Assembly: GCA_947482345.1 (NCBI GenBank)
Contig: CANKJN010000006.1
Location: 1-54,945 of the forward strand
Origin: Spartobacteria bacterium
Lineage (GTDB): Bacteria > Verrucomicrobiota > Verrucomicrobiia > Chthoniobacterales > UBA6821
Direction: 5' to 3'
Length of the DNA: 54,945 bases
In this document: positions 1 through 54,945 of the stretch, piece by piece
Layout of the letters: the number at the start of each line of letters is the position of its first letter
How positions within the stretch are numbered: the stretch's first letter is position 1
Program-made: the position numbers and the translations under genes
Notes under the pieces: generated by a model
Seen by the model: the letters and a program-made list of their open reading frames with translations, nothing else
What the model was told of the DNA's origin: nothing
Databases searched by the model: none

Positions 1-175
1 GGGAAAGGATGTAGCGGCCGGTGTTCATTGCCACAGATCGTCACCAAACGACTCTCCAAGTTCAAATCCCTCACATCCATTTTGGATCGCAACTCACTCA
101 TCTTGAAGAATAAACAAAAACCAATCACCCTCTCAACCGGACACTAGTGCCACCACATCAAAACTCTCAACATCC

Positions 176-604
176 GTGAAGTCTTCGGAGCGAGGCTTGG
201 CAATGATTTCCAGGAAGTTCTTTGCCCGACATACCACGAGTTCGGGCGGGGTTCGGTTTCTCTCGCATGTAGGGAAGGCCAAAGAGGCAGTGGTGATCCC
301 GCCAGAAGCAGCACGCCTGATCAAGGTCATCCTTGCCGAAATGGAGGAGGGCAGGACGGTATCCGTCAACTCTTCCGCAGAGCGGGAAATCACGACCCAG
401 GAAGCAGCCGGGCTTTTGAACGTCTCGAGACCATTTTTGGTAAAACTACTCGAGACCGGACAGATTCCATTCCGCAAGGTGGGATCACGACGCCGAGTCC
501 TTGCCAAGGATGTGCTTTCCTACAAGAAGTCGACTGATTCGATGAGAGGCCGGGTTCTTGAAAAACTCGCCAAGCAGGCACAGGAACTGAACATGGGCTA
601 CTAG
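176..604 (+). CDS. Excisionase-family (Xis/HTH_17) DNA-binding protein, probable antitoxin of the downstream PIN gene
   Basis: Motif EITTQEAAGLLNVSRPFLVKLLETGQIPFRKVGSRRRV and C-terminal AQELNMGY typical of Xis-like partners of PIN toxins; start could be ATG 203. Confidence 0.85.
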   Translation: MKSSERGLAMISRKFFARHTTSSGGVRFLSHVGKAKEAVVIPPEAARLIKVILAEMEEGRTVSVNSSAEREITTQEAAGLLNVSRPFLVKLLETGQIPFRKVGSRRRVLAKDVLSYKKSTDSMRGRVLEKLAKQAQELNMGY

Positions 605-614
605 TTAACCGACG

Positions 615-905
615 ATGCAAATCGCCCTCCTCGATGCGTGTGTCTTGTACCCTGCACCGCTGAGGGATCTGCTGATGCAGTTGGCGCTTGGTGATCTTTA
701 TCGGGCTAAGTGGACTGAGCGAATCCACAATGAGTGGATGAGAAATGTCATGGCAAATCGCCCAGACCTGAGCAGGCAAAAGATCGAGAGGACGCGCACC
801 CTGATGGATTTGCACACGAGGATGGCCTTCCCACAAAGCTCGTCGCTAAAATCAAGAACACACAAAAGGCAACATTCTGCCACGTTCAACAACGATAACC
901 TCTAA
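615..905 (+). pseudogene. PIN-domain (VapC-like) toxin, 3'-truncated
   Basis: ALLDACVLYPAPLRDLLMQLA...YRAKWTERIHNEW is a recognisable PIN N-terminus; similarity ends near nt 822 and the later acidic motif is absent. Confidence 0.75.
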
Positions 906-949
906 AAATACGCTTGACGTACCTCATCTCTTTATATTTTCGTTGGCAG

Positions 950-1582
950 ATGAGTTTCTTCAAAAAACAACCAATTCTGATCCTAGTTCTTTCAGTCCTG
1001 CTTTCTGCCGCACCTTGCGTTAAGGCAGACCTCTACACCTTTACCTTATCCTACACTCCGTCATGGGGGGGTTCCGGAACAACTACTTGGTCCTTTACGT
1101 CCCAGTCCTTAGCCCTTGGACTGCAACCTGATAGCAATATTTTGAGCAACCCCGTCAATTTACAGTCCGGCGTGTCTCTCCTCTCTACTCCTAATGACTC
1201 CCTTCCAATCGGGTATAGCGCCCATTTCCTATCCCTGTATGATGCCTCCTACGGAACTTCGGGAGGGCTTCCGAATTATGGAGGTAATTCAATGGGAAAT
1301 GGATTGTTCGATGTCTTTGACTTTGGCTGGGGATTCCAAACACTGCATGCAAACTGGACAGGAGCTACTCCGACCATTGATCCAGTGCTTGGAACGGCAA
1401 CTTTCGCTCTAGGAGTTTACACGTTCCAAGGCACGAGCGTGGATGCCAATGGCGGTCCATGGACCTACCCGGACCGCAGCGGAACACTGACCGTGGTTCC
1501 CGAACCGGGATGCTTAGTCTTATCCATCTTGGGAATTGGATTCTTGATTGTGTCGCGTCGCAAACAGTGGCTGAAGGTCTAA
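950..1582 (+). CDS. PEP-CTERM sorting domain protein
   Basis: Signal peptide (ILILVLSVLLSAAPCVKA), S/G/T-rich body, C-terminal VPEP + hydrophobic helix + RRK; ATG 950 preferred over TTG 914. Confidence 0.9.
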   Translation: MSFFKKQPILILVLSVLLSAAPCVKADLYTFTLSYTPSWGGSGTTTWSFTSQSLALGLQPDSNILSNPVNLQSGVSLLSTPNDSLPIGYSAHFLSLYDASYGTSGGLPNYGGNSMGNGLFDVFDFGWGFQTLHANWTGATPTIDPVLGTATFALGVYTFQGTSVDANGGPWTYPDRSGTLTVVPEPGCLVLSILGIGFLIVSRRKQWLKV

Positions 1583-1901
1583 ACCGGGTTTTGCACCTAA
1601 GGGTTGCAAAATCCGCTCCCGCCTCCTTCACCCGCAATCTGTAGAGCGTCGTCGTCGTAGGTGAGACCCGATTCGTTGGGGTGCCCTCCGACCATCCCGC
1701 ATTACACCCTCCCAGAGTAACGTAGCCACCGCTCTAGGGCCTGTTAAATGTTTTTGTAGCCATTATTAGGGGCGTCATCGGGCACTCAGCATTGTTGGAT
1801 CGCTCAGTCAGTTGCACAACTCAAGATAACCGGAGGGATGACAACAACGCCACGCTCCAAAAGAACAGGCCGAAAAGGATGATTCCTATTGTTAGTTGGT
1901 A

Positions 1902-3515
1902 TTAATCGGAAGATGCCGATGGCAGGAGGGGGAGACCTAGCTCTGCCAAGAATTCGTTGTGCTTCGCCGTTGCCTTATGGATGGCTTCCTCGATTTTTAC
2001 CAACTCGCCGTGCGTTGCCTCTAGGTTGATCTCAGGTTGGGCCTCCGCTGTGCTGATGTAGCGGGAGATGTTGAGGTTGAAGTCATGCTTCTCGATCTCT
2101 GCCATCTCCACCCGACGGGAGTAGCGGGGCTCCTCAGTACGGCTCTGGTAGGTCTCGATAATCTTCGCGATATCCTCGTCACGCAGGCGGTTCTGGCGTT
2201 TGCCTTTCACGAAGTGCTCGGCGGCGTTGATGAAAAGCACGTCGTCGGGCTTCTTGCATTTCTTGAGCACGAGGATGCAGACGGGGATTCCGGTGGAGTA
2301 GAAGAGATTGGCTGGCAGGCCGATGACGGTATCGATGTGGCCGTCCTTGAGCAGTTTGGTGCGGATGCGTTCCTCGGCTCCGCCACGGAAGAGCACGCCG
2401 TGCGGCAGGATGATGGCCATCACGCCTTCGTCTTTGAGGTAGTGGAAGCCGTGCAACAGGAAGGCGAAGTCAGCGGCGGACTTGGGGGCGAGGCCGTGGC
2501 TTTTGAAGCGCACGTCGTCGGCCAGCGCGTCGGTGGGTTCCCAACGAAGGCTGAAGGGAGCATTGGCCACGATGGCGTCGAAACTCGGCTTCTTGGCCGG
2601 GTTCTGCTCCCGCATCATGTCCCATTCGTTGAGAAGGGTGTCGCCGTGGAAGATCTCAAACTCCGAGTCCTTCACCCCGTGCAGCAGCATGTTCATGCGG
2701 GCCAGGTTGTAGGTGGTGATGTTTTTCTCCTGGCCGAAGATCTTGCCGATGGTGCCGCCGGCCTTGTTCATCCTTTTGCGGACATTGAGAATCAGCGAGC
2801 CGGACCCGCAGGCGAAGTCCAGCACACTTTCCAGGCGTTTCTTGAGGCCGGTCTTCGGTTCCTGGCTGTCCAGCGTGACGATGGCGGAGAGGATATCGGA
2901 CATCTGTTGCGGGGTGTAAAACTCGCCAGCCTTCTTGCCGGACCCCGCGGCAAACTGACCGATCAGGTATTCATAGGCATCGCCCAGAGCGTCGATGTCC
3001 GTGGAGAAATCAGCCAATCCCTCGGCGATCTTCTGGATGATGGTGCAGAGCTTGGCATTCCGATCCGCATAGGTCTTGCCTAGCTTGGGGGAACTCAGGT
3101 CGATCTCCGAGAACAGGCCCTGGAAGGTGCTCTCAAAGGATTCTGTCTCGATGTATTTGAAGCCCGCTTGCAGCGTGTTCAGCAGCTCCGCATTCTGGGT
3201 GCGGGCCTGGTTGGCGATGCTGTTCCAGAGGTGTGCGGGCTGGATGACGTAATGCACCTTACGGCGCATCTGCTTTTCGAACTCCGGGATGTCGTCCACG
3301 TTGTTCGCATACCAGAGCGCCAGAGGCACCTTGCGGGTGTCGTCGCCCACTTCGGGGTAATCCCTCCCCAGTTCCTTCTTCGCTGCCGTCTCATAGTTGT
3401 CGGAGAGGTAGCGCAGGAAGAGGAAGGAGAGCATGTAGTCACGGAAGTCATCCGCATCCATCGCCCCGCGTAGTTGGTCGGCGATGCTCCAAAGGGTATT
3501 GCCCAGTTGAGTCAT
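1902..3515 (-). CDS. hsdM: Type I restriction-modification methyltransferase subunit M
   Basis: LWSIADQLRG N-terminus, GEFYTP, motif I DFACGSGSL, motif IV variant NAPF, LPHGVLFRG. Confidence 0.97.
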   Translation of the reverse strand: MTQLGNTLWSIADQLRGAMDADDFRDYMLSFLFLRYLSDNYETAAKKELGRDYPEVGDDTRKVPLALWYANNVDDIPEFEKQMRRKVHYVIQPAHLWNSIANQARTQNAELLNTLQAGFKYIETESFESTFQGLFSEIDLSSPKLGKTYADRNAKLCTIIQKIAEGLADFSTDIDALGDAYEYLIGQFAAGSGKKAGEFYTPQQMSDILSAIVTLDSQEPKTGLKKRLESVLDFACGSGSLILNVRKRMNKAGGTIGKIFGQEKNITTYNLARMNMLLHGVKDSEFEIFHGDTLLNEWDMMREQNPAKKPSFDAIVANAPFSLRWEPTDALADDVRFKSHGLAPKSAADFAFLLHGFHYLKDEGVMAIILPHGVLFRGGAEERIRTKLLKDGHIDTVIGLPANLFYSTGIPVCILVLKKCKKPDDVLFINAAEHFVKGKRQNRLRDEDIAKIIETYQSRTEEPRYSRRVEMAEIEKHDFNLNISRYISTAEAQPEINLEATHGELVKIEEAIHKATAKHNEFLAELGLPLLPSASSD

Positions 3516-3553
3516 AGAATTGAGAAGTGAGAATTTTGAAGTGAGAAAGTCAT
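3512..3553 (-). other. 13-codon bridging mini-ORF (MTFSLQNSHFSIL) encoded by a repeat arm
   Basis: ATG overlaps the four-helix-bundle stop (ATGA) and its TGA overlaps the hsdM ATG (ATGA); translation not shown. Confidence 0.45.
3516..3549. repeat. 7-nt periodic arm D (TGAGAAG family)
   Basis: agaat-tgagaag-tgagaat-tttgaag-tgagaaa; 3524-3547 matches 4939-4962 at 23/24; inverted relative to 3910-3943 and 4984-5010. Confidence 0.85.
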
Positions 3554-3909
3554 GGAGATTTCAGTTTTTTGACGATGGTTGTGAGGATGGCGACAAGTTG
3601 ATTCGCCTCGTCGAGGAGGGGTGTGAGTTGCCGTTCTGGGAGAATATCCGCAGCGAGGAGGAGGCGCAGCCAATAGTGGGTTTCGCGGGCTTCTTTGAGT
3701 GAAATAGAGACTTTGGAAAGAAAATCGGCGCGGCTTTGTCCACCCTTGGATTCTTCCAGATTGGCACCGACTGAAGTGCCGGAACGCAATAGCTGATTTG
3801 CCAAAGTCCGCGACACTCCCGGTTTCTCGTCCAACACTTGACACAGCTTTATTACCCGCACCGCAAAGGTAAAGGCACGTTCTGCAATTTCCTGTGGCTC
3901 CTCACTCAT
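3550..3909 (-). CDS. Four helix bundle protein (TIGR02436 / 23S rRNA IVP / bAvd-like family)
   Basis: QLLRSGTSVGANLEE...SRADFLSKVSISLKEARETHYWLRLL family signature, 119 aa. Confidence 0.93.
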   Translation of the reverse strand: MSEEPQEIAERAFTFAVRVIKLCQVLDEKPGVSRTLANQLLRSGTSVGANLEESKGGQSRADFLSKVSISLKEARETHYWLRLLLAADILPERQLTPLLDEANQLVAILTTIVKKLKSP

Positions 3910-3943
3910 TTTTCTAAATTCTCACTTCTCACCTCTCACTTCT
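3910..3943. repeat. 7-nt periodic arm C (CTTCTCA family)
   Basis: ttttctaaattctcacttctcacctctcacttct, inverted partner of arm D across the four helix bundle gene. Confidence 0.85.
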
Positions 3944-4937
3944 TCCGTTTCTTGAGTTTGGTTTCCAGTGCTTTGAGGTCGGCCTCATCCTGTTGATCGG
4001 CTTCGATGGCCTCGCGATTTTTGCGGTCTAGGTCGAACTTGATATAGAGTTTTCCGGTGCGCTCTTCCATCTGCTCATTGCTGATGGAACCCGCGTGCGT
4101 GAGCAGAGGGAAGCCGTTGGAGGAGATGATCTGATCCACATTCTCCCTCCAGAAGGCCATGCGCGTCTCCCGCTTGCTCTTGGCCCTCAGTTCGGCGGTT
4201 TCCAGGAAGATGACCACCAATCGGTTCAGGTTGTCGATCTCGTCCTCCGTCAGGTAGTTCTTGGCCACGAGGATGTCTGCCTTGCGCACCTTGTCACCCT
4301 TCCAGGCGAACAGGCCGAAATGCGGATCGGCAGTATTGGCCCGGGAGGTGATGAGTTCGGCGGCGGTTTTCCGCGTCACGGCAAAAATGAGCAGGTTCTG
4401 CACCGTTGCGAAAAAGACCTGCGTGGTCTTGTCGCTCTTGTCGTAGTCGCTACTCAGGGCAAAGAGGTCACGCACCTTCTGGTAGAAACGCTTCTCCGAG
4501 GCCCGGATGTCCCGGATGCGCTCCAGCATCTCGTCGAAGTAATCCGGGCGGCCATCAGGGTTCTTCAGACGCTCATCATCCATCGCGAAGCCCTTGATCA
4601 GGAATTCCTTCAGGACCGTGGAGGCCCAGCGGCGGAACTGCACGCCACGAGGCGAGCGCACCCGGTAGCCCACGGCCAGAATGGCGTCCAGATTATAAAG
4701 GGTGACGGAACGCTGCACCTCGCGCTCCCCTTCGATTTGAACTACCGAGGAATCCTCGGTAGTTGCCTCCCGGCTCAGTTCCCCATCCTCGAAGATGTTC
4801 TTCAGATGCAGCCCCACATTGTCCGTGCTTACATCAAAGAGCTGGGCCATCTCTCGCCGCGAAAGCCAGACGGTTTGATCCTTGGGCCGCAGCTTGATCT
4901 GGCTGCGCCCGTCTTCGGTGGTGTAGAGAACAATCAT
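3936..4937 (-). CDS. RhuM-family (virulence RhuM) protein
   Basis: IVLYTTEDG...YNLDAILAVGYRVRSPRGVQFRRWA...DYFDEMLERIRDIRASEKRFYQKV; family common in type I R-M loci. Confidence 0.92.
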   Translation of the reverse strand: MIVLYTTEDGRSQIKLRPKDQTVWLSRREMAQLFDVSTDNVGLHLKNIFEDGELSREATTEDSSVVQIEGEREVQRSVTLYNLDAILAVGYRVRSPRGVQFRRWASTVLKEFLIKGFAMDDERLKNPDGRPDYFDEMLERIRDIRASEKRFYQKVRDLFALSSDYDKSDKTTQVFFATVQNLLIFAVTRKTAAELITSRANTADPHFGLFAWKGDKVRKADILVAKNYLTEDEIDNLNRLVVIFLETAELRAKSKRETRMAFWRENVDQIISSNGFPLLTHAGSISNEQMEERTGKLYIKFDLDRKNREAIEADQQDEADLKALETKLKKRKK

Positions 4938-5010
4938 TGAAGTGAGAATTCTGAAGTGAGAAGCGAGAAATGACTGAGGTGACTTTTCTACGATCTCACT
5001 TCTCTCTTCC
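4938..5010. repeat. Cargo-free inverted pair of 7-nt periodic arms (B 4938-4970, A 4984-5010)
   Basis: tgaag-tgagaat-tctgaag-tgagaag-cgagaaa followed by ttttctacgatctcacttctctcttcc. Confidence 0.8.
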
Positions 5011-5052
5011 TCGAAAGGTTTTACCCAGTTGTTTTTGGTTGGTGGAGGTCAT
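4996..5052 (-). pseudogene. Orphaned hsdM N-terminal stub (MTSTNQKQLGKTFRGREK)
   Basis: QKQLGKT resembles the usual HsdM start; nt 5014-5031 match hsdM 3492-3509 at 15/18. Confidence 0.7.
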
Positions 5053-5085
5053 GCAGATCGGTAGCTGAGCAGGTTAATAAGAAAA

Positions 5086-7311
5086 TTATGGAGCTACGCC
5101 TATCACAGTGCACATGGAGGTGTAGTGAGGGAGGTCTTTCGCCTTTAGGGCTTCAATGACTTTTTTGACGGTGTTCTGCGCATTGGAAATAAAGTTTGGT
5201 TGCTGGAGAGCACGACTCCATCCCTGCAAGTGTGAAGCATCGTTAGAAAACTTCTGGATTTCTGTCTGATCAACATCCGCATCAAATAGAAGGTCGAGTT
5301 TCTTGTACCACTCTGGGACACAGGGCTTTTTGAAACCAAGGTATGCTTCGAGGAACTTACGCAGCAGGTTGGGTGAGGTATAAGCCTCATGAAGCGTTGG
5401 CGCTTGTGATGAGGAGAACTGGTGCAACTGGTCAAACACAAACTGGTATTCAGATTTGTATTTCCGAAGGAGCTTTGGAGTGTCTTCCAGCGTAGAGTGC
5501 CATAGGTGGGTGGGCTCATCTCGGTATCGCCGAGTGTAGTAAGAGCACGCATCGCCGCGATTGGTATAGTTTGGCTTCAAAAACCAATCATCCTTTAACA
5601 GTGTGTAAAGCTCACTGTTGTGCGTGGAGACAAAAATCTGTAAACACGGCTCCAGCTTTTTTGTGATCAACGCATAAATGGCGTAGATGTGGTTCGAATC
5701 GAGACTGGAAATGGGGTCGTCGATGAAGACAATCGTTTGATTTAGTGACGCGCCGTTGTTCTCAAGTGTAGCAAGGAAATAGGCAAAGGTGATGGCGGTC
5801 TTTTCGCCTTCGCTAAGGTTGCTGGCTGGTGCCCCATCGCGCCGAAACTCAAATGAGCCTCCGGGGATTTCAGCAACTGAGATGTTGTTGTCCGGCAGAA
5901 GAAACTGAACCGTCTCGTTGATCTTTTGCGCTGCGATGGATTGCTGCTGAATCTTCGCCTCGATTGCCGCCTTCTTGCCTGCAATCCTATTTAGTGAATC
6001 TTGCGCTGCATTGACCTGATCCATGGCGGCTTCAATTGCCGATTCCCTGCCTAGGACATTGTTGTCCTTGTAAAAGCTCGCAGCATGATGCTTATCGACT
6101 GCCCCTTTAGCAGCTCTTTTCTCAACGTCGATCTGTGTGCGCTTTTGATTGTGGTCTGTGACAAGCGCGTTGATGTCCAACACGAGCTGCTCAATTTCAG
6201 AGGCGCGGCCGGTAGCGACAACGCAAGCGAGCGGAGTTTCCAGGCTTAACTGCTTCAGCTTAGCAAGCTGTGTGAGTTCACCGACCGCCGCCCTTGCCCA
6301 AGTGGCCCATTCTTCGATCCTAGTCTTCAACGCAACAAACTGCGCCCGTAGGTCTGGAACAAAGTCACGTTCATCGGGAAGCTTAATGACCAGCTCTGCT
6401 TCTTCAAGTGTGGCGACTTGAGAAGCCACTTCTGCGGTTAAATCTTCGTAAGCTTCGGAGAAGTGCTTTTGCAGGGCGGTGAGACGCTCCTCAGGAATTT
6501 CTGATCCACAGAATTCGCACTGCGACGAACCCACATGATGCGACAGGCCTGTTCGTATCCATGATTCTAGGTCACGATTTTCTTTCAGTTTGGTTATGGC
6601 CTCGTTCGATGCGGTCTTCTGCATTACCGCTTGCAAGGTTAACCGCAAAGCGTCTGGATTCTCTGCTGGAGCGTTCACAGTATTGATGTTAGCCCATTGT
6701 TCTGTGCTGTGGACTAGCGCCACCTTTGCTTGGAGGTCCTTCTCGGTGAGAATAAAAGCGTCTGGCGTCGCTTTGACTCGATCAATTTCAGCTACGAGTT
6801 TGGTGCGGTTATAGGTTCTGTCTCCTGTTAAGGTGCCAAAAGACCTGGCATGATTTGTCCCTAACGAATCAAGTTCGTTTTGTAGCCGCCGGTGGTTCTC
6901 GGAGAGCCGTTCTTTGATACCTACAATTTTCGTCTCGTGCTCATTCAAACGACCAATTCGATTGCGCAGGTGGATGGTATTGCCGCCGACAATGAATACT
7001 GAAGGGGCTTGATGTTCCTGTAGAAAGTTGCGCTGAATGAAGTCGCGGTTAAAGACCTTTATGCGCGGAGGATTCGCCAGATTGGCGTGCGTCATTGTAG
7101 CTCCGCCTTGAAGCTCAACCTCGAACTGGCTTCCCTGCCACTGTGCGATTTGGTTTGGTTCAGCAAGAATCTGAAACAGCCGAGACAGCGTGGTTTTTCC
7201 CGAGTAATTCCAGCCGTAGATAAGGTTGCGCTTGGCAAAGGGAGTTGTGCCGCCCCATTGAAATTGGCGGTAGTTCCCGAAGTTCGTGAGGCGGTTGATT
7301 CTGCAGATCAT
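5086..7311 (-). CDS. AAA_13 ABC-type ATPase, RloC-like anticodon nuclease candidate
   Basis: Walker A GWNYSGKTT, coiled coil with zinc-hook CEFC, signature LSEGEK, Walker B IDDPISSLD, STHN, HEPN-like C-terminus NLLRKFLEAYL...NDASH; located between hsdS and hsdM. Confidence 0.85.
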   Translation of the reverse strand: MICRINRLTNFGNYRQFQWGGTTPFAKRNLIYGWNYSGKTTLSRLFQILAEPNQIAQWQGSQFEVELQGGATMTHANLANPPRIKVFNRDFIQRNFLQEHQAPSVFIVGGNTIHLRNRIGRLNEHETKIVGIKERLSENHRRLQNELDSLGTNHARSFGTLTGDRTYNRTKLVAEIDRVKATPDAFILTEKDLQAKVALVHSTEQWANINTVNAPAENPDALRLTLQAVMQKTASNEAITKLKENRDLESWIRTGLSHHVGSSQCEFCGSEIPEERLTALQKHFSEAYEDLTAEVASQVATLEEAELVIKLPDERDFVPDLRAQFVALKTRIEEWATWARAAVGELTQLAKLKQLSLETPLACVVATGRASEIEQLVLDINALVTDHNQKRTQIDVEKRAAKGAVDKHHAASFYKDNNVLGRESAIEAAMDQVNAAQDSLNRIAGKKAAIEAKIQQQSIAAQKINETVQFLLPDNNISVAEIPGGSFEFRRDGAPASNLSEGEKTAITFAYFLATLENNGASLNQTIVFIDDPISSLDSNHIYAIYALITKKLEPCLQIFVSTHNSELYTLLKDDWFLKPNYTNRGDACSYYTRRYRDEPTHLWHSTLEDTPKLLRKYKSEYQFVFDQLHQFSSSQAPTLHEAYTSPNLLRKFLEAYLGFKKPCVPEWYKKLDLLFDADVDQTEIQKFSNDASHLQGWSRALQQPNFISNAQNTVKKVIEALKAKDLPHYTSMCTVIGVAP

Positions 7312-7314
7312 GAT

Positions 7315-8637
7315 TCAATTATCCTCTGGGGATGGGAAAAGCTGCTGCATCAGGCCTTTCTTGTGGGTCTTGAGGGCTTCGTGCTTTTGGGTTTGCGCGG
7401 CGATGAGGTCGTCGAGGCTGGTGAGGCAGTCGGCGATGCGTTGTTGTTCGGCTATTCTGGGACAGTGGATCTCAAACTCCTTTATGCCCTGAGTCGTTAG
7501 GTTCGTGAAAACTCCTCCGTGTGTTGCTCCGCGTTCAAACTGGTTGCGAAGCGTACTCAATGTATGGAATAGAAAATCCTTATCCGCTTGCAACTCGTCT
7601 ATATCCACGAGTGCCAAGAAACCGTCGTGAATACAGGCGTCGACTGCCAGAAACGATACGATTCCAACCACCCCCGAGCAGACGATCGTTAGAGTTCCGG
7701 CTGGGCAAGGTCGGCTCATTGTTGCGCCTTCCTCGGTGAGTGAATCAATGCGAGGCGTAACCCATTTTCCATCTCGTGTGACATCCTGCACCATCAGTCG
7801 AGGAACAGGACCGCCAAAGAAACGAGGATCACCCTGTGGTCGAGGGCTAGAGCCTCTGATAACACGACTGATTTCATCCAATCGCACCCGCACCCACTCC
7901 CCGGCGTTTTGGAATTCGGGGAAGCGGAGGCGGGGTTGGGTTTCGCCTTCGCGGGGGAAAAGCTGCTGCATCAGCCCTTTTTTATGGGTCTTGAGCGCGT
8001 CCACTTTCCGCGCTTGCGCGGCCATCAGCTGGTCCACCGAACTCAGGCACTCGGCGATTTTTTGTTGTTCGGGTTCGTCTGGCCGAGGTGCGGCGGTGAA
8101 GAGGAATTGGGAGATAGAGATATTAAATCGCCCCGCTCTGGCACCTTCGTTTACTAAGCCACGCAGAGCCGCCTCATGGCTTCCAGATTCGAAATACCAT
8201 TCCCAAAAGACCGGGTTCTCGTCCGAGTGGAAGCGGAAGCACTTGTAGATCGGCGAAACGATTCCACCTTCATATTTGGACAGTCGTTTGATGGTGCCAA
8301 AGGTCGAGGCCTTTGTGGTTCTGTCGTTATAGACGAAGTCATTGCGGAGAAGTTTGAGGTATCTTTCCGCACTATCTCCCGCGATCTTTTTGCCGAAATA
8401 GTCGCTTTGAAGGACAAGGCCATGTTCGCCCGAGAGGCTCAATATATTATCTGCATCGCCCGTTACTGCCCTGTCAGATACGGGCCGGGCAATCTTCTGG
8501 AGTTGTGCCACCTTCCATCCTGCCAACTTCCGAAACTCCGGGAACCGCAGCTTCGGCACCAGCGCGGGCGTTGCCTCTTCCTTTTGGGTCTCACACGAAG
8601 ACACGAAGGCACGAAGGTTTTTGGATTTCTTAATCAT
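7315..8637 (-). CDS. hsdS: Type I restriction-modification specificity subunit S
   Basis: PKLRFPEF/PRLRFPEF and two EQQ.IA.CL.S.D...LKTHKKGLMQQLFP conserved blocks separating two TRDs; ATG 8637 preceded by GAGGG. Confidence 0.95.
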   Translation of the reverse strand: MIKKSKNLRAFVSSCETQKEEATPALVPKLRFPEFRKLAGWKVAQLQKIARPVSDRAVTGDADNILSLSGEHGLVLQSDYFGKKIAGDSAERYLKLLRNDFVYNDRTTKASTFGTIKRLSKYEGGIVSPIYKCFRFHSDENPVFWEWYFESGSHEAALRGLVNEGARAGRFNISISQFLFTAAPRPDEPEQQKIAECLSSVDQLMAAQARKVDALKTHKKGLMQQLFPREGETQPRLRFPEFQNAGEWVRVRLDEISRVIRGSSPRPQGDPRFFGGPVPRLMVQDVTRDGKWVTPRIDSLTEEGATMSRPCPAGTLTIVCSGVVGIVSFLAVDACIHDGFLALVDIDELQADKDFLFHTLSTLRNQFERGATHGGVFTNLTTQGIKEFEIHCPRIAEQQRIADCLTSLDDLIAAQTQKHEALKTHKKGLMQQLFPSPEDN

Positions 8638-8775
8638 GACATTCCCTCTTCTTCTTCGCGGCTTCGTGGCTTCGCGTGCGATTTTCCCCGAAACTCGGGA
8701 AACCATAGCTTCGGCACCAGCGCGGGCGTTGCCTCTTCCTTTTGGGTCTCACACGAAGACACGAAGGCACGAAGG
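8530..8775. repeat. Direct repeat with 158-bp period duplicating the hsdS 5' region
   Basis: 8549-8617 identical to 8707-8775 (69 bp); similarity extends to 8530/8688. Confidence 0.95.
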
Positions 8776-9278
8776 GGTTTTGTTCTGGAACTCATTGCAA
8801 TCCTCCTTCTTCTTCGTGGCTTCGTGCCTTCGTGTGAGTTTCCTGATTCAGTCTGAGTCGCGAGTTTTCAAATGACTGCGGCCCATTGAGGATGCGTTTG
8901 CAGCCGTCTTTGAAGGTGGATGCCCCGAAATTGATGAGAAGTCCCAACGGGAGACCGAGCAGACGAAGGTAGGTGAGAACTTGTTTGGAATGGACTGGAA
9001 GCAGATTCTCAACCGACTTCAGTTCGATCAAAAGTCGGTCTTCGACGATGATGTCGGCACGAAACCCTTCTTCAAAAGTCATTCCCATGAGCCGAATCGG
9101 CACGGGCACCTGCCGTTTCACAGTCAGACCTTGATCGGCAAGCATCTTTGCCAGAACCACCTCATAAACCGTTTCCAGTAAACCCGGCCCAGCCTCAACA
9201 TGCAGCTTGTAGCCACAGTCCACCACAATAGCGGATAACTCTTCCACATCCCTTCGCGCCTTCGTGTCTTCGTGTGAG
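8590..9278. repeat. Five 28-bp arms of 9-nt periodic repeat (CACGAAGRC family) in both orientations
   Basis: 8590-8617 and 8748-8775 (ctcacacgaagacacgaaggcacgaagg); inverted copies 8653-8680, 8811-8838, 9251-9278. Confidence 0.92.
8634..8795 (-). pseudogene. 53-aa duplicated hsdS N-terminal stub
   Basis: MSSRTKPLRAFVSSCETQKEEATPALVPKLWFPEFRGKSHAKPRSREEEEGMS; ATGA overlaps with GxxExxY stop and with hsdS start; absent from the ORF track. Confidence 0.75.
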
Positions 9279-9283
9279 TTCAA
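8792..9283 (-). CDS. GxxExxY protein (PD-(D/E)XK nuclease-like, TIGR04256)
   Basis: GPGLLETVY motif, RADIIVEDRLLIELKS, QVLTYLRL...GLLINFG; both termini encoded by repeat arms; TTG start overlaps hsdR stop. Confidence 0.93.
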   Translation of the reverse strand: MNSHEDTKARRDVEELSAIVVDCGYKLHVEAGPGLLETVYEVVLAKMLADQGLTVKRQVPVPIRLMGMTFEEGFRADIIVEDRLLIELKSVENLLPVHSKQVLTYLRLLGLPLGLLINFGASTFKDGCKRILNGPQSFENSRLRLNQETHTKARSHEEEGGLQ

Positions 9284-12200
9284 GATTCGTAAGCGCTGAG
9301 TCCGGAAATGTCGCGGCCACCGGCGCGTTTGGTGAGGAGGGGGTGGAGATCGGCCATGAGGGCGAGTTCGGCCTGGGTGCGGGCTTTCCAGGCGAGGTCG
9401 AGCGGCTCCAAAAGTTGGGTGAGCTGCTCTCCATCAAAGATCATGCGGTCAAGGATGCCCTCCACGAAGGCCTGCAAGGCGGCCGTGCCCAATCCGTGCT
9501 TACTGGCGATGGAGGCGAGTTCCTTAGCGTTCTTCTCTGCCTTGAAACGGGTGTAGCCGTCGCGGATGGCGGTTTCGCTGAGACCTTCGCCCGCCTGGAG
9601 CGTGCCGATGTATTCGGCGATGTCGTCGCGCTCGTTCATGAACTTGGCATCGGCGCTGATGAGGCCGATGAGTTCCTCGCGGGTCATCTTGGACTTGCCG
9701 GGCTTCTGCTCTGAGAAGCGGGCGATGAGGCCCATGATGTAGTCGTAGTCGATGACGGCGGAGGCAAAGAGGACGAACTCGAAGTCGATCTGATCCACGG
9801 GATCCTCTGAGTCTTGTTTCTCTCCAGTTTTACCCTGCTGCTCTTTGAGCTTCTTAGCGGTCTCCAGATACTGACCTTTGAAACCGCGCAGGTTTTCTTC
9901 CGGCAGTACCTGCGCGATGGCGGATTTGTTCTCCTCGGTGAGGTCGGTGTATTGGTCGAGCTGGGTCTTTAGCCGCTGGACTTCCTTGAAGCGCTCGATG
10001 AAGACGACCTTGGCGGCGTCACCCTTCAGGTTGGGAACGGAGGAAGGTGTGCAGTCGAGTCCCTGGGACTTCATGAAGGCGTCGAGCTTCTGCACCGCAG
10101 TCTCCAGCTTCTGGATAACGACGGGGGCCTTCTCCACGAGCCAGATTTCCCGTGCCTGCTCACTGGACTTCTCCCCGCTAAAGAGGGCAATGGCGGCATC
10201 CACGGAATCCTGCTGCTGGCGGAAGTCGAGGATGTTCCCGTAGGGCTTAGTGCCATTGAGCACGCGGTTGGTACGCGAGAACGCCTGAATCAAGCCGTGG
10301 TGCCGCAGGTTCTTGTCCACGTAGAGCGTGTTCAGGAACTTGGAATCAAAGCCGGTGAGCAACATGTCCACGACGATGGTGATGTCGATCTTGTGGGCGT
10401 GCGGGAAATCAGCGTTGGGCCACTGCTGGTCTTTGATGCGCTTCTGCACATCCTGATAGTAGAGGTCGAACTCGCCGATGCGGTGATTGGTGCCGTAGCG
10501 GACGTTGTAATCGGCAAGGATTACCTTGAGCGCGGCTTTCTTCCCCTCGGGGTCCACCTCATTGTCTGCCTGCTCCTGCGGCAGATCTTCCTGAATCTGC
10601 TTCACATCGGGATTCCCCTCGGCGGGCGGGGAGAAGACGCAGGCGATATTCAGCGGCTTGAACCCGGGATCAGCGGCCTGTTGCTCTTGTTCACGTTGGG
10701 CCTGCATGGTCTTGAACAGAGCATGGTATTCGATGGCGTCGTTGATGGATGAGGTGGCGAGGATGGCATTGAAGCGGCGTCCACCGGTGGCGGCGTCGTG
10801 CTTGGAGAGGATCGCCTCGATGACGGCTTTCTTCGCGATGGCCTCGCCGGGCTTGGGCGGGTTTTTTCCCTCGGGCTTGAAGTAATCGATATGGAAGCGC
10901 AGGACGTTTGCGTCTTCGATGGCGTGGGTGATGGTGTAGGCGTGGAGCTGCTTCTGGAAGAGGTCCGCCGTGGTGCGCATGGAGGCCTGCTCGTCCTCGA
11001 TCTTATGAAGGGAGGCATTGGCATCAAAGATGGGTGTGCCGGTGAAGCCGAAGAGCTGAGCCTTAGGGAAGAACTCTTTGATCGCCTTGTGGTTCTCCCC
11101 GAACTGCGAGCGGTGGCACTCATCGAAGATGAAGACGATGCGTTTGTCGCTGAGCGAAGCCAACATCTCCTTGTAGGTGGGCTGGTCGTTCTTCTTCCGC
11201 TGCTGGTTGCGCTTGCTGCTCTCATCCAGCGCGAGGCCGAGCTTCTGGATGGTGGTGACGATGACTTTGTCCGCGTAGTCCTCAGACAGGAGGCGACGGA
11301 CGAGGGCGGCGGTGTTGGTATTCTCCTCGACGCAGCCCTCCTGGAAGCGGTTGAACTCCTCGCGCGTCTGGCGGTCGAGGTCCTTGCGATCCACGACGAA
11401 GACGCATTTGTGGATGTGGTCGTTCTCCTTGAGCAGGGTGGAGGCCTTGAAGGAGGTGAGTGTTTTGCCGCTGCCGGTGGTGTGCCAGATGAAGCCGTTG
11501 CCGTTGTCCTCGTCGATGCACTTCACCAGGTGCTGTACGGCATAGACCTGATAGGGCCGCATGATCATGAGCTTCTGCTCTCCGGCGAGCAGCACCATGT
11601 AGCGGCTGATGGTCCTGCCGAGGTCGCACTTCTTCAGGAAGCACGCCGCGAACTCGTCGAGGTGGGTGATCTTGTGGTTGTCCTCGGCGGCGAACTCGTA
11701 GATGGGCAGGAAGCGCTCGTCGGCATTGAAGGCAAAGTGGCGGGCGTTGTTGTTAGCGAAGTAGTAGGTGCGGTCGCGGTTGCTGACGATGAAGAGCTGC
11801 ATGAAGCAGAGCAGCGTCTTCGCGTAGCCGTTGCCGGGGTCATTCTTGTAGTCGACGATCTGCTCCATGGCCCGGCGGGGATTCACCCCAAGGGTCTTGA
11901 GCTCGATCTGGACACAGGGTACGCCGTTGATGAGTAGGATCACATCATAACGATGGTGGCTGTAGTCGGTATTGATACGGAGCTGGTGGACGACCTCGAA
12001 GTGGTTTTTGCACCAGTCCTTGAGGTTCACCAGGGAGTAGTTCAGCGGCGTGCCATCGTCGCGAGTGAAGCTATTGATACTGCGCAGGGTCTTGGATGCA
12101 GTGAAGACATCCGATGCAACGATCTCATCGAGCAGGCGGGCAAACTCTGCATCGGTGAGAGTGACGCGATTCAGGGCCTCGAACTTCTCGCGGAAGTTAC

Positions 12201-12351
12201 GCTCCAGCGAGGCCCTGTCTTGAATATCGGACCGGTATTCATATTTCAGGCTCCGGAGTTTTTCGATGAAGGAGTCCTCAATATCTCCCTCGCGGACAAC
12301 AGCTCTTTGCGATGGAGCAGAGAGCCCGTCTGGATAGGTGGAGGAAGTCAT
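9280..12351 (-). CDS. hsdR: Type I restriction endonuclease subunit R
   Basis: RYDVILLING..VQIELK nuclease motif, WHTTGSGKT, DECHRS, FTGTP, MLLTGFD, QAFSRTNR. Confidence 0.97.
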   Translation of the reverse strand: MTSSTYPDGLSAPSQRAVVREGDIEDSFIEKLRSLKYEYRSDIQDRASLERNFREKFEALNRVTLTDAEFARLLDEIVASDVFTASKTLRSINSFTRDDGTPLNYSLVNLKDWCKNHFEVVHQLRINTDYSHHRYDVILLINGVPCVQIELKTLGVNPRRAMEQIVDYKNDPGNGYAKTLLCFMQLFIVSNRDRTYYFANNNARHFAFNADERFLPIYEFAAEDNHKITHLDEFAACFLKKCDLGRTISRYMVLLAGEQKLMIMRPYQVYAVQHLVKCIDEDNGNGFIWHTTGSGKTLTSFKASTLLKENDHIHKCVFVVDRKDLDRQTREEFNRFQEGCVEENTNTAALVRRLLSEDYADKVIVTTIQKLGLALDESSKRNQQRKKNDQPTYKEMLASLSDKRIVFIFDECHRSQFGENHKAIKEFFPKAQLFGFTGTPIFDANASLHKIEDEQASMRTTADLFQKQLHAYTITHAIEDANVLRFHIDYFKPEGKNPPKPGEAIAKKAVIEAILSKHDAATGGRRFNAILATSSINDAIEYHALFKTMQAQREQEQQAADPGFKPLNIACVFSPPAEGNPDVKQIQEDLPQEQADNEVDPEGKKAALKVILADYNVRYGTNHRIGEFDLYYQDVQKRIKDQQWPNADFPHAHKIDITIVVDMLLTGFDSKFLNTLYVDKNLRHHGLIQAFSRTNRVLNGTKPYGNILDFRQQQDSVDAAIALFSGEKSSEQAREIWLVEKAPVVIQKLETAVQKLDAFMKSQGLDCTPSSVPNLKGDAAKVVFIERFKEVQRLKTQLDQYTDLTEENKSAIAQVLPEENLRGFKGQYLETAKKLKEQQGKTGEKQDSEDPVDQIDFEFVLFASAVIDYDYIMGLIARFSEQKPGKSKMTREELIGLISADAKFMNERDDIAEYIGTLQAGEGLSETAIRDGYTRFKAEKNAKELASIASKHGLGTAALQAFVEGILDRMIFDGEQLTQLLEPLDLAWKARTQAELALMADLHPLLTKRAGGRDISGLSAYES

Positions 12352-12631
12352 TGTGATATTGTTATGGGCTTTCCCGGAGGGCTCCCTATGCGAACGAAGA
12401 GCTTCGGAAAGAGATGGGCACCATAAAATATGATCACAGTTATCGTTTAGGAGACGTTTTGACGAGAAGGTTTACCTTGAGACTGATCTTTGAAAAGACG
12501 AATGACCACACCCAGCACGAAGCTCGCCACGTCGGTCGGCCTCTGGAGTTCGGCTTCTGGATTTTCATGATGGATTTTCTTCGGGCTAGCGGTGCAGGGT
12601 AGACATCAGCCATCCCAAGTCCCCTTGATCC

Positions 12632-13057
12632 ATGACAACCCAAGACATCCGCTGGATTCAACGTTTCCAGAATTACCGGAAGGCTCTTGCCCAGTTGAAT
12701 GAGGCGCTTGACCTCTCGAAAAAGAGGGAGCTTTCTCCCTTGGAAACGCAGGGGCTGATTCATTCCTTCGAATACACCCATGAACTGGCCTGGAACACGC
12801 TGAAGGATTTCCTTGAGTCGAAGGGTGTTTCCAATCTCTACGGCTCCCGTGACACGACTCGAGAGGCATTTGCTGCAGGTTTGTTGGCTGAGGGTGATGT
12901 CTGGATGCAAATGATCCAGAGCCGCAATCAGACGACCCACACCTACAACGAGGAAACGATGGAGCAGATCGCCGCCGCCATCACGGGAAATTATGCGAAG
13001 GAGTTTTCAAAGCTACAAGCACGGCTTGGGGAACTGGAGGCTGGGGAAAACCACTGA
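12632..13057 (+). CDS. Nucleotidyltransferase substrate-binding protein, HI0074/HEPN family
   Basis: DIRWIQRFQNY...GLIHSFEYTHELAWNTLKDFL and HEPN motif RNQTTH. Confidence 0.92.
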   Translation: MTTQDIRWIQRFQNYRKALAQLNEALDLSKKRELSPLETQGLIHSFEYTHELAWNTLKDFLESKGVSNLYGSRDTTREAFAAGLLAEGDVWMQMIQSRNQTTHTYNEETMEQIAAAITGNYAKEFSKLQARLGELEAGENH

Positions 13058-13371
13058 TGAACTGGGGCCTCACCGATGCGGCCGTTGCGGCGATCCGCTC
13101 TGTCTTGGCCCGGCATCCGGAAGTGGAACGGGCCACCCTCTACGGGTCGCGAGCCAAGGGTACTTTCAAGCCCGGCTCTGACATTGATCTGACGCTCATC
13201 GGCCCAGGGTTGACGATGGAAATCCTTGGCCGGATCCAGGCGGAACTGGAGGAAGGATCGCTCCCCTATCATATAGACCTCTCCATCCTCTCCCAGATCT
13301 CACATGCCGAGCTCTTGGATCACATCAATCGGGTTGGTGTGGTTTTTTTTGATCGGCCCGACAGCACTTGA
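13057..13371 (+). CDS. Minimal nucleotidyltransferase (MNT), partner of the HEPN gene
   Basis: LYGSRAKG...SDIDL; TGATG overlap with upstream gene. Confidence 0.92.
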   Translation: MNWGLTDAAVAAIRSVLARHPEVERATLYGSRAKGTFKPGSDIDLTLIGPGLTMEILGRIQAELEEGSLPYHIDLSILSQISHAELLDHINRVGVVFFDRPDST

Positions 13372-13396
13372 ATCAACACTCCATCCACATTTCTGA

Positions 13397-13867
13397 ATGA
13401 ACATCCCCAACAATGACGTCACCTCGACGATACAGCTGGCACTGGCCCCGGTCTTTCTCCTGATGGCGGTGGTCACGCTCTTCAACGCGATCAGCGGCCG
13501 GTTGGCCCGGGTGATCGATAGGATGCGCTTCCTGCACAGGGAGCTCTTTGAGCAGGGAAGCATTCCCGAGCCCCTGGAGGACCATTACCGGATGGAATAT
13601 CCGCAGACCAAGAGGCGCGGACGACTCTGTGCGATCGCCATCTTCTTCGATGTGCTGAGCGGCCTGCTGATTTCCCTGACGGTTCTGGAACTCTTTCTCT
13701 TCCAGACCGGGGCGCCGCCCCATCTGCAGGGGATCTACGTGGTCTCCACCTTTGTCGGGGGACTGATCTGCTTCGTGATCTCCCTCGTGATCGTGCTTTC
13801 GGAGGTTGTTTACGCCTACCTCTCGGCGGCATGGGATCCCCCGATCCACCCCCGGAAAGATTCCTAA
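13397..13867 (+). CDS. DUF2721-family membrane protein
   Basis: IQLALAPVFLL...GRLARVIDRMR and three hydrophobic segments. Confidence 0.8.
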   Translation: MNIPNNDVTSTIQLALAPVFLLMAVVTLFNAISGRLARVIDRMRFLHRELFEQGSIPEPLEDHYRMEYPQTKRRGRLCAIAIFFDVLSGLLISLTVLELFLFQTGAPPHLQGIYVVSTFVGGLICFVISLVIVLSEVVYAYLSAAWDPPIHPRKDS

Positions 13868-13900
13868 GCAACCCCAACATGCCCTTCGAGGAACTTGCCG

Positions 13901-14073
13901 TTAGAGCGTTTTTGATTTGGATGTAGACAAAGGATTTGCGGATGTCATGAGGTGGTGTGCAAGTAGCAAGCGAAGCGGCTGTAGTCTTTGCGCTACAGCC
14001 CAAGCGATGCGACACAGCACAACGCCTCATGCCGCCGCAAAGAATGTCTAGAGATGAAGCAAAACCGCTCTAA
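13901..14073. mobile_element. 173-bp palindromic MITE-like element with TTAGAGCG ends
   Basis: ttagagcgtttttg ... caaaaccgctctaa termini and nested internal stems (tagac/gtcta, tttgcgg/ccgcaaa, catgagg/cctcatg, ggctgtag/ctacagcc). Confidence 0.7.
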
Positions 14074-15391
14074 TAGGAACGGCATAGGATTGCCGACCTG
14101 TCTCTCGCTGGTGACGGCGACGATGGTCGGGACGGGTGTCTACACGACATTGGGTTTCCAGCTTCAGGACCTGAGCAGCGGATTCTCAATCCTCTGCCTC
14201 TGGGTTCTGGGCGGTGTGATCTCGCTCTGCGGGGCTTTATCGTATGCGGAACTGGCTGCCAGGATTCCCCGCTCGGGCGGGGAATACACCTACCTTTCCG
14301 AGATCTACCACCCGGCGCTCGGATTCATGGCGGCATTCGTCTCCCTGATCGCCGGGTTTGCTGCACCGATCGCCCTCTCCGCGATGGCCTTCGGAAGCTA
14401 CCTCCATGCGGCGTTCCCCTTCTGCCCGGTTCATCTCTCCTCATGGATCGTGGTGCTGCTCATCTCCCTCTTCCACCTGCGTTCCCTTCAGGTCAGCTCC
14501 CTGGTGCAGGTGGCGGCCACGGCCCTGAAATTCCTTCTGGTGGCTCTCTTCATTGCGGTGGGTTTCTGGAGCCTCTTCCGGAATGCCGGCGCATGGGCCG
14601 TCCTCACCCCGCACGCACGTTCCGCGGAGGAGCTCCTGCGCCCCTCCTCGGGAATCGCCCTCATCTTCGTGCTCTACGCCTACTCGGGATGGAATGCGGT
14701 GACCTATCTGGCCGGGGAAGTCAGGTCGGGAGGGCGGATCGTCGGCCTCTCGCTGGTCCTGGGAACACTCGCCGTGGCTCTCTTCTACGTCATGCTCAAC
14801 GCCATCTTCCTGACCTCCGCACCCCTATCCGAACTGCGCGGGGTTCTCAATGTCGGCAGCGTCGCGGCGCAACACCTGATCGGCCCATCCGGTGGCCGGA
14901 TTATGTCGGGGATCATTTCCTTCGGACTCCTGGCCTCCATCAGCGCGATGGTCTGGGCCGGGCCGCGGGTAATTCAGCGCGTCGGGGAGGATTACCCGAT
15001 CTTTGCGTGGCTTGCCAGGCGCACGGCCACCGGAATCCCGCGCAGGGCGATCCTGCTGCAACTGCTGCTCGTACTCGGGCTGATCACGGGCGCATCCTTC
15101 GAGACAATCCTTCTCTTTGCCCAGATTCCACTGCTGCTCTGCCTGATCCTCGGCGTCTCCGGCTTGCTCGTTCTGAGGAAGAAGGAAGGCGGGTTATCAC
15201 GGACTCTTGGGAGCCGACCGCAGTTCACATGCCCCCTCTATCCCCTGCCACCCGTTCTCTTCATCCTCTGTTCGGGCGCCGGGCTTCTCTACTCGGCGAT
15301 CAGCAAACCGATGATTGCCCTTTCAGGGATGGTCATCATGCTGCTCCCTCTCACACTTTACCGATGGATCTCCAGGCAAAAGAAATCGTGA
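14054..15391 (+). CDS. APC-family amino acid permease
   Basis: MVGTGVY, GALSYAELAARIPRSGGEYTYL, YAYSGWN; about 12 hydrophobic segments. Confidence 0.93.
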   Translation: MKQNRSNRNGIGLPTCLSLVTATMVGTGVYTTLGFQLQDLSSGFSILCLWVLGGVISLCGALSYAELAARIPRSGGEYTYLSEIYHPALGFMAAFVSLIAGFAAPIALSAMAFGSYLHAAFPFCPVHLSSWIVVLLISLFHLRSLQVSSLVQVAATALKFLLVALFIAVGFWSLFRNAGAWAVLTPHARSAEELLRPSSGIALIFVLYAYSGWNAVTYLAGEVRSGGRIVGLSLVLGTLAVALFYVMLNAIFLTSAPLSELRGVLNVGSVAAQHLIGPSGGRIMSGIISFGLLASISAMVWAGPRVIQRVGEDYPIFAWLARRTATGIPRRAILLQLLLVLGLITGASFETILLFAQIPLLLCLILGVSGLLVLRKKEGGLSRTLGSRPQFTCPLYPLPPVLFILCSGAGLLYSAISKPMIALSGMVIMLLPLTLYRWISRQKKS

Positions 15392-16851
15392 AACGCTCCT
15401 GCGCGATGGCATGTGTCATCGCCGCCGTCTTCTGCCAAGGAATTCAGGCCGCCGATCCGCGCCCTTCCTCGCTTCAGGAGCAGGCGGAATTCCTGGCAGG
15501 CATCCCGCTAGGGAAGGATAGCATCCTCAGCGCCCTCCAGAAATCCCCGGAGTATCGGCAGCACCAGAAAGAACTGCAGGAGCAGTGGGCATTCTGCCGG
15601 AAGGTTCGCTACGGCACCATGCAGCAATGGGCTAGGGATCACCTGGCAAACATCCCCTCCACGCGCGGAGTGCTCCGGTATCTCTTCGGTGGCCCCGACT
15701 TCCTCAACGCCTATGCCTTTTTCCCTGATGCCCACGTCATGGTGTTGGGCGGCCTGGAGCCGGTGGGTGAAGTTCCTCCGCCCGAGGCGCTCGACCCGGC
15801 CTCTCTCGGCGGTGCGCTGAAGGCGCTCGACGAGGCGCTCCACACCTCCCTCTTCTGCGGCTACTTCATCACCAGCGAGATGAAGCCGCAACTCGTGCAG
15901 GGCTCTTTCCGCGGGGTTCTTCCGGTTCTCTACACGGAACTCGCACTGACCGGAAACGTGATCGATTCGGTCACGATGGTGAGGCCCTTCGGATCACCCG
16001 GTGTGCAGATCGTCTACCACCGTCCGGGAGGCCCTCCCCAGATGCTCTATTATTTCCAGGCCGACCTCTCGAACGGCAGGGAGTGCAGGCGCTTTCTCGA
16101 CTGGCTCGCGGATCTCGGACAAGGGGCTTCCTATCTCAAGGCGGCTTCCTACCTGCTGCCGCTTGATTCCTTCTCGGAAACCCGAAATTTCCTGATGAGA
16201 ACCTCTACCCTGATCCTGCAGGATGACTCAGGCCTTCCCTTCAGGAGCTTCCTTCCCGGGGAATGGAAGATCCAGCTCTTCGGGATCTACACCGAGCCCC
16301 TGGAGATCTTCAAGAGGGGAAAAGAGCCGGCGCTGAAGGAAGCCTATGAATCGCCTCTGCGGGTCGGCCCCCTCCCTTTCGGCGCCGGATACCATGTGAG
16401 CGCCAACGATGCCAATCTCCTGCTCGCCCTGCGCTCGGACTCAGGATCGGGTTCGGGCCAACTCCCTTCCGGAGAAATCATTCCGCCCATTCCGCCTATT
16501 CCCCCGATTCAAGCTCCGGCGGCACTTCCCGCGTTCTCCTCACCAACCCCCAAACCCAAGTCCGTTCCGATCCGCAAAGCCCTCCCGGTTCCCGTGAAGA
16601 AGGCGATTGCGGTCCCGACTCCCAGTCCGCCTCGACCGGAACCCATTTCCTCACCGACTTCTCAAGCAGTACCTCCGCAGGAAAGCGCGCGGACCGAGCA
16701 GATACTCATGCCGCCGCAAGAAACGGCAATGCCGGAACCAAGCACCATCCCGGAAAGGGTTGCACCCGAAAGCGTCATGCCGGAGCCCGCTCTGCCATCC
16801 GAGCCGGAATCAACCGTCCCGCTGACGACAAGCGGCAAACCGATCGATTGA
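15388..16851 (+). CDS. Exported conserved hypothetical protein with Pro-rich C-terminal tail
   Basis: GTGA overlap with permease stop, signal-peptide-like start, YLFGGPDFL, KAASYLL, LQDDSGLPF blocks. Confidence 0.75.
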   Translation: MKRSCAMACVIAAVFCQGIQAADPRPSSLQEQAEFLAGIPLGKDSILSALQKSPEYRQHQKELQEQWAFCRKVRYGTMQQWARDHLANIPSTRGVLRYLFGGPDFLNAYAFFPDAHVMVLGGLEPVGEVPPPEALDPASLGGALKALDEALHTSLFCGYFITSEMKPQLVQGSFRGVLPVLYTELALTGNVIDSVTMVRPFGSPGVQIVYHRPGGPPQMLYYFQADLSNGRECRRFLDWLADLGQGASYLKAASYLLPLDSFSETRNFLMRTSTLILQDDSGLPFRSFLPGEWKIQLFGIYTEPLEIFKRGKEPALKEAYESPLRVGPLPFGAGYHVSANDANLLLALRSDSGSGSGQLPSGEIIPPIPPIPPIQAPAALPAFSSPTPKPKSVPIRKALPVPVKKAIAVPTPSPPRPEPISSPTSQAVPPQESARTEQILMPPQETAMPEPSTIPERVAPESVMPEPALPSEPESTVPLTTSGKPID

Positions 16852-16852
16852 T

Positions 16853-17695
16853 TCAGCGAAGCAGGCGATCAGCCGCCGTCACCGCGACAAAAATGGCGCC
16901 GATCAGTGCATTGGTCTCGAAGAAAGCCTTGTTGATTAGGGCCAGGTCGAGCGTGCGGGCGATCCGGTGTTCGTAGAGAAGCAGAAAGGGAACGGGCAGG
17001 AGGCCCGCGAAATAGATCTTCCCAAGATGGGCCGAGAGACCGAATGCGATCAGGCCAATCAGCATCAGCAGATGGAGGAGGCCCGCCAGACGCAGCGCTC
17101 CGGGAACGCCGAGCCAGACCACCATCGAGCGGAGGCCTTCGCGCCGGTCGGCCTCCTCATCCTGAGTGGCGTAGATCATGTCGAATCCCGCCACCCAGCA
17201 GAGAACTCCCGCTGCGAGAATGATCGGCGGCCAGGCAAACGAACCGGTGACGGCAAGCCACGCACCCACAGGCGCCGCCGAGAGGGCCAGTCCCAGGAAA
17301 AACTGCGCCGCATGCGTGAAGCGCTTCGTGAGCGAGTAGAAAAAAACGAGCGCCAGTGCGACCGGAGAGAGCAGGAAACAGATCGGGTTGATGAAGGCCG
17401 CCGAGGCGATGAAGAGCAGGGCGCTCACGAGACAGGTGGTGATGGCCACCGCCCTACCGATGAGTTGGTGACGGCCGGCGGTGCGCGGGTTGCGCTTGTC
17501 GATCTCCCAATCGGCGACACGGTTGAAGGTCATTGCCGCCGTCCGGGCAAAGACCATGCAGAGCAGGATCAACCCGAAGATCCGCCACCCGGGAAACCCG
17601 TCCGCCGCAACGACCATCGCCCCGAGCGCAAAGGGGAGGGCAAAGACCGTGTGCGAAAACCGGATGAAGGTTAGGAAACGGGCGAGGGGAATCAA
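16853..17695 (-). CDS. UbiA-family prenyltransferase (4-hydroxybenzoate/menaquinone polyprenyltransferase-like)
   Basis: IRFSHTVFALPFA, NRVADWEIDKRNPRT, FDMIYATQD. Confidence 0.92.
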   Translation of the reverse strand: MIPLARFLTFIRFSHTVFALPFALGAMVVAADGFPGWRIFGLILLCMVFARTAAMTFNRVADWEIDKRNPRTAGRHQLIGRAVAITTCLVSALLFIASAAFINPICFLLSPVALALVFFYSLTKRFTHAAQFFLGLALSAAPVGAWLAVTGSFAWPPIILAAGVLCWVAGFDMIYATQDEEADRREGLRSMVVWLGVPGALRLAGLLHLLMLIGLIAFGLSAHLGKIYFAGLLPVPFLLLYEHRIARTLDLALINKAFFETNALIGAIFVAVTAADRLLR

Positions 17696-17734
17696 AGGAT
17701 GAGAGCTGAATTATGAAGGATGAAAAAGAGAATG

Positions 17735-17777
17735 AATCTGAAATTGCTTGTCTGCTATCGCATCAGGAAATCAGGAA
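17735..17777. repeat. 43-bp dispersed repeat, copy 1
   Basis: 41/43 identical to 42067-42109. Confidence 0.9.
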
Positions 17778-17868
17778 ATGAATGAGTCCATTAATGGATC
17801 AATTGAATCGGTGCGAAGGTCATGAATGCCTGTTCACTTTCACACTTTTCACTTTTTCACCTTTCACT

Positions 17869-17887
17869 CCCTCCGCTTCGCGGAGGG
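17869..17887 (-). terminator. GC-rich hairpin directly after pyrE stop
   Basis: ccctccgc-ttc-gcggaggg; no U-tract on the pyrE strand, so terminator function is uncertain. Confidence 0.35.
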
Positions 17888-18469
17888 TTACTTGCTTCCC
17901 GGTTTCACCGCGGGAATATCGACGAGGTCCTCAGGGAGTGCGTCCGCCGGGAAGGTCTCGGGCGTCATCTGGATGAGGCTGACAAAGGGGCATCCGAAGT
18001 CGGGGAGATTCCCGCCACTGCGGTCGACGATGGATCCTGCGGCGACAACAACGCCGCCGAGGTTTCTGATGATGTCGATGGTCTCCTGGACACGGCCGCC
18101 GCGGGTGACGACATCCTCGGCAACGATGAAGCGCTCGCCGGGAACCACCTCGAAGCGTCGCATGACCAGGCCGCCGCTTCCATCCTTCTCGACAAAGATG
18201 TGACGTGTGCCGAGGTGACGGGCGACTTCCTGTCCTACGATGATCCCGCCGACGGCCGGTGAAACCACCGTCGGCTTCTTGCCGTTAGCCTCTGTGTGGA
18301 ACGGACAGAGCTTCTCCGCCAACTCGCCGCAGACCTGCGCGGCCACGGGAGCGTCCTGCAGCAGGAGCGCGCACTGGAAGAACTCGCGGCTGTGCAGGCC
18401 GGAGCGGAGGATGAAGTGGCCGTGGAGCAGGGCACCGGTCTGTTTGAAGAGAGCGAGGACGTCGGTCAT
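17888..18469 (-). CDS. pyrE: Orotate phosphoribosyltransferase
   Basis: GHFILRSGLHS, PRPP-binding AEDVVTRGG, KPGSK C-terminus. Confidence 0.93.
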   Translation of the reverse strand: MTDVLALFKQTGALLHGHFILRSGLHSREFFQCALLLQDAPVAAQVCGELAEKLCPFHTEANGKKPTVVSPAVGGIIVGQEVARHLGTRHIFVEKDGSGGLVMRRFEVVPGERFIVAEDVVTRGGRVQETIDIIRNLGGVVVAAGSIVDRSGGNLPDFGCPFVSLIQMTPETFPADALPEDLVDIPAVKPGSK

Positions 18470-18594
18470 GGAGAAAGGGGTTTAGGCTGAAGACGGAAGG
18501 TTATCGGGAGCAGAGGGAAAAACCTGGGTGAATTTGAGATTCAGGTTTGTTAGCCCGGCCGTTGCTTCGCAGCCGTTACGGCAGGTCTCAAGTT

Positions 18595-19413
18595 TCATCC
18601 CTCCGGATTCCTCTGTGGCGCGCCGACGAAGGAGATGCCCCTCTTCTGGCGGTCGAGGAATTCCTTGGCAAGGACGCGGTAGGCGGAGGCGCCGGGCCCC
18701 TTCGGGTCGTACTCGAGGATGGTCTTGCCGAAGCTCGGGGCTTCGCTGATGCGGACGGAGCGGGGAATCGCGGCATCGAAGACGACCTCCTCGAAGTGGG
18801 CGCGGACATCGCGCACGACAGCGGCGCTGATGTTGGTGCGGACATCGAGCATGGTCATCAGCAGTCCGCTCATGACAAGGCCCGGATTCGCACCGGATTC
18901 GCGGATCTGCTCCATGACGCCGACCAGTTTGCCGAGACCCTCGAGCGCGTAATACTCGCACTGGATGGGAATGAGGAGTTCGTCCGCGGCGCTGAGGGCG
19001 TTGGTCATGAGGATGCCGAGCGACGGAGGGCAGTCCATGATGACGTACTCGAAGCGGCCCGAAGCGCGCACCGGCTCCAGGACCGTGCGGAGCTGGGTGA
19101 GATGCCCCTCCATGCGGGCAACCTCAATCTCCGCGCCGGCCAGGTCGAGGTCGGCGGGGATGCCGCAGAGATTCGGAATCCGCGTTTCCTGGACGAGGTC
19201 CTGCATCGGGGTCTGCCCGATCATGGCGGCGTAGAGGCTGTTTCCCTCGCCCGTTTCGAGTCCGAGGGCGCTGGAGGCATTCCCCTGTGGGTCAAGGTCG
19301 AGAAGAAGGACGGTGTGACCCGCCTCGGCGATCGCGGCGGCGAGGTTGACCGAGGTGGTGGTCTTACCGACGCCCCCCTTCTGGTTGGCGATGGCGATGA
19401 CTTTGGTCTTCAT
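18595..19413 (-). CDS. parA: ParA/Soj family ATPase
   Basis: ANQKGGVGKTTT, DLDPQGNAS, DCPPSLG, IQCEYYALEG, SEAPSFG. Confidence 0.93.
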   Translation of the reverse strand: MKTKVIAIANQKGGVGKTTTSVNLAAAIAEAGHTVLLLDLDPQGNASSALGLETGEGNSLYAAMIGQTPMQDLVQETRIPNLCGIPADLDLAGAEIEVARMEGHLTQLRTVLEPVRASGRFEYVIMDCPPSLGILMTNALSAADELLIPIQCEYYALEGLGKLVGVMEQIRESGANPGLVMSGLLMTMLDVRTNISAAVVRDVRAHFEEVVFDAAIPRSVRISEAPSFGKTILEYDPKGPGASAYRVLAKEFLDRQKRGISFVGAPQRNPEG

Positions 19414-19471
19414 GGGTTGGAAAATCGGATGATGGGAGGGTGGTGGATGCCGTTTCGGGAAAGTCCCATCA

Positions 19472-20698
19472 TCAGCGGCTCCCATAGTAATCGGCAAGCC
19501 CTTGCGCCACGGCATCGGCATATTCCCTGTAAATGCTTGGCAGTTGGGAGCCCCCCACGTTGCGTCGCCCCTGATAATCTCCCATTTGCACGCGGTTGAA
19601 GACCGCCCGGCTGTTCATGACATACGGCTCACAGTAGACGACCGGGCATTCGAACAGGCGGTTTGCCAGCAGGTTGCGGATCCAGAGATAAGGATTCGAG
19701 GAGGCGGGGATTCCCTTGGTGCCATGGTAGACAAAGGGTTCGAGTCCGGTGGCGGAGGCCAGGGAACGGGCGACGGCCTCGGAGGCTCCGAGTTCGGCGG
19801 CATGGGTCCCGCCGAGGAGTTTCACCAGCATGGTGTGGCGCTCATCCTCGTGCAGAAGTTCCTCGCGCGAGATGTTTCCGGAGAGCAGCAGGTGAAGGTG
19901 GTTTTTGTCCGTCAGGGAGGGGCGGGCCGGATCACCCCACTCCTCCGCATTGAAGTGGAGGCACACCACGAGGTCGGGACGGATGTGGCCGTTCACCATC
20001 CGGGCCCGGTTGCGGATCTCGCCGACCCGGTAAAAGAGCCTCTCGGTCTCATCCTGAAGTCGCTTGCCCGACGGAACCACACCCTCCTCCCTGAGCGATC
20101 CCGCCGCGACTTTCCTGAGACTTCCGGGGCGCAGCGGCGTAGTGGGGCCGTTCCTGGTCCTGGTCAGCCAGACCTCCGCACCCATCGACTCCAGTTGCTG
20201 TTTCAGGAGCTTCGCGACCATCAGGGTCATCTCCCCCTCCTGGACGGGGCGACTGTTACCGATCCGGAACCAACGGGCTTCCATCTTCGCATAGCTTCCC
20301 CCGAGGTGGCCCGGATCGATGGCGATGCGGAGACCGGCAAGCGGCCGACCGGGGACGGGGGAGCGCGCCGTGCGGTCCTTCCAGAACCGGGGCGGGGCCT
20401 TTGGAGTCGTGCCCGGAGAGGCGAGGGGGAGGGCGATTGGAGCGGCGCCCGGCCTCGGGGTAATCAGGGCCTCGGTCGGGGAGATGCTGATCCACTCCCT
20501 CCACGATCCGTCGGGCACGTAGACCTGTCTGAGAAGCCTCTCGAAATCGGCGGCCGTGATTGTTCCCACATACTGCCCGATGGTGCTCCAGTCGGGCTGG
20601 GGAGCCAGCGGGCTGAGGAGGGCGGCCGGCGCGGAAACGGACGAAGCCAGCAGGACAAAAGCCGCGACATAGCGAAATGCATAAGGGCGAATCTTCAA
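19472..20698 (-). CDS. N-acetylmuramoyl-L-alanine amidase (Amidase_3)
   Basis: Signal peptide; IAIDPGH, E, LHFNA and CEP catalytic motifs intact. Confidence 0.88.
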   Translation of the reverse strand: MKIRPYAFRYVAAFVLLASSVSAPAALLSPLAPQPDWSTIGQYVGTITAADFERLLRQVYVPDGSWREWISISPTEALITPRPGAAPIALPLASPGTTPKAPPRFWKDRTARSPVPGRPLAGLRIAIDPGHLGGSYAKMEARWFRIGNSRPVQEGEMTLMVAKLLKQQLESMGAEVWLTRTRNGPTTPLRPGSLRKVAAGSLREEGVVPSGKRLQDETERLFYRVGEIRNRARMVNGHIRPDLVVCLHFNAEEWGDPARPSLTDKNHLHLLLSGNISREELLHEDERHTMLVKLLGGTHAAELGASEAVARSLASATGLEPFVYHGTKGIPASSNPYLWIRNLLANRLFECPVVYCEPYVMNSRAVFNRVQMGDYQGRRNVGGSQLPSIYREYADAVAQGLADYYGSR

Positions 20699-20750
20699 GA
20701 TGTCTCATTTTTACATCGTCCCGGCCGGTGCTTTCGATAAAAACCCACCC

Positions 20751-21542
20751 ATGGTGAAAATCCTTTTTCTGGGCGATGTGGTGGGTGAACCCGGCCGCAT
20801 GGCAGCCTGCCGCACGGCGGAACTCTATCTGGAGCGCGGCGATGCCGATTTCGTGATCGCCAACGGCGAGAATGCCGCCGCCGGCCGAGGCATTACCCCG
20901 AAGCTCGCCATCGACCTGATGCGTAGCGGCATCGCCGTCATCACCTCGGGGGATCATATCTGGGACCAGAAGGAGATCATTGCCTACATCGCCACCGAGC
21001 CGCGGCTGCTCCGCCCGCTCAACTATCCGGCAGGCACCCCGGGTAGCGGCAGCATCATCCTCGACACGGCCCACGGGCCGATCGGCGTCATGAACGTCCA
21101 GTGCCGGACCTTCATGAAGACCCCCCTCGACAACCCCTTCCTGGCGGCCTCCGCCGAGGTGGAAAAACTCAGGCAAGAAACCCCCGTGATCATCGTCGAT
21201 GTCCATGGCGAGACCACCAGCGAGAAGATCGCTATGGGACGCCACCTCGACGGCAAGGTCTCCCTCGTGGTGGGGACCCACACGCATGTGCAGACGGCCG
21301 ACGAGCGGATCTTCCCGAAAGGGACGGCCTTCCTCTGCGATGCGGGGATGTGCGGGCCGGAGGACTCCATCCTCGGCCGCGACTGCGACGCGGTGGTGGG
21401 GCAGTTCGTGAACTCCATGCCGGTCAAGTTTCCCGTGGCACGCGGTCCCGTCATTGCATCCGGCGTGCTCGTCGAGGTGGATCCGGAAACGGGCCGCGCC
21501 AAGTCGGTCAAACGCGTGGCGGAACGCTACGGGGCGCCTTAG
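20751..21542 (+). CDS. YmdB-like metallophosphoesterase (TIGR00282)
   Basis: ILFLGDVVG, NGENAAAG, DVHGETTSEK, GTHTHVQTAD. Confidence 0.93.
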   Translation: MVKILFLGDVVGEPGRMAACRTAELYLERGDADFVIANGENAAAGRGITPKLAIDLMRSGIAVITSGDHIWDQKEIIAYIATEPRLLRPLNYPAGTPGSGSIILDTAHGPIGVMNVQCRTFMKTPLDNPFLAASAEVEKLRQETPVIIVDVHGETTSEKIAMGRHLDGKVSLVVGTHTHVQTADERIFPKGTAFLCDAGMCGPEDSILGRDCDAVVGQFVNSMPVKFPVARGPVIASGVLVEVDPETGRAKSVKRVAERYGAP

Positions 21543-21598
21543 GTTGGGAGTTGGGAGTTGGGAGTTAGGAACTAGGAACTAGGAACTGGAAGCTGGGG
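21543..21598. repeat. Eight degenerate 7-nt tandem repeats
   Basis: gttggga x3, gttagga, actagga x2, actggaa, gctgggg starting right after the stop codon. Confidence 0.9.
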
Positions 21599-21771
21599 TG
21601 GAATGAAAAGTGAAGAATGGGAGTGAAGTGGAGTTGAGGGCCTCGCGCTTCACTGTTCGCCCTTCGGCTGCGGTTCCTTATTTTAGCCTTCAGCATTTAG
21701 CCTTCAGCATTTCTTTCACGATTGAACAAATGACTCCATCTTTGCCGGGGAGCGGATTAGCCTGACCGGAG

Positions 21772-24700
21772 ATGGATCCCGCAGGACCAGCACCCGAAGA
21801 CCAATCAGGCCTTGGCCTGGTAAGCCAGGAGTCGCGCCGCAGCGTGCTGGTGATCGACAGCCTCCTGCGCGGCGCCTCGCGTCTCCAGCACTTGGCGGCC
21901 CGAAGGTGGCGACGTCTGCGCCGGAGGCCACAGACGATCGCGGAGAGCGCGAATCTCCTGCCGACCCTGATCCAGGTGCTTGCCGCCTTCACGCGCGTCG
22001 ACGGCGAGATGCTCGAGGAGGAAATCGATTCCAGCCTCGGATTCCTGCGCTACGACTATCCGGAGGCCGTCTATTCCGAGCTGCGGAGGCTCTTCCGGCA
22101 GGCGCTCGAGCAGCAGCAGGATCTGGGAGTCATGGCTTCCAAGCTCGCCCTCGAACTGAGCGACGACCGGAAGATCCTGCTCGGCGTCCAGCTCTTCGAC
22201 TTGATCACCCGCTCCGGGATGAAGCCGGAGCAGGTCGCCGCCTACCATGATTTCATGGGCAAGCTCGGCATGGCCGCCCAGGCGATCGACATCGTCTACC
22301 AGCTCAATGCGAACGAACAGGCCGACCCTGCGTTCTTCCACGACGGCGTCTCCCCGCTGGAGGCCCTTTCCTTCGGCGATCCCGACCGGTGCGATGTGGC
22401 CCTGCGCGAGTTCTCGCCCGACGAGCGGCTGCTCGCCTACCGCCACCACGACCTGATCATCCTGAAGAACCTCTCCTCGAAGAGCCTCATCGTCCAGGGG
22501 CGACTGCTCAAACCGGGCGAATTCTGCCGCATCTATCCCGGCCAGCGGGTGCTCGTCGGCGAACAGGTCATTACCAGCCAGGACCTGCTCTTCTACTTCA
22601 ACGCGAAGCGGAACGTGACGCTCCCCCACATCTTCGTGGCGATCAACAACGAGGAGGTCCGTCTCGAGAAGTCCCGCAGCCGCGACAGCGATCTTGAGAT
22701 CGCCTTCGGGCTCAAGGTGCGCGTCACCGCGCTCCAGGATCTGCGGGCGACCCTGCGGGGCACTCCCCTGCGCAAGGGAACGACCGTGGATGCCCAGCTC
22801 TCCGACAAGATCTTCTTCCGCGACGGAGGGGAGCTCGACCTCGAGGAGCTCAAGCGACGCGTCGGCGCCTTCGGCGGGCGCTTCGAACTCAAGGGATCGA
22901 AGACCGAGTATATCGCCTCCAACAACCCGAGCCGCCTCGACGACGATGACATCCTCATCTCCCCGGGCATCGGCGGCGAGGTGACCCTCCGGATCACCTG
23001 TGACTACCAGCTGAAGAAGGGACGGGTCGAGGTGCTGCAGGCCGACCGGCCGATCGTGGTGAGGGGCCTGCCCGTCCGGGGCGCCATGGAGCTGGAGGAC
23101 GGCGACACGATCCGCATCGATGCGGGCCAGGTGCTGCGCTGCAATTTCACCGAGCGCATCATCGAGGAGGAGCGCAACATCATCCGCAACCTCGATGTGC
23201 GCGATCTCGTCTGCCGCTTCCGGAGCGCCGACACCGCGCTCGACAACCTCAACTTCTCGATCGAGCGGGGCGAGATGGTCTGCGTCATGGGGGCGAGCGG
23301 CTGCGGGAAGAGCACCCTGCTGCGCGCGCTGGCCGGTCAGTTCCAGCCGATAGCGGGAGAGGTGCTGCTCAACCAGCGCTCTCTCTACGGGAATCTCGAC
23401 GCCCTCCTTCAGTACATCACCTACATCCCGCAGTACGACGCCTTCGACGAGCAGCTGACCATCGAGGAGAACCTGAAGTTCGCCGCCGCGATCCGGGCCC
23501 CCCATCTCTCACGCCGCGAGCGGCAGCGCCGGATCGACAGCAAGCTTGCGGAGCTGGGCCTCAACGAGCGCCGCAAGGAGGTCGTCGGGGGATCCCAGAG
23601 GAAGGTGCTCAGCGGGGGCGAGCGCAAGCGTCTCAACATCGGCCTGGACATGGTCAGCACGGCCGACATCTACCTCTTCGACGAGCCGACCAGCGGCCTC
23701 TCTTCCAAGGATTCCGAGCACGTCATCGAGATCATCCGCGGCATGGCCCACAACAAGATCGTCCTCGTGACGATCCACCAGCCCACCTCGAAGATCTTCC
23801 AGATGTTCCAGAAAGCCCTCCTCCTCGACAAGGGAGGGAAGCTGGTCTTCTTCGGAACGCCGACCGAGATGCTGGCCTACTTCGCGGAAGCCGAGCACGA
23901 ACAACTCTTCGGAACCGAACTCGGAGGCTGCCAGGCCTGCGGCACGACGAGGCCGGAGTTCGTCTTCGATGTGCTGGAGACCCCGCTGCGCGACCTGAGC
24001 GGCGACATCATCTACGAAGAGAACAACCGCGGCCAACTCGTCCCAGCGCGGCGCTTCTCCCCGGAATACTGGCGCGACAAGTTCGAGGCCTACCGCCTCA
24101 TGAAGGAGGTGAAGCAGCCGGCCTCCTCCCGTATCCCCGTACCCGCCGGGCCCGAGGCGAAGAGCACCCTCCTGCAGCGCCCCAAGGGGTGGGAGGGTCT
24201 CCGCTGGCGCGACGAACTCGGCCAGTTCCTGGTCCTGCTCCAGCGCTCCTTCATCAGCAAGCTCCGCAACAGGGCCAACCTGCTGACCACGCTGGTCGAG
24301 GCGCCGATGCTCGCCTTCCTGATCGGGGCGGTCCTGCGCTACTCGGAGGGGAAGAGCTACGACTTCGCCTCGGCCTTCCACATCCCGACCTACCTCTTCC
24401 TCTCGCTGGTGGTGGCGATGTTCCTGGGCCTGACCAACAGCGTCGACGACATCATCCGCGACCGTCCGGTGCTTCTGCGCGAGCGCAACCTGAACGTGCG
24501 CCTCGGCTACTACCTGCTGGCCAAGGCGATCACTCTCGGCCTCTTCGCCGTGGCGCAATGCGCCCTCTTCACACTGATCGGCGACTGGATGGTCTCGATC
24601 CGCGGATTCTACTGGGTGGAGTTCACCGCGATGTTCCTCACCGCCTTCAGCGGCATCGCCCTGGGACTCCTCATCTCCTCGCTGGCCCGCGAGGGGAAGA

Positions 24701-25419
24701 CCGCGGTCAATATCATCCCGGTCGTGCTCATCCCCCAGATCATACTCGGGGGCGCCCTCATCAAGTACGAGGAGATGAACCGCAACCTCGACTTCATCCA
24801 TTCGATTCACGAATGGTTCGCGCGGCATCCCGACACCGCGATGGAACCCCGGAGCGACCTGCAGGTGCCGGTGATCTGCGAGTTCATGCCGATGCGCTGG
24901 TCGTACGAGGGGATTGTCTACGCCCAGGCCAAGCTCAATCCCCTCGCCCTTCGGCAGGCCCGGATCCAGCGTCAGATCAACCAGTTGGCGGCGGTCAAGA
25001 AGCCGACCGAGGCCCAGGAGGAACGGCTCGATGACCTCAAGGACCTGCTCGCCATCCTGAGCGGCCTCGAGGCCAAGACCACCAAAGATCTCGACAGGAG
25101 AATGGAGCGGATCGACCGGGTGATCGCGGGCGGCCCCTTCAAGCGTGAGGAACTTCTCGGGCGAGAGGGAGGGGTCACCGCGGAACAGCTCTACACCAAC
25201 CAGAAGGTGCTCGACCTAGTCTCCAAGGCCGAGATGGAGCAGGCCGATTACCGTGAAAGCCGCCATCCCAACGTCTTCTTCGGCCCGGTGAAGCATTATT
25301 TCGGCATGAACATTCCCCTCCTCTGGTTCAATGCCGGGGTGATGATCCTCTCGAGCTGGATGATCTTCGTGATCCTCTACGTGATCCTGAGACGCCAGAT
25401 CCGCCTGACCAGGAACTAG
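21772..25419 (+). CDS. ABCG-like transporter (ATPase + ABC-2 membrane domain) with TerB-like and FHA-like N-terminal domains
   Basis: GASGCGKST, LSGGERKR, LFDEPTSGL, TIHQP, C-terminal TM helices; exact start uncertain. Confidence 0.88.
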   Translation: MDPAGPAPEDQSGLGLVSQESRRSVLVIDSLLRGASRLQHLAARRWRRLRRRPQTIAESANLLPTLIQVLAAFTRVDGEMLEEEIDSSLGFLRYDYPEAVYSELRRLFRQALEQQQDLGVMASKLALELSDDRKILLGVQLFDLITRSGMKPEQVAAYHDFMGKLGMAAQAIDIVYQLNANEQADPAFFHDGVSPLEALSFGDPDRCDVALREFSPDERLLAYRHHDLIILKNLSSKSLIVQGRLLKPGEFCRIYPGQRVLVGEQVITSQDLLFYFNAKRNVTLPHIFVAINNEEVRLEKSRSRDSDLEIAFGLKVRVTALQDLRATLRGTPLRKGTTVDAQLSDKIFFRDGGELDLEELKRRVGAFGGRFELKGSKTEYIASNNPSRLDDDDILISPGIGGEVTLRITCDYQLKKGRVEVLQADRPIVVRGLPVRGAMELEDGDTIRIDAGQVLRCNFTERIIEEERNIIRNLDVRDLVCRFRSADTALDNLNFSIERGEMVCVMGASGCGKSTLLRALAGQFQPIAGEVLLNQRSLYGNLDALLQYITYIPQYDAFDEQLTIEENLKFAAAIRAPHLSRRERQRRIDSKLAELGLNERRKEVVGGSQRKVLSGGERKRLNIGLDMVSTADIYLFDEPTSGLSSKDSEHVIEIIRGMAHNKIVLVTIHQPTSKIFQMFQKALLLDKGGKLVFFGTPTEMLAYFAEAEHEQLFGTELGGCQACGTTRPEFVFDVLETPLRDLSGDIIYEENNRGQLVPARRFSPEYWRDKFEAYRLMKEVKQPASSRIPVPAGPEAKSTLLQRPKGWEGLRWRDELGQFLVLLQRSFISKLRNRANLLTTLVEAPMLAFLIGAVLRYSEGKSYDFASAFHIPTYLFLSLVVAMFLGLTNSVDDIIRDRPVLLRERNLNVRLGYYLLAKAITLGLFAVAQCALFTLIGDWMVSIRGFYWVEFTAMFLTAFSGIALGLLISSLAREGKTAVNIIPVVLIPQIILGGALIKYEEMNRNLDFIHSIHEWFARHPDTAMEPRSDLQVPVICEFMPMRWSYEGIVYAQAKLNPLALRQARIQRQINQLAAVKKPTEAQEERLDDLKDLLAILSGLEAKTTKDLDRRMERIDRVIAGGPFKREELLGREGGVTAEQLYTNQKVLDLVSKAEMEQADYRESRHPNVFFGPVKHYFGMNIPLLWFNAGVMILSSWMIFVILYVILRRQIRLTRN

Positions 25420-25523
25420 CCCCACCCCAAGTGCCCCTTGTCGGGATCCCGAAAGCAAGGCTTGACCACCGACTGCTTCTGGGGGAACCTCCACACCCCA
25501 CAAAAGAAAGCAGGTGAATTAAC

Positions 25524-25721
25524 ATGCCGGAAGTTATTGTCCGTAAGGGCGAACCCATCGATCGCGCTCTCAAGCGCCTCAAGACGAAACTCGACACCGA
25601 GGGAATCCTCGAGGAGGTGCGTCGTCTTCGTGCCTTCGAGACCCCGACCCAGCGCACCAAGCGCAAGGCCAAGGCCAACGCCAAGCGCGCCAAGGCCAAG
25701 GTTCGTTTCGTCCTCAGCTAA
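25524..25721 (+). CDS. rpsU: 30S ribosomal protein S21
   Basis: MPEVIVRKGEPIDRALKRLK...GILEEVRRLRAFETP. Confidence 0.93.
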   Translation: MPEVIVRKGEPIDRALKRLKTKLDTEGILEEVRRLRAFETPTQRTKRKAKANAKRAKAKVRFVLS

Positions 25722-25743
25722 CGTCTGCTTTCCACTCCGAGGA

Positions 25744-26613
25744 GTGAATCCGGAAGTTCTCATCATCGGCTGCGGTTTCCTAGGGGAGGCCGCAGCCGAA
25801 CTTTTTTCCGCCCGGGGCAAGCGCGTCCTCGGGCTCGTCCGCGGCGCCGATTCCATGGCGGCACTGGCGGGGCGATCTTTTGAAACCGCCACCTGCGATG
25901 TGACCGATCCCTCATCGGTCGAGGCCCTTTCCCCAAGGCTCCGGAACGTACCCCTCGCCGTCTATGCGGTCAGCTCGGGCAGGGGTGGCGCGGAAACCTA
26001 CGCGGCGGTCTACCGGGAGGGCCTGCGGCGGGTGATCAACGACTGGAATCCGGGCAGGGTGATTTTTGTTGGCAGCACCTCTGTCTACGGACAGACCGAC
26101 GGCTCATGGGTGACCGAAAAATCGCCGACCCTGCCCGACCGCGAGACCGGACGCATTCTACTGGAGGCGGAGCAGATCGCCCTCGACTCAGGGGGAAGCA
26201 TCGCCCGCCTCTCGGGTATCTACGGGCCGGGACGTTCCGTTCTGCTGAAGAAATTCCTCTCCGGCGAGGCGCTCCTCGAAGAGGGAGGCCACCGATGGAT
26301 CAACCAGATCCACCGCGATGACGCGGCTGCGGCGCTCGCGCGGCTTGCCGACCCGGATGTCGCCGCCGGGATTTACAATGTGACCGACGACACACCTGCC
26401 ACCCAGAGGCAGGTCTACGAATGGATGGCCGGCTTTCTTGGAAAACCGCTCCCTCCGGAGGGAAGCGCCGATCTCAACCGCAAGCGGGGATGGACCTCGA
26501 AGCGGATCTCCAATGCCCTGATGCGCACCACGGGCTGGTCCCCCGCCTACACCTCTTACCGGGACGCTTTGCCCCGATTGCTCTCTGCGATTCAACCAGA
26601 TTCTTCAGAGTAA
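25744..26613 (+). CDS. NAD-dependent epimerase/atypical SDR
   Basis: LIIGCGFLG, STSVYG, RLSGIYGPGR, NQIHRDD. Confidence 0.88.
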   Translation: MNPEVLIIGCGFLGEAAAELFSARGKRVLGLVRGADSMAALAGRSFETATCDVTDPSSVEALSPRLRNVPLAVYAVSSGRGGAETYAAVYREGLRRVINDWNPGRVIFVGSTSVYGQTDGSWVTEKSPTLPDRETGRILLEAEQIALDSGGSIARLSGIYGPGRSVLLKKFLSGEALLEEGGHRWINQIHRDDAAAALARLADPDVAAGIYNVTDDTPATQRQVYEWMAGFLGKPLPPEGSADLNRKRGWTSKRISNALMRTTGWSPAYTSYRDALPRLLSAIQPDSSE

Positions 26614-26658
26614 GCATTGGCATTTTGTGGAATATTGGGTCAACTTGACCCATCTCCC

Positions 26659-28008
<1,350 letters not shown>

Positions 28009-28035
28009 CCCTTCCCACTCAACGATCTCCATCCC

Positions 28036-29745
28036 ATGGCTCTGCAGGAAACCGTCCGCGACATCGATTCGGGAACCATCGCCCGAATCCTCAAGATCGG
28101 GATGATTTCCGTCGTCCTGATAGGGCTCTGCATCCTCTATTTTCTGTTCCACTTCAAGGGCCTGGGGACAGAGGCGGCGATGGATCAGGCCCAGATCGCA
28201 CGCTCACTGATCTCGGGGGAGGGATTCAGCACCCGATACATCCGCCCGCTCGCCATCCGACAGCTAAGCGATTCGGGGAAGCCCGTTCCGCCGGGAAATT
28301 TTCCCGATTTCTACAATGCCCCCCTCTTCCCCATGCTTGAGGCGGTAGCCCTTTTGCCGGTGAAGAACCGGATCGAGATGGCACCCACCGACATCCTCTG
28401 CAAGGGAGACCAGGCCCTCGCACTGCTCGGCACCCTCCTGATGTTCGCCGGTGTCCTTGTCTGGTATTTCGCCGGACGACTGCTCTTCGATAAGACCCTG
28501 GCCACCATCGGGGCGGGCCTCCTCCTTGTGTGCGACCTGATGTGGCAGTATTCGCTGGCGGGGCTTCCCCAGCACCTGCTCATCGTTCTCTTCGGAGGCG
28601 TGACGATCTGCTCCCTGAAGGCGCTTCGGTCCGAGGAAAAGGAAGAGTCGATCACGGCACTACTCTGGCTCGCGGCGGCCGCCTTCCTGCTCGGCCTGAT
28701 GTCCCTCACGCACGGTGTGGCGGCGTTTCTACTCCCCGGCTTCATTGTCTTCTGCCTGCTCGGCTTCCATGCCCGCATCCCTTCCCTGATCCTTCCCCTG
28801 CTCGTCTATGTGGCGACAGTTCTGCCCTGGCTGATTCACAATTTCATCACCTGCGGCAACCCGCTCGGGATCTCCATCTACACCGCGCTTGCCGGCGCGG
28901 GGGTGACGGAGAGCGCCGTCATGCGCGGGGTCAACACGGGACTCACGATGGGTGGCGGGATGGCCACGAAACTGAGGACCGGCCTGGTTGATCAGGCATC
29001 CCATCTGTGGGAATACCTCGGCCTCCATATCATGGCGGTTGTTGCGCTCGTCTCGCTGATGCACCCCTTCCGGAAACCCTCGACCGCCCTCTGGCGCTGG
29101 ATTGTTGTTCTGATGTGGGTCGGGGCTGTCATCGGAATGACTCTCTTCGGGGTGAAGGATGCCGTCTCGGGGAACCAGCTCCACATCATCTTCCTGCCCG
29201 CGTTCGTCCTCTACGGCACCGCCTTCATCCTCGTCCTCTGGAACAGGCTCAATATCAGCCACAAGCCGCTCCGCATCGCGTTTCTCACGGCCATCTTCAT
29301 CGTGGCCGCCGGCCCGATGCTCTTGAGGCTCGTTGTGGGATCGCAGGCCCGAATCCAGTGGCCGCCGTATGTTCCGCCCTTCATTTCCGCACTCCACAAC
29401 TGGTACAAGCCCCAGGAAATCCTCTCCTCCGACATGCCTTGGGCGGTTGCCTGGTATGCCAAGCGGAAGTGCCTCCTCCTTCCTGAGACGATCCGTCAGT
29501 TCAACGAGATCTCCGACTTCGGAACCCTCGGATCACCGATCGTCGGCCTCTACCTCACCCCGATTTCCGGAGGGCAGGAATTCCTCTCGCTGATCAAGGG
29601 GCCTTACAAGGAATGGGCCCCCGTGATCATGAGGACGGTGAACCTGAACGACTTCCTGCTCAAGAGCTTCACCCCGCTCCCGATCGACGGCGAATGCATC
29701 CTCTATTCCGACACCGAGCGATGGGCTTCCAAGAACCGCCGCTGA
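28036..29745 (+). CDS. Multi-pass membrane protein, probable GT-C fold glycosyltransferase
   Basis: EAAMDQAQIARSL..GEGF, P.FP motif, many TM helices, PWLIHNF, SSDMPWAVAWY. Confidence 0.7.
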   Translation: MALQETVRDIDSGTIARILKIGMISVVLIGLCILYFLFHFKGLGTEAAMDQAQIARSLISGEGFSTRYIRPLAIRQLSDSGKPVPPGNFPDFYNAPLFPMLEAVALLPVKNRIEMAPTDILCKGDQALALLGTLLMFAGVLVWYFAGRLLFDKTLATIGAGLLLVCDLMWQYSLAGLPQHLLIVLFGGVTICSLKALRSEEKEESITALLWLAAAAFLLGLMSLTHGVAAFLLPGFIVFCLLGFHARIPSLILPLLVYVATVLPWLIHNFITCGNPLGISIYTALAGAGVTESAVMRGVNTGLTMGGGMATKLRTGLVDQASHLWEYLGLHIMAVVALVSLMHPFRKPSTALWRWIVVLMWVGAVIGMTLFGVKDAVSGNQLHIIFLPAFVLYGTAFILVLWNRLNISHKPLRIAFLTAIFIVAAGPMLLRLVVGSQARIQWPPYVPPFISALHNWYKPQEILSSDMPWAVAWYAKRKCLLLPETIRQFNEISDFGTLGSPIVGLYLTPISGGQEFLSLIKGPYKEWAPVIMRTVNLNDFLLKSFTPLPIDGECILYSDTERWASKNRR

Positions 29746-29752
29746 ACACCTC

Positions 29753-30004
29753 ATGAGCAAGACCTCCGCAAAAGGCCCCGACTCCGAAGGATCCATCGAG
29801 CACGCTCTGGGCCGGCTCGAGTCCATTGTCGAGGAGATCGAGAAAACCCCGCCGCCGCTCGAGACACTCATCGAACGCTATGAAGAGGGAATGAAGCTGC
29901 TGCAGGTCTGCCGCGAGAAGCTCGATGCCGCCGAGAAACGGATCGAGATCATCACCCATTCGGGGCGCGGGGAGCCGGCACTGGAACCCTTCGAGGAATC
30001 GTGA
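29753..30004 (+). CDS. xseB: Exodeoxyribonuclease VII small subunit
   Basis: EHALGRLESIVEEIE...LETLIERYEEGMKLLQVCREKLDAAEKRIE. Confidence 0.93.
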   Translation: MSKTSAKGPDSEGSIEHALGRLESIVEEIEKTPPPLETLIERYEEGMKLLQVCREKLDAAEKRIEIITHSGRGEPALEPFEES

Positions 30005-31899
30005 GTTCCCCACGCCTGCTCGACGGGATCGACTCTCCCGCGGATCTTAAGAAACTCCCCGAGAAGGATCTCCCGCTGCTCGCGCAGGAAATCCGCGACG
30101 AGCTGATCGGCACGCTTGCGGAAACCGGCGGCCACCTCGGGCCGAACCTCGGCGTGGTCGAACTGACGATCGCCCTCCACCGCGTCTTCGACACCCCGGC
30201 CGACAAGCTCCTCTTCGATGTCAGCCACCAGGGCTACATCCACAAGATCCTGACCGGACGCCGCAGGCAGCTGGGGACCATGCGCCAGCACGGGGGCCTC
30301 AACGGATTCCTGCTCCGCACCGAAAGCGAGCACGACTGCTACGGCGCGGGACATGCCGGCACGGCCCTCTCGGCGGCTCTCGGGATGGCCGCGGCGCGGG
30401 ACATGAACGGCGGAAGCGAGCACGTCGTCGCCGTTGCGGGCGATGCGGCCTTCACCTGCGGGGTCAGCTACGAGGCGCTCAACAACGTCGCGGAGACCAC
30501 CAGGAAATTCATCGTCGTCCTGAACGACAACGAGTGGTCGATTGCCAGGAACACGGGAGCGATCGCACAGCACCTCAACCGGATCGCCACCAGCCCCGCC
30601 TACGCCCACCTGCACGAGCAGGCCGCGAAGTTCGTCGAGTGGATCGGGGGCAAGTCCGCGCGGCAGCTGGCACACAAGATCGAGGCCGGGGTGAAACAGA
30701 TTCTGCTGCCGGGTGTGATCTTCGAGAATCTCGGCCTCCGTTACTTCGGGCCGATCGACGGCCATGACATCCCTCTGCTGATCCGCACCTTCGAGTTTCT
30801 CAAGGCCCAGAACGAGCCCGTCATCCTCCATATCCTGACCAAGAAGGGGAAGGGTTACGCCCCGGCGCTGGCCCAGCCCGACAAGTTCCACGGGCTTGGA
30901 AAATACCAGCCCGCCACCGGCGAGACCGTCGCCGCCGCGACGCCCACCTATTCCGAAATCTTCGGAAAGACACTGGCCGACTTCGCCGACCACAACCGCA
31001 AGATCGTCGCGATCACCGCAGCGATGCCGAACGGCACAGGCCTCACCCGGTTTGCCGAACGGCACGCCGACCGCTTCTACGATGTCGGGATCGCCGAGGA
31101 GCACGCCGCCCTCTTTGCGGCCGGGATGGCCACCCGTGGCATGAAGCCTTTCCTCACGATCTATTCGACCTTCATGCAGCGGGCCTTCGACATGATCGTC
31201 CATGACATCGCCCTGCAGAACCTCAACGTCGCGCTCTGCATGGATCGCGCCGGACTCTCCGGCGATGACGGACCGACTCACCACGGGCTCTTCGACATCG
31301 CCTACCTTCGGAGCATTCCGGGCGTGATTGCCATGCAGCCCAGGGACGAGGAGGAATTCGCCGACATGCTCTGGACGATGGCCAACCACCATGAGGGACC
31401 GATCGCGATCCGCTATCCCCGTGGCGCGGGAACAGGTGCCGTCCCGAGGACGGCACCACGGCTGCTTGAGATCGGCAAGGCGGAGGTACTGCGGCACGGC
31501 CCCGACGTGGCACTCTTCGGCCTCGGCAATTTCTGCGAGGTGGCCACCGAAACCGCAGAGATCCTTGCTCGGCACGGCATCAATGCCGCCGTGATCAATC
31601 CTCGCTGGATCAAGCCGCTCGACACGGGGACGCTCGAGTTCTTTGCCCGCAGCGTGCAGGTCCTTTGCACCCTGGAGGATCATGCCGTGACGGGCGGTTT
31701 CGGCGCGGCCGTGGCCGAGCACCTTTCGGAAGCAGGCATTACAACGCCGCTGATCCGCGTCGGTTGGCCCGACCAGTTCATCGAGCATGGCTCCGTCGCC
31801 ATCCTTAGGGAGAAATACGGCATGACAGCCAAGGCCGCTGCCGACCGGATCCTGAAAGCCTTCAGGAACTCGGCCACCAAAAAGGGCGCCAGTCTTTAG
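30001..31899 (+). CDS. dxs: 1-deoxy-D-xylulose-5-phosphate synthase
   Basis: GGHLGPNLGVVELT, YFGPIDGHD, DVGIAEEHA, DRAGLSGDDGPTHHG, IRYPRG. Confidence 0.97.
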   Translation: MSSPRLLDGIDSPADLKKLPEKDLPLLAQEIRDELIGTLAETGGHLGPNLGVVELTIALHRVFDTPADKLLFDVSHQGYIHKILTGRRRQLGTMRQHGGLNGFLLRTESEHDCYGAGHAGTALSAALGMAAARDMNGGSEHVVAVAGDAAFTCGVSYEALNNVAETTRKFIVVLNDNEWSIARNTGAIAQHLNRIATSPAYAHLHEQAAKFVEWIGGKSARQLAHKIEAGVKQILLPGVIFENLGLRYFGPIDGHDIPLLIRTFEFLKAQNEPVILHILTKKGKGYAPALAQPDKFHGLGKYQPATGETVAAATPTYSEIFGKTLADFADHNRKIVAITAAMPNGTGLTRFAERHADRFYDVGIAEEHAALFAAGMATRGMKPFLTIYSTFMQRAFDMIVHDIALQNLNVALCMDRAGLSGDDGPTHHGLFDIAYLRSIPGVIAMQPRDEEEFADMLWTMANHHEGPIAIRYPRGAGTGAVPRTAPRLLEIGKAEVLRHGPDVALFGLGNFCEVATETAEILARHGINAAVINPRWIKPLDTGTLEFFARSVQVLCTLEDHAVTGGFGAAVAEHLSEAGITTPLIRVGWPDQFIEHGSVAILREKYGMTAKAAADRILKAFRNSATKKGASL

Positions 31900-31993
31900 A
31901 GCAAACTAAACTGATTCATAGCCACAAAAAGCACAGGATGCGCAGAAATGGAGAGTAAAACCATTGACGCGATTAGACTGGCAGAATTGGCGA

Positions 31994-32088
31994 AGGGATT
32001 TTGGATGAGGGGCTAGGCGACCAAGCGCCGCTGTATAAATTATACTGCAAGCGCGGGGCAACAACGCCCCGCGCCAAAAGAACAAGCC
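31994..32088. repeat. 95-bp structured dispersed repeat, copy 1
   Basis: Gap-free alignment to 48602-48696 with compensatory stem changes. Confidence 0.85.
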
Positions 32089-32410
32089 TTTATACCTTCT
32101 TTCCGGAGGAGCATCCACAACCCCCTCCACATCCCGGTTTCTTCCTGGCCCTCATCCATCGGGCCACGAAGAATCCACATGCACCGGCCACCAGCGCGAG
32201 AGCGATTCCTGTCTGAAGTTCCTGCGTCATGGCTACAGGTTAGCACCTGTAGGGTATGGGCGATAGGGGATAGGTCATGGGAAGAAAACCGATCCAAGCT
32301 ATTACCGATGCTGGCTCCTGACTTTTCCTTTCCTGTTCTCCTGCTTTCCAGATTCATCTGACGCCCCTCCTAATAGTCTTCAGCCTTCAGCCTATATTCC
32401 TGTTTTTTCC

Positions 32411-34876
32411 TCAGTGAAAGCCCAGCAATCTTCCTCCCTGATAGATGATTAGCGCCGCCAGGTAGGCGGTGCCGGTCATGTAGCAGAACTGGAAGAGGGG
32501 CCAGCGGAAGCTGTTGGTTTCTCGGCGGACAACCGCCAGCGTGCTGACGCACTGCATCGAGAGAACGAAAAAGACGAGGATGGAAAGGCAGGTGAGAGGC
32601 GTGAAGACCGGCGATCCGTCCGCGCGTTTCTGGTCGCGGAGCGTCTGAGCGAGGGCTCCATCCGCCTCATCTTCGCCTTCCTCGACATTGTAGACGATCG
32701 ACATCGTGCCGACGAAGACTTCGCGGGCCGCCTGCGCAGCCACAAGACCGATACCGATCTTCCAGTCCATGCCGAGCGGTGCGATGGCCGGCTCCATGAG
32801 GTGGCCGATCCGCCCGGCAAAGCTGTGCTGGAGCTGCTCCGTCTTGGTCGGCTCCGGCGCCCCTTCCTTGGTCTCCATCTTGGGGAAGGTGGCGAGGAAC
32901 CAGAGGATGATCGAGATGCCAAGGATGACCGTCCCGGCGCGTTTCAGGAAGAGCGCGGAACGCTGCCACATCTGCACGGCGATCTGGCGCAGCGAGGGTA
33001 TCCGGTAGGGAGGCAGCTCCATCAGGAAGAGCGGAGTCTCACCCCTGAGGATCGTCTTCTTGAATAGCCATGCGAAGAGGAGCGCCGCCACGGTACCGAG
33101 CAGGTAGAGACCCATCATGATCGCCCCTTTGCTCCAGACCGACTCGGATGGCAGAAGGGCCGCGATCATCAGGGCGTAAACGGGCAACCTCGCCGAGCAG
33201 CTCATCAGCGGGGCCACAAGGATCGTGACGAGTCGGTCCTTGGGGTTCTCGATCGTGCGCGTCGACATGATGCCGGGGATCGCGCACGCATAGGAACTGA
33301 GAAGCGGAATGAAGGACTTGCCGTGGAGACCGACCTTGCTCATCACGCGGTCCATCAGGAAGGCGGCTCGCGCCATGTAGCCGGTATCCTCGAGAAGGCC
33401 GATGAAGAAGAAGAGGATCAGGATCTGCGGGAGGAAAACGACCACGCCACCCACGCCGGCAATGACGCCGTCGGTGAGCAGATCCCGCAGATCCCCGGGG
33501 GGCATGGCTCCCTGCAGGCCCTCCGAAACCATCGAGAAGCCCTTCTCGATCCAGTCCATCGGGTAGGAGGCGATGGTGAAGATGGAGACGAACATCAGGA
33601 TCATCATCCCGAAGAAGACCATCCAGCCGAAGGCCTTGTGGGTGAGGAGATCGTCGAGATGCTGGGTGAACGTGTCCCCGAGCGCGGTCAGACCCCCCTG
33701 CGCCGCATGGCAGAGCCTGCCGATCCGTTCATAGCGGAGGGCCACCACCGTCTCGCGCCATTCAGGAAGTTCCCGATCAAGGAGCGCCCGCTGGGAGAGG
33801 GCGGCGCCGAGCGCGTTCCCCGCCCCCAATTCGGACCCGAGGGCCTCGCTTTCCGGCTCGGAAGCCGCGAGGAGGATCGCCGCTTTCACACGGATCTCCG
33901 GATCGCGCGGGCGGCGTGCATCGTCGGGCGGGTGATCACCGGGCCAGTGCGAGGCGACGTGATCGGCGGCACGCGTCCACGCGGCGGGCGGTTCACTGCT
34001 CCATGTGCTGTGCGGCACCTCGGCACGACTGAGTGCAAGTCGGAGCGGCAGGAGTGTCTCCTTTCGTGTGGCCTGAACCGGAATGACAGGCACCCCGAGT
34101 TCGGCGGAGAGACGTTCGGCATTCACCGGCGTTCCCTGCGCCCTGGCGACGTCGATCATGTTGAGCGCGATGATGGTCGGGAGTCCCAGCTCGAGGACCT
34201 GCGTGACGAAGTAGAGGTTTCGCTCGAGATGCGAGGCGTCGATCACGCAGAGGATGCGCTCGGGACGGGGCGTGTCCTGACGCAGGTCAAGAAGCACGTC
34301 GCGGGTGATCCGCTCGTCGGGTGCATGGGCCCCGATGCTGTAGCTGCCCGGCAGGTCGAGCAGCTCGATTTTCTCGCCATGCTGGCCGATGAACTGGCCC
34401 GACTTCTTTTCCACGGTGACGCCGGGATAGTTGGCAACCTTCTGGCGCAGCCCCGTCAGGACGTTGAAGAGAGTGGTCTTGCCGCTGTTGGGATTGCCGA
34501 CGACCGCATAGGATTTCGCGCGGACTTCGGTAGCGGTCGCGGTATCAGCCTCCGCGGTGCCGTGATGGGAAACGGCGACCGCCGTCTTGGTCACCGCAAC
34601 GACATGGGCGGGCGGAGGGGGTAGCTTGGCCGCACCCTCAGGCGCGTTCTCCGTCACCTCCGCCATCACCTGGGCGGCGTCGGCACGCCGGATGCTCAGC
34701 TCGAATCCCCTCAGGCGGAACTCCATCGGATCACCCAGAGGAGCGCTCCTCAGGAAGGTCACCGTGGTGCCCCGGAGCAGTCCCATCTCGCGAAGGCGCA
34801 TCGCCAGCGCCTCGTTGCCCGGAAGCCGGGAAACGACGGCACTCTGGCCTGCCTTGAGATGGGAGAGCGGAATCAT
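32411..34876 (-). CDS. feoB: Ferrous iron transporter FeoB with fused N-terminal FeoA domain
   Basis: RLREMGLLRG...APLGDPM (FeoA), GNPNSGKT, NYPGVT, DLPGSY, LEDTGYMARAAF, MELPPYR. Confidence 0.95.
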   Translation of the reverse strand: MIPLSHLKAGQSAVVSRLPGNEALAMRLREMGLLRGTTVTFLRSAPLGDPMEFRLRGFELSIRRADAAQVMAEVTENAPEGAAKLPPPPAHVVAVTKTAVAVSHHGTAEADTATATEVRAKSYAVVGNPNSGKTTLFNVLTGLRQKVANYPGVTVEKKSGQFIGQHGEKIELLDLPGSYSIGAHAPDERITRDVLLDLRQDTPRPERILCVIDASHLERNLYFVTQVLELGLPTIIALNMIDVARAQGTPVNAERLSAELGVPVIPVQATRKETLLPLRLALSRAEVPHSTWSSEPPAAWTRAADHVASHWPGDHPPDDARRPRDPEIRVKAAILLAASEPESEALGSELGAGNALGAALSQRALLDRELPEWRETVVALRYERIGRLCHAAQGGLTALGDTFTQHLDDLLTHKAFGWMVFFGMMILMFVSIFTIASYPMDWIEKGFSMVSEGLQGAMPPGDLRDLLTDGVIAGVGGVVVFLPQILILFFFIGLLEDTGYMARAAFLMDRVMSKVGLHGKSFIPLLSSYACAIPGIMSTRTIENPKDRLVTILVAPLMSCSARLPVYALMIAALLPSESVWSKGAIMMGLYLLGTVAALLFAWLFKKTILRGETPLFLMELPPYRIPSLRQIAVQMWQRSALFLKRAGTVILGISIILWFLATFPKMETKEGAPEPTKTEQLQHSFAGRIGHLMEPAIAPLGMDWKIGIGLVAAQAAREVFVGTMSIVYNVEEGEDEADGALAQTLRDQKRADGSPVFTPLTCLSILVFFVLSMQCVSTLAVVRRETNSFRWPLFQFCYMTGTAYLAALIIYQGGRLLGFH

Positions 34877-34890
34877 GGGTATTCTGCGAG

Positions 34891-34909
34891 ATTGAGACGC
34901 AATATCAAT
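34891..34909. promoter_or_regulatory. Candidate Fur box upstream of feoAB
   Basis: ATTGAGACGCAATATCAAT, 19-bp imperfect palindrome similar to the two boxes at 38030 and 38062. Confidence 0.65.
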
Positions 34910-34969
34910 CGATGATCAAGGTCAAGCCGATCCCCTCTGTCTTTCGATCCCAAAAACCGTCCCTCCGTG

Positions 34970-35560
34970 TTACCGGGTTCTCCAGTCGTAGCGCGCAGCC
35001 GAGCGTTCCCGCCCGACGGCCGACGTGGATTTGCCACGTTCCTCCGCCTTGGGCTTGGGGGCCGCTTTCGACAAGCGCCCGCCCTTGCCTCCCTTGAAAT
35101 TCTTACAGGAGCCGAGCAGGCGAAGCCGGTCGCACGATCCCTCGATGCGGAGCGCCTTCTGCGTGGGGGAAAACCCGAGCCGTCGCGTGATGCAGTTCTG
35201 CATGACGTCGATGTTGGGATCCTCAAACTCGATGATCTCCCGGCAGTCGACGCAAATGAGGTGGTTGTGATGGGGACTGCGCAGGAAGTTCGGATCGTAG
35301 AGCCGCTCCCCGCCACCCAGCGAGATCTCGCGGAGCATGCCGCTCTCCACGAGCAGCAGGATCGTGCGGTAGATGGTGGCGCGGGAGACGGGTCCGTCGC
35401 TCTTGCGCAGCTTGGGGATCAGGTCTTCGGGCCGGAAGTGCTCGTGGTTGCGGAAGATAAGGGTGACGAGCGCCTCACGCTGCTTCGTGAAGCGGAGTCC
35501 CTTGGAGGCGAAGAAGGCCTGCGCCTGACCAAGGACGGCTTGGAGCGATTGCTGGTCCAT
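34970..35560 (-). CDS. Fur-family transcriptional regulator
   Basis: LRFTKQRE, VSRATIYRT, HHNHLICVDC. Confidence 0.93.
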   Translation of the reverse strand: MDQQSLQAVLGQAQAFFASKGLRFTKQREALVTLIFRNHEHFRPEDLIPKLRKSDGPVSRATIYRTILLLVESGMLREISLGGGERLYDPNFLRSPHHNHLICVDCREIIEFEDPNIDVMQNCITRRLGFSPTQKALRIEGSCDRLRLLGSCKNFKGGKGGRLSKAAPKPKAEERGKSTSAVGRERSAARYDWRTR

Positions 35561-35719
35561 GGGACATCACCTTGCTCCGCTTCGCGGTGATCGGAAAGCC
35601 AGAAGTCAAACAGGGTGGTGGGTTTTCTCTTCAACTGCCCCCGCCGCGGAGCATCACCCCCGGAGTTCACGCTGTGGAACCTCTGATGAAATCCCATAAT
35701 GCGATTTCATCAGCAGGTC

Positions 35720-38008
35720 CTAAAACTGGACCTGGACACCGACATACCAGTTGCGCGGCATGGCAGGGTCGATACCGGTCTGGGTGATGCGGGTCGTGTA
35801 CTTGAGATCGAAGAGGTTGTTGATGCCTCCGATGACGCTGAGCCGGTCCTTCAGGAGATTCACCTCATAGGTGAAGTCCCAGACATTGTAGGCCGCCATG
35901 AGGTACTGCTGGGTGTTGTTGTCATTGGCGTAGGCCGAGGCGCTGAATGTCGTGAGCAGACCCAGCTTCAAACGGTCGCGCCAGTTGTAGAGGGCGCCGA
36001 GGCGCAGGAGGTAATCGGGGGTATACTGCGGGGTCTTCCCCTGATACTGGCCGCTGGTGTAGGTACCCTGCTGGAGGGTGTAACCCATCGTGAAGAGCAC
36101 TGAGCCGAAGGTGTCGACGAGACTGTGGATATTCGCCGTGCCCCCTTGCTTGATGTCACCGGGTCCGGTCTGCTTGAGGGTCGAGCGTGTACCGCGCAGG
36201 TCGTCGGCGAGACCCACCGCATCGAGCTGGAGCATGTTGTCCCATCCGATCGTCGAGGAGTTTCCGATCGTCTGGATGATGGTCGTGCTGGGCGTGGGGT
36301 TCACCGAGCCGATCTGGTTGTAGAAGTTCAGGACGAAGTAGCTGCTCTGCCATGCGAGCCAGGGACGGGGATTGCCCCGGAAGCCTCCCTCATAGTTCCA
36401 AGCGATGCTCGGCTGGAGGTTGTTCGGCACGAAGACGTTGGGTGCGTTGGGGATCGACTGACTGAAGGTGACCGGCTTGTAGGACTGGGAGGCGTTGCCG
36501 TAGGCGGTGATCCAGTCGTTGAACTTGTACTCGGCGCCGAATCCCGGGAGCGGTACGAAGGCGTAGTTGCTCTCGTTGGAGAGCGGTTGGCCGGCCTTGG
36601 TCTTGGAGACGTTCACACTCTCGTTGATCGTCTGCCAGATGTTCTCAAAGCGGACGGCGGGGATGAATTGGAACTTCCCGAAGACGAAGCGGTTCTCCGC
36701 GAAGAAGGAGGTATACCAGTTCTGCCGCCAACTCTGGTTGGAGAGCGTGCCGGTCGAGGCCCACGGTTGGGCGCCCGTCTGCTGTGTGAATGGGGACTGC
36801 GTGTTGTAGAGGATCGCTCCGCCGGTGATCGTGTGGGTGTTGCCGAGCCAGTCGTAGTCGTAGCGCAGCTGGGGAAGCAGGCCGAAGGTGTAGAACTGCT
36901 GGTTCTGGATCTGGTTACTCTGCGATTTGGGCCCCGTCGGGATCGTTCCGAAACCGCCGCCGTTCTGACGCTTGCTCCAGCGCCCGTAGTAGTTCCACCA
37001 TCCGCGGAAGCTGAAGAAGGCGCGGTCGCTCAGGTCGTTCTCGTGGATCAGTGAGGCGGCGTAGCGGGTGATGTTGAGATTGTCGTTGAAGCGGGAGGTG
37101 CCGTTCGGATTGGAGTTCCAGTTGACCGCGTTGGGGCCGGTCGCCTTGGTGAGTCCGCCCGGCTCCTGGTTGTAGTTCTGGTAGGCGTCGACAATCAGGT
37201 AGGTGCGCTTCGTCGTCTGCGCCCCCCAGGCGAGCGTGCCGCTCCAGTTGTTGACCGTCCAGGCGCTGTTGGCCTGGCGGAATCCGTCGGTCTGGCGGTG
37301 GTTGTAGTAGCCGTAGTAGCCGAGTTGGCCGACGGTTCCGCCCAACTCGGTGAAGTTGGCGAAGTAGTTGAAGCTTCCGACCGTATTGAGCGAGCGGAGA
37401 CGGAACGGGGTGTCGAGCGGAGGCTTCTCCATGATGTAGTTCACCGCGCCACCAGGTTGGGGCCCGTAGAGAAGGGCTGCCCCGCCCCTCACGATCTCAA
37501 GACGCTTCACCCCGTCGATCGGCGGCGTGTAGTAGGCTTCCGGGTAGCCGAACATGTCGGCGTGGATCGGGATCCCGTCTTTCATTACCTGCATGAACTT
37601 CATGCGGTCGGGAGGAAGGCCGCGCGTGCCGATGCTCACGAGCGGCGTCGACTCCTCCGAGAGGACGACGCCGGCGGTCGTCTGAAGGGCCTGGCGGTAG
37701 TTGTTGTTGTTGATCTGCGGTAGGAGGTTGGGATCGATGTTGTCGGTCCGCTTTCCGGCGAAAATCTCCGCCCCCTCGACATCGGGGAGAAATGGGCTGT
37801 CCTCGGGGGGCTGGAGTTTGTCGATCACTTGAACAGTCTCCATCCGTCGCACCGTCGCCTCCGATTCGCCCTGATCCACGGAAGCCGCGACCGATGCATT
37901 GGTCGGTTCGGCGGCCGCATGCAGCGGAAGATTGAGGGCGAGGCAAGCTGTCATCACGGTGACGGTGAGGACTGCAAGAGGGCGAGGGAGTGGTCCGGTG
38001 AAATGCAT
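35720..38008 (-). CDS. TonB-dependent receptor (FecA-like)
   Basis: Signal peptide, plug motif EIVRGGAALLYGPQPGGAVNY, NNLFD, terminal F; start 38008 or 38026. Confidence 0.92.
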   Translation of the reverse strand: MHFTGPLPRPLAVLTVTVMTACLALNLPLHAAAEPTNASVAASVDQGESEATVRRMETVQVIDKLQPPEDSPFLPDVEGAEIFAGKRTDNIDPNLLPQINNNNYRQALQTTAGVVLSEESTPLVSIGTRGLPPDRMKFMQVMKDGIPIHADMFGYPEAYYTPPIDGVKRLEIVRGGAALLYGPQPGGAVNYIMEKPPLDTPFRLRSLNTVGSFNYFANFTELGGTVGQLGYYGYYNHRQTDGFRQANSAWTVNNWSGTLAWGAQTTKRTYLIVDAYQNYNQEPGGLTKATGPNAVNWNSNPNGTSRFNDNLNITRYAASLIHENDLSDRAFFSFRGWWNYYGRWSKRQNGGGFGTIPTGPKSQSNQIQNQQFYTFGLLPQLRYDYDWLGNTHTITGGAILYNTQSPFTQQTGAQPWASTGTLSNQSWRQNWYTSFFAENRFVFGKFQFIPAVRFENIWQTINESVNVSKTKAGQPLSNESNYAFVPLPGFGAEYKFNDWITAYGNASQSYKPVTFSQSIPNAPNVFVPNNLQPSIAWNYEGGFRGNPRPWLAWQSSYFVLNFYNQIGSVNPTPSTTIIQTIGNSSTIGWDNMLQLDAVGLADDLRGTRSTLKQTGPGDIKQGGTANIHSLVDTFGSVLFTMGYTLQQGTYTSGQYQGKTPQYTPDYLLRLGALYNWRDRLKLGLLTTFSASAYANDNNTQQYLMAAYNVWDFTYEVNLLKDRLSVIGGINNLFDLKYTTRITQTGIDPAMPRNWYVGVQVQF

Positions 38009-38029
38009 GGGGCGAGGTGAATACATGAG

Positions 38030-38080
38030 ATTGAGACCCAGTCGCAATAATATTTCTTGAGAATGAGACCCAGTCGCATT
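38030..38080. promoter_or_regulatory. Two tandem candidate Fur boxes in the divergent receptor/tonB promoter
   Basis: ATTGAGACCCAGTCGCAAT (38030-38048) and AATGAGACCCAGTCGCATT (38062-38080), 32-bp period. Confidence 0.75.
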
Positions 38081-38110
38081 ACACAATACTCCTCCGTTCC
38101 AAGGAATCCC

Positions 38111-38749
38111 ATGACAACCACCCTGGCCTGCGAGCTTCTGAGCACCCATTCTGGTCGACGCACATTCGACTGGTTTTGGGGCTTTGTTGCCCTCTCCACG
38201 GCACTCCATCTGGCGGTGGTCCTGCTGGCGGTCAGCTGGCATCCCACCCGTCCGCTTCCGGAGAAACCCGAGGATCCCGGCATCGAGGTCGACTTCGTCA
38301 TCGATGCGGCACCGGCAGCCACCGCACCTGCCAGCGCCGTGATGGCCGATGAAAAGGCCCCGATCACCCCCCTCGCCAAGCCCGAGGAGAAGATCGCGCC
38401 GAAAACCTCCCCCTCGCCGGCAGTCCAACCCTTCAAGGCAAGCCGCAACACAACCGCCGGATCATCGACGGCCCGCGGAGTCGCCGTTCCCGCGCCGCAC
38501 GGAAACCCTCGGCCCGAGTACCCCGAAATGGCCAAGCGGAAGGGATGGCAAGGCGAGTGCCTGCTGCGCGTCGCCGTGTCGCCGGAAGGGAAAGCCTCGG
38601 CAGTTTCGGTTCACCGAAGCTCGGGCTACGCCTCCCTGGATCAGGCAGCGCTTGCGGCGGTGCGGCGGTGGAGATTCCTTCCCCAATCCGCTGGCGGAAC
38701 ATGCGTGGCCTCCACGATCGAAGTGCCGGTCAACTTCAGCCTGCTCTGA
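38111..38749 (+). CDS. tonB: Energy transducer TonB
   Basis: TM with S...H, Pro-rich linker, PEYPEMA...G, SSGYASLDQAALAAVRRWRF. Confidence 0.9.
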   Translation: MTTTLACELLSTHSGRRTFDWFWGFVALSTALHLAVVLLAVSWHPTRPLPEKPEDPGIEVDFVIDAAPAATAPASAVMADEKAPITPLAKPEEKIAPKTSPSPAVQPFKASRNTTAGSSTARGVAVPAPHGNPRPEYPEMAKRKGWQGECLLRVAVSPEGKASAVSVHRSSGYASLDQAALAAVRRWRFLPQSAGGTCVASTIEVPVNFSLL

Positions 38750-38762
38750 TTCGAAACTAGAT

Positions 38763-40391
38763 CTAAGGCGTGTAGCGCTGAGCGAGCGGAAGGCGGCGCC
38801 CCATGCCGAAGGCGCGGCCGGTGACCTTGAGTCCGGGAGCGGCCTGTTCCCGCTTGTATTCGTTACGGTCGATCAGCGCGGTGATGCGCCTCACCAGCGC
38901 CTCGTCATGGCCCCGGGCCACGATAGCACTCACCGGAAGGTTCTCCTCCACATAGAGCGAGAGGATCGCGTCGAGCTCATCGTAGGGGGGCAGGGTGTCC
39001 TGATCCTTCTGATCGGGCCGCAGTTCGGCGCTCGGCGCCTTCTCGATCGTCGAGACGGGGATGATCTCGCGGTCGCGGTTGATCCAACGGGAGAGGGCGT
39101 AGACAAGGGTCTTGGGCAGGTCGGAAATCACGGCCAGACCGCCGCACATGTCGCCGTAAAGCGTGCAATAGCCGACGGCCAACTCGCTCTTGTTGCCCGT
39201 GGTCAGCAGGAGACTTCCGAACTTGTTGGAAAGGGCCATCATCGTGATTCCGCGGAGCCGGGCCTGCAGATTCTCCTCTGTGGCATCTTCGGGGCGCCCC
39301 TCGAAGGCTTTGGAGAGCCCCCTCTTCATCACTTCATAGGATTCTTTGATTGGCAGGTTAAGACACTTGATTCCAAGTGTTTCCGCGAGCAGGAATGCAT
39401 CTTTTACGCTTCCTTCCGAGGAATAGGGGCCGGGCATCGCCGCACCGGTGACATGCTCCCTCCCAAGTGCCTCAACGGCCAGAACGGCCGTGAGGGCTGA
39501 GTCAATCCCTCCGCTCAATCCTAGAACCGCACTCTTGAAGCCGCACTTGCGGAAATAATCCCGAAGGCCAAGGACAAGCGCATGGTAAAGTTCGCGGAGA
39601 TCATCCCGGTGATCGCGAAGCAACGGGGCGCTTGGCTCTTCCATCACGGCCAACTCTTCATTGAAGCCCGCCAACTCATGGCAACGGATGCCATCCCCGG
39701 AGATCGCCACAGAGTGACCGTCAAAGACCAACTGATCGTTCCCTCCGACTGAATTGCAATAGTAGATTGGTATCCCAAGTCTTTTTGCCTGAGCATCTAA
39801 CATCTGCAAGCGTCGGGCAGGTTTGCCGTATTGGAAGGGGGAGGCGCTCAGGTTCAGCAGGATCTCTGCACCGGCTGCAGCCAGCTCGGCGGGAGGATCG
39901 GCGCGGTAGAGGGGGCCAGGGAGATAATCAGGCGTCCAGAGATCCTCGCAGATGGTGATTCCGATCCGGCGTCCTCCGAAATTAATCGGCGTGCTTGAGG
40001 CGCCCGGCTCGAAGTAGCGGGCCTCGTCAAAGACGTCATAGGTGGGGAGCAGCCGCTTGTGGATGATCACGGGCGGCTTCCCTCTCTCAAGGAATGCAGC
40101 GGCGTTGTGAAAAGGCTTCCCGTGGCCGGTGGTGTTCCGGTCGATGAAGCCGACGACCAGCGGCACCTCCCCGACGAATGCATGGACCTCCCCAAGCGTG
40201 GCGAGATTCCGCTCCACGAATTCGCCCGCAAAGATCAGGTCAAGCGGCGGGTAGCCCGGGATCGAGAGCTCGGGCGTGATCACCAACTCCGCTCCCTCGG
40301 CCACCAGGGAATGGTAGGCGGAGAGGATCGCCGCGGAGTTCCCGGGGAAATCACCGACCGTCGTGTTGATCTGGGCAATGCCGATTTTCAT
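38763..40391 (-). CDS. nadE: Glutamine-dependent NAD+ synthetase
   Basis: Nitrilase domain (TPEL, LPTYDVFDE, ICEDLW) plus LGLSGGIDS, TGNKSE, PSAEL. Confidence 0.96.
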   Translation of the reverse strand: MKIGIAQINTTVGDFPGNSAAILSAYHSLVAEGAELVITPELSIPGYPPLDLIFAGEFVERNLATLGEVHAFVGEVPLVVGFIDRNTTGHGKPFHNAAAFLERGKPPVIIHKRLLPTYDVFDEARYFEPGASSTPINFGGRRIGITICEDLWTPDYLPGPLYRADPPAELAAAGAEILLNLSASPFQYGKPARRLQMLDAQAKRLGIPIYYCNSVGGNDQLVFDGHSVAISGDGIRCHELAGFNEELAVMEEPSAPLLRDHRDDLRELYHALVLGLRDYFRKCGFKSAVLGLSGGIDSALTAVLAVEALGREHVTGAAMPGPYSSEGSVKDAFLLAETLGIKCLNLPIKESYEVMKRGLSKAFEGRPEDATEENLQARLRGITMMALSNKFGSLLLTTGNKSELAVGYCTLYGDMCGGLAVISDLPKTLVYALSRWINRDREIIPVSTIEKAPSAELRPDQKDQDTLPPYDELDAILSLYVEENLPVSAIVARGHDEALVRRITALIDRNEYKREQAAPGLKVTGRAFGMGRRLPLAQRYTP

Positions 40392-40404
40392 GGGCGGTGG
40401 CATC

Positions 40405-41088
40405 CTACCAGAATCCCCACTGGCGCGTCGCACAAATGTAGCAGCCGAGGGCAAGATTTGCTGCGGCATGGGCGACAACGCAGGCCGCGAGACTCCGGGT
40501 GCGTGTCGCCACGATGTTGAAGAGAATGCCGGTCACGAACGCCGCGGGCCAATCCTCCTGTCCGTGCACCATGGTGAAGGCCACCACGACGGCCCAGAAA
40601 CTGAAGCGGTTGCTTGAACCGAAGGGAAGTGCCGTGAAGTCCTCCCTCACCAGATAGCGGAGCAGGAAGCCTCTCCAGAAGATCTCCTCGATAAGAGGGA
40701 CAATGATCACCAGACGCGTGAAGCGTGCAACCAACATCCAGGGAGTCAGGCCCGGCACCACTCCGGGATCGAATCCTTCCGTCCTCGCGGCCCTGTGCAG
40801 CACTTCCTGGGGCGAGACCCAGAGACTGAAGACAATCAGCCCGACCACGACACCGAGCAGCAGCTTTCCCGCTGAGCTTCCGCTGAAATCATAACTGTTC
40901 CGGAACCAGAGAAGCGCCGCGGCACAGACCGCCGTCTGGATCGGATAGACCCAGTACATGGGATCGAGCACCACCCCCGCGAAGGATGTGATGCCCATCG
41001 ACTTCGCGGCGGAAACCGCGACCAGCCCCGCCATGAAGAAGACAAAGGGCAATGTGTAGGCAAGCAGATCGCGACGCGGTGTGGCCAT
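40405..41088 (-). CDS. CAAX prenyl protease-related protein (Abi family, exosortase-associated type)
   Basis: VPLIEEIFWRGFLLR, FTMVH, HAAANLALG. Confidence 0.88.
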   Translation of the reverse strand: MATPRRDLLAYTLPFVFFMAGLVAVSAAKSMGITSFAGVVLDPMYWVYPIQTAVCAAALLWFRNSYDFSGSSAGKLLLGVVVGLIVFSLWVSPQEVLHRAARTEGFDPGVVPGLTPWMLVARFTRLVIIVPLIEEIFWRGFLLRYLVREDFTALPFGSSNRFSFWAVVVAFTMVHGQEDWPAAFVTGILFNIVATRTRSLAACVVAHAAANLALGCYICATRQWGFW

Positions 41089-41170
41089 CCATCTTGGATA
41101 ACCGATGTGATGGAGGGTTGGAAGATAGGAGTTGGAAGACGGGGGGGTGGGCCCGTTAGCATCCAACACG

Positions 41171-42052
41171 ATGCCGTCCAAAAAACCCTCCGATCTGTTT
41201 CCCCTGCTGGGCTCCCATGTGCCGACGGTCGGCGGCGTCTCCGCGGCCATCGACCGCGGTGTCGGGATCGGTTGCACGGCGATGCAGATCTTCGTGAAGA
41301 ACAACATGCAGTGGTTCGCCAAGCCGCTGCCCGAAGCCGAGGCGAAGGGCTTCAGGGAACACCCGCTGCGCGGTAAACTCGGCGCCGTCGTCGCGCATGC
41401 CGGGTACCTGATCAACCTCGGCGTCGAGGGGACCGACAACCACGAGAAATCCCTGCGCTCCCTATCCGACGAGATGCTCCGCTGCGAACAGCTGGGTATC
41501 CGTTCCCTGGTGCTCCACCCGGGGTCGCATCTCGGCGCCGGCATGGAGGCCGGCATCGGCTGCGTCGTGCGGAACCTGGATCGCCTGCATGCCGAGCATC
41601 CGGAGCTGAAGGTGCGCATCACCCTCGAGACCACGGCGGGACAGGGGGCCTGTATCGGGGCACGCTTCGAGGAGATCGCGGAGATCCTCTCCGCGGTGAA
41701 GGATCCGAGGCGTCTCGAAGTCTGCCTCGACACCGCGCACGCCTACGCCGCCGGCTACGACCTCGCGGCGCCCAAGGGCGCCGCCAAAACCTTCGCCGAG
41801 TTCGACAGGATCGTGGGCCTCAAGCGCCTCACTGTCCTGCATATCAATGACTCGAAGTCCGCGCTCGGCTCACGCGTCGACCGCCATGACAATCTCGGCA
41901 AGGGAAAGATCGGCCTCGACGCCTTCCGGTGGATCATGAACGCGCCCGAGTTGGCCGCTATCCCGAAAATCCTGGAAACCCCCAAGGGGAAAGACCTCGC
42001 CGAGGATGTGGAGGCAATGAAGCTGTTGCGCGGCTTTTTGAAGAAAGACTGA
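41171..42052 (+). CDS. nfo: Endonuclease IV
   Basis: HAGYLINL, HPGSH, LETTAGQG, DTAH, HINDS, DRH, ETP. Confidence 0.96.
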   Translation: MPSKKPSDLFPLLGSHVPTVGGVSAAIDRGVGIGCTAMQIFVKNNMQWFAKPLPEAEAKGFREHPLRGKLGAVVAHAGYLINLGVEGTDNHEKSLRSLSDEMLRCEQLGIRSLVLHPGSHLGAGMEAGIGCVVRNLDRLHAEHPELKVRITLETTAGQGACIGARFEEIAEILSAVKDPRRLEVCLDTAHAYAAGYDLAAPKGAAKTFAEFDRIVGLKRLTVLHINDSKSALGSRVDRHDNLGKGKIGLDAFRWIMNAPELAAIPKILETPKGKDLAEDVEAMKLLRGFLKKD

Positions 42053-42066
42053 AGGCATAAAAATAC

Positions 42067-42109
42067 AATCTGGAATTGCTTGCCTGCTATCGCATCAGGA
42101 AATCAGGAA
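42067..42109. repeat. 43-bp dispersed repeat, copy 2
   Basis: 41/43 identical to 17735-17777. Confidence 0.9.
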
Positions 42110-42156
42110 TGGCGGAAGAAAGGGCTAACCCGGCAGGGCGATACCCGCAACGGCTT

Positions 42157-42191
42157 CTAAGGAACCGCTGATTTAATCAGCGCTTCCCTAG
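42157..42191. mobile_element. Collapsed 35-bp MITE (fused terminal repeats only)
   Basis: Reverse complement ctag-ggaagcgctgattaaatc-agcggttcc-ttag equals the two ends of the 46943-47224 element joined. Confidence 0.85.
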
Positions 42192-42246
42192 ATGTTTATT
42201 TAAGCCGCTCTACGTGTTGAGCAACGGGTTCCCCGGGGCCAGATTG

Positions 42247-43539
42247 ATGTTGATGGTTAGGTTCGCATGCTTTCTTTGTGCCGCCCTTTTTGTCGGCATT
42301 CTTTCCACTACCCGTGCCGCGATCCAGCCGGGTGACCTTCTTAAGGATCCCTCAAGCGAAGAATGGGCGGCCCTCTCCAGATTCGACGGACGGATGAGCC
42401 GAGCCCGGTTTGAGGAGGGACTGCAGACCATCTTTGATCCCTTTGGCGGGCTGCGGTCCTTTCTCAAAATCACCGACTCCTCCGTGGAGGTCTTTTCCAC
42501 ACCCGTGCAAGAGACTCGGCTCGCCACGATCGGCTTTGCCACCACACAGCAGCCTCCCCCGGCGCGACCTTCACCGGGAGGCCCTACCTTCCAGTCAGGC
42601 TCATCGAATTCTCTCCAGGGTCTGACGCTGATGATCGACCCCGCCGATATCGGAGGGGCTTGGGGACCGATGGAGAATCGCTCCAGCTACTACAGGGGTT
42701 ATGGCCGCATCCAAGAGGGCGATCTGAATCTGCTGGTCTCCAAGCTGCTCGCCGAACGCTTGCGCCAACTTGGGGCGGCGGTTTACGTCACCCGCGACTC
42801 AAGCGAACCCGTCTGCAAGGCAAGCATTCCCGAGGTCGCCAAGATCGTCCCTTCCATGCTTTCGGAGCGCCCCTACATTCTCGCCGGCACCTTCCGTTCC
42901 AGAACCCGGAATATCCGTAAATCCTCGCCCATCTACGAGCGGATCGTGGCCGAAGTCCTGCTGACCAAGAACCTCGAGGCGCGCGCTCGCGCCGAGATGA
43001 GTGCGGGCACCATCAAGCCGGATCTCACGATCGTTCTTCAATTCGATGCATCCCCGGCCAGCCGTCACCTGAAGCTTGCCAAGATCAACCGGAACATCCT
43101 CTTTGTCGAAGGGGCCTACACCGCCCGCGAACTCACCAAGGATCCCCGTCAACGCTACCGATTGCTGACCAAACTCCTGCAGGACGTGACGCCGACAGAG
43201 ACACTGGCTGCGATTGCCATAGCCAATCGGCTAAGCGAGGCAACCGGATTCCCCCCCGTCGGCTACGGGGACTCGAAGACCACCCGCGCCATCGAGGGGA
43301 GCCCCTACGTCGTCGCCCGCAACCTTCTACTCCCCCGCGAACATGAAGGGCCGGTCGTCGTGACGGAACCCTATTTCATGAATGAGCCCGTCACCCTTCA
43401 GCGCCTACTCGCTGGTGACTTTGAAGGGGTCCGGGAGTTTGGCAGCCAACAGCTCCCCAGTATTTACCGTGAGTATGCCGACGCCGTGGCAAACGGCTTA
43501 CTGGACGCTTTTTCCGCAACGAAACCCGAGGAACACTAA
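42247..43539 (+). CDS. Amidase_3 paralog with substituted zinc ligands
   Basis: Colinear with 19472-20698 protein (EPYFMN, QLPSIYREYADAVA) but DPGH>DPAD and LHFNA>LQFDA. Confidence 0.85.
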   Translation: MLMVRFACFLCAALFVGILSTTRAAIQPGDLLKDPSSEEWAALSRFDGRMSRARFEEGLQTIFDPFGGLRSFLKITDSSVEVFSTPVQETRLATIGFATTQQPPPARPSPGGPTFQSGSSNSLQGLTLMIDPADIGGAWGPMENRSSYYRGYGRIQEGDLNLLVSKLLAERLRQLGAAVYVTRDSSEPVCKASIPEVAKIVPSMLSERPYILAGTFRSRTRNIRKSSPIYERIVAEVLLTKNLEARARAEMSAGTIKPDLTIVLQFDASPASRHLKLAKINRNILFVEGAYTARELTKDPRQRYRLLTKLLQDVTPTETLAAIAIANRLSEATGFPPVGYGDSKTTRAIEGSPYVVARNLLLPREHEGPVVVTEPYFMNEPVTLQRLLAGDFEGVREFGSQQLPSIYREYADAVANGLLDAFSATKPEEH

Positions 43540-43603
43540 TCAGCGGTTACCTAATCTCAACCTTCTGCTTGGAGTCCGACAGCGTTCCGCATAGAACTTA
43601 CCC

Positions 43604-43810
43604 ATGACCAACGGCCAAGGCTCCGCAGGCAATGTCATCGCCTCACTGGCGAGTTTCTTCATCCCCGGACTCGGACAGCTGATCCAGGGAAGACTCCTTG
43701 CGGCGATTCTCTTCTTCGTCTTCACCGGCATCCTCTGGATCTTCCTGCTCGGATGGCTCATCCATCTCTGGGCCTGCCTCGATGCCGCCCTCTGGAAACC
43801 CCGCTCATGA
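43604..43810 (+). CDS. Small membrane protein
   Basis: ASFFIPGLGQLIQGR motif plus hydrophobic helices; ATGA overlap with next gene. Confidence 0.8.
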   Translation: MTNGQGSAGNVIASLASFFIPGLGQLIQGRLLAAILFFVFTGILWIFLLGWLIHLWACLDAALWKPRS

Positions 43811-44202
43811 ACCGATATCTCCCACTCCTGGTTACCCTCCTGCTGCTGCCCGCCTGCACCAGCCACCTCCAGCAGAAGGAGAACTACCTTCGCCAGGCGG
43901 GATTCCGCCCGGTCACTCCCACGACCCCGGCCCAGATCGCCAGGGCCAAGGCCATGCCGCAGGGACACATCCAGAAGGTCACCCGCAACGGCAAGACCCT
44001 CTTCGTTCTCTCCGATGCGAAGAAGAATCTCCTTCTCATCGGCGGCAACCCCCAGCTTGAACGCTACCAGCAGATCCTCTACACCAAGCAGGTCGATCCC
44101 GCGATCGAGGATCGGGCCTTCGACAAGGCGCTGGAATACGACGGCTTCGGATGGGGCGGCATGATGGATCCCTTCTTCGGGATGCCGATGATGATGTATT
44201 GA
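43807..44202 (+). CDS. Lipoprotein, hypothetical
   Basis: Lipobox LPAC; paralog of 46172-46564. Confidence 0.82.
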   Translation: MNRYLPLLVTLLLLPACTSHLQQKENYLRQAGFRPVTPTTPAQIARAKAMPQGHIQKVTRNGKTLFVLSDAKKNLLLIGGNPQLERYQQILYTKQVDPAIEDRAFDKALEYDGFGWGGMMDPFFGMPMMMY

Positions 44203-44231
44203 TCGACAACCCGGAACCCCCTTCCCAACCG

Positions 44232-44981
44232 ATGAAAAAAACCCTTCTTCTCACCGTGGCGGCCGCATTGGCAATGGGCTCGCTCGGGGCGGCCACTCCG
44301 TCATCCATCGATCCCAACGCCCTCGCCCTGCTCAAGCGCATGAGCGATTCCCTCAAGGGGACGAAGGGGTTCTCCTACCGCTCCCGTATCGTGATGGAAG
44401 TTCCCTCCGTCACCGGACAGTTCGTCACGCTCGTCCCCGAGGGCAGAGTCGCCATGCGCCGTCCCGACAGACTGCGTGCCACGTATGCCGGGGATGCGCC
44501 GCCGTTGGATCTCTTTTATGACGGCACCTCCGTCTCGGTGTTCGCACCGCATGCCTCGGTCTACTCCACCGTCAAGGCGCCAACCAACCTCGACGAAATG
44601 CTCTCGGGGCTTCGCACGAACACCGGTGTGCGACTCCCCGCCGTGCCGCTCTTGAAGAACGATCCCTACGCCTCCCTCACCCGCGGCCTGCAGAGCGCCG
44701 TCGTCGTGGGAGAAACCCGGGTGGACGGGATTCCCTGCGACCATCTGGCATTCCGCCGTGCCGGCGTGAATTGGGAAATCTGGCTCGAGACCGGATCGCG
44801 CGCCCTGCCCCGTCGTCTGGCCGCGACCTTCACCGACCGCCCCAACTTCCCGCGCACCATCGTCGAGTTTTCCCGGTGGAATCTCCATCCGTGGCTTCCG
44901 GACGGCCTCTTCCGCTTTCACAAACCTCCGAATGCGAAGGAAATTCCCTTTGCGGACGTGATCAAGGACGCACGCCGATGA
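44232..44981 (+). CDS. DUF2092-family periplasmic protein
   Basis: ALALLKRMSD, RRPDRLR, CDHLAFR...WEIW. Confidence 0.85.
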   Translation: MKKTLLLTVAAALAMGSLGAATPSSIDPNALALLKRMSDSLKGTKGFSYRSRIVMEVPSVTGQFVTLVPEGRVAMRRPDRLRATYAGDAPPLDLFYDGTSVSVFAPHASVYSTVKAPTNLDEMLSGLRTNTGVRLPAVPLLKNDPYASLTRGLQSAVVVGETRVDGIPCDHLAFRRAGVNWEIWLETGSRALPRRLAATFTDRPNFPRTIVEFSRWNLHPWLPDGLFRFHKPPNAKEIPFADVIKDARR

Positions 44982-45496
44982 AAAAATTCCTCGCCCTCAT
45001 CCTTTGCCTTCCGGCCCTTCTTCTCGAAGGCTGCACGAGCGGCTACTACACCGGCCCGTCCACCTACGTCCCGCCCGCCGTCGTCCCCGGCTACGCATGG
45101 ATCGGCCCCGGCTACTACGGCGGCTACTATTACGGCACCAGCACCGACTACTACGGCAGTACCTACTATCGCGGCGCCACCGGCACCGCCTACCACGGCA
45201 CCTATGTGAACGGCGCGGAGTATCACGGCGCCTACAATAGCGGCGGTTACTACAACACCGCCTCCGGAGGACACGGTTCCTGGTATGACGGCACCGGCAG
45301 CGCCTATGGCTCGCGCGGGGGATCCGCTTCTTGGAGCGATGGATCAGGCAGCGCATCGGGCTATCGTGGCGGCTCGGCTTCATGGAGCGACGGCTCCGGC
45401 AGTGCGACCGGATACCGCGGCGGCACCGCTTCCTGGAGTGACGGATCGGGTTCCTGGCACGGAGCAGGGGGACGCTCCGGCTCTTTCCGCCGATAA
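44978..45496 (+). CDS. Gly/Tyr/Ser-rich lipoprotein with 17-aa repeats
   Basis: Lipobox LEGC; four GGSASWSDGSGSA(S/T)GYR-like units (nt 45266-45469). Confidence 0.78.
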   Translation: MKKFLALILCLPALLLEGCTSGYYTGPSTYVPPAVVPGYAWIGPGYYGGYYYGTSTDYYGSTYYRGATGTAYHGTYVNGAEYHGAYNSGGYYNTASGGHGSWYDGTGSAYGSRGGSASWSDGSGSASGYRGGSASWSDGSGSATGYRGGTASWSDGSGSWHGAGGRSGSFRR

Positions 45497-45498
45497 CC

Positions 45499-46080
45499 AT
45501 GAGCAAGCCCCGGATTCTTGCCTTCGGCGGCAGTCTCCGACGTGATTCCTTCAACCGGAAGCTCGCCGCCATTGCCGCCGAGGGGGCACGCGAGGCGGGT
45601 GCCGAGGTGACGCTGATCGAGTTGCGCGATTTCCCCATGCCGCTCTTTGATCAGGATCTCGAGGCGGAGATCGGTAAGCCCGCGGAAGCCAGGCGCCTCA
45701 AGGAACTCTTCCTCTCTCATCAGGGGCTCCTGATCGCCTCGCCGGAATACAACAGCGGTTATTCCGCCGCGCTGAAGAACGCCATCGACTGGGTCTCGCG
45801 CGGCGATAGCCCCGACGAGCCGCCCATCTCAGCCCTTTCGGGGAAGATCGCCGTCATCATGGCGACATCACCCGGTGGGCTCGGCGGACTGCGCGGGCTC
45901 ATTCCCCTGCGGATGCTCCTCGGCAACCTCGGCATCACCGTGCTCCCCGACCAGATCGCGATCCCCTCGGCTTACACTGCCTTCGGCCCTGACGGCCGAC
46001 TCGTCGATCCCAAGCAGGAAGCCAAGGTCAAGACCCTCGGTGCAGCACTCGCAACGCACCTCCGGAAACTAGCCACCTAA
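45499..46080 (+). CDS. NAD(P)H-dependent FMN reductase (ChrR/SsuE-like)
   Basis: GSLRRDSFN, SPEYN, LKNAIDWVSR, GGLRG. Confidence 0.93.
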   Translation: MSKPRILAFGGSLRRDSFNRKLAAIAAEGAREAGAEVTLIELRDFPMPLFDQDLEAEIGKPAEARRLKELFLSHQGLLIASPEYNSGYSAALKNAIDWVSRGDSPDEPPISALSGKIAVIMATSPGGLGGLRGLIPLRMLLGNLGITVLPDQIAIPSAYTAFGPDGRLVDPKQEAKVKTLGAALATHLRKLAT

Positions 46081-46171
46081 CCAACTAGGGACGGTTGCCC
46101 CTGCTTGTGCCCGTTTTCCCTCCCCTTACTCATGGACTCATGGGGTCATTTGGATAACCATTCCCACACGC

Positions 46172-46564
46172 ATGAAACGCTTTCTTCCCATAGTTGCCCT
46201 CCTGCTCCTCACGCTGGTTCTTCCGGCCTGTGCCTCCCACCTGGATAAGAAAGAGGGCTACCTCAAGGAAGCCGGCTTCCGCACCGTGAAGCCGACGACG
46301 CCCGAGCAGATCGCCCACTTCCAATCACTCCGCAAGAACCACATCACCCAAGAGACCCGCAACGGCAGCACCCTCTTCATGCTCGCCGACGAGAACAAGA
46401 ATATCCTCCTCGTCGGTGGCGAATCCGAATTTCAGAGCTATCAGGAAATCCTCTATGCCCGCGAAGTGGAACCGGGTAAGAAGAGTGCCAAGTTCACCAA
46501 GGGAATCGAAAACATCTGGGATCAGGGATGGGGGTCGGTGCTGGGTTCGATGATTCCGCAGTAG
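46172..46564 (+). CDS. Lipoprotein, hypothetical
   Basis: Lipobox LPAC; KEGYLKEAGFRTVKPTTPEQIA matches KENYLRQAGFRPVTPTTPAQIA of 43807-44202. Confidence 0.82.
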   Translation: MKRFLPIVALLLLTLVLPACASHLDKKEGYLKEAGFRTVKPTTPEQIAHFQSLRKNHITQETRNGSTLFMLADENKNILLVGGESEFQSYQEILYAREVEPGKKSAKFTKGIENIWDQGWGSVLGSMIPQ

Positions 46565-46565
46565 T

Positions 46566-46590
46566 TGATCCGTCTGCAGAAGACGGATCA
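46566..46590 (+). terminator. Perfect 10-bp hairpin after lipoprotein stop
   Basis: tgatccgtct-gcaga-agacggatca; weak U-tract. Confidence 0.45.
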
Positions 46591-46703
46591 GGGGTTTAGG
46601 CTCTAGCAATTTAGTCTGTTAGGGCAGTTGTGAAGGGTGCTGTGTTGCGGGGTATCCACTGCTTTGTTGATTTCGCTGACCTCCAGCCGTAGTGATTGCT
46701 TCC

Positions 46704-46946
46704 ATGACGCTTGCCGAGATTCAGAAAGAGTTGCCGAATCTTACCTTCTTGGAACGGCAGGAACTGATGGCGGCTTTGATCCATCTTGATCCGCCCCCCG
46801 TCTCCGAGGATGAGAGGGTCATTCTTGAGGCAAGGCTGAAGTATGCCGAGGAGAATCCGGGGCGCGAGATCCCCTTTGAAGAGCTTGAGGCCAGACTCCT
46901 GGAGCGATATCGCCGGCGATCAGATGCTGACATGGAGCCCCACTAG
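46704..46946 (+). CDS. Addiction-module antitoxin-like protein
   Basis: LTFLERQELM...ILEARLKYAEENPGREIPFEELEARL; stop codon falls in the MITE end. Confidence 0.7.
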   Translation: MTLAEIQKELPNLTFLERQELMAALIHLDPPPVSEDERVILEARLKYAEENPGREIPFEELEARLLERYRRRSDADMEPH

Positions 46947-47224
46947 GGAAGCGCTGATTAAATCCCATGAAGGCCGCTGAAGAGCATTTGCTGATTTTTG
47001 AAGGCGCGAGTGCTGGGCGATACCCGCAGCGGTCTCGCCCGAGCGAGCAACGCGGCAAAAATCGACAAATGGCTTCAGCCCTTTGGGTTGCGGGGATAAC
47101 AGGCCGGGGGCTGCGTTGGCTTGGCACTTACAGCCCACTGAGGGGATGCTCGTGCCAAGCCGCCTTGCCCGCGGCCCATTCTTCCCGCAACGGCCTCTAT
47201 GCGATTTAATCAGCGGTTCCTTAG
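46943..47224. mobile_element. 282-bp MITE with IS5-like ends
   Basis: TIRs GGAAGCGCTGATTAAATC / GATTTAATCAGCGGTTCC (17/18) flanked by CTAG and TTAG; no coding capacity. Confidence 0.85.
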
Positions 47225-47532
47225 GATTTCAGCGGCGGCATGCGCGGTAAGTTTGCACCTGACTCGGGATTACCAAAACCGCCTGGCTAGCCAAGCGGAT
47301 AAAAGGGATGTTCACCACCGAGCCCTTGTTCCTGAGGACGAGCCGAGACTGAGTTCAGGTTGTCTGCTCCAGAAGGCATGGGCTCTGGGATCATCTCTGC
47401 AAGCTCACTTGCAAGAGTGAGACCTCCACCAACTGCCTTTTCCCCTAACAGTCTAACAGTCTTCAGCCTAAACAACCTTTTCCGGGGCCTAGGACGCTCT
47501 ACGTCCCAGTGGGTGTGTGATGATGGGTGCCT

Positions 47533-47829
47533 ATGAAAACGTATCTACTCCTCGGATTCCTCGCGGTTGCCTCGTTGCATGCCGGTGATCGCACCACGGC
47601 GGTTGCCGTCCAGCAGGCGCTGAGCACACCGCGCGACGGGGTCTCCCGTCAGCAGGTGGTCAATAACTTCAACTCCGGCGGCTTCGCCACGGTGAACACC
47701 GACGGCAACGGCAATGCAACCATCTTCACCGCCCGTGAAGTGATCTTTGTTCAGCCCTCGCCGTTTCGCGGAGTGAGCTTCTTCTCCACCGCACCGGATA
47801 GGCCCGCGTGCCCCGTTGAGTGTCCGTGA
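47533..47829 (+). CDS. Small secreted hypothetical protein
   Basis: Signal peptide MKTYLLLGFLAVASLHA; host-like codon usage. Confidence 0.6.
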   Translation: MKTYLLLGFLAVASLHAGDRTTAVAVQQALSTPRDGVSRQQVVNNFNSGGFATVNTDGNGNATIFTAREVIFVQPSPFRGVSFFSTAPDRPACPVECP

Positions 47830-47981
47830 GGGGCGAAGAAGGTTTTTAGACTGAAGGCTGAACCAAGCTTCTGGGAAGGAGCGCGGTAGATCCCGCGCAT
47901 GCGGGACCCAAAGGGCGACACGGCTTCCCGGGAGGAAAGTGGCGTCAATGCTGTTAGGAACTGCAGGGGACATAATTCACC

Positions 47982-48512
47982 ATGAAGAGCATGAAGTTAA
48001 TGGCGGAGAGATTGGGGAGGCCAGTTGTGTGGGTTGCCGGTGTGCAGAAGCGGTTTGGTCTGCCTGTGCTGGAGAGCTATCCCGAGGGATACGAATCCTT
48101 TTTGCGTAAGATCGTGCATCTTCGCGTGCTTGGCGTGAGTGAGGAGACGCTCCGGGAGTTCTGGGCCATCGAGCGGAAGCTGATCGATGTCCTCCATCTC
48201 GATCCCCAGAGTTCCCCGACCTGGATGGTCGATGCCTGTGCTTTTGAGTCCGATCCGGATCGCCGACTCCTGCTCTCCAACATCGATCTCGGCAGTCCTC
48301 TTCTTGCAACAGATCTCCAGATCGGCTTGAATTTCGCGGCCACCTCCACCGAACTCTTCGCCGTGAAAGAGATGGGCGAAGACGCCCTACGGTTGATCAG
48401 CGACTACCGCACCCGCCTCCCGGCGATCCGTTCATCCGTGGCCTCGGAATCACGCATCCTCCGCGCCGCCCTCAAGTGGGGAAAGGGATTGATCGTTTCT
48501 ACTGGCATGTAG
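47982..48512 (+). CDS. Hypothetical protein, possible MerR-like winged helix N-terminus
   Basis: YESFLRKIVHLRVLGVSEETLRE resembles the MerR LR.I..LR.LG.S pattern. Confidence 0.6.
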   Translation: MKSMKLMAERLGRPVVWVAGVQKRFGLPVLESYPEGYESFLRKIVHLRVLGVSEETLREFWAIERKLIDVLHLDPQSSPTWMVDACAFESDPDRRLLLSNIDLGSPLLATDLQIGLNFAATSTELFAVKEMGEDALRLISDYRTRLPAIRSSVASESRILRAALKWGKGLIVSTGM

Positions 48513-48601
48513 AAATATTTTTCAACGAGGGAAAATACTTACTGAACAAGTCCACGCCTGATGGCGTGGACATCACCGCATTCAAACTTCCCTAGGGGCT
48601 G

Positions 48602-48696
48602 AGGGATTTTGGATGGATAGCTAGGCGGACAAGCGCCGCTGTAGGTGACCTACTGCAAGCGCAGGCCAACGACGCTATCCGCCAAAAGCACCAGCC
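48602..48696. repeat. 95-bp structured dispersed repeat, copy 2
   Basis: Gap-free alignment to 31994-32088. Confidence 0.85.
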
Positions 48697-48704
48697 AGCA
48701 CCGC

Positions 48705-48824
48705 TTAAGCGGTGCGGCCGCAGCAGGACTTAAATTTCTTGCCAGAGCCACAGGGGCAGGGGTCGTTGCGGGCGGCGGTTTTCTGAACACGCTGGACAGG
48801 CTTCTGCTGCATCGCCTGTTCAAA
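48705..48824 (-). pseudogene. Displaced duplicate of the last 40 codons of secA (SEC-C motif)
   Basis: [39 protein letters not shown]; 105/120 nt identical to 49978-50097. Confidence 0.95.
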
Positions 48825-48907
48825 GACGGATTGGGGCACTATGGGTCGCTCTTATGCGCTCTCTTTTCAGGACTTGAGATCTTTGGGGCCTGCTTTAAGT
48901 TGGGTTC

Positions 48908-49156
48908 ATGAAGCTAGAGCTGGATGTTCCCGAAACGGCCTTTTCCGCCCTACGCCAGGGGCCGGAGGGTGCGGCTTCCTGCCTTCTCGTCATGGCTGCG
49001 GCGAAGCTCTATGAAATCGGGCAGTTGAGTCAGGAGAGGGCTGCCGAATTGGCTGGCCAGTCCCGGCAGGATTTTCTCGTGACCCTTTCCCGTCTCGGTG
49101 TCACCCCATTCCAAGGGATAGAGACTGACCTCGCCGCCGTCGGCCTCGGTGCATGA
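48908..49156 (+). CDS. UPF0175-family antitoxin
   Basis: AAKLYEIGQLSQERAAELAGQSRQDFL. Confidence 0.88.
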   Translation: MKLELDVPETAFSALRQGPEGAASCLLVMAAAKLYEIGQLSQERAAELAGQSRQDFLVTLSRLGVTPFQGIETDLAAVGLGA

Positions 49157-49638
49157 CGCTGGTCTTCAACGCCTCGCCCCTCATTGTTCTGGCGAAGTCC
49201 GGTCTCCTCGACCGGATCCTGCAGCTGGGGGACACTGTTATCATTCCGCGTCCCGTTGCCGATGAGATCGCCTCTGTGAGGGATCCACAAGACCCTGCAG
49301 CTGCATGGCTTCGACAGCCAAGCGCTCAACGGCTGCTCACCGATTCTCAGGAATGCTCGCCTTTCGTTGGTGCATGGGATCTGGGTGCCGGCGAATCTTC
49401 CGTCATCATGCTTGCTCTCGAGGGTGATGGCCGACAGGCTGTCCTTGATGATCTAGCGGCGAGGCGCTGCGCCTCAGCACTCGGGATAAAGGTGATCGGA
49501 ACCATCGGGCTCCTCCTGTTGGCCAAGCAACGAGGTCTCATTCCAGCGATCCGACCGGCTCTCCAATCGGTAGAGGACGCAGGACTTTTCCTTTCCCGTG
49601 CGCAGCGGGAGTTGATCCTCACTCGGGCAGGGGAATAG
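49153..49638 (+). CDS. DUF3368 PIN-domain protein
   Basis: VFNASPLIVL, LGAGESSVI, LDDLAARR, GTIGLLLLAKQRGLI; ATGA overlap. Confidence 0.9.
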   Translation: MTLVFNASPLIVLAKSGLLDRILQLGDTVIIPRPVADEIASVRDPQDPAAAWLRQPSAQRLLTDSQECSPFVGAWDLGAGESSVIMLALEGDGRQAVLDDLAARRCASALGIKVIGTIGLLLLAKQRGLIPAIRPALQSVEDAGLFLSRAQRELILTRAGE

Positions 49639-49650
49639 CCGGGCCTTCTC

Positions 49651-49851
49651 TCAACCCTCCGCGAGGGCAAACTGCATTTCCCTGGTACGGTCGACGACAT
49701 GGGAGGCGTCGAGAACCTCAAAGCGCACAACGCCACCGTCCTCCGCGAAGTCGGCGATGACTCCAGGGCGGATCTCGTCACTCTCACGGATCTTCGCATC
49801 ACGGAGCGAGATCGTCAGGATGTCAGTCGTCTGGTTGTAAGTGATTTTCAT
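49651..49851 (-). CDS. DUF2283-family protein
   Basis: MKITYNQTTDILTISL...ESDEIRPGVIADF...FEVLDAS. Confidence 0.85.
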   Translation of the reverse strand: MKITYNQTTDILTISLRDAKIRESDEIRPGVIADFAEDGGVVRFEVLDASHVVDRTREMQFALAEG

Positions 49852-49977
49852 TCTTTTCCTGAGTTGACGGCACTTTGCTCCCGGCGAGCGGTGCCGCCCT
49901 ACGGGTCCCGCATGCGAGGGATCTTACGCGCCGGGTTCCACCAGCTTGTTTCTTAAGTTCCTGATTAATCCTTTGGA

Positions 49978-52971
49978 TCAAGCAGTCCGCCCACAGCAGG
50001 ATTTGAATTTTTTCCCACTACCGCAGGGGCAGGGGTCGTTGCGGCCGGCGGTTTTCTGAACACGCTGGACGGGCTTCTGCTGCATCGCCTGTTCAAATCC
50101 CTGATCCGCCTCCGCAAGTCCTGCGGGAGGGAAGGATGCGGGGCTGGGCCGGCCGCCTTCCTGATTCGGCTCGAGCAGATCCCTCTGCATGAGGTGGCGC
50201 GGCATGGAGGCGAGGAGTTGCTCGAAGGCCTGGAGGTTGGTGGTGGAGCGGAAGAGGTTGTTCAGGACCTCGTTCTTGATGCTCTCCATGAGCTCGACGA
50301 ACATGGCGTAGGCCTCGGTCTTGTACTCGGTAAGCGGATCCTTCTGGCCGTAGGCGCGGAGGTAGACGGCCTCGCGGAGTCCGTCCATGGCGTAGAGGTG
50401 TTCCTGCCAGAGGCGGTCGACGGCGTTCAGGATGACATACTTCTCGAGGCCCGAGCGGGCGGCCTCGTCCTCGATGGCGGCCTTGCGGTCGTAGGCTTCG
50501 ACGAGGGTCTTCGCCAGCCACTCTCCGTTCGCCGCGATCTCGCGGGTCTCGAAGGCGCATTTCTCCCTGGTGAGTCCGACGGGGAAGGTGGAGTTCACCC
50601 ACTGGAGGAGTCCGGCGACGTCGGGCTCGGCTCCGCTCTCCTCGACGGTGAGGAAGGCCTCGACTTTCTTCGGCACGACTTCGTTGATCACCTCGTGGAT
50701 GAGGATGCGGGGGTTGCCGGAATCCATGACCTCGTTGCGGTAGCCATAGATGACTTCGCGCTGTTGGTTCATGACGTCGTCGAACTCGAGGGTCCTGCGG
50801 CGCATGAGGTAGTTCCTCTGCTCGACGCGCTTCTGGGCGGTCTCAACGGAGCGGTTCAACCACGGGTGCTCGAGCTCCTCGCCCTCCTTCATGCCGAAGG
50901 TCTCCATGATCTTGGTCATGCGGTCGGCGGCGCCGAAGTTCCTCATGAGGTCGTCCTCAAAGCTGATGTAGAAGCGGGAGCGGCCGGGGTCTCCCTGACG
51001 GGCGCAGCGACCGCGCAGCTGGCGGTCGATACGGCGCGACTCGTGGCGCTCGGTGCCGAGGACGAAGAGGCCGCCGAGGTCGGAGACGCCCTCGCCGAGT
51101 TTGATGTCGGTGCCGCGGCCGGCCATGTTCGTCGAGATGGTGACGGCTCCCCTCATGCCTGCGCGCGAGATGATCTCGGCCTCCTGCATGTGGAACTTGG
51201 CGTTCAGCACGGTGTGGGGAATGTGTTCCCGCTTGAGCATGCGGCTGAGCACCTCGGAGGCCTCGACGCTGGCGGTGCCGACGAGGATCGGCTGGCCGCG
51301 GCCGTGGGAGGCCTTGATCTCCTCGATGGCGGCGGCCATCTTCTCGCGGCGTGTCTTGTAGATGCGGTCGTTCTCGTCGAGGCGGGCGACGGGGCGGTTC
51401 GTCGGGATGACGGTGACGTCGAGTCCGTAGATGTCGTGGAACTCGTTGGCCTCGGTCTCGGCCGTGCCGGTCATGCCGCCGAGCTTCTCGTAGAGGCGGA
51501 AGTAGTTCTGGATGGTGATGGTGGCCATCGTCTGGGTCTCGCGATCGATCTGGACCCCTTCCTTGGCCTCGACGGCCTGGTGGAGTCCGTCGCTCCAGCG
51601 GCGCCCTGCCATCTTGCGGCCTGTGAAGGTATCGACGATGACGACCTTGTTCTCCTCGACGACATACTCGACGTCCTTCTCGTAGAGGCAGTAGGCCTTG
51701 AGCAGCTGGGCGATGTTGTGCATGCGCTCGGCGGAGTGGTCGCAGTGCTGCTGGCGGGCGGCCTTCTGCGCGGCCTTCTCGGAATCGGAGAGCGCGGCAT
51801 TGGTCTCGATGTCGGCGAACTCGGTGAGGAGGTCGGGGAGGACGAAGGCGTTCGGGTCGTCGGGGTTGAGGAAGCTCCGACCCATCTCGGTGAGGTCGGC
51901 CTCCTGCTGCTTCTCCTCGATGGTGAAGAAGAGCTCCTCCTTGAGGGCGACGAGGGCATCCTTGGAGGTGTCCTGGTAGAAGGAGAGCTCGGCCTTGTCG
52001 GTGAGGCGGCGGAGTTCGGGATCCTCCATGGCGCGGAGCAGTCCCTTGTTGCGGGGCTGGCCGAGCTTCACCTTGAAGAGGGCGAGTCCGGCGGCCTCCT
52101 TCTCCCCCTTGGCGAAGAGGTCGCGGGCGTCGGCGACGAGCTTATTGATGAGCGCGGTCTGCTTGCGGACGAGCTGTTCGACGAGCGGCTTGAAGCGGTC
52201 GTACTGGTGGGTGGAGACGGTGGCGGGGCCGCTGATGATGAGCGGGGTGCGGGCCTCATCGATGAGGATGGAGTCGACCTCGTCGACGATGGCGAAGTAG
52301 TGCCCGCGCTGGACCTGCTGGTCGCGGCTGGTGGCCATGCCGTTGTCGCGGAGGTAGTCGAAGCCAAACTCGCTATTGGTCCCGTAGGCGATGTCGCACT
52401 CGTACTGGGCGCGGCGCGACTCGGGGGACTGGTCATGCTGGATGATGCCGGTGGTCAGGCCGAGGAAGGCGTAGAGCTGTCCCATGCACTCGGCGTCGCG
52501 GCGGGCAAGGTAGTCGTTGACCGTGACGACATGGACGCCGCGTCCGGTGAGGGCGTTGAGATAGACGGGGAGCGTGGCGACGAGGGTCTTGCCCTCGCCG
52601 GTGGCCATCTCGGCGATGCGTCCCTTGTGAAGCACCATGCCGCCGACAAGCTGGACATCGAAGTGGACCATGTTCCAGGTGTACTCGTAGTCGCAGACCA
52701 TGAAGGTCTGGCCGACCATGCGGCGGGCGGCGCTCTTCACCACGGCGAAGGCCTCGGGGAGGATCTCGTTGAGCCTCTTCTGGAGAAGGTCGGGATCCTG
52801 GATCGCGGAGAGCTCGGCCTTCCAGGCGGCGGTCTTTTCCCTGAGGGCCTCGTCGGGGAGCGACTGGAGCGACTGCTCGATCGCGTTGATCTTGGCGACA
52901 AGGGGGAGCATCCGGCGCACCTCGCGCTGGTTCTTCGATCCGATGATTTTCTTGATGATCCAGTTGAACAT
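49978..52971 (-). CDS. secA: Protein translocase subunit SecA
   Basis: EMATGEGKT, DEVDSILIDEARTPLIISG, TNMAGRGTDI, RRIDRQLRGR, C-terminal [15 protein letters not shown]. Confidence 0.98.
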   Translation of the reverse strand: MFNWIIKKIIGSKNQREVRRMLPLVAKINAIEQSLQSLPDEALREKTAAWKAELSAIQDPDLLQKRLNEILPEAFAVVKSAARRMVGQTFMVCDYEYTWNMVHFDVQLVGGMVLHKGRIAEMATGEGKTLVATLPVYLNALTGRGVHVVTVNDYLARRDAECMGQLYAFLGLTTGIIQHDQSPESRRAQYECDIAYGTNSEFGFDYLRDNGMATSRDQQVQRGHYFAIVDEVDSILIDEARTPLIISGPATVSTHQYDRFKPLVEQLVRKQTALINKLVADARDLFAKGEKEAAGLALFKVKLGQPRNKGLLRAMEDPELRRLTDKAELSFYQDTSKDALVALKEELFFTIEEKQQEADLTEMGRSFLNPDDPNAFVLPDLLTEFADIETNAALSDSEKAAQKAARQQHCDHSAERMHNIAQLLKAYCLYEKDVEYVVEENKVVIVDTFTGRKMAGRRWSDGLHQAVEAKEGVQIDRETQTMATITIQNYFRLYEKLGGMTGTAETEANEFHDIYGLDVTVIPTNRPVARLDENDRIYKTRREKMAAAIEEIKASHGRGQPILVGTASVEASEVLSRMLKREHIPHTVLNAKFHMQEAEIISRAGMRGAVTISTNMAGRGTDIKLGEGVSDLGGLFVLGTERHESRRIDRQLRGRCARQGDPGRSRFYISFEDDLMRNFGAADRMTKIMETFGMKEGEELEHPWLNRSVETAQKRVEQRNYLMRRRTLEFDDVMNQQREVIYGYRNEVMDSGNPRILIHEVINEVVPKKVEAFLTVEESGAEPDVAGLLQWVNSTFPVGLTREKCAFETREIAANGEWLAKTLVEAYDRKAAIEDEAARSGLEKYVILNAVDRLWQEHLYAMDGLREAVYLRAYGQKDPLTEYKTEAYAMFVELMESIKNEVLNNLFRSTTNLQAFEQLLASMPRHLMQRDLLEPNQEGGRPSPASFPPAGLAEADQGFEQAMQQKPVQRVQKTAGRNDPCPCGSGKKFKSCCGRTA

Positions 52972-53270
52972 GAAAAGGGCCGGTTTGCGGCGAATGGTCA
53001 ATCAACGGCGAACCGCGCTAAAAGTAAAGATCAGGCCGTTGATCGGGGGATAGGAAATCGGTGATGGGGCATGGGGTATGAATAAGCCAGGCCCTCCAAG
53101 CAGAGGGAACCAGGAGGAAGATACCTCGCGCTGATCGGAGAGAAAACATCGGAAAAAGCAGGTTTTTAAGAACCCTCTGCATCAAAGGATTTGTAGCCGG
53201 CACCCCCCACTTTTCACCACCTTGGTGAACACGCTTTCTCTGTTTCTTGGATTCTACTGCAAAATCTGGG

Positions 53271-53816
53271 CTACAACGATTTCGCGGACTGCGGAACCTT
53301 CACGATGCGTTTGGTATCGTAGCCATGTTTGGCCACGTCGCTGAGGATCTTTTGATAGTCACTTTCGGGCATTGATGGCTTCCGTGCCATGATCCAGATC
53401 AGGTCGCGTGAGGGGTGGCCGATGACGGTGGTACTGTAATCGGGAGCCAGATCGATCACTAGGTAGGGGGCCTGGAAGGGCCAGAGAAACTGGACTCCCC
53501 ATCGTGCATTGGACTGCTTGTCGACCACGGTTCCGACCGCATGCATCTCCTCCCGCTTCGCCGAGAGTTCCTTCTTGTGGAAGACATAGGTGATATCGAT
53601 CTTCCCGTCGGGTCGCATCCTGTAGATGTCCATCGTCCCGACGTTATCGCGTTCCACAAACCACGGAATCGTGCCGATCACATACCACGCCCCCATGAAT
53701 CGTGGCAGGTCGACATGGGCCACGGTTTTCATCGGCGGTTGCTTTGACCCGGTGATGGAGCAACCGGTGAGAAATGCGATTGCCATGAGAATCAAGGAGC
53801 GGGCGAGAATCATCAT
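53271..53816 (-). CDS. Bacterial lipocalin (Blc-like lipoprotein)
   Basis: Lipobox LTGC, VDLPRFMGAWY, WIMARKP. Confidence 0.92.
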   Translation of the reverse strand: MMILARSLILMAIAFLTGCSITGSKQPPMKTVAHVDLPRFMGAWYVIGTIPWFVERDNVGTMDIYRMRPDGKIDITYVFHKKELSAKREEMHAVGTVVDKQSNARWGVQFLWPFQAPYLVIDLAPDYSTTVIGHPSRDLIWIMARKPSMPESDYQKILSDVAKHGYDTKRIVKVPQSAKSL

Positions 53817-53861
53817 CCCTTGGAAATGAAGGAGTTTGCCTCGTTCGTCAAGGCAGGGCGG

Positions 53862-54080
53862 TCACTCACCGCGCAGGAGCGGATGCTTGGCGGCCCTTGC
53901 TCCGGCGGCGATTTGAACCCGGGAAGATTTTTCACGCGCCTTGATGGCGGTTGACTCATGATGATGCTTGTCAAGTCCGTCGGCCGTCAGGCCTCGCTCC
54001 TTGCGGGAGGTGTGGAGACGGCTTTTCATGGCGGATTCGCTTTTGATCCGGGTGTTGGATTTGTGGGATGTGGTGCTCAT
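53862..54080 (-). CDS. Small basic hypothetical protein
   Basis: 72-aa ORF with ATG in an otherwise empty interval; no family recognised. Confidence 0.45.
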   Translation of the reverse strand: MSTTSHKSNTRIKSESAMKSRLHTSRKERGLTADGLDKHHHESTAIKAREKSSRVQIAAGARAAKHPLLRGE

Positions 54081-54296
54081 GGGACATCTGTACCATCGGC
54101 CCCTCGGGCCGCCCCTTCAACAAGGGGAAACTAATCAAAGGGCTTATCCCGTGGCGTGAGGATCAACTTCTCTCACTCGCTTGAAGAACATCGAGCGGAG
54201 GGAACCTCGATGAAGCCCGATCGGAGATTGGCCCGAAGGGGGTGCCTGTTTGACCCTCCATTTCCCTAACAGCCTTCAGCCTTCAGCCTAGCTGGA

Positions 54297-54521
54297 TCAT
54301 TCTTCATCCGCATCAATGAAGAGGGCATGTTCCCCTCCCCATTCGGCAATCGTTGCGGACCAGCGGGCCTCGTCGTGATAGTTGCTGAGCAGGAATTCCG
54401 GCTCATGGCGTTCCTCGATCTCTCCGGAAATCGGCCCGGGAGGAGAGGTGATGGCGGTGCTGCATGCGTGGCCGGGTTGGAGTGCGAAGAGCCAATCCCG
54501 TTCGGTTGTCTTGTTGTTCAT
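54297..54521 (-). CDS. Small hypothetical protein
   Basis: 74-aa ORF with ATG; no family recognised. Confidence 0.4.
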   Translation of the reverse strand: MNNKTTERDWLFALQPGHACSTAITSPPGPISGEIEERHEPEFLLSNYHDEARWSATIAEWGGEHALFIDADEE

Positions 54522-54792
54522 GGGGGAGGGAAGTTTGTGACTTCATCATGTTGGACTGCGGAACCCTCTCCGGCACTGAATGAAAAAGTCCTCCTCGATG
54601 TTTTGAGTGGGTGGGCATGAGATTTCTCCCGTGGCCGTATAACGCAGGCCGATTGGCCGAGGCAGGGCAAGTAATCGCCGAAACGCAGAGAAAGCAATAG
54701 GCACAGGGATGAAGGGGATTGTAAGTATGGCATGGCAGAAGTAGCTGCTGGGCAGAACTTCGGTGCGTTGCAGAGCCCCTGCCTTCTGGACC

Positions 54793-54945
54793 AGGACCTG
54801 TTAAGATAAAGGAGCGCATCGAAGATGAAGGCGATGTGGATGAAGGCGGTGAACATCACGTCGAGTTTTTCAAAGCGTGAGAAGATGCGGCGGAAGGCCT
54901 TGAGTCGACGGAACAGTCGCTCAACCTCATTACGCTTCTTGTAAA
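54793..54945 (-). mobile_element. IS5-family element, right end and transposase C-terminus (runs off the window)
   Basis: YKKRNEVERLFRRLKAFRRIFSRFEKLDVMF contains the YxxRxxxE..F..LK signature; terminal aggacctgttaa at 54793-54804. Confidence 0.88.

What the first reader, a model, noticed from the sequence alone, without database searches (positions are those of the whole stretch)
3512..9283. Candidate undescribed system: cargo cassettes bracketed by periodic inverted-repeat arms that invade gene starts and keep the operon translationally chained
Seen: two unrelated small genes in one operon (four helix bundle, GxxExxY nuclease-like) are each enclosed by inverted arms built from a short period (7 nt TGAGAAG, 9 nt CACGAAGRC). 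Both regions show the same three extra marks: a duplicated N-terminal stub of the downstream host gene, additional cargo-free arm pairs, and stop/start overlaps through arm-encoded mini-ORFs. No transposase, integrase or reverse transcriptase lies in the cassettes. Established: four helix bundle genes were first described inside stem-flanked 23S rRNA intervening sequences, are structurally related to DGR Avd, and both families lack an assigned function. Inference: these are mRNA counterparts of intervening sequences, mobile or RNA-processed units in which the arms form long stems and may be the binding or cleavage sites of the cargo protein. I cannot confirm novelty without a literature search.
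Basis: partly seen in the sequence, partly recalled or inferred. Interest (0 to 1): 0.88.

Follow-up and report, generated by a model that had tools for sequence, protein, structure and literature searches.

The report
Small genes bracketed by periodic hairpin arms
Two small genes of unknown function inside a restriction-modification operon each sit between inverted arms built from short tandem units, the same design as the classical rRNA intervening sequence, and these units come and go between related genomes, which suggests a widespread and largely overlooked kind of mobile cassette.

Summary
The arms are real. The region is a minus-strand type I R-M operon: hsdR, GxxExxY, hsdS, AAA_13, RhuM, 4HB, hsdM. 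The 4HB gene lies between inverted TGAGAAG heptad arms. The GxxExxY gene lies among five CACGAAGR arms, whose period is 8 nt, not 9.

This is a general trait of both families. Flank inverted repeats scoring 14 or more occur at 25 of 30 and 18 of 30 loci in relatives, and at 55 of 94 and 63 of 91 loci across phyla and metagenomes. Random intervals gave 0 of 600 and 4 of 400. 4HB arms are mostly 7-nt periodic and GxxExxY arms 8-9 nt. Each GxxExxY protein clade has its own arm sequence.

Cargo-free and truncated alleles occur at the same junctions in same-genus genomes, and empty hsdR/hsdS joints occur in lake metagenome contigs.

The Coxiella 23S IVS has the same design: a 4HB ORF, a 28-bp stem and tandem heptamers. 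Cyanobacterial 4HB genes carry STRR-like heptads.

The hsdS stub and the ATGA chaining are local features, not family traits.

My reading is IVS-type mobile cassettes whose arms are probably the ligand of the cargo protein. The mobility mechanism and RNase III cutting are inferred. I found no prior description in the library searched.

The parts
9280..12351 (-). hsdR, first gene of the host type I R-M operon
   Evidence: TIGR00348 E 6.3e-116. It is 96% identical at protein level to the G012 orthologue.
9250..9278 (-). Arm A1. F orientation, CACGAAGR units, directly after the hsdR stop.
   Evidence: Pairs with 8748-8776 (29 nt, 97%) and with 8590-8625 (36 nt, 89%). It forms the outer 28-bp stem in the RNA fold.
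8792..9283 (-). GxxExxY / PDDEXK_3 cargo ORF. The HMM core is 8891-9238. Both ORF ends are arm-encoded.
   Evidence: TIGR04256 E 1.3e-35 and PF13366 E 2.9e-35. D62, E72 and K74 are conserved. The AF2 model has pLDDT 95 and its nearest folds are PD-(D/E)XK nucleases.
8812..8838 (-). Arm A2 (F orientation)
   Evidence: Pairs with 8748-8774 (27 nt, 93%, 37-nt loop). It forms a local hairpin in the MFE and in the centroid structure.
8748..8776 (-). Arm A3 (R orientation)
8634..8795 (-). Stub ORF. It starts in the A2/A3 loop, reads through A3, a copy of the hsdS 5' end (8688-8738) and A4, and ends in the A4/A5 loop.
   Evidence: ATGA overlaps at both ends. It lies in the upstream copy of the 154-nt tandem duplication 8688-8841, which is 85% identical to 8530-8683.
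8654..8682 (-). Arm A4 (F orientation, degenerate copy)
   Evidence: Direct-repeat family D3, 83% identical to 8812-8840
8590..8625 (-). Arm A5 (R orientation), inside the 5' part of the hsdS reading frame
   Evidence: The hsdS ORF from the ATG at 8637 reads through it.
7315..8637 (-). hsdS. The ATG at 8637 lies in the A4/A5 loop. The frame is open back to 8706.
   Evidence: PF01420 E 1.3e-16. A metagenome joint 8583->9293 shows an allele with no cassette.
5086..7311 (-). AAA_13 ATPase, an accessory gene with no arms of its own
   Evidence: PF13166 E 4.2e-121. It is absent from the alleles joined 4928->7322 and 3509->7322.
4985..5009 (-). Arm B1 (F orientation, GAGAAGT units) of a cargo-free hairpin
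   Evidence: Pairs 4985-5002 with 4953-4970 (18 nt, 78%, 14-nt loop)
4939..4970 (-). Arm B2 (R orientation), ending 1 nt before the RhuM ATG
   Evidence: Pairs with 3911-3942 (32 nt, 78%) and with 4985-5002
3936..4937 (-). RhuM-family gene, lying between two hairpin units. It is not a cargo.
   Evidence: PF13310 E 4.9e-108
3911..3943 (-). Arm B3 (F orientation, TGAGAAG heptads). It contains the RhuM stop codon.
   Evidence: Pairs with 3516-3547 (25 nt, 84-88%). The stem is in the MFE structure but not in the centroid, z -2.07.
3550..3909 (-). Four-helix-bundle (23S_rRNA_IVP) cargo gene
   Evidence: TIGR02436 E 6.3e-27, PF05635 E 1.6e-21. PDB 2rld E 4.2e-22.
3512..3553 (-). Arm B4 (R orientation, 3516-3547) together with the 13-codon ORF it encodes. 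That ORF bridges the 4HB stop to the hsdM start.
1902..3515 (-). hsdM, last gene of the operon
   Evidence: TIGR00497 E 4.2e-118. The G012 orthologue (93% at protein level) has no arms and no 4HB in front of it.

Best explanation
The window holds a type I R-M operon invaded at two places by members of two widespread families of stem-flanked mini-cassettes. They are the same kind of element as the classical 23S rRNA intervening sequence.

A cassette has three parts:
- an upstream arm of 3-4 tandem short units, purine-rich on the cargo strand;
- one small ORF;
- the reverse-complement arm downstream.

The ORF is either a four-helix-bundle (Avd-like) protein, with 7-nt units, or a GxxExxY PD-(D/E)XK nuclease, with 8-9-nt units. 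Each protein lineage carries its own arm sequence.

SHOWN
- The architecture.
- Its strong enrichment around both families across phyla.
- The link between family and unit length.
- The congruence of arm sequence with the protein tree.
- Gain, loss, truncation and replacement at orthologous intergenic junctions.
- Many cargo-free hairpins of the same arm families in the genome.

INFERRED
(i) The arms are arrays of binding sites for the cassette's own protein, one unit per protomer.
(ii) Spread happens at the DNA level by copying into intergenic sites or into resident arms. For GxxExxY I propose nuclease-initiated, homing-like repair that uses the arms as homology. For 4HB the catalyst is unknown.
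(iii) When the cassette is co-transcribed with the host operon, the arms pair into a 25-30-bp stem. RNase III would cut this stem, as shown experimentally for IVS stems, splitting the polycistronic RNA.
(iv) Cassettes decay to cargo-free hairpins, the STRR-like repeats.

The hsdS stub, the tandem hairpin duplication and the ATGA chain in this window are local consequences of insertion into a tightly coupled operon. They are not part of the design.
For: WINDOW ANATOMY.

ENRICHMENT (flank inverted-repeat score 14 or more)
- GxxExxY: 25 of 30 in relatives and 55 of 94 across named phyla.
- 4HB: 18 of 30 in relatives and 63 of 91 in metagenome contigs.
- Controls: 0 of 600 and 4 of 400.

UNIT LENGTH
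- 4HB: 7 nt in 51, 8 nt in 19 and 9 nt in 3 of 81 arms.
- GxxExxY: 8 nt in 31, 9 nt in 20, 10 nt in 4 and 7 nt in 2 of 80 arms.
- Fisher test 4e-16. The loci are not independent.

ARM MOTIF AND POLARITY
- C[AG]CN[AG]AG occurs twice or more in 40 of 80 GxxExxY upstream arms on the coding strand.
- It does so in 4 of 80 on the other strand and in 0 of 81 4HB arms.
- Upstream arms are purine-rich in 62 of 80 and 57 of 81.

ARMS FOLLOW THE PROTEIN TREE
- 9 label changes, the minimum for 10 arm families. The 10 of 200 label shuffles that were printed gave 18-22.

UNIT MOVES BETWEEN CONTEXTS
- The same lineage (73-76% amino-acid identity, same arms) lies outside any R-M operon in G014 and G015.

TURNOVER
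- Site C11: full cassette in G000, arms only in G012, cargo truncated to residues 2-46 in G005, another arm family in G003.
- Site C90: six genomes, five occupants at two junctions.
- The G012 R-M orthologue has a heptad hairpin and no GxxExxY at hsdR/hsdS, and nothing at hsdM.
- Metagenome joints 8583->9293, 3509->7322 and 4928->7322.

GENOME POPULATION
- About 147 arm sites in 12 families.
- In the table, 8-9-nt families enclose only GxxExxY and 7-nt families only 4HB. The 8-nt GTTAAAAR family enclosed no cargo there but flanks a 4HB gene on C24 (L051), in line with the 19 of 81 4HB arms that have 8-nt spacing.

RNA STEM
- z -6.7 for 8585-9285(-).
- RNase III gene present.

IVS PRECEDENT
- PMC4990558 (passages).

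CYANOBACTERIA
- Heptad arms around 4HB on Nostoc punctiforme and Anabaena cylindrica plasmids.
- STRR hairpins between operon genes (PMC2670836, passage).
Against: - There is no direct evidence of protein-arm binding, of cleavage, of excision or of any mobility intermediate.
- No RNA data exist for this organism, so the RNase III step rests on analogy only.
- 4HB has no known catalytic activity, so its spread needs a helper that I cannot name.
- Loops of cargo-free hairpins within one arm family are unrelated to one another. Most hairpins are therefore not simple deletion derivatives of a cassette.
- One abundant family (ACGCAAMGG, 26 arm sites) and two small ones have no cargo copy in this 93%-complete assembly.
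- 39 of 94 and 28 of 91 loci in the wide samples show no arm at score 14.
- The 4HB stem is weak in the ensemble: z -2.07, absent from the centroid.
- Congruence of arms with the protein tree would also follow from plain co-inheritance without recognition.
- Neighbour strands come from a longest-ORF heuristic.
Confidence: 0.6

Rival explanations
1. The periodic hairpins are resident, host-level repeats of the REP/STRR type that exist independently of the genes. 4HB and GxxExxY genes are separate selfish genes that merely prefer to insert into hairpin loops, as IS elements do with REPs. On this view arms and cargo are not one unit.
For: - Cargo-free hairpins far outnumber cassettes: 48 periodic pairs with gaps under 200 nt, against 14 cargo genes.
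- At site C11 the arms are conserved at 92-94% between G000 and G012, and only the content between them differs.
- Loops are diverse.
- rRNA IVSs sit in helix loops (PMC4990558).
Against: - Arm family follows the cargo protein tree exactly.
- Unit length is specific to the cargo family.
- Arm polarity is fixed relative to the cargo strand, even where the cargo is antisense to the host genes.
- The same protein lineage carries the same arms into unrelated contexts.
Confidence: 0.15
2. The arms are host regulatory structures, such as mRNA stabilisers, insulators or translational couplers. They would be kept by selection on the operon, and the small genes would be ordinary operon members.
For: - There is an ATGA chain through arm-encoded ORFs at every junction in the window.
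- STRR hairpins have been proposed to stabilise transcripts or couple translation (PMC2670836, passage).
- 86 of 109 cargos with co-directional flanks lie in sense.
Against: - Presence and absence differ between genomes whose flanks are 92-97% identical.
- Different arm families occupy the same junction.
- Some cassettes are antisense.
- Stop/start overlap is not enriched.
- The empty hsdR/hsdS allele is already coupled by an ATGA overlap with no arms at all (read by eye).
Confidence: 0.08
3. The hairpins are REPIN-like elements mobilised in trans by the genome's Y1 (IS200/RAYT-type) transposases. The small genes would be passengers.
For: - There are two Y1_Tnp genes in G000, and one is itself flanked by a 32-nt inverted repeat.
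- The overall design, a gene flanked by inverted repeats plus dispersed doublets, resembles REPIN-RAYT (abstracts in the listing).
Against: - The repeats flanking the Y1 gene are not periodic and match none of the 12 arm families.
- Two transposases would have to serve 12 or more arm families.
- This does not explain the cargo-specific unit length or the tree congruence.
- Whether the genomes in the wide sample carry Y1 genes was not examined.
Confidence: 0.06
4. The pattern is chance similarity or an assembly artefact of a repeat-rich MAG.
For: The genome is a 125-contig assembly. Short periodic repeats can misassemble.
Against: - Controls gave 0 of 600 and 4 of 400.
- The same design occurs in isolate genomes and closed plasmids.
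- Contigs of eight DNA runs from two studies hold 91-99% of the stretch's sampled words.
Confidence: 0.01

Closest known systems
23S rRNA intervening sequences (IVS) carrying an S23p/4HB ORF (Coxiella, Leptospira and others)
   Same: - The same protein family is encoded (PF05635).
- The ORF sits in the loop of a stem of about 28 bp formed by terminal inverted repeats.
- The 5' arm is built from tandem heptamers whose copy number varies between strains.
- The ORF is in sense with the host transcript.
- The ORF can decay while the stem stays (PMC4990558, passages read).
   Different: - Here the host transcript is a protein-coding operon, not rRNA.
- The arms overlap host stop and start codons.
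- A second, unrelated cargo family (GxxExxY) has the same design with 8-9-nt units.
- RNase III cutting is shown only for the rRNA elements.
REPIN-RAYT systems
   Same: - A small gene is flanked by inverted copies of a repeat.
- That repeat also occurs as dispersed hairpin doublets in intergenic DNA.
- There is a specific pairing of gene lineage with repeat family (abstracts in the listing; my data).
   Different: - The cargo is not a Y1/HUH transposase.
- The arms are tandem-periodic.
- There are several lineages per genome.
- Distribution is patchy between congeners rather than single-copy and vertical.
[quoted passage not shown]
   Same: - They are 7-bp tandem repeats that can form hairpins between genes of one operon.
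- Their function is unknown (PMC2670836, passage).
- Heptad arrays of this type flank 4HB genes on Nostoc and Anabaena plasmids.
   Different: - STRRs were described as bare repeats. I found no statement linking them to 4HB genes.
- The present genome is not shown to be cyanobacterial.
- That the Nostoc arrays are the classical STRR units is my reading, not a tool result.
Integron gene cassettes with attC
   Same: - They are small, mostly promoterless ORFs.
- The ORF comes with an imperfect inverted repeat conserved in structure more than in sequence.
- They are inserted in the sense of a host transcript. (This description is recalled, not from a call.)
   Different: - Here there are arms on both sides, tandem periodicity and no array.
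- No integrase or attI was seen in the cassettes. An integrase was not searched for genome-wide.
Free-standing PD-(D/E)XK homing endonuclease genes
   Same: - A small PD-(D/E)XK nuclease sits in a selfish insertion.
- Foldseek lists I-Bth0305I and the R2 endonuclease among weak matches.
   Different: - There is no intron or intein context.
- The matches are weak (E 0.009 or more).
- No target cleavage is known.

Membership tests
TIGR02436 / PF05635 four-helix-bundle (23S rRNA IVS protein) | Profile score above the curated cut-off over the full length | tested here: met
   94 bits against a cut-off of 24, profile positions 2-109 of 109. Pfam 76.9 bits against 33.8.
TIGR02436 / PF05635 four-helix-bundle (23S rRNA IVS protein) | Conserved motif GxxRxxxSxxxNxxE (as given in PMC3936711) | tested here: met
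   R34, S38, N42 and E45 are nearly invariant in 21 sequences. The paper passage was read.
TIGR02436 / PF05635 four-helix-bundle (23S rRNA IVS protein) | Homopentamer of four-helix bundles | not testable with these tools
   The nearest solved chain is 2rld, E 4.2e-22, an entry with 5 chains. No oligomer prediction was run.
TIGR04256 / PF13366 GxxExxY (PDDEXK_3) | Profile score above the curated cut-off, plus the G..E..Y signature | tested here: met
   122.2 bits against a cut-off of 35. G19, E22 and Y25 are invariant in 20 sequences.
TIGR04256 / PF13366 GxxExxY (PDDEXK_3) | PD-(D/E)XK catalytic D...E.K and the restriction-endonuclease-like fold | tested here: met
   D62 and K74 are invariant and E72 nearly so. 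The AF2 model has pLDDT 95. The best Foldseek hits are all PD-(D/E)XK nucleases but weak: Cas4 4ic1, E 0.009, probability 0.97-0.99.
rRNA intervening sequence (IVS) | Inserted in a helix of 23S rRNA | tested here: not met
   The cassettes lie between protein-coding genes of an R-M operon.
rRNA intervening sequence (IVS) | Terminal inverted repeats form a long stem around the ORF, and the 5' arm holds tandem heptamers | tested here: met
   for the 4HB cassette, compared with PMC4990558.
rRNA intervening sequence (IVS) | Excision from the transcript by RNase III | not testable with these tools
   No RNA run is listed. An rnc gene is present in the genome.
REPIN-RAYT | The flanked gene is a Y1 (HUH) transposase | tested here: not met
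   The cargo ORFs match PF05635 and PF13366 only. The two Y1_Tnp genes lie elsewhere.
REPIN-RAYT | The same repeat is dispersed as inverted doublets in the genome | tested here: met
   12 arm families and about 147 arm sites.
Diversity-generating retroelement (Avd role for the 4HB) | Reverse transcriptase with TR/VR next to the Avd-like gene | tested here: not met
   RVT_1 has 0 matches in the genome, which is 93% complete.
Integron cassette | Tyrosine integrase and attI, with a single attC downstream of each ORF | not tested
   No integrase search was run. Arms lie on both sides of the ORF.
Type I restriction-modification operon (host) | HsdR, HsdS and HsdM encoded together | tested here: met
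   TIGR00348, PF01420 and TIGR00497.

The most novel reading that the evidence does not exclude
4HB and GxxExxY proteins are the trans-acting factors of a previously unrecognised, pan-bacterial class of protein-specified hairpin replicators.
- Each protein lineage binds iteron-like units of its own arms: 7 nt per 4HB protomer and 8-9 nt per GxxExxY protomer.
- Each lineage drives the copying of arm pairs, with or without the gene, into intergenic DNA and structured-RNA genes.

One mechanism would then explain three things at once:
- the rRNA intervening sequences;
- the cyanobacterial STRR repeats, whose function I did not find established;
- the large paralogous expansions of two function-unknown families.
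Probability: 0.35. Interest if true: 0.85.

Novelty: new variant of a known kind. Interest (0 to 1): 0.75.

Why it matters
TIGR02436 and TIGR04256 are very common families with no assigned function. Their genes turn up inside operons of every sort, including R-M and CRISPR-Cas loci. PMC3936711 counted 18 inside cas loci.

If these genes are the cargo of IVS-type cassettes with lineage-specific arms, several loose ends are tied together:
- the origin of rRNA intervening sequences;
- the nature of heptamer (STRR) hairpins between operon genes;
- the odd low-complexity N-termini that annotation gives these proteins and their neighbours.

It would also give testable ligands for both proteins, since each gene sits beside its own candidate binding site. 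It would flag a source of annotation error, because arms are read as N-terminal extensions, as with hsdS here. It would point to a structured element that may split polycistronic mRNAs.

Tried and rejected
No earlier findings were used.

(2) RNA evidence. No RNA holder is listed for the stretch. Only Logan contigs of DNA runs could be laid, so nothing can be said on expression or cleavage.

(3) 'Stops in all three frames' as a design of heptad arms.
- 17 of 81 4HB upstream arms stop all three frames.
- The mean number of frames stopped is 1.37, against 1.16 in shuffles.
- GxxExxY arms are if anything depleted, 0.57 against 0.87.
- Rejected.

(4) Translational chaining as a family trait. Rejected.

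(5) Stub duplication as a family trait.
- 7 of 152 against 5 of 400.
- Some hits may be extra arm copies.
- Not a hallmark.

(6) The first periodicity measure (autocorrelation 0.6 or more on extended arms) was too strict for GxxExxY arms with mixed 8/9-nt units.
- It called 74 of 80 GxxExxY arms aperiodic.
- I replaced it by the spacing of the most repeated 4-mer.
- Both point the same way.

(7) Arm motifs of the window as a genome-wide repeat. They occur only at this locus in G000.

(8) Cargo-free hairpins as plain deletion derivatives. Loops within a family are unrelated. Only one truncated cargo was seen (G005).

(9) PDB sequence search for GxxExxY. No relative with E at or below 0.1.

(10) Literature. 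Six searches found no paper joining periodic inverted arms to these families outside rRNA.
- Subscription journals and supplements were not visible.
- The curators' comments on the two NCBIfam models could not be read and may mention this.

(11) Rows dropped before counts.
- In the wide samples I kept only profile matches that start at or before profile position 12, end at or after position 95, and have at least 230 nt on both sides.
- This left 94 of 126 matches and 91 of 128.
- The scans stopped at their limit of 120 rows and see only genes that carry the chosen motif.

(12) The organism's taxonomy was not determined.

Full report
WHAT IS THERE

The stretch 1902-12351 is one minus-strand type I restriction-modification operon. 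Its genes, in order of transcription:
- hsdR, 12351-9280
- a GxxExxY / PDDEXK_3 gene, 9283-8792 (TIGR04256, E 1.3e-35)
- hsdS, ATG at 8637, ending at 7315
- an AAA_13 ATPase, 7311-5086
- a RhuM-family gene, 4937-3936
- a four-helix-bundle gene, 3909-3550 (TIGR02436, E 6.3e-27; PF05635)
- hsdM, 3515-1902

The repeat finder confirms the arms. On the coding strand the order around GxxExxY is:
- A1 (F, 9278-9250)
- cargo
- A2 (F, 8838-8812)
- A3 (R, 8776-8748)
- a copy of the hsdS 5' end
- A4 (F, 8682-8654)
- A5 (R, 8625-8590)
- hsdS

Around 4HB the order is:
- B1 (F, 5009-4985)
- B2 (R, 4970-4939)
- RhuM
- B3 (F, 3943-3911)
- 4HB
- B4 (R, 3547-3516)
- hsdM

These arms are built from TGAGAAG heptads.

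A 154-nt tandem duplication (8530-8683 and 8688-8841, 85% identical) carries one hairpin plus 51 nt of hsdS at 92% identity.

- the hsdR TGA overlaps a TTG;
- there are three ATGA overlaps on the GxxExxY side;
- a 13-codon ORF lies inside arm B4, with ATGA overlaps to the 4HB stop and to the hsdM start.

A stub of hsdM, RhuM or 4HB does not exist.

IS IT MORE THAN CHANCE, AND IS IT PARTICULAR TO THIS LOCUS?

The window is a whole contig of a 2.36-Mb, 125-contig genome with 59.5% G+C. The exact arm motifs occur nowhere else in it.

The genome has seven further 4HB genes and five further GxxExxY genes. Nearly all sit between their own, different, short-period inverted arms.

An unbiased scan of the genome for inverted repeats gave these counts:
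- 379 pairs of at least 18 nt and at least 80% complementarity;
- 107 of them internally periodic after overlapping pairs were collapsed;
- 82 of those 107 falling into 12 arm families, with about 147 arm sites.

In the table, families with 8-9-nt units enclose only GxxExxY genes and families with 7-nt units only 4HB genes. The one exception seen is the 8-nt GTTAAAAR family, which enclosed no cargo in that table but flanks the 4HB gene on C24 (L051). Forty-eight periodic pairs are hairpins with loops under 200 nt and no cargo.

Random 345-nt intervals of this genome never reach the flank score of 14 that I used as threshold (0 of 600, maximum 12).

ACROSS GENOMES

In 20 relatives (12 of the same genus, 8 of the same order):
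- 25 of the 30 best GxxExxY loci have flank arms at score 14 or more;
- 18 of the 30 best 4HB loci do.

A motif scan of one genome per species returned 120 stretches from many phyla. These included Flavobacterium, Schlesneria, Erythrobacter, Sphingomonas, Thermomicrobiales, Holophagaceae, Desulfobacteraceae, Kiritimatiellia and Saprospiraceae. Of 94 full-length GxxExxY genes with enough flank, 55 reach score 14 and 65 reach score 13.

A like scan of metagenome contigs for 4HB gave 63 of 91. Random intervals in the same loci gave 4 of 400.

The spacing of the most repeated 4-mer in the arms differs by family:
- 4HB: 7 nt in 51, 8 nt in 19 and 9 nt in 3 of 81 arms;
- GxxExxY: 8 nt in 31, 9 nt in 20, 10 nt in 4 and 7 nt in 2 of 80 arms;
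- Fisher test 4e-16, though kin are not independent.

Further arm properties:
- GxxExxY upstream arms share a unit core, C[AG]CN[AG]AG, on the coding strand. It occurs twice or more in 40 of 80 arms, against 4 of 80 on the reverse strand and 0 of 81 4HB arms.
- The upstream arm is purine-rich on the cargo strand in both families.

On a tree of 31 GxxExxY proteins, the ten arm families need 9 changes, the minimum possible. The 10 of 200 label shuffles that were printed needed 18-22.

So arms and cargo form one oriented, co-inherited unit.

COMING AND GOING

The G012 orthologue of this operon (hsdR 96% and hsdM 93% identical at protein level) differs in these ways:
- It has no GxxExxY gene.
- At hsdR/hsdS it has a cargo-free hairpin of the heptad family, read through in frame by hsdS.
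- It has no arms and no 4HB before hsdM.
- It carries two other small genes in place of AAA_13, RhuM and 4HB.

Contigs from lake metagenomes show three joints:
- 8583->9293, with 32 other letters between. By eye these letters give an hsdR stop overlapping an hsdS ATG with no arms at all.
- 3509->7322.
- 4928->7322.

The sides of these joints are only 30-42 nt and likeness was set at 90, so they come from related strains, not from this genome.

At the C11 site the alleles are:
- G000: F-loop-R-GxxExxY-R.
- G012: the same arms around a 93-nt loop, with flanks 92-94% identical.
- G005: the F arm, a GxxExxY cut down to residues 2-46, and a decayed R arm.
- G003: a hairpin of another arm family.

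At the C90 site two junctions in six genomes hold five different occupants. These include a 4HB gene antisense to the host genes in G012 and G001.

The window's own GxxExxY lineage (73-76% amino-acid identity, same arms) lies in G014 and G015 outside any R-M operon. In G015 it takes the simplest form: upstream stop/ATGA, F arm, cargo, R arm, 16 nt, next ATG.

Where both neighbours run the same way, the cargo is in sense in 86 cases and antisense in 23 (longest-ORF heuristic).

- Cargo-free arm pairs are general.
- Stop/start overlap at the cargo stop is not enriched: 23 of 124 and 27 of 124, against 406 of 1349 long ORFs in the same loci.
- Stub duplication is rare: 7 of 152 against 5 of 400.
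- Arms do not systematically stop all three frames.

The chaining in the window is best read as what survives when a cassette lands in an operon whose genes were already coupled. The empty allele is coupled too.

LINK TO WHAT IS KNOWN

Coxiella 23S IVS (PMC4990558, passages read).
- It encodes the same 4HB family.
- Three tandem heptamers (GACAGAT) precede the ORF, and their number differs between strains.
- RNase III cuts in the stem at the first repeat.
- The ORF is decaying.
- This is the architecture seen here, in another kind of transcript.

Avd relation.
- PF05635 is related to DGR Avd (PMC10053308, passage).
- This genome has no RVT_1 match.

4HB genes in other operons.
- 4HB genes inside cas operons were noted without mention of arms (PMC3936711, passage).

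STRR repeats.
- Cyanobacterial STRR sequences are 7-bp tandem repeats that form hairpins between operon genes. Their function is unknown (PMC2670836, passage).
- By tblastn, 34 plasmid records hold a 4HB relative, 19 of them from Nostoc.
- I looked at three. Nostoc punctiforme pNPUN01 has 38-nt GGTCGGA-type heptad arms (score 26).
- Anabaena cylindrica pANACY.01 has AAGTAAA heptads on both sides, between cas2 and cas1.
- Nostoc 7120 pCC7120alpha has heptads on one side only, next to a transposase.

REPIN-RAYT.
- These systems are the closest analogue for the gene-plus-dispersed-hairpin pattern (abstracts in the listing).
- The cargo here is not a Y1 transposase.
- The two Y1_Tnp genes of G000 lie elsewhere, with non-periodic repeats.

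HOW IT MOST LIKELY WORKS

Shown: an oriented unit of F arm, ORF and R arm. Its arm sequence tracks the protein lineage and its unit length tracks the protein family. It is gained, lost, truncated and replaced at intergenic junctions, and it leaves or accompanies many bare hairpins.

Inferred:
- The units are binding sites for the cassette's own protein. 4HB relatives are pentamers, and GxxExxY keeps D62, E72 and K74 with a confident PD-(D/E)XK fold.
- Spread is at the DNA level. For the nuclease I propose cutting at arms followed by repair from a cassette-bearing copy.
- In a sense transcript the arms pair. For 8585-9285(-) the outer stem A1:A5 has 28 bp and the inner hairpin is A2:A3, with z -6.7. 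The 4HB stem is weaker, z -2.07.
- The resulting stem is a substrate for RNase III, whose gene is present.

I put 0.6 on the classification as IVS-type mobile cassettes with protein-specific arms. I put much less on any single mechanistic step.

NOVELTY

IVS elements and STRR hairpins are known. What I did not find in six literature searches:
- that the IVS design is the general habit of TIGR02436 genes outside rRNA;
- that TIGR04256 genes have a parallel design with longer units;
- that arm sequence follows protein lineage;
- that these units are polymorphic between congeners.

Supplements, subscription journals and the curators' notes on the two models were not visible.

Hence my rating: a new variant of a known kind, of considerable interest.

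Noticed in passing
window 46943-47224, and dozens of places in G000: A non-periodic MITE-like family. Its terminal inverted repeats of about 30 nt (starting GGAAGCGCTGATTAAATC) are spaced about 214 nt apart.
   Followed up: no
window 47881-47948 and 49864-49931: A 68-nt inverted repeat pair (84% complementary), 1915 nt apart. It may mark the ends of an insertion element.
   Followed up: no
window about 1820-1902: The stretch just downstream of hsdM matches many places in G000, G005, G008 and G012 at 83-92%. It is another short dispersed repeat.
   Followed up: no
G000 C70:9280-9609 and C33:2330-2662: Two Y1_Tnp (IS200/RAYT-type) genes. The C70 gene lies between 32-nt inverted repeats at 9190-9221 and 10164-10195.
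   Followed up: partly
G000, about 26 arm sites, for example C11:7692-7858: The ACGCAAMGG arm family forms units of about 170 nt with partly conserved interiors. It has many copies in G012 as well, but no cargo-bearing copy in this assembly.
   Followed up: partly
window 7334-7451 and 7955-8072: A 118-nt direct repeat (75% identical) inside hsdS, lying after each of the two variable halves of the gene. Metagenome contigs join across the target-recognition halves (7394->7891, 8072->8530), as expected if specificity domains are being swapped.
   Followed up: no
L324 (Anabaena cylindrica pANACY.01) 1195-1542: A 4HB gene lies antisense between cas2 and cas1, with AAGTAAA heptads on both sides. Such periodic arms next to cas genes could be mistaken for CRISPR-like repeats.
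   Followed up: partly
L325 (Nostoc punctiforme pNPUN01) 1122-1683: A 4HB gene with 38-nt heptad arms sits between a tnsA gene and xisH/xisI genes.
   Followed up: no
L016 (G014:C282), downstream of the GxxExxY gene: Two tandem hairpin units of the same CGCGAAGR arm family follow the cargo, as in the window. Tandem duplication of hairpin units seems to be a trait of this lineage.
   Followed up: partly
G000, for example C64:5815-5979 and C29:7921-8086: A small palindromic element (AACCCGAACTCCGAAGTTGA type, arms about 125 nt apart) often lies near periodic hairpins or nested in their loops.
   Followed up: no

Follow-up and report, generated by a model that had tools for sequence, protein, structure and literature searches.

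The window, by which we mean the whole stretch of 54,945 nucleotides that was analysed, carries a type I restriction-modification (R-M) locus with every gene on the minus strand (Table 1). The order usual for this family is hsdR-hsdS-variable accessory gene-hsdM: among 80 family loci, 64 have hsdS co-oriented with hsdM and upstream of it, usually with hsdR before hsdS. The AAA_13 (RloC/PrrC-like) protein gives a full-length match to AAA_13 in Pfam (406 bits) and a weak CxxC zinc-finger-type match at residues 254-281, and its gene is 84% identical to, and colinear with, its counterpart in the related locus L094. The first-pass annotation had taken rhuM for part of an intruding unit, which is contradicted by 14 of 80 unselected family loci where rhuM adjoins hsdM upstream and ends at most 60 nt from the hsdM ATG. 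In the lineage of the window, rhuM starts with ATGATT directly after a pyrimidine arm and is two residues shorter than its homologs, and arms may therefore remodel or supply starts. A scan of positions 1700-7400 returned no promoter-like site and a single weak minus-strand terminator-like site, located within hsdM. The genes of the operon probably share a single transcript, each being translated from its own start.

Table 1. Features of the type I R-M locus, with positions in the window.
Feature	Position	Strand	Basis
hsdM, complete type I methylase subunit, 537 aa	1902..3515	(-)	Pfam, TIGR00497, homologs
Arm D, pyrimidine-rich (gene strand), right arm of the four-helix-bundle cassette	3516..3548	(-)	inverted repeat I1
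Four-helix-bundle gene, 23S rRNA-IVS protein family, 119 aa	3550..3909	(-)	PF05635 1.6e-21; TIGR02436 6.3e-27
Arm C, purine-rich, left arm of the four-helix-bundle cassette	3911..3946	(-)	
rhuM, 333 aa, accessory gene native to this type I R-M family	3936..4937	(-)	PF13310 4.9e-108
Gene-less hairpin: arm B (4939-4972) and arm A (4985-5013), loop of 12 nt	4939..5013	(-)	
Stub ORF, 18 codons	4996..5052	(-)	hsdM-family start motif
AAA_13 ATPase (RloC/PrrC-like)	5086..7311	(-)	PF13166 4.2e-121
hsdS	8706-7315	(-)	
GxxExxY/PDDEXK_3 gene	9283-8792	(-)	
hsdR	12351-9280	(-)	

Accessory genes (RhuM, DinD/Bro-N, RloC/PrrC-type AAA_13, DUF3800) are known to be embedded in type I R-M loci, and here too defence-type genes lie between core hsd genes. 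PMC9881135 describes RhuM as enriched next to such loci and reports a dinD and RhuM-domain CDS between the core CDSs of one locus; its subject is hsdS inversions, unlike the hsdM 5' relics described below.

The hsdM gene had been regarded as functionally split, with its original start stranded upstream of a re-created one. The encoded protein matches TIGR00497 with 395.3 bits (cut-off 242.75) over residues 3-509, and Pfam HsdM_N (2.3e-24) is covered over model positions 1-135 of 135 from residue 4, while N6_Mtase (2.8e-102) is covered over positions 2-308 of 311. Because the N-terminal domain models are filled from residue 3-4 onward, no essential segment is left for the stub to supply. The protein is 89-94% identical to 120 homologs, in a family whose HsdM proteins are 77-94% identical across phyla. 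An alignment of these homologs bears out the family start that the first-pass annotation had expected: the standard start M[TN][DE]xNQKQLG[NK]T is present in 98 of the 120 closest HsdM proteins and in 79 of 80 genome loci. The hsdM start at 3515 (MTQLGNTLWSIADQLRG), immediately downstream of the pyrimidine-rich arm D, reads MTQLGNT and falls five residues (D/E-x-N-Q-K) below standard length. Such a short start, MTQLGNT or MQQLGNT, occurs in 21 of the 120 close homologs (MQQLGNT in six), and a shortened start is also found in the loci L006, L093 and L096. The full-length domain coverage, together with the short start among homologs and in L093, where no stub was found, contradicts a functional split. 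hsdM is intact, and the upstream ORF should be annotated as a gene remnant rather than as the first exon of a split gene.

Nor does the idea that an insertion re-created the start agree with the related loci, since the same arm type precedes an intact standard ATGACCGAC... start in 7 of 13 of them. ATGACT is therefore most simply hsdM's own ATG followed by a 15-nt in-frame deletion. The hsdM start is probably an original one, with a small likelihood left for an arm-derived start.

The stub ORF itself is as it had been reported. Its ATG lies at 5052, 33 nt past the stop of the AAA_13/RloC-like CDS (7311-5086), it begins MTSTNQKQLGKT, and it translates as MTSTNQKQLGKTFRGREK up to a stop codon, running into the purine-rich arm A. 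Codons 1-12 (5052-5017) are a relic hsdM 5' end of the standard kind, and codons 13-18 with the stop are arm A sequence. The duplicated 18-mers at 5014-5031 and 3492-3509 are indeed identical at 15 of 18 positions (repeat family D4, 83%). As the same 1.75 kb holds 20 direct-repeat families of 10-26 nt in total, this repeat alone is unremarkable, and it is the homology that gives it significance. The stub has the family-majority residue at 10 of the 12 positions of the standard hsdM start; 11 of its 12 residues have a precedent among the 98 standard-start homologs, and residue 3 (S) has none. A 20-nt degenerate family motif matches once in the window (5021-5040) and in 0 of 100 shuffles, and in the 2.36-Mb genome it has one exact match and one unrelated match with two mismatches. 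Joining the stub to the hsdM body gives, as had been claimed, a family-normal N-terminus when compared with the 120 closest HsdM proteins and the genome loci.

The breakpoint is at about codon 12, the point at which the stub gives way to arm A, with a range from codon 12 to codon 16. The bases past codon 12 match both the rhuM 3' tail (CGNCGGAG...) and hsdM codons 13-16, each over too short a length to discriminate. The junction is identical in L094, L006 and L098. The stub is frameshifted in L006, and searches of the L093 locus did not find it. The arrangement of the window was recovered from other sequencing runs, with zero differences in the pieces 3399-4518 and 4755-5300 of run X5, which may share the window's sampling campaign. 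The stub is best read as a real but dead copy of the first 12 hsdM codons, a putative scar that recombination left of an earlier hsdM allele.

The four-helix-bundle (PF05635) cassette is bracketed by inverted 7-base repeats, arms C and D, and A and B are a gene-less copy of such a bracket. Arm D forms inverted repeat I1 with 3911-3943 (33 nt, 79% complementary) and aligns with the corresponding right arm in 12 related loci; arm C overlaps the stop codon of rhuM, and arm D ends at the hsdM ATG. Arms B and D are direct repeats of each other, as are A and C (D1, 96% over 24 nt; D2, 81%; I11). The exact 12-mer GAGAAGTGAGAA occurs in the 2.36-Mb genome at this locus only, and the arms are thus local to this cassette lineage; PF05635 has eight matches in the genome. 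The four-helix-bundle copies adjoining hsdM in L093-L107 are 84-97% identical. Between lineages the arm heptads vary (GTGAGAA, GTGAAGG, TTAGAAC, TTGAGAG) with complementarity kept, and over 68 four-helix-bundle loci with enough flank the pairing of the flanks has a median z of -2.5, with 29 of 68 below -3, as measured against a mononucleotide-shuffle control only. The arms belong to this type of cassette and not to hsdM.

A PF05635/TIGR02436 ORF bracketed by complementary 7-base-repeat arms has the form of an intervening-sequence-like element. Intervening sequences of 23S rRNA are processed by RNase III, and those that bear an ORF (PF05635 / S23p family) resemble the cassette in having a small four-helix-bundle ORF within a long inverted repeat. 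Unlike them, the element described here sits in an operon, between rhuM and hsdM, and has arms composed of arrayed 7-base repeats, and Rfam gave no rRNA match over 3300-5300.

Could pairing of arms A and D in the transcript bring the two halves together, so that splicing, bypassing or trans-translation-like joining yields a full MTSTNQKQLGKTLW... protein? The first-pass annotation had proposed such pairing, and the two arms are indeed complementary, with a predicted duplex of -22.7 kcal/mol (z = -3.0) compared with -31.2 kcal/mol (z = -4.4) for C-D, both z-scores being against mononucleotide shuffles and inflated by the purine/pyrimidine skew of the arms. However, A pairs equally well with the adjacent B (-23.0 kcal/mol), C-B is the strongest pair (-35.4 kcal/mol), and every purine arm can pair with every pyrimidine arm, which leaves the proposal unsupported. 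The A/B hairpin is present in the predicted fold, yet its z is -0.77, and 45 of 200 dinucleotide shuffles fold at least as well. Moreover, the intervening 1.5 kb is occupied by two intact, conserved genes, separate ORFs with their own stops, and a search of 3300-5300 against Rfam (E <= 1) gave zero matches of any RNA family and therefore no catalogued intron. The only RNA runs holding parts of the stretch, X18 and X20, provide five short contigs of 90-99% likeness, which cover parts of the four-helix-bundle gene, of rhuM, and of arm D with the hsdM start; none of the five contains a stub-hsdM joint. The sole joint across 3501-5027 comes from a DNA run (X9; depth 2.9, side 27) and has three extra letters; it was considered as an excision from this locus and is read instead as another organism's uninterrupted standard allele. 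Given also that the stub is decayed in L006 and was not found in L093, we consider joining at the RNA level extremely unlikely.

Among 13 loci that bear the cassette, an arm is followed by the intact standard start in seven and by a shortened start in six. The six shortened-start loci have one arm variant in common (...TCTCAATT...), which would fit a single lineage. All five loci with a 12-codon stub have the shortened start, and such a stub is present in 0 of the 7 standard-start cassette loci. In L006 and L098 the cassette has the stub directly next to its left arm and the shortened hsdM directly next to its right arm; CAACTGGGCAACA is present at either end, and L099 has the same pattern by blastn. 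This layout resembles a cassette insertion with a target duplication of 13-15 nt; the duplicate comprises 13 identical nt in L006 and 15 of 18 in the window.

These observations raise the possibility, a narrower form of the insertion proposed in the first-pass annotation, that a mobile cassette (arms and gene) inserted at hsdM codons 8-12 with a duplication of about 15 nt (CAACTGGGYAAHACC), that its right end provided ATGACN as the new in-frame start, and that rhuM and arms B and C entered the left arm later. The order stub - left arm - four-helix-bundle gene - right arm - ATGACN - CAACTGGGC in L006 and L098 is what such an event would produce, the ATGATT start of rhuM after arm B would be a parallel case, and the co-occurrence of stub and shortened start (5/5 vs 0/7) fits one event making both, although simple linkage explains this co-occurrence as well. 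On the other hand, the seven cassettes before untouched standard starts show no evident flanking duplication, L093 has the shortened start without a detected stub, and six of the seven relic-bearing loci in the unselected set (see below) lack the cassette altogether. The window would further require the extra insertion of rhuM inside an arm, and its duplicate is only 15/18 identical. We therefore regard an insertion as a tentative and somewhat unlikely origin.

On balance, we favour the reading that the stub is a non-functional scar, left when the resident hsdM was replaced segmentally. This earlier allele would have followed the RloC-like gene, leaving its first 12 codons and its native upstream region behind. 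The incoming segment would have been of the L093 type (hairpin - rhuM - four-helix-bundle cassette - hsdM with a 5-codon deletion) and would have replaced the resident hsdM by one crossover in the homologous hsdM body or beyond, and at the other end by an illegitimate join at about codon 12 of the resident hsdM. The mechanism would correspond to homology-facilitated illegitimate recombination or an equivalent unequal exchange. As the incoming hsdM would have brought its own start, methylase function would never have been interrupted and the old start would have been left to decay. We infer this order of events from the sequence comparisons. An event of this sort is ordinary; the locus is unusually dynamic.

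The relatives fit such a history. In G021 and G046, stub-like sequence is contiguous with the hsdM body. L094 is colinear with positions 7452-3385 of the window (88% identity) and shares the stub junction, and its MTQLGNT copy is a 44-codon fragment followed by a DUF3800 gene and then by a full standard-start hsdM, which makes three hsdM 5' copies. The fragment and the full copy differ by 9 synonymous and 0 non-synonymous codons, the pattern to be expected if both alleles had once been functional. Thus, hsdM 5' copies of different alleles appear to have been stacked by successive exchanges. Extra hsdM 5' relics of 31-148 nt are present in 7 of 80 unselected family loci, and the four-helix-bundle gene is absent from 6 of these 7; relics therefore form habitually at loci of this type. 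Decay of the relics is seen as the frameshift in L006, as a stop in L097, and as 3-5 non-synonymous changes in L095, L096, L097 and L102.

Could the stub nevertheless be in use? It might have been kept as a short translated leader ORF, in which hsdM's native translation start would keep ribosomes on the long operon mRNA downstream of the RloC-like gene, unfold the A/B hairpin and aid the expression of rhuM and, indirectly, of hsdM. Between the window and L094 the stub ATG and its frame are conserved, as are 36 of the 39 bases upstream. In addition, the longer relic ORFs of relatives overlap the start of the next gene (ATGA/GTGA) or end at most 5 nt away from it in 12 of 13 cases, a count that covers relic ORFs without a following hairpin and amounts to about 7 junction classes by our own grouping; a random frame would give such a junction one time in three. 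The sole exception, L097, has a premature stop. However, the stop of the stub in the window lies inside arm A, about 58 nt ahead of the rhuM ATG, which leaves no coupling by overlap. The frameshift in L006, the failure to find the stub in L093 and the unprecedented serine at residue 3 likewise speak against a retained leader, which we judge very unlikely.

A wider version of this idea would make the hsdM 5' relics selected adaptors: accessory genes (rhuM, Bro-N/DinD-like, DUF3800) would arrive with a fresh hsdM, and the displaced start would be kept as a short translated ORF, joined in frame with its stop overlapping the newcomer's ATG. We consider this unlikely. If true, translation, and hence transcription, would continue as far as the essential methylase gene, the hsdM 5' repeats would serve as homology handles for swapping or looping out cassettes, and in the lineage of the window the spacer role would pass to the arm hairpins of the four-helix-bundle cassette.

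Integrating elements, such as phages at the ends of tRNA or protein genes, carry a replacement copy of the interrupted gene end. As here, the interrupted gene is functional through an end supplied by the incomer, and a short duplicate is left behind. Unlike such elements, the locus is flanked by ORFs of which none of the eight scanned (12440-17695 and 176-1582) matches an integrase, transposase or invertase family, and the range of relic lengths, from 31 to 148 nt, argues against a single attachment site.

The closest parallel to a replaced hsdM is offered by the scars of allelic replacement, reported in PMC3240628 and PMC5361080 as homology-facilitated illegitimate recombination and as 'sequential displacement' arrays. 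As presented there, and like here, one end recombines in a conserved gene and the other joins illegitimately nearby, a truncated remnant stays beside the new gene, and repeated rounds stack remnants (L094 has three hsdM 5' copies). Unlike those scars, the remnants in this family are 5' ends of a type I methylase gene located within an operon, and in many cases they continue in frame into the start of the next gene; the mechanism here is deduced from sequence only. Our literature search found no description of hsdM 5' relics flanking accessory genes or coupled in frame to the next gene, nor of PF05635 cassettes in R-M loci or of four-helix-bundle cassettes with 7-base repeats at gene junctions. 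The locus shows a very conserved, horizontally spreading type I R-M family gaining and swapping accessory defence genes, in which the hsdM body serves as the region of homology that anchors the exchange of whole segments, and the stacked hsdM 5' scars are a record of past exchanges.

All genes between 1902 and 12351 of the window are carried by the minus strand. Because the purine arms A and C and the pyrimidine arms B and D are mutually repeated and complementary, the layout reads stub - (A-loop-B) - rhuM - (C-4HB-D) - hsdM, where 4HB denotes the four-helix-bundle gene (PF05635) bracketed by arms C and D. A nucleotidyltransferase substrate-binding / HepT-like gene (12632-13057, plus strand), likely a toxin-antitoxin component, adjoins the hsdR start, and an HTH_17 gene (176-604) lies past the hsdM end; a scan of eight ORFs in the flanks gave no match to a recombinase family.

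Genes and repeat arms of the hsd region (window coordinates)
Feature	Position	Strand	Remark
hsdR	12351-9280	-	
GxxExxY/PDDEXK_3 gene	9283-8792	-	
hsdS	8706-7315	-	
AAA_13 ATPase	7311-5086	-	RloC/PrrC-like
stub	5052-4996	-	18-codon ORF
arm A	5013-4985		purine-rich on gene strand; direct repeat of C
arm B	4972-4939		pyrimidine-rich on gene strand; direct repeat of D
rhuM	4937-3936	-	
arm C	3946-3911		purine-rich on gene strand; direct repeat of A
4HB	3909-3550	-	23S-rRNA-IVS protein family
arm D	3548-3516		pyrimidine-rich on gene strand; direct repeat of B
hsdM	3515-1902	-	

The ATG of the stub lies 33 nt past the AAA_13 stop, and the ORF reads MTSTNQKQLGKT before entering arm A, as the first-pass annotation had described. 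The duplication of the QLG(K/N)T codons reported there, 5014-5031 versus 3492-3509, likewise holds (15/18 identical, 83%), but this 18-mer is by itself unremarkable, because 20 families of direct repeats are listed for the 1.75 kb that contain it. Judged from sequence, it is the homology to the HsdM-family start that establishes the stub as real. When HsdM homologs were aligned, 98 of the 120 closest proteins (89-94% identical to the window HsdM) began with the standard start M[TN][DE]xNQKQLG[NK]T and 21 with a short start (MTQLGNT, n=15; MQQLGNT, n=6), the remaining one being truncated; among 80 unselected family loci from named genomes, the long start is found in 79 and the short one in L006. 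The stub carries the majority residue of the standard start at 10 of 12 positions. Two findings together had been named beforehand as speaking against a stranded start: a native short start in close homologs, which does occur, and a stub no better than random sequence, which is contradicted by a degenerate 20-nt family motif whose sole window match is at 5021-5040, with one exact match in the whole 2.36-Mb genome and none in 100 shuffles.

The proposal that hsdM is split is not borne out. At 537 aa, the encoded protein scores above the threshold of the HsdM equivalog model and matches both Pfam domains starting at residue 3-4, and the short start heads intact full-length genes in three related loci (L006, L093 and L096). 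Thirteen loci were aligned between the 4HB stop and codon 20 of hsdM; seven of them (L095, L097, L100, L102, L103, L106, L107) have the complete standard ATGACCGAC...CAAAAACAACTGGGC after the right arm. The remaining six (window, L006, L093, the L094 fragment, L096, L098) have a single arm variant in common and are missing 15 nt behind ATGAC. Most simply, and in place of a re-created start, this alignment would make ATGACT the native hsdM start behind which five codons were lost in frame, the third base of codon 2 (T, G and A among the window, L096 and L098, all Thr) having drifted afterwards. We are highly confident of the narrower statement that hsdM is complete and the stub a relic without function; the observation of a stranded start stands, its interpretation only in part. 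At L098:4149-4232 an ACG replaces the ATG of a short-start hsdM whose HsdM match stops at residue 358, probably a dead copy; L099 has the identical match range. The window's own genome also holds a second hsdM-like gene (L002, contig C8:17515-18990; 41% identical) with one in-frame TAA.

Could the arms bring the stub and the hsdM body together in RNA? Either purine arm is complementary to either pyrimidine arm, with duplex energies of -23.0 (A-B), -22.7 (A-D), -31.2 (C-D) and -35.4 kcal/mol (C-B); the pairs are about equally good and A-D pairing is not singled out. No Rfam family was found, and the sole joint across the interval comes from a DNA run, includes three additional letters and reads like the standard allele of a different organism, the RNA contigs being few and short; RNA joining is left with a negligible chance. 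The predicted A/B fold is no better than dinucleotide shuffles (z = -0.77), and A/B is a gene-less bracket of the 4HB-cassette type. Searching with the 4HB protein or the PF05635 family gave loci in the own genome and in metagenomes (31-100% identity), of which 68 that offered 90 nt or more of flank on either side were used. The flanks before and after the gene pair more strongly with each other than mononucleotide shuffles do, a control that makes the result indicative and less than strict (median z -2.5; z < -3 in 29, < -2 in 40). Fifteen of these loci were inspected: purine-rich tandem 7-base repeats precede the gene and the complementary array follows it, with heptads that vary by lineage (GTGAGAA, GTGAAGG, TTAGAAC, TTGAGAG) while complementarity is kept. 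PF05635 genes with inverted 7-base-repeat arrays occur on many unrelated metagenome contigs (L110-L172) and at own-genome loci L085-L092, the own genome having eight PF05635 matches.

Of the 80 unselected loci, 64 carry hsdS ahead of a same-strand hsdM, usually with hsdR before hsdS, and the slot of about 1.2 kb preceding hsdM varies. In 22 loci a near-full rhuM occurs upstream of hsdM, and in 14 its end is no more than 60 nt away from the hsdM ATG, which marks rhuM as a native neighbour and not an intruder; where it is that close, its stop typically overlaps the ATG. Further hsdM 5' relics, 31 to about 148 nt long, are present in 7 of the 80 (L006, L014, L019, L034, L035, L039, L050), the 4HB gene being absent from six, and relics of about 46 codons in L095, L096, L097, L102 and L144. 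Decay is seen as a frameshift (L006), a stop (L097) and 3-5 non-synonymous differences per 41 codons (L095, L096, L097, L102). Compared with the full copy, the fragments in L094 and L006 show synonymous differences alone (in 9 and 5 codons), as would be expected if two alleles, each functional elsewhere, had been brought together. At L096:3158-4110, decay or rearrangement is suggested by an apparently truncated hsdR: sequence matching hsdR residues 1-262 (3158-3943) passes straight into an hsdM relic of 46 codons, after which come a Bro-N/DinD-like gene, a 4HB cassette and a short-start hsdM.

The metagenomic locus L094 aligns colinearly with 7452-3385 of the window (88% identity; hsdS 3' end, AAA_13 gene, stub, rhuM, 4HB, arm D), and its stub enters arm A at the identical position. 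Its MTQLGNT copy ends after 44 hsdM codons, followed by a DUF3800 gene, to which this fragment is coupled, and then by a full-length 547-aa hsdM that begins with the standard MTEANQKQLGNT; with the 12-codon stub, L094:3846-8160 therefore holds three hsdM 5' copies. L093, where the searches found no stub, has the order hsdS - hairpin - rhuM - 4HB cassette - short-start hsdM. In L006 and L098 the stub directly abuts the left cassette arm, and L099 matches L098 in its blastn pattern; this state could derive from the window's by A x C direct-repeat recombination. The distribution is patchy: among 22 further genomes of the genus, 4 have any match to the locus; stub-like sequence and hsdM body are contiguous in G021 and G046.

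On balance, we favor the stub as the scar of an earlier hsdM allele, made by exchange of an L093-type segment, an account that the sequences make somewhat probable as a whole. The earlier allele would once have followed the AAA_13 gene, the stub being its remnant; the incoming segment would have recombined homologously within hsdM, while its other end joined illegitimately near codon 12 of the resident gene. The process would be homology-facilitated illegitimate recombination (PMC3240628), and the methylase would have stayed intact through the incoming hsdM. A live rival, though rather unlikely, is that a cassette insertion supplied ATGAYT as a new hsdM start. Three points speak for it and against the scar account: CAACTGGGCAACA on either side of the cassette in L006/L098 resembles a target duplication; the 12-codon stub and short start always co-occur (short start in 5/5 stub loci, stub in 0/7 standard-start cassette loci); and rhuM of the window's lineage likewise opens immediately behind a pyrimidine arm, its ATGATT start being two residues shorter than in homologs (MIVLY next to arm B, 4937-4923, and also in L093 and L094; homologs M[NS]DLILY). 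rhuM is thus a second operon gene with its first codons trimmed beside a pyrimidine arm.

In relatives, relic ORFs with different breakpoints (31-60 codons; 13, in about seven junction classes by our grouping) terminate in an ATGA or GTGA shared with the start of the following gene (rhuM, DUF3800 or Bro-N-type), or no more than 5 nt from that start, in 12 of 13 cases (L014, L019, L034, L035, L039, L050, L094, L095, L096, L102, L144); the exception, L097, has a premature stop. Compared with one in three for a random frame, this suggests that such relics may be under selection for translational coupling. That the stub is itself a leader ORF we consider improbable.

A 158-nt tandem repeat lies just upstream of hsdS (8530-8841, minus strand; copies 8530-8683 and 8688-8841, 85% identity). 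Each copy contains a CACGAAG/CTTCGTG-heptad hairpin and the initial ~60 nt of hsdS with its conserved start (...TPALVPKL[RW]FPEFR), so hsdS too has a 5' stub; both ends of the adjoining GxxExxY gene are built of the same CACGAAG heptad arms. Recombination scars next to complete genes are ordinary events, and this locus family keeps an unusually legible record of accessory-gene turnover.

Follow-up and report, generated by a model that had tools for sequence, protein, structure and literature searches.

Miniature inverted-repeat elements such as the Correia elements of Neisseria and the enterobacterial ERIC / IRU elements sit in untranslated regions, are co-transcribed with their neighbours, and can affect the expression of these genes. 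The intervening sequences (IVS) of bacterial 23S rRNA are built from a long stem of inverted ends with either a small ORF or nothing in the loop. At the level of translation, coupling through an ATGA stop/start overlap is common in operons. Phase-variable type I systems are reported to carry several hsdS genes that are shuffled by recombination (PMC7394358, PMC7672463).

The window analyzed here (54,945 nucleotides of a Spartobacteria bacterium contig, CANKJN010000006.1) contains a type I restriction-modification (R-M) operon with a small GxxExxY gene and two tandem hairpin modules in its hsdR-hsdS junction. Like the Correia and ERIC / IRU elements, the element in the window is a co-transcribed miniature inverted repeat, but it gives the next gene its ribosome-binding site, start, and 10 codons and is open from the preceding gene. 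The long stem of inverted ends, whose loop is empty or holds a small ORF, is shared with the 23S rRNA IVS, whereas the window element lies in a protein-coding operon and its arms are translated. REP / REPIN-RAYT systems also consist of short, dispersed intergenic hairpin repeats with an associated gene that is thought to mobilise them; REP itself is an imperfect palindrome, whereas the arms in the window are built from repeats of an 8-mer that is not palindromic (each consists of (CACGAAGN)x3, with no T and no self-complementarity), and the linked gene encodes a PD-(D/E)XK fold rather than a Y1 transposase. The genome has two Y1_Tnp genes, on contigs C70 and C33, and this type of arm was found only in the present locus, on contig C6. 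As in ATGA coupling generally, the junctions of the chain from hsdR to hsdS all overlap, as does the native hsdR/hsdS junction of its relatives; the differences are that an overlap in the window lies inside the loop of a putatively mobile hairpin and that a 53-codon frame links two overlaps. With phase-variable type I systems, the window shares a duplicated hsdS sequence in one locus and recombining conserved hsdS segments, but it duplicates the first 36 residues alone, in direct orientation, with no second target-recognition domain.

The locus can also be compared with hairpin-armed GxxExxY cassettes, of which no published account was found in the literature searched. Such cassettes have a small GxxExxY gene between inverted arms; the window has the gene with an intact 5' arm, its own 3' arm being decayed. 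Shared features are arms of tandem 8-nt units with CTCA...TGAG outer ends, the occurrence of gene-less hairpin copies, insertion exactly at gene junctions, and presence or absence between related genomes. What differs is that the gene-less hairpin in the window belongs to the hsdS coding start, that its arms are translated by two frames joined at ATGA, and that the hairpin and the conserved 5' end of hsdS have merged to form one 158-bp unit, present in tandem.

Layout of the hsdR-hsdS junction

The features of the locus are collected in Table 1. The initial annotation had proposed a repeat of 158-bp period with an identical 69-nt core and an hsdS start duplicated as a 53-aa stub, and both descriptions were borne out. 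The direct repeat (8530-8683 / 8688-8841) covers 154 nt, ungapped, with 85% identity at a spacing of 158; its identical core (8549-8617 = 8707-8775) appears as one collapsed 69-nt unitig in two runs; and the stub ORF (8795-8634) ends on a TGA that overlaps the hsdS ATG at 8637. Each module is composed of a T-free A arm that the upstream ORF reads through, a loop of 35-37 nt with ribosome-binding site and ATGA, a B arm forming codons 7-16 of the following ORF, and the conserved first hsdS codons; because the A arm contains no T, it is open in every frame. The duplication probably has its left edge at the hairpin base and its right edge where the conserved hsdS start ends. Both start codons had been placed in hairpin loops together with a ribosome-binding site and a stop, and the loop sequences are as described: loop 1 reads ...GGAGGATTGCAATGA..., with an ATGA that is the stop of the upstream frame and the start of the stub, and loop 2 reads ...GAGGGAATGTCATGA..., with an ATGA that is the stop of the stub and the start of hsdS. 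The gene junctions all overlap (TTGA at 9283, ATGA at 8795, ATGA at 8637). Translation of one arm within HsdS as LRAFVSSCE, also part of the earlier description, corresponds to arm B2.

The hairpins, described as 28-bp structures, both fold better than 200 shuffles, and the second is the weaker one. Hairpin 1 has arms of 27 nt (8812-8838 and 8748-8774) with 93% complementarity and an RNA fold of -48.7 kcal/mol (z -8.5; 0/200 shuffles as stable); hairpin 2 (arms about 8654-8681 and 8590-8617) has 22 Watson-Crick pairs among 27 plus G-U pairs, counted directly on the sequence, and a fold of -38.6 kcal/mol (z -5.9; again 0/200 shuffles as stable).

Table 1. Positions of the operon genes, cassette arms, and module parts in the window.
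Feature	Position	Strand	Basis or content
hsdR, 1023 aa	9280..12351	-	first gene of the operon; Pfam HSDR_N, ResIII, T1R_D3-like, EcoR124_C
GxxExxY / PDDEXK_3 cassette gene	8792..9283	-	PF13366 121.6 bits; TIGR04256 122.2 bits
Arm A1, 5' arm of the cassette, CTCA(CACGAAGN)x3, read NSHEDTK	9250..9278	-	repeat/homologue comparison
Arm B0, decayed 3' arm of the cassette gene	8850..8880	-	homologue C-termini
Module copy 1 of the 158-bp period	8688..8841	-	direct repeat
Arm A2, hairpin 1, translated as tail of the GxxExxY frame	8812..8838	-	repeat, duplex, folding
Loop 1, 35 nt	8777..8811	-	AGGAGG ribosome-binding site 8802-8807; ATGA 8792-8795
Arm B1, hairpin 1, stub codons 7-16 (PLRAFVSSCE)	8748..8776	-	repeat, translation, duplex
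53-aa stub (putative relay) ORF	8634..8795	-	arm B1, hsdS start (TQKEEATPALVPKLWFPEFR), arm A3, stop on hsdS ATGA
Module copy 2 of the 158-bp period	8530..8683	-	direct repeat
Arm A3, hairpin 2, degenerate, read SHAKPRSRE	8654..8681	-	repeat, duplex, folding
Loop 2, 36 nt	8618..8653	-	GAGGGA ribosome-binding site 8643-8648; ATGA 8634-8637
Arm B2, hairpin 2, HsdS codons 7-16 (NLRAFVSSCE)	8590..8617	-	repeat, duplex, leader alignment
hsdS, 440 aa from ATG 8637	7315..8637	-	Pfam Methylase_S; N-terminus matches 305 homologues
AAA_13 / PDC-S06 gene	5086-7311	-	operon remainder (1902..7311)
RhuM / PDC-S05 gene	3936-4937	-	operon remainder (1902..7311)
hsdM	1902-3515	-	operon remainder (1902..7311)

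The G+C content of the locus is 55%, compared to 59.5% for the genome. Its hsdR shares 84-89% protein identity with hsdR of related loci, and the central conserved region of hsdS is 98.9% identical at the DNA level to that of loci L064 and L067 and 98.7% to that of L065. Pfam searches on the four flanking ORFs tested identified hsdM and an amino-acid permease and no further family. No second hsdS with target-recognition domains was found in the genome: further hsdS-like sequences, about 25% identical, are on contig C8, and the only second match in the locus is the 36-aa N-terminus (8795-8688), in direct orientation relative to hsdS. Rfam covariance models gave no match in 7000-10000 at E up to 1. 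Between 8300 and 9500, no promoter-like site was detected, and a terminator scan returned two hits, both on the opposite strand inside the core, where 1.8 were expected from shuffles; a terminator-like tail (G+C-rich stem then U run) was not found at hairpins 1 and 2.

Cassette arms and related modules in other genomes

The GxxExxY gene fills the interval from hsdR to the stub, directly upstream of the stub. Its TTG start at 9283 overlaps the hsdR stop as TTGA, and its frame crosses arm A2 to end on the TGA at 8792-8794, so that the protein tail reads ...RLRLNQETHTKARSHEEEGGLQ*. The assignment (Table 1) lies above the profile cut-offs of 35 bits for TIGR04256 and 22 bits for PF13366, and the translation holds GPGLLETVYE (the GxxExxY motif) and RADIIVEDRLLIELKS (the D...ExK nuclease motif), the two motifs that define the family. 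Most of the 24 homologues fetched begin (M)K-N-S-H-E-D-T-K over the A arm and end ..SFVSSCLRVNQ over the B arm. In the window, the latter position reads SFENSRLRLNQ (arm B0), and the duplex of B0 with any A arm reaches merely -8 to -14 kcal/mol. The near-perfect partner of A1 is B1, 502 nt downstream (-61.1 kcal/mol; -57.9 kcal/mol with B2), while the homologues have both arms. The five arms of the initial annotation are thus present, and the decayed arm B0, at about 8850-8880, raises the count to six.

The unit pattern CACGAAGRCACGAAG, with one mismatch allowed, has 9 matches in the 2.36-Mb genome, and the arms are not a product of chance, since 8 of the 9 fall in this locus. The pattern occurs in 33 of 201 genomes of the order (the genome of the window, G000, included) and in none of the 22 other genomes of the window's own family. 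Gene-less hairpins with the same arms comprise, besides hairpins 1 and 2, those of L009, L020, L031, L034, L039, and L046. By repeat and homologue comparison, the module arms are recognizable as the inverted arms of a GxxExxY (PD-(D/E)XK) cassette family, and as termini of a dispersed cassette family they did not originate at this site as a local regulator.

The same combination of hairpin and hsdS start heads hsdS in four further loci (L064, L065, L066, and L067), in every case with ATGA. In all six modules of the five loci, the window's included, the TGA within the loop ATGA closes the open frame coming from upstream, and the ATG is closely preceded by a GGAGG-like site. Standard pairs fill 94.2% of the pair cells in this set of six module sequences, of which L066 and L067 are near-identical (97/105); three pairs change from A-U to G-C in L066 and L067, and the mismatches that the stems have at the unit spacers are conserved. 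Among 10 hairpins surveyed from other loci, the loop showed ATGA in L034 and in three of the four hsdS modules; for the remaining one, L067, the survey displayed the opposite strand, and its ATGA is found on the hsdS strand. Given this survey, we do not claim that the ribosome-binding site and ATGA are general to gene-less hairpins. Empty sites were identified in G200, a member of the same genus whose hsdR shares 85% protein identity with that of the window, and in G335: here hsdS overlaps the end of hsdR (ATGAGCAGTAA) without a hairpin. In G184, another GxxExxY gene occupies the same hsdR/hsdS junction. The native HsdS leader has 18 aa (MSSKTKTTATKEEATPAL), and at least 30 HsdS homologues among 120 listed match LRA[FL][VA][SAP]S[CR]E in a leader of 26 aa. 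BLAST of 9300-8480 against 401 genomes of the order gave some match in 116 of them (a tally that includes the unpublished G158), and none of the listed matches was a whole module or stub outside G000; no conclusion drawn here depends on G158.

Recurrence, age, and fixation of the 53-codon frame

Fourteen further database ORFs of 50-60 aa, known from protein sequences alone, share the build of the stub. With that of the window included, 14 of 15 such ORFs have Q, E, S, or P as their last residue, in agreement with NNA-TGA. One of them, P0129, reads the A arm in a different frame and still ends ..GGMQ as the others do; P0129 and the hsdS fragment P0125 are the sole pair with common contig statistics (2 contigs, the longer one of 365,237 nt). 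Stubs and full-length proteins conserve LVPKLRF to the same degree, whereas the final four residues derived from HsdS are variable in 15 of 60 stub cells versus 10 of 116 full-length cells (Fisher p 0.005), and in the window stub the near-invariant R of LRFPEF is replaced by W. A strict nucleotide pattern for stubs (AAGCTGCGGTT N15-30 CRCGAAGNCRCGAAG), which the window's own stub misfits because of its CTATGG change, was found in none of 401 genomes of the phylum. A search of viral contigs with the stub alignment returned one locus, matching residues 20-36 only, which is probably a normal start of hsdS. That the stub frame is open follows in part from the T-free A arm, which cannot hold a stop codon; and if all stubs came from one event, their shared frame would count as a single observation. 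The 53-codon frame has no family match and no evident product function.

The two copies (H1 and H2) agree at 82 of 105 positions, whereas H1 and L065 agree at 90 of 105, and of 19 informative columns not one groups H1 with H2; a recent in-situ duplication was therefore rejected as the simplest account. A unique illegitimate-recombination scar was dropped as well, given 14 more stubs of the same build. In run X1, the unitig linking the copies (8588-8736) has a depth of 333, compared to 349 and 305 for its flanks and 720 for the core; in X3 the linking unitig has 7.9, the flanks 11.4 and 8.5, and the core 18.9. These runs belong to two studies, and both may be sources of this assembly. With the linking unitig at single-copy depth and the core at double depth in both, the two copies are not an assembly artefact and are fixed in the sampled populations, as far as contigs can tell. 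It had been suggested that recombination between the cores would delete the stub and leave an in-frame hsdS. This is correct as geometry, since the reading frame set by each ATG continues through the core of the same copy, and the product would be the single-module layout of L064, L066, and L067. The 158-bp deletion variants that were looked for did not appear: no such joint is listed in the contigs of 4 runs, and contigs drop rare variants.

Proposed coupled translation through the element and competing accounts

We infer a passenger element in which coupled stops and starts would maintain the translation of hsdS and the stub would act as a relay frame. In detail, a hairpin-armed GxxExxY cassette family would have given rise to the 158-bp junction module, and this module would have inserted where hsdR and hsdS are translationally coupled, in a type I R-M operon acquired horizontally. 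Copy 2 heads the real hsdS; the frame headed by copy 1 has 53 codons and terminates at the ATGA of copy 2. Translation would pass from hsdR to GxxExxY, the stub, and hsdS by termination and re-initiation. Ribosomes translating the upstream frame would open the stem; if they do, the element would impose no polar block and the stub would persist as a relay frame. The duplication is probably old and may have been inherited or spread along with the locus. We give an even chance to this reading as a whole, that is, two tandem cassette-derived modules in a coupled junction with translation relayed via the stub to hsdS. Its first link may be weak, as the GxxExxY frame starts with TTG in the window versus ATG in L064 and L066; and direct initiation may need no relay, since ribosome-binding sites and start codons are located in loops and have predicted unpaired probabilities of 0.32-0.66.

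A possible but rather unlikely alternative is that the stub has no role and is a scar, left by a hairpin-provoked tandem duplication or by replacement of an hsdS allele that spared the old 5' end, with a frame that remains open since no stop can occur in the A arm, and that is kept alike by gene conversion with the adjacent hsdS start. The identity of the 69-nt core in both copies, the loss of the R of LRFPEF, and the greater variation of stubs near the junction are consistent with this; hsdS alleles also recombine often, as indicated by conserved regions that are 96-99% identical across distant genomes, and P0145 joins the same hsdS start, after PEFRGA, to other sequence, which we take to be an HsdM C-terminus. 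Against it stand the nearly equal length of the 14 other stubs and their end residues fitting an ATGA overlap, P0129, which leaves the frame inside the arm and then regains it, and the full single-copy depth of the linking unitig in two studies, although identical direct repeats of 69 nt should vanish readily. Such repeats could also make the locus vary in phase or copy number, with recombination between the cores removing or adding 158-bp units and thereby varying HsdS expression within a population. The in-frame geometry and the one-module forms in L064, L066, and L067 would permit this, but we judge it extremely unlikely: the missing deletion joint and the flank-level depth of the linking unitig speak against it, as do the lack of a second hsdS with target-recognition domains in the genome and a divergence between H1 and H2 equal to that from the modules of other genomes, which argues against frequent turnover.

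The hairpins themselves invite two further explanations. Mutually exclusive pairings of A and B arms had been proposed to set the amount of HsdS, and energetically they are possible: three A arms compete for two intact B arms (A1:B1 -61.1, A2:B1 -47.1, A3:B2 -38.8 kcal/mol), the minimum-free-energy fold of the whole transcript contains the pairings A1:B2 and A2:B1, with A3 lacking a partner, no arm is unpaired in the ensemble as often as A3 (0.40 versus 0.00-0.05 for A1, A2, B1, and B2), and L064, L066, and L067 can form either A1:B1 or A2:B1. There was no sign of switching, however. Since the ribosome-binding site and start codon remain in a loop in every scheme, no pairing hides the start of hsdS or the stub; L065, with one A and one B arm, has the same loop design, as have other single-module loci; no Rfam match or terminator-like tail accompanies the hairpins; and the arms are cassette termini that occur at unrelated sites. 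A structural switch is thus not supported, and we consider regulation of this kind improbable. RNase III cuts long stems of the kind found in 23S rRNA IVS, and the 26-27-bp stems of the window, long and near-perfect, with inverted arms around a small ORF as in these IVS, might be cut in the same way, disconnecting hsdS from the message upstream of it. Since arm B falls within codons 7-16 of hsdS, such cuts would reduce the yield of HsdS and would destroy a coding frame kept in at least 30 of the 120 listed homologues; in addition, the mismatches at unit spacers are conserved in the stems, and we regard cleavage as very unlikely.

A more far-reaching idea, which we also hold to be improbable, is that the modules are working recombination sites of a cassette system driven by the GxxExxY nuclease. 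The 158-bp unit would then be a landing pad, somewhat integron-like, that captures hsdS alleles downstream of the old start; each stub would record a single capture event and would have remained translatable to avoid any break in expression, and R-M specificity would be swapped by a dedicated element, with no necessary part for general recombination.

If translation is indeed relayed through the element as in the coupled reading set out above, small selfish hairpin cassettes could insert at tightly coupled junctions of operons, or even among a gene's initial codons, and leave downstream genes unsilenced, owing to a stop-free arm, a ribosome-binding site with overlapping stop and start, and a second arm read as protein. 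This would account for the LRAFVSSCE leader in a quarter of the listed HsdS relatives and for the recurrence of the 53-codon frame in metagenomes. It would also add a functional angle to the GxxExxY cassettes and offer a testable case of passenger DNA and host translation accommodating each other in defence loci.

The duplicated hsdS start in the R-M operon

Downstream of hsdR, a gene for a GxxExxY (PDDEXK_3) protein and a 53-aa ORF, here called the stub, precede hsdS on the minus strand, and the junctions overlap as TTGA (hsdR/GxxExxY), ATGA (GxxExxY/stub), and ATGA (stub/hsdS). The initial annotation had described the stub as a duplicated hsdS start, which is borne out by a direct repeat with copies at 8530-8683 and 8688-8841 (repeat finder; 154 nt, 85% identical, spacing 158 nt) and by the overlap of the stub's terminal TGA with the hsdS ATG; the loop strings that it quoted match the sequence exactly. 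Each copy (H1 and H2) is a module of an A arm, a loop with RBS and ATGA, a B arm, and the conserved first hsdS codons. The arms of hairpin 1 (A2/B1) form an inverted pair of 27 nt at 8748-8774 and 8812-8838 (repeat finder; 93% complementary), and those of the weaker hairpin 2 (A3/B2) lie at about 8654-8681 and 8590-8617. In RNA folding, hairpin 1 reached -48.7 kcal/mol (z -8.5) and hairpin 2 -38.6 kcal/mol (z -5.9), with 0 of 200 shuffles as good in either case.

Features of the R-M locus and GxxExxY-like genes elsewhere in the same genome
Feature	Location	Strand	Remark
hsdR	12351-9280	minus	
GxxExxY / PDDEXK_3 gene	9283-8792	minus	downstream of hsdR
53-aa ORF (stub)	8795-8634	minus	
hsdS	8637-7315	minus	
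AAA_13 gene	7311-5086	minus	
rhuM	4937-3936	minus	
hsdM	3515-1902	minus	
GxxExxY-like gene	contig C11, 8734-9135		CTCTGCG/CGCAGAG-type arms
GxxExxY-like gene	contig C93, 6633-6998		CTCTGCG/CGCAGAG-type arms
GxxExxY-like gene	contig C25		GGGATRAA-type arms
GxxExxY-like gene	contig C64		
GxxExxY-like gene	contig C17		

That the repeat might be an assembly artefact had also been considered, and as far as contigs can show it is not. In runs of two studies, both of which may be sources of the window's assembly, the 149-nt unitig linking copy 2 to copy 1 was at flank depth (333 vs 349 and 305 in the first; 7.9 vs 11.4 and 8.5 in the second), and the unitig of the 69-nt core was at about twice flank depth (720 and 18.9). 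No deletion joint was found among the joints listed in the run contigs, which drop rare variants.

Within the stub, a change of CTGCGG to CTATGG (R to W; 8704-8706, minus strand) makes an ATG at 8706 in frame with hsdS, so that the ORF listing gives a 463-aa hsdS frame in which arm A3 and loop 2 are translated; no RBS is evident ahead of this ATG. Inside hsdS, a 118-nt direct repeat (7334-7451 and 7955-8072, 75% identity) is interpreted as the central and distal conserved regions typical of HsdS proteins. Two more passengers lie between hsdS and hsdM: the AAA_13 protein matches PADLOC PDC-S06 (742 bits), with a weak, PrrC-like C-terminal match, and the RhuM protein matches PDC-S05. The same-genus genome G200 has RhuM and lacks the AAA_13 gene.

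GxxExxY cassettes and the site without insertion

In each arm an 8-mer (CACGAAGN) is repeated three times in tandem behind CTCA, or its reverse complement before TGAG. Within its own genome this unit pattern is confined to this locus (8 of 9 hits). Across the order it is present in 33 of the 201 genomes sampled, this one included, with none among the 22 other genomes of its family; elsewhere in the order, arms often make intergenic hairpins with unrelated loops. In the majority of 24 loci with GxxExxY homologues, the N-terminus (M)K-N-S-H-E-D-T-K is read over the A arm and the C-terminus ..GPQSFVSSCLRVNQ over the B arm, so that the usual cassette is a gene enclosed by two arms. Other GxxExxY subfamilies have other units, both arms changing together (e.g., at loci L048 and L049). 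In the window gene, the 5' arm A1 (9250-9278) is intact. The 3' arm that belongs to the gene itself, B0 (SFENSRLRLNQ, about 8850-8880), is decayed and has lost its pairing (-8 to -14 kcal/mol). Among the five other GxxExxY-like genes of the genome, those with visible arms have other arm types, and CACGAAG arms were found at none of the five. Since, in addition, the G+C content of the R-M locus is 55% vs 59.5% for the genome, we conclude that the locus and its cassette were acquired horizontally.

The pattern CTTCGTGCCTTCGTG also matched at loci L012 and L026, within a conserved housekeeping gene (presumably resembling elongation factor P) that reads GNLRAFVQ there, and was rejected as a coding coincidence. 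Several cassettes (L030, L032, L042, L046, and L055) abut genes whose ends we take to be DNA methyltransferase- or restriction-like, and the cassette family may favour defence loci. Such elements were not found described in the literature on GxxExxY, PDDEXK_3, and PF13366; PMC3424549 gives the function of the family as unknown.

The R-M locus is also found in related genomes, where hsdR is 84-89% identical at the protein level and the passengers differ. In G200 and G335, hsdS starts within the last hsdR codons (ATGAGCAGTAA) and its product begins MSSKTKTTA(T/P)KE.ATPAL.PKLRFPEFR; hairpin and GxxExxY gene are absent from this junction in both, and the native junction also overlaps. A third relative, G184, has a different GxxExxY gene at the same junction, using that ATG. 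A dinD-like gene is an alternative hsdR-hsdS passenger at L061 (G184:C13), L063 (G162:C46), and L065. The 54 nt coding KEEATPALVPKLRFPEFR are 91-96% identical across six such R-M loci, and the central conserved region of the window hsdS matches L064 and L067 at 98.9% and L065 at 98.7% identity (described below), so conserved hsdS segments are kept alike across genomes, as would be expected if alleles recombine.

Recurrence and age of the module and stub

Scans for an arm end with an hsdS start behind it, run on all species-representative genomes and on a metagenome collection, yielded two matches each. L064 (Akkermansiaceae MAG), L066, and L067 share the order upstream gene, GxxExxY with decayed B0, hairpin, and hsdS, and L065 (a MAG labelled Akkermansia muciniphila) the order dinD-like gene, hairpin, and hsdS; the stub is absent from all four. 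In each of the six modules, of which two lie in the window and four at other loci, the open upstream frame ends on the TGA of the loop ATGA, a GGAGG-like site lies just 5' of the loop ATG, and the frame opened there runs via the B arm into hsdS. Standard pairs fill 94.2% of pair cells, three A-U pairs are replaced by G-C in L066 and L067, and G-U intermediates occur in window hairpin 2; in six sequences, two of them near-identical, this pattern lends modest support to stem conservation. In L065 the upstream frame is a mini-ORF of only 19 codons, which starts on the ATGA at the dinD-like stop and spans the A arm to reach the ATGA at which hsdS starts. At 9280-9283, where the window's GxxExxY frame starts on the TTG of TTGA, L064 and L066 have TCATGAAGGA with an ATG, and 3 nt plus the ATG appear to have been lost from the window.

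Searching a protein database with the first 60 HsdS residues gave 305 matches (E up to 0.001); among the best 120 listed, 30 contain LRA[FL][VA][SAP]S[CR]E within a 26-residue leader (e.g., MSSKSKNLRAFVSSCETQKEEATPAL), the native leader having 18 residues (MSSKTKTTATKEEATPAL). Translation of an arm as part of HsdS, noted earlier for the window, is thus widespread. The leader variants FASSRE and GVSASLRE match different arm units, and in proteins P0083, P0124, and P0145 the whole hairpin is read through from an upstream start. A further join at this boundary is seen in P0145 (223 aa; from a Terrimicrobiaceae MAG according to its source), which runs in one frame from a GxxExxY C-terminal half through the hairpin into MSSKSKPLRAFASSRE...PEFRGA and then into sequence that presumably resembles the HsdM C-terminus.

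When the N-terminus search was restricted to shorter proteins (48 matches), 14 ORFs of 50-60 aa besides the window stub, eleven of them 53-54 aa, shared its build: an arm-encoded N-terminus, the HsdS start to about PEFR, the A arm as ..(S/P)H(A/T)KARS.EEE.G.., and the end. P0148 is longer (60 aa), and P0129 reads the arm in another frame and then returns to ..GGMQ. The last residue is Q, E, S, or P in 14 of 15 stub proteins, consistent with NNA as the final codon and TGA after it, i.e., ATGA. The last four HsdS-derived residues are off consensus in 15 of 60 cells in stubs vs 10 of 116 in arm-bearing proteins of full length (p 0.005), and LVPKLRF is equally conserved in both. At the protein level, constraint on the peptide thus appears relaxed close to the junction, with the frame and its end retained.

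A recent local duplication was rejected: H1 and H2 are alike in only 82 of 105 aligned columns (with the four external modules, H1 shares 86-90 and H2 81-87), they are united by none of the 19 columns that are parsimony-informative, and the 69-nt identical core is the best conserved module part in all loci. Because splits among informative columns conflict, they point to mosaic histories, and because all stubs share the junction, a single old event is suggested, the product of which spread and was reshuffled along with the locus; a process recurring at this site is possible. The duplication runs from the base of the A arm (left) to just after PEFR, the end of the conserved hsdS start (right), and the first copy may have arisen by hairpin-provoked slippage or allele capture.

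Proposed coupled translation and related elements

We propose that the element preserves coupled translation of the operon. A ribosome on the upstream frame would open the A arm, which lacks T and so cannot stop any frame, terminate in the loop, and restart on the overlapping ATG; the B arm is open in the hsdS frame. Where there are two modules, the stub frame would carry ribosomes from loop 1 across B1 and A3 to loop 2. Two points count against such a relay: the RBS and start codons are already fairly open in the predicted structures (unpaired 0.32-0.66), and the start codon of the window GxxExxY frame is only TTG. The initial annotation had suggested that alternative pairings among the arms could control HsdS supply. 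Such pairings are thermodynamically sound, as A1 is the best partner of both B arms (-61.1 and -57.9 kcal/mol), ahead of A2 (-47.1) and A3 (-38.8), and the MFE structure pairs A1-B2 and A2-B1; their proposed role in control, however, is at odds with the start site being hidden in no pairing and with the same design in single-module loci.

Like the window elements, REP/REPIN, Correia-type repeats, and rRNA intervening sequences are short dispersed hairpins, but the window elements lack the defining features of each: REP/REPIN are self-palindromic repeats with a linked Y1 transposase, whereas the window arms are not palindromic in themselves and lack one, and the window element, unlike rRNA intervening sequences, is located in mRNA. 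A shuffling hsdS locus was likewise rejected, the duplication covering only 36 N-terminal residues in direct orientation. We rate the element as belonging among hairpin repeat elements in operons; what is new is a cassette fused to the hsdS start as a translated, ATGA-bearing module, its tandem form, and the recurring 53-codon frame.
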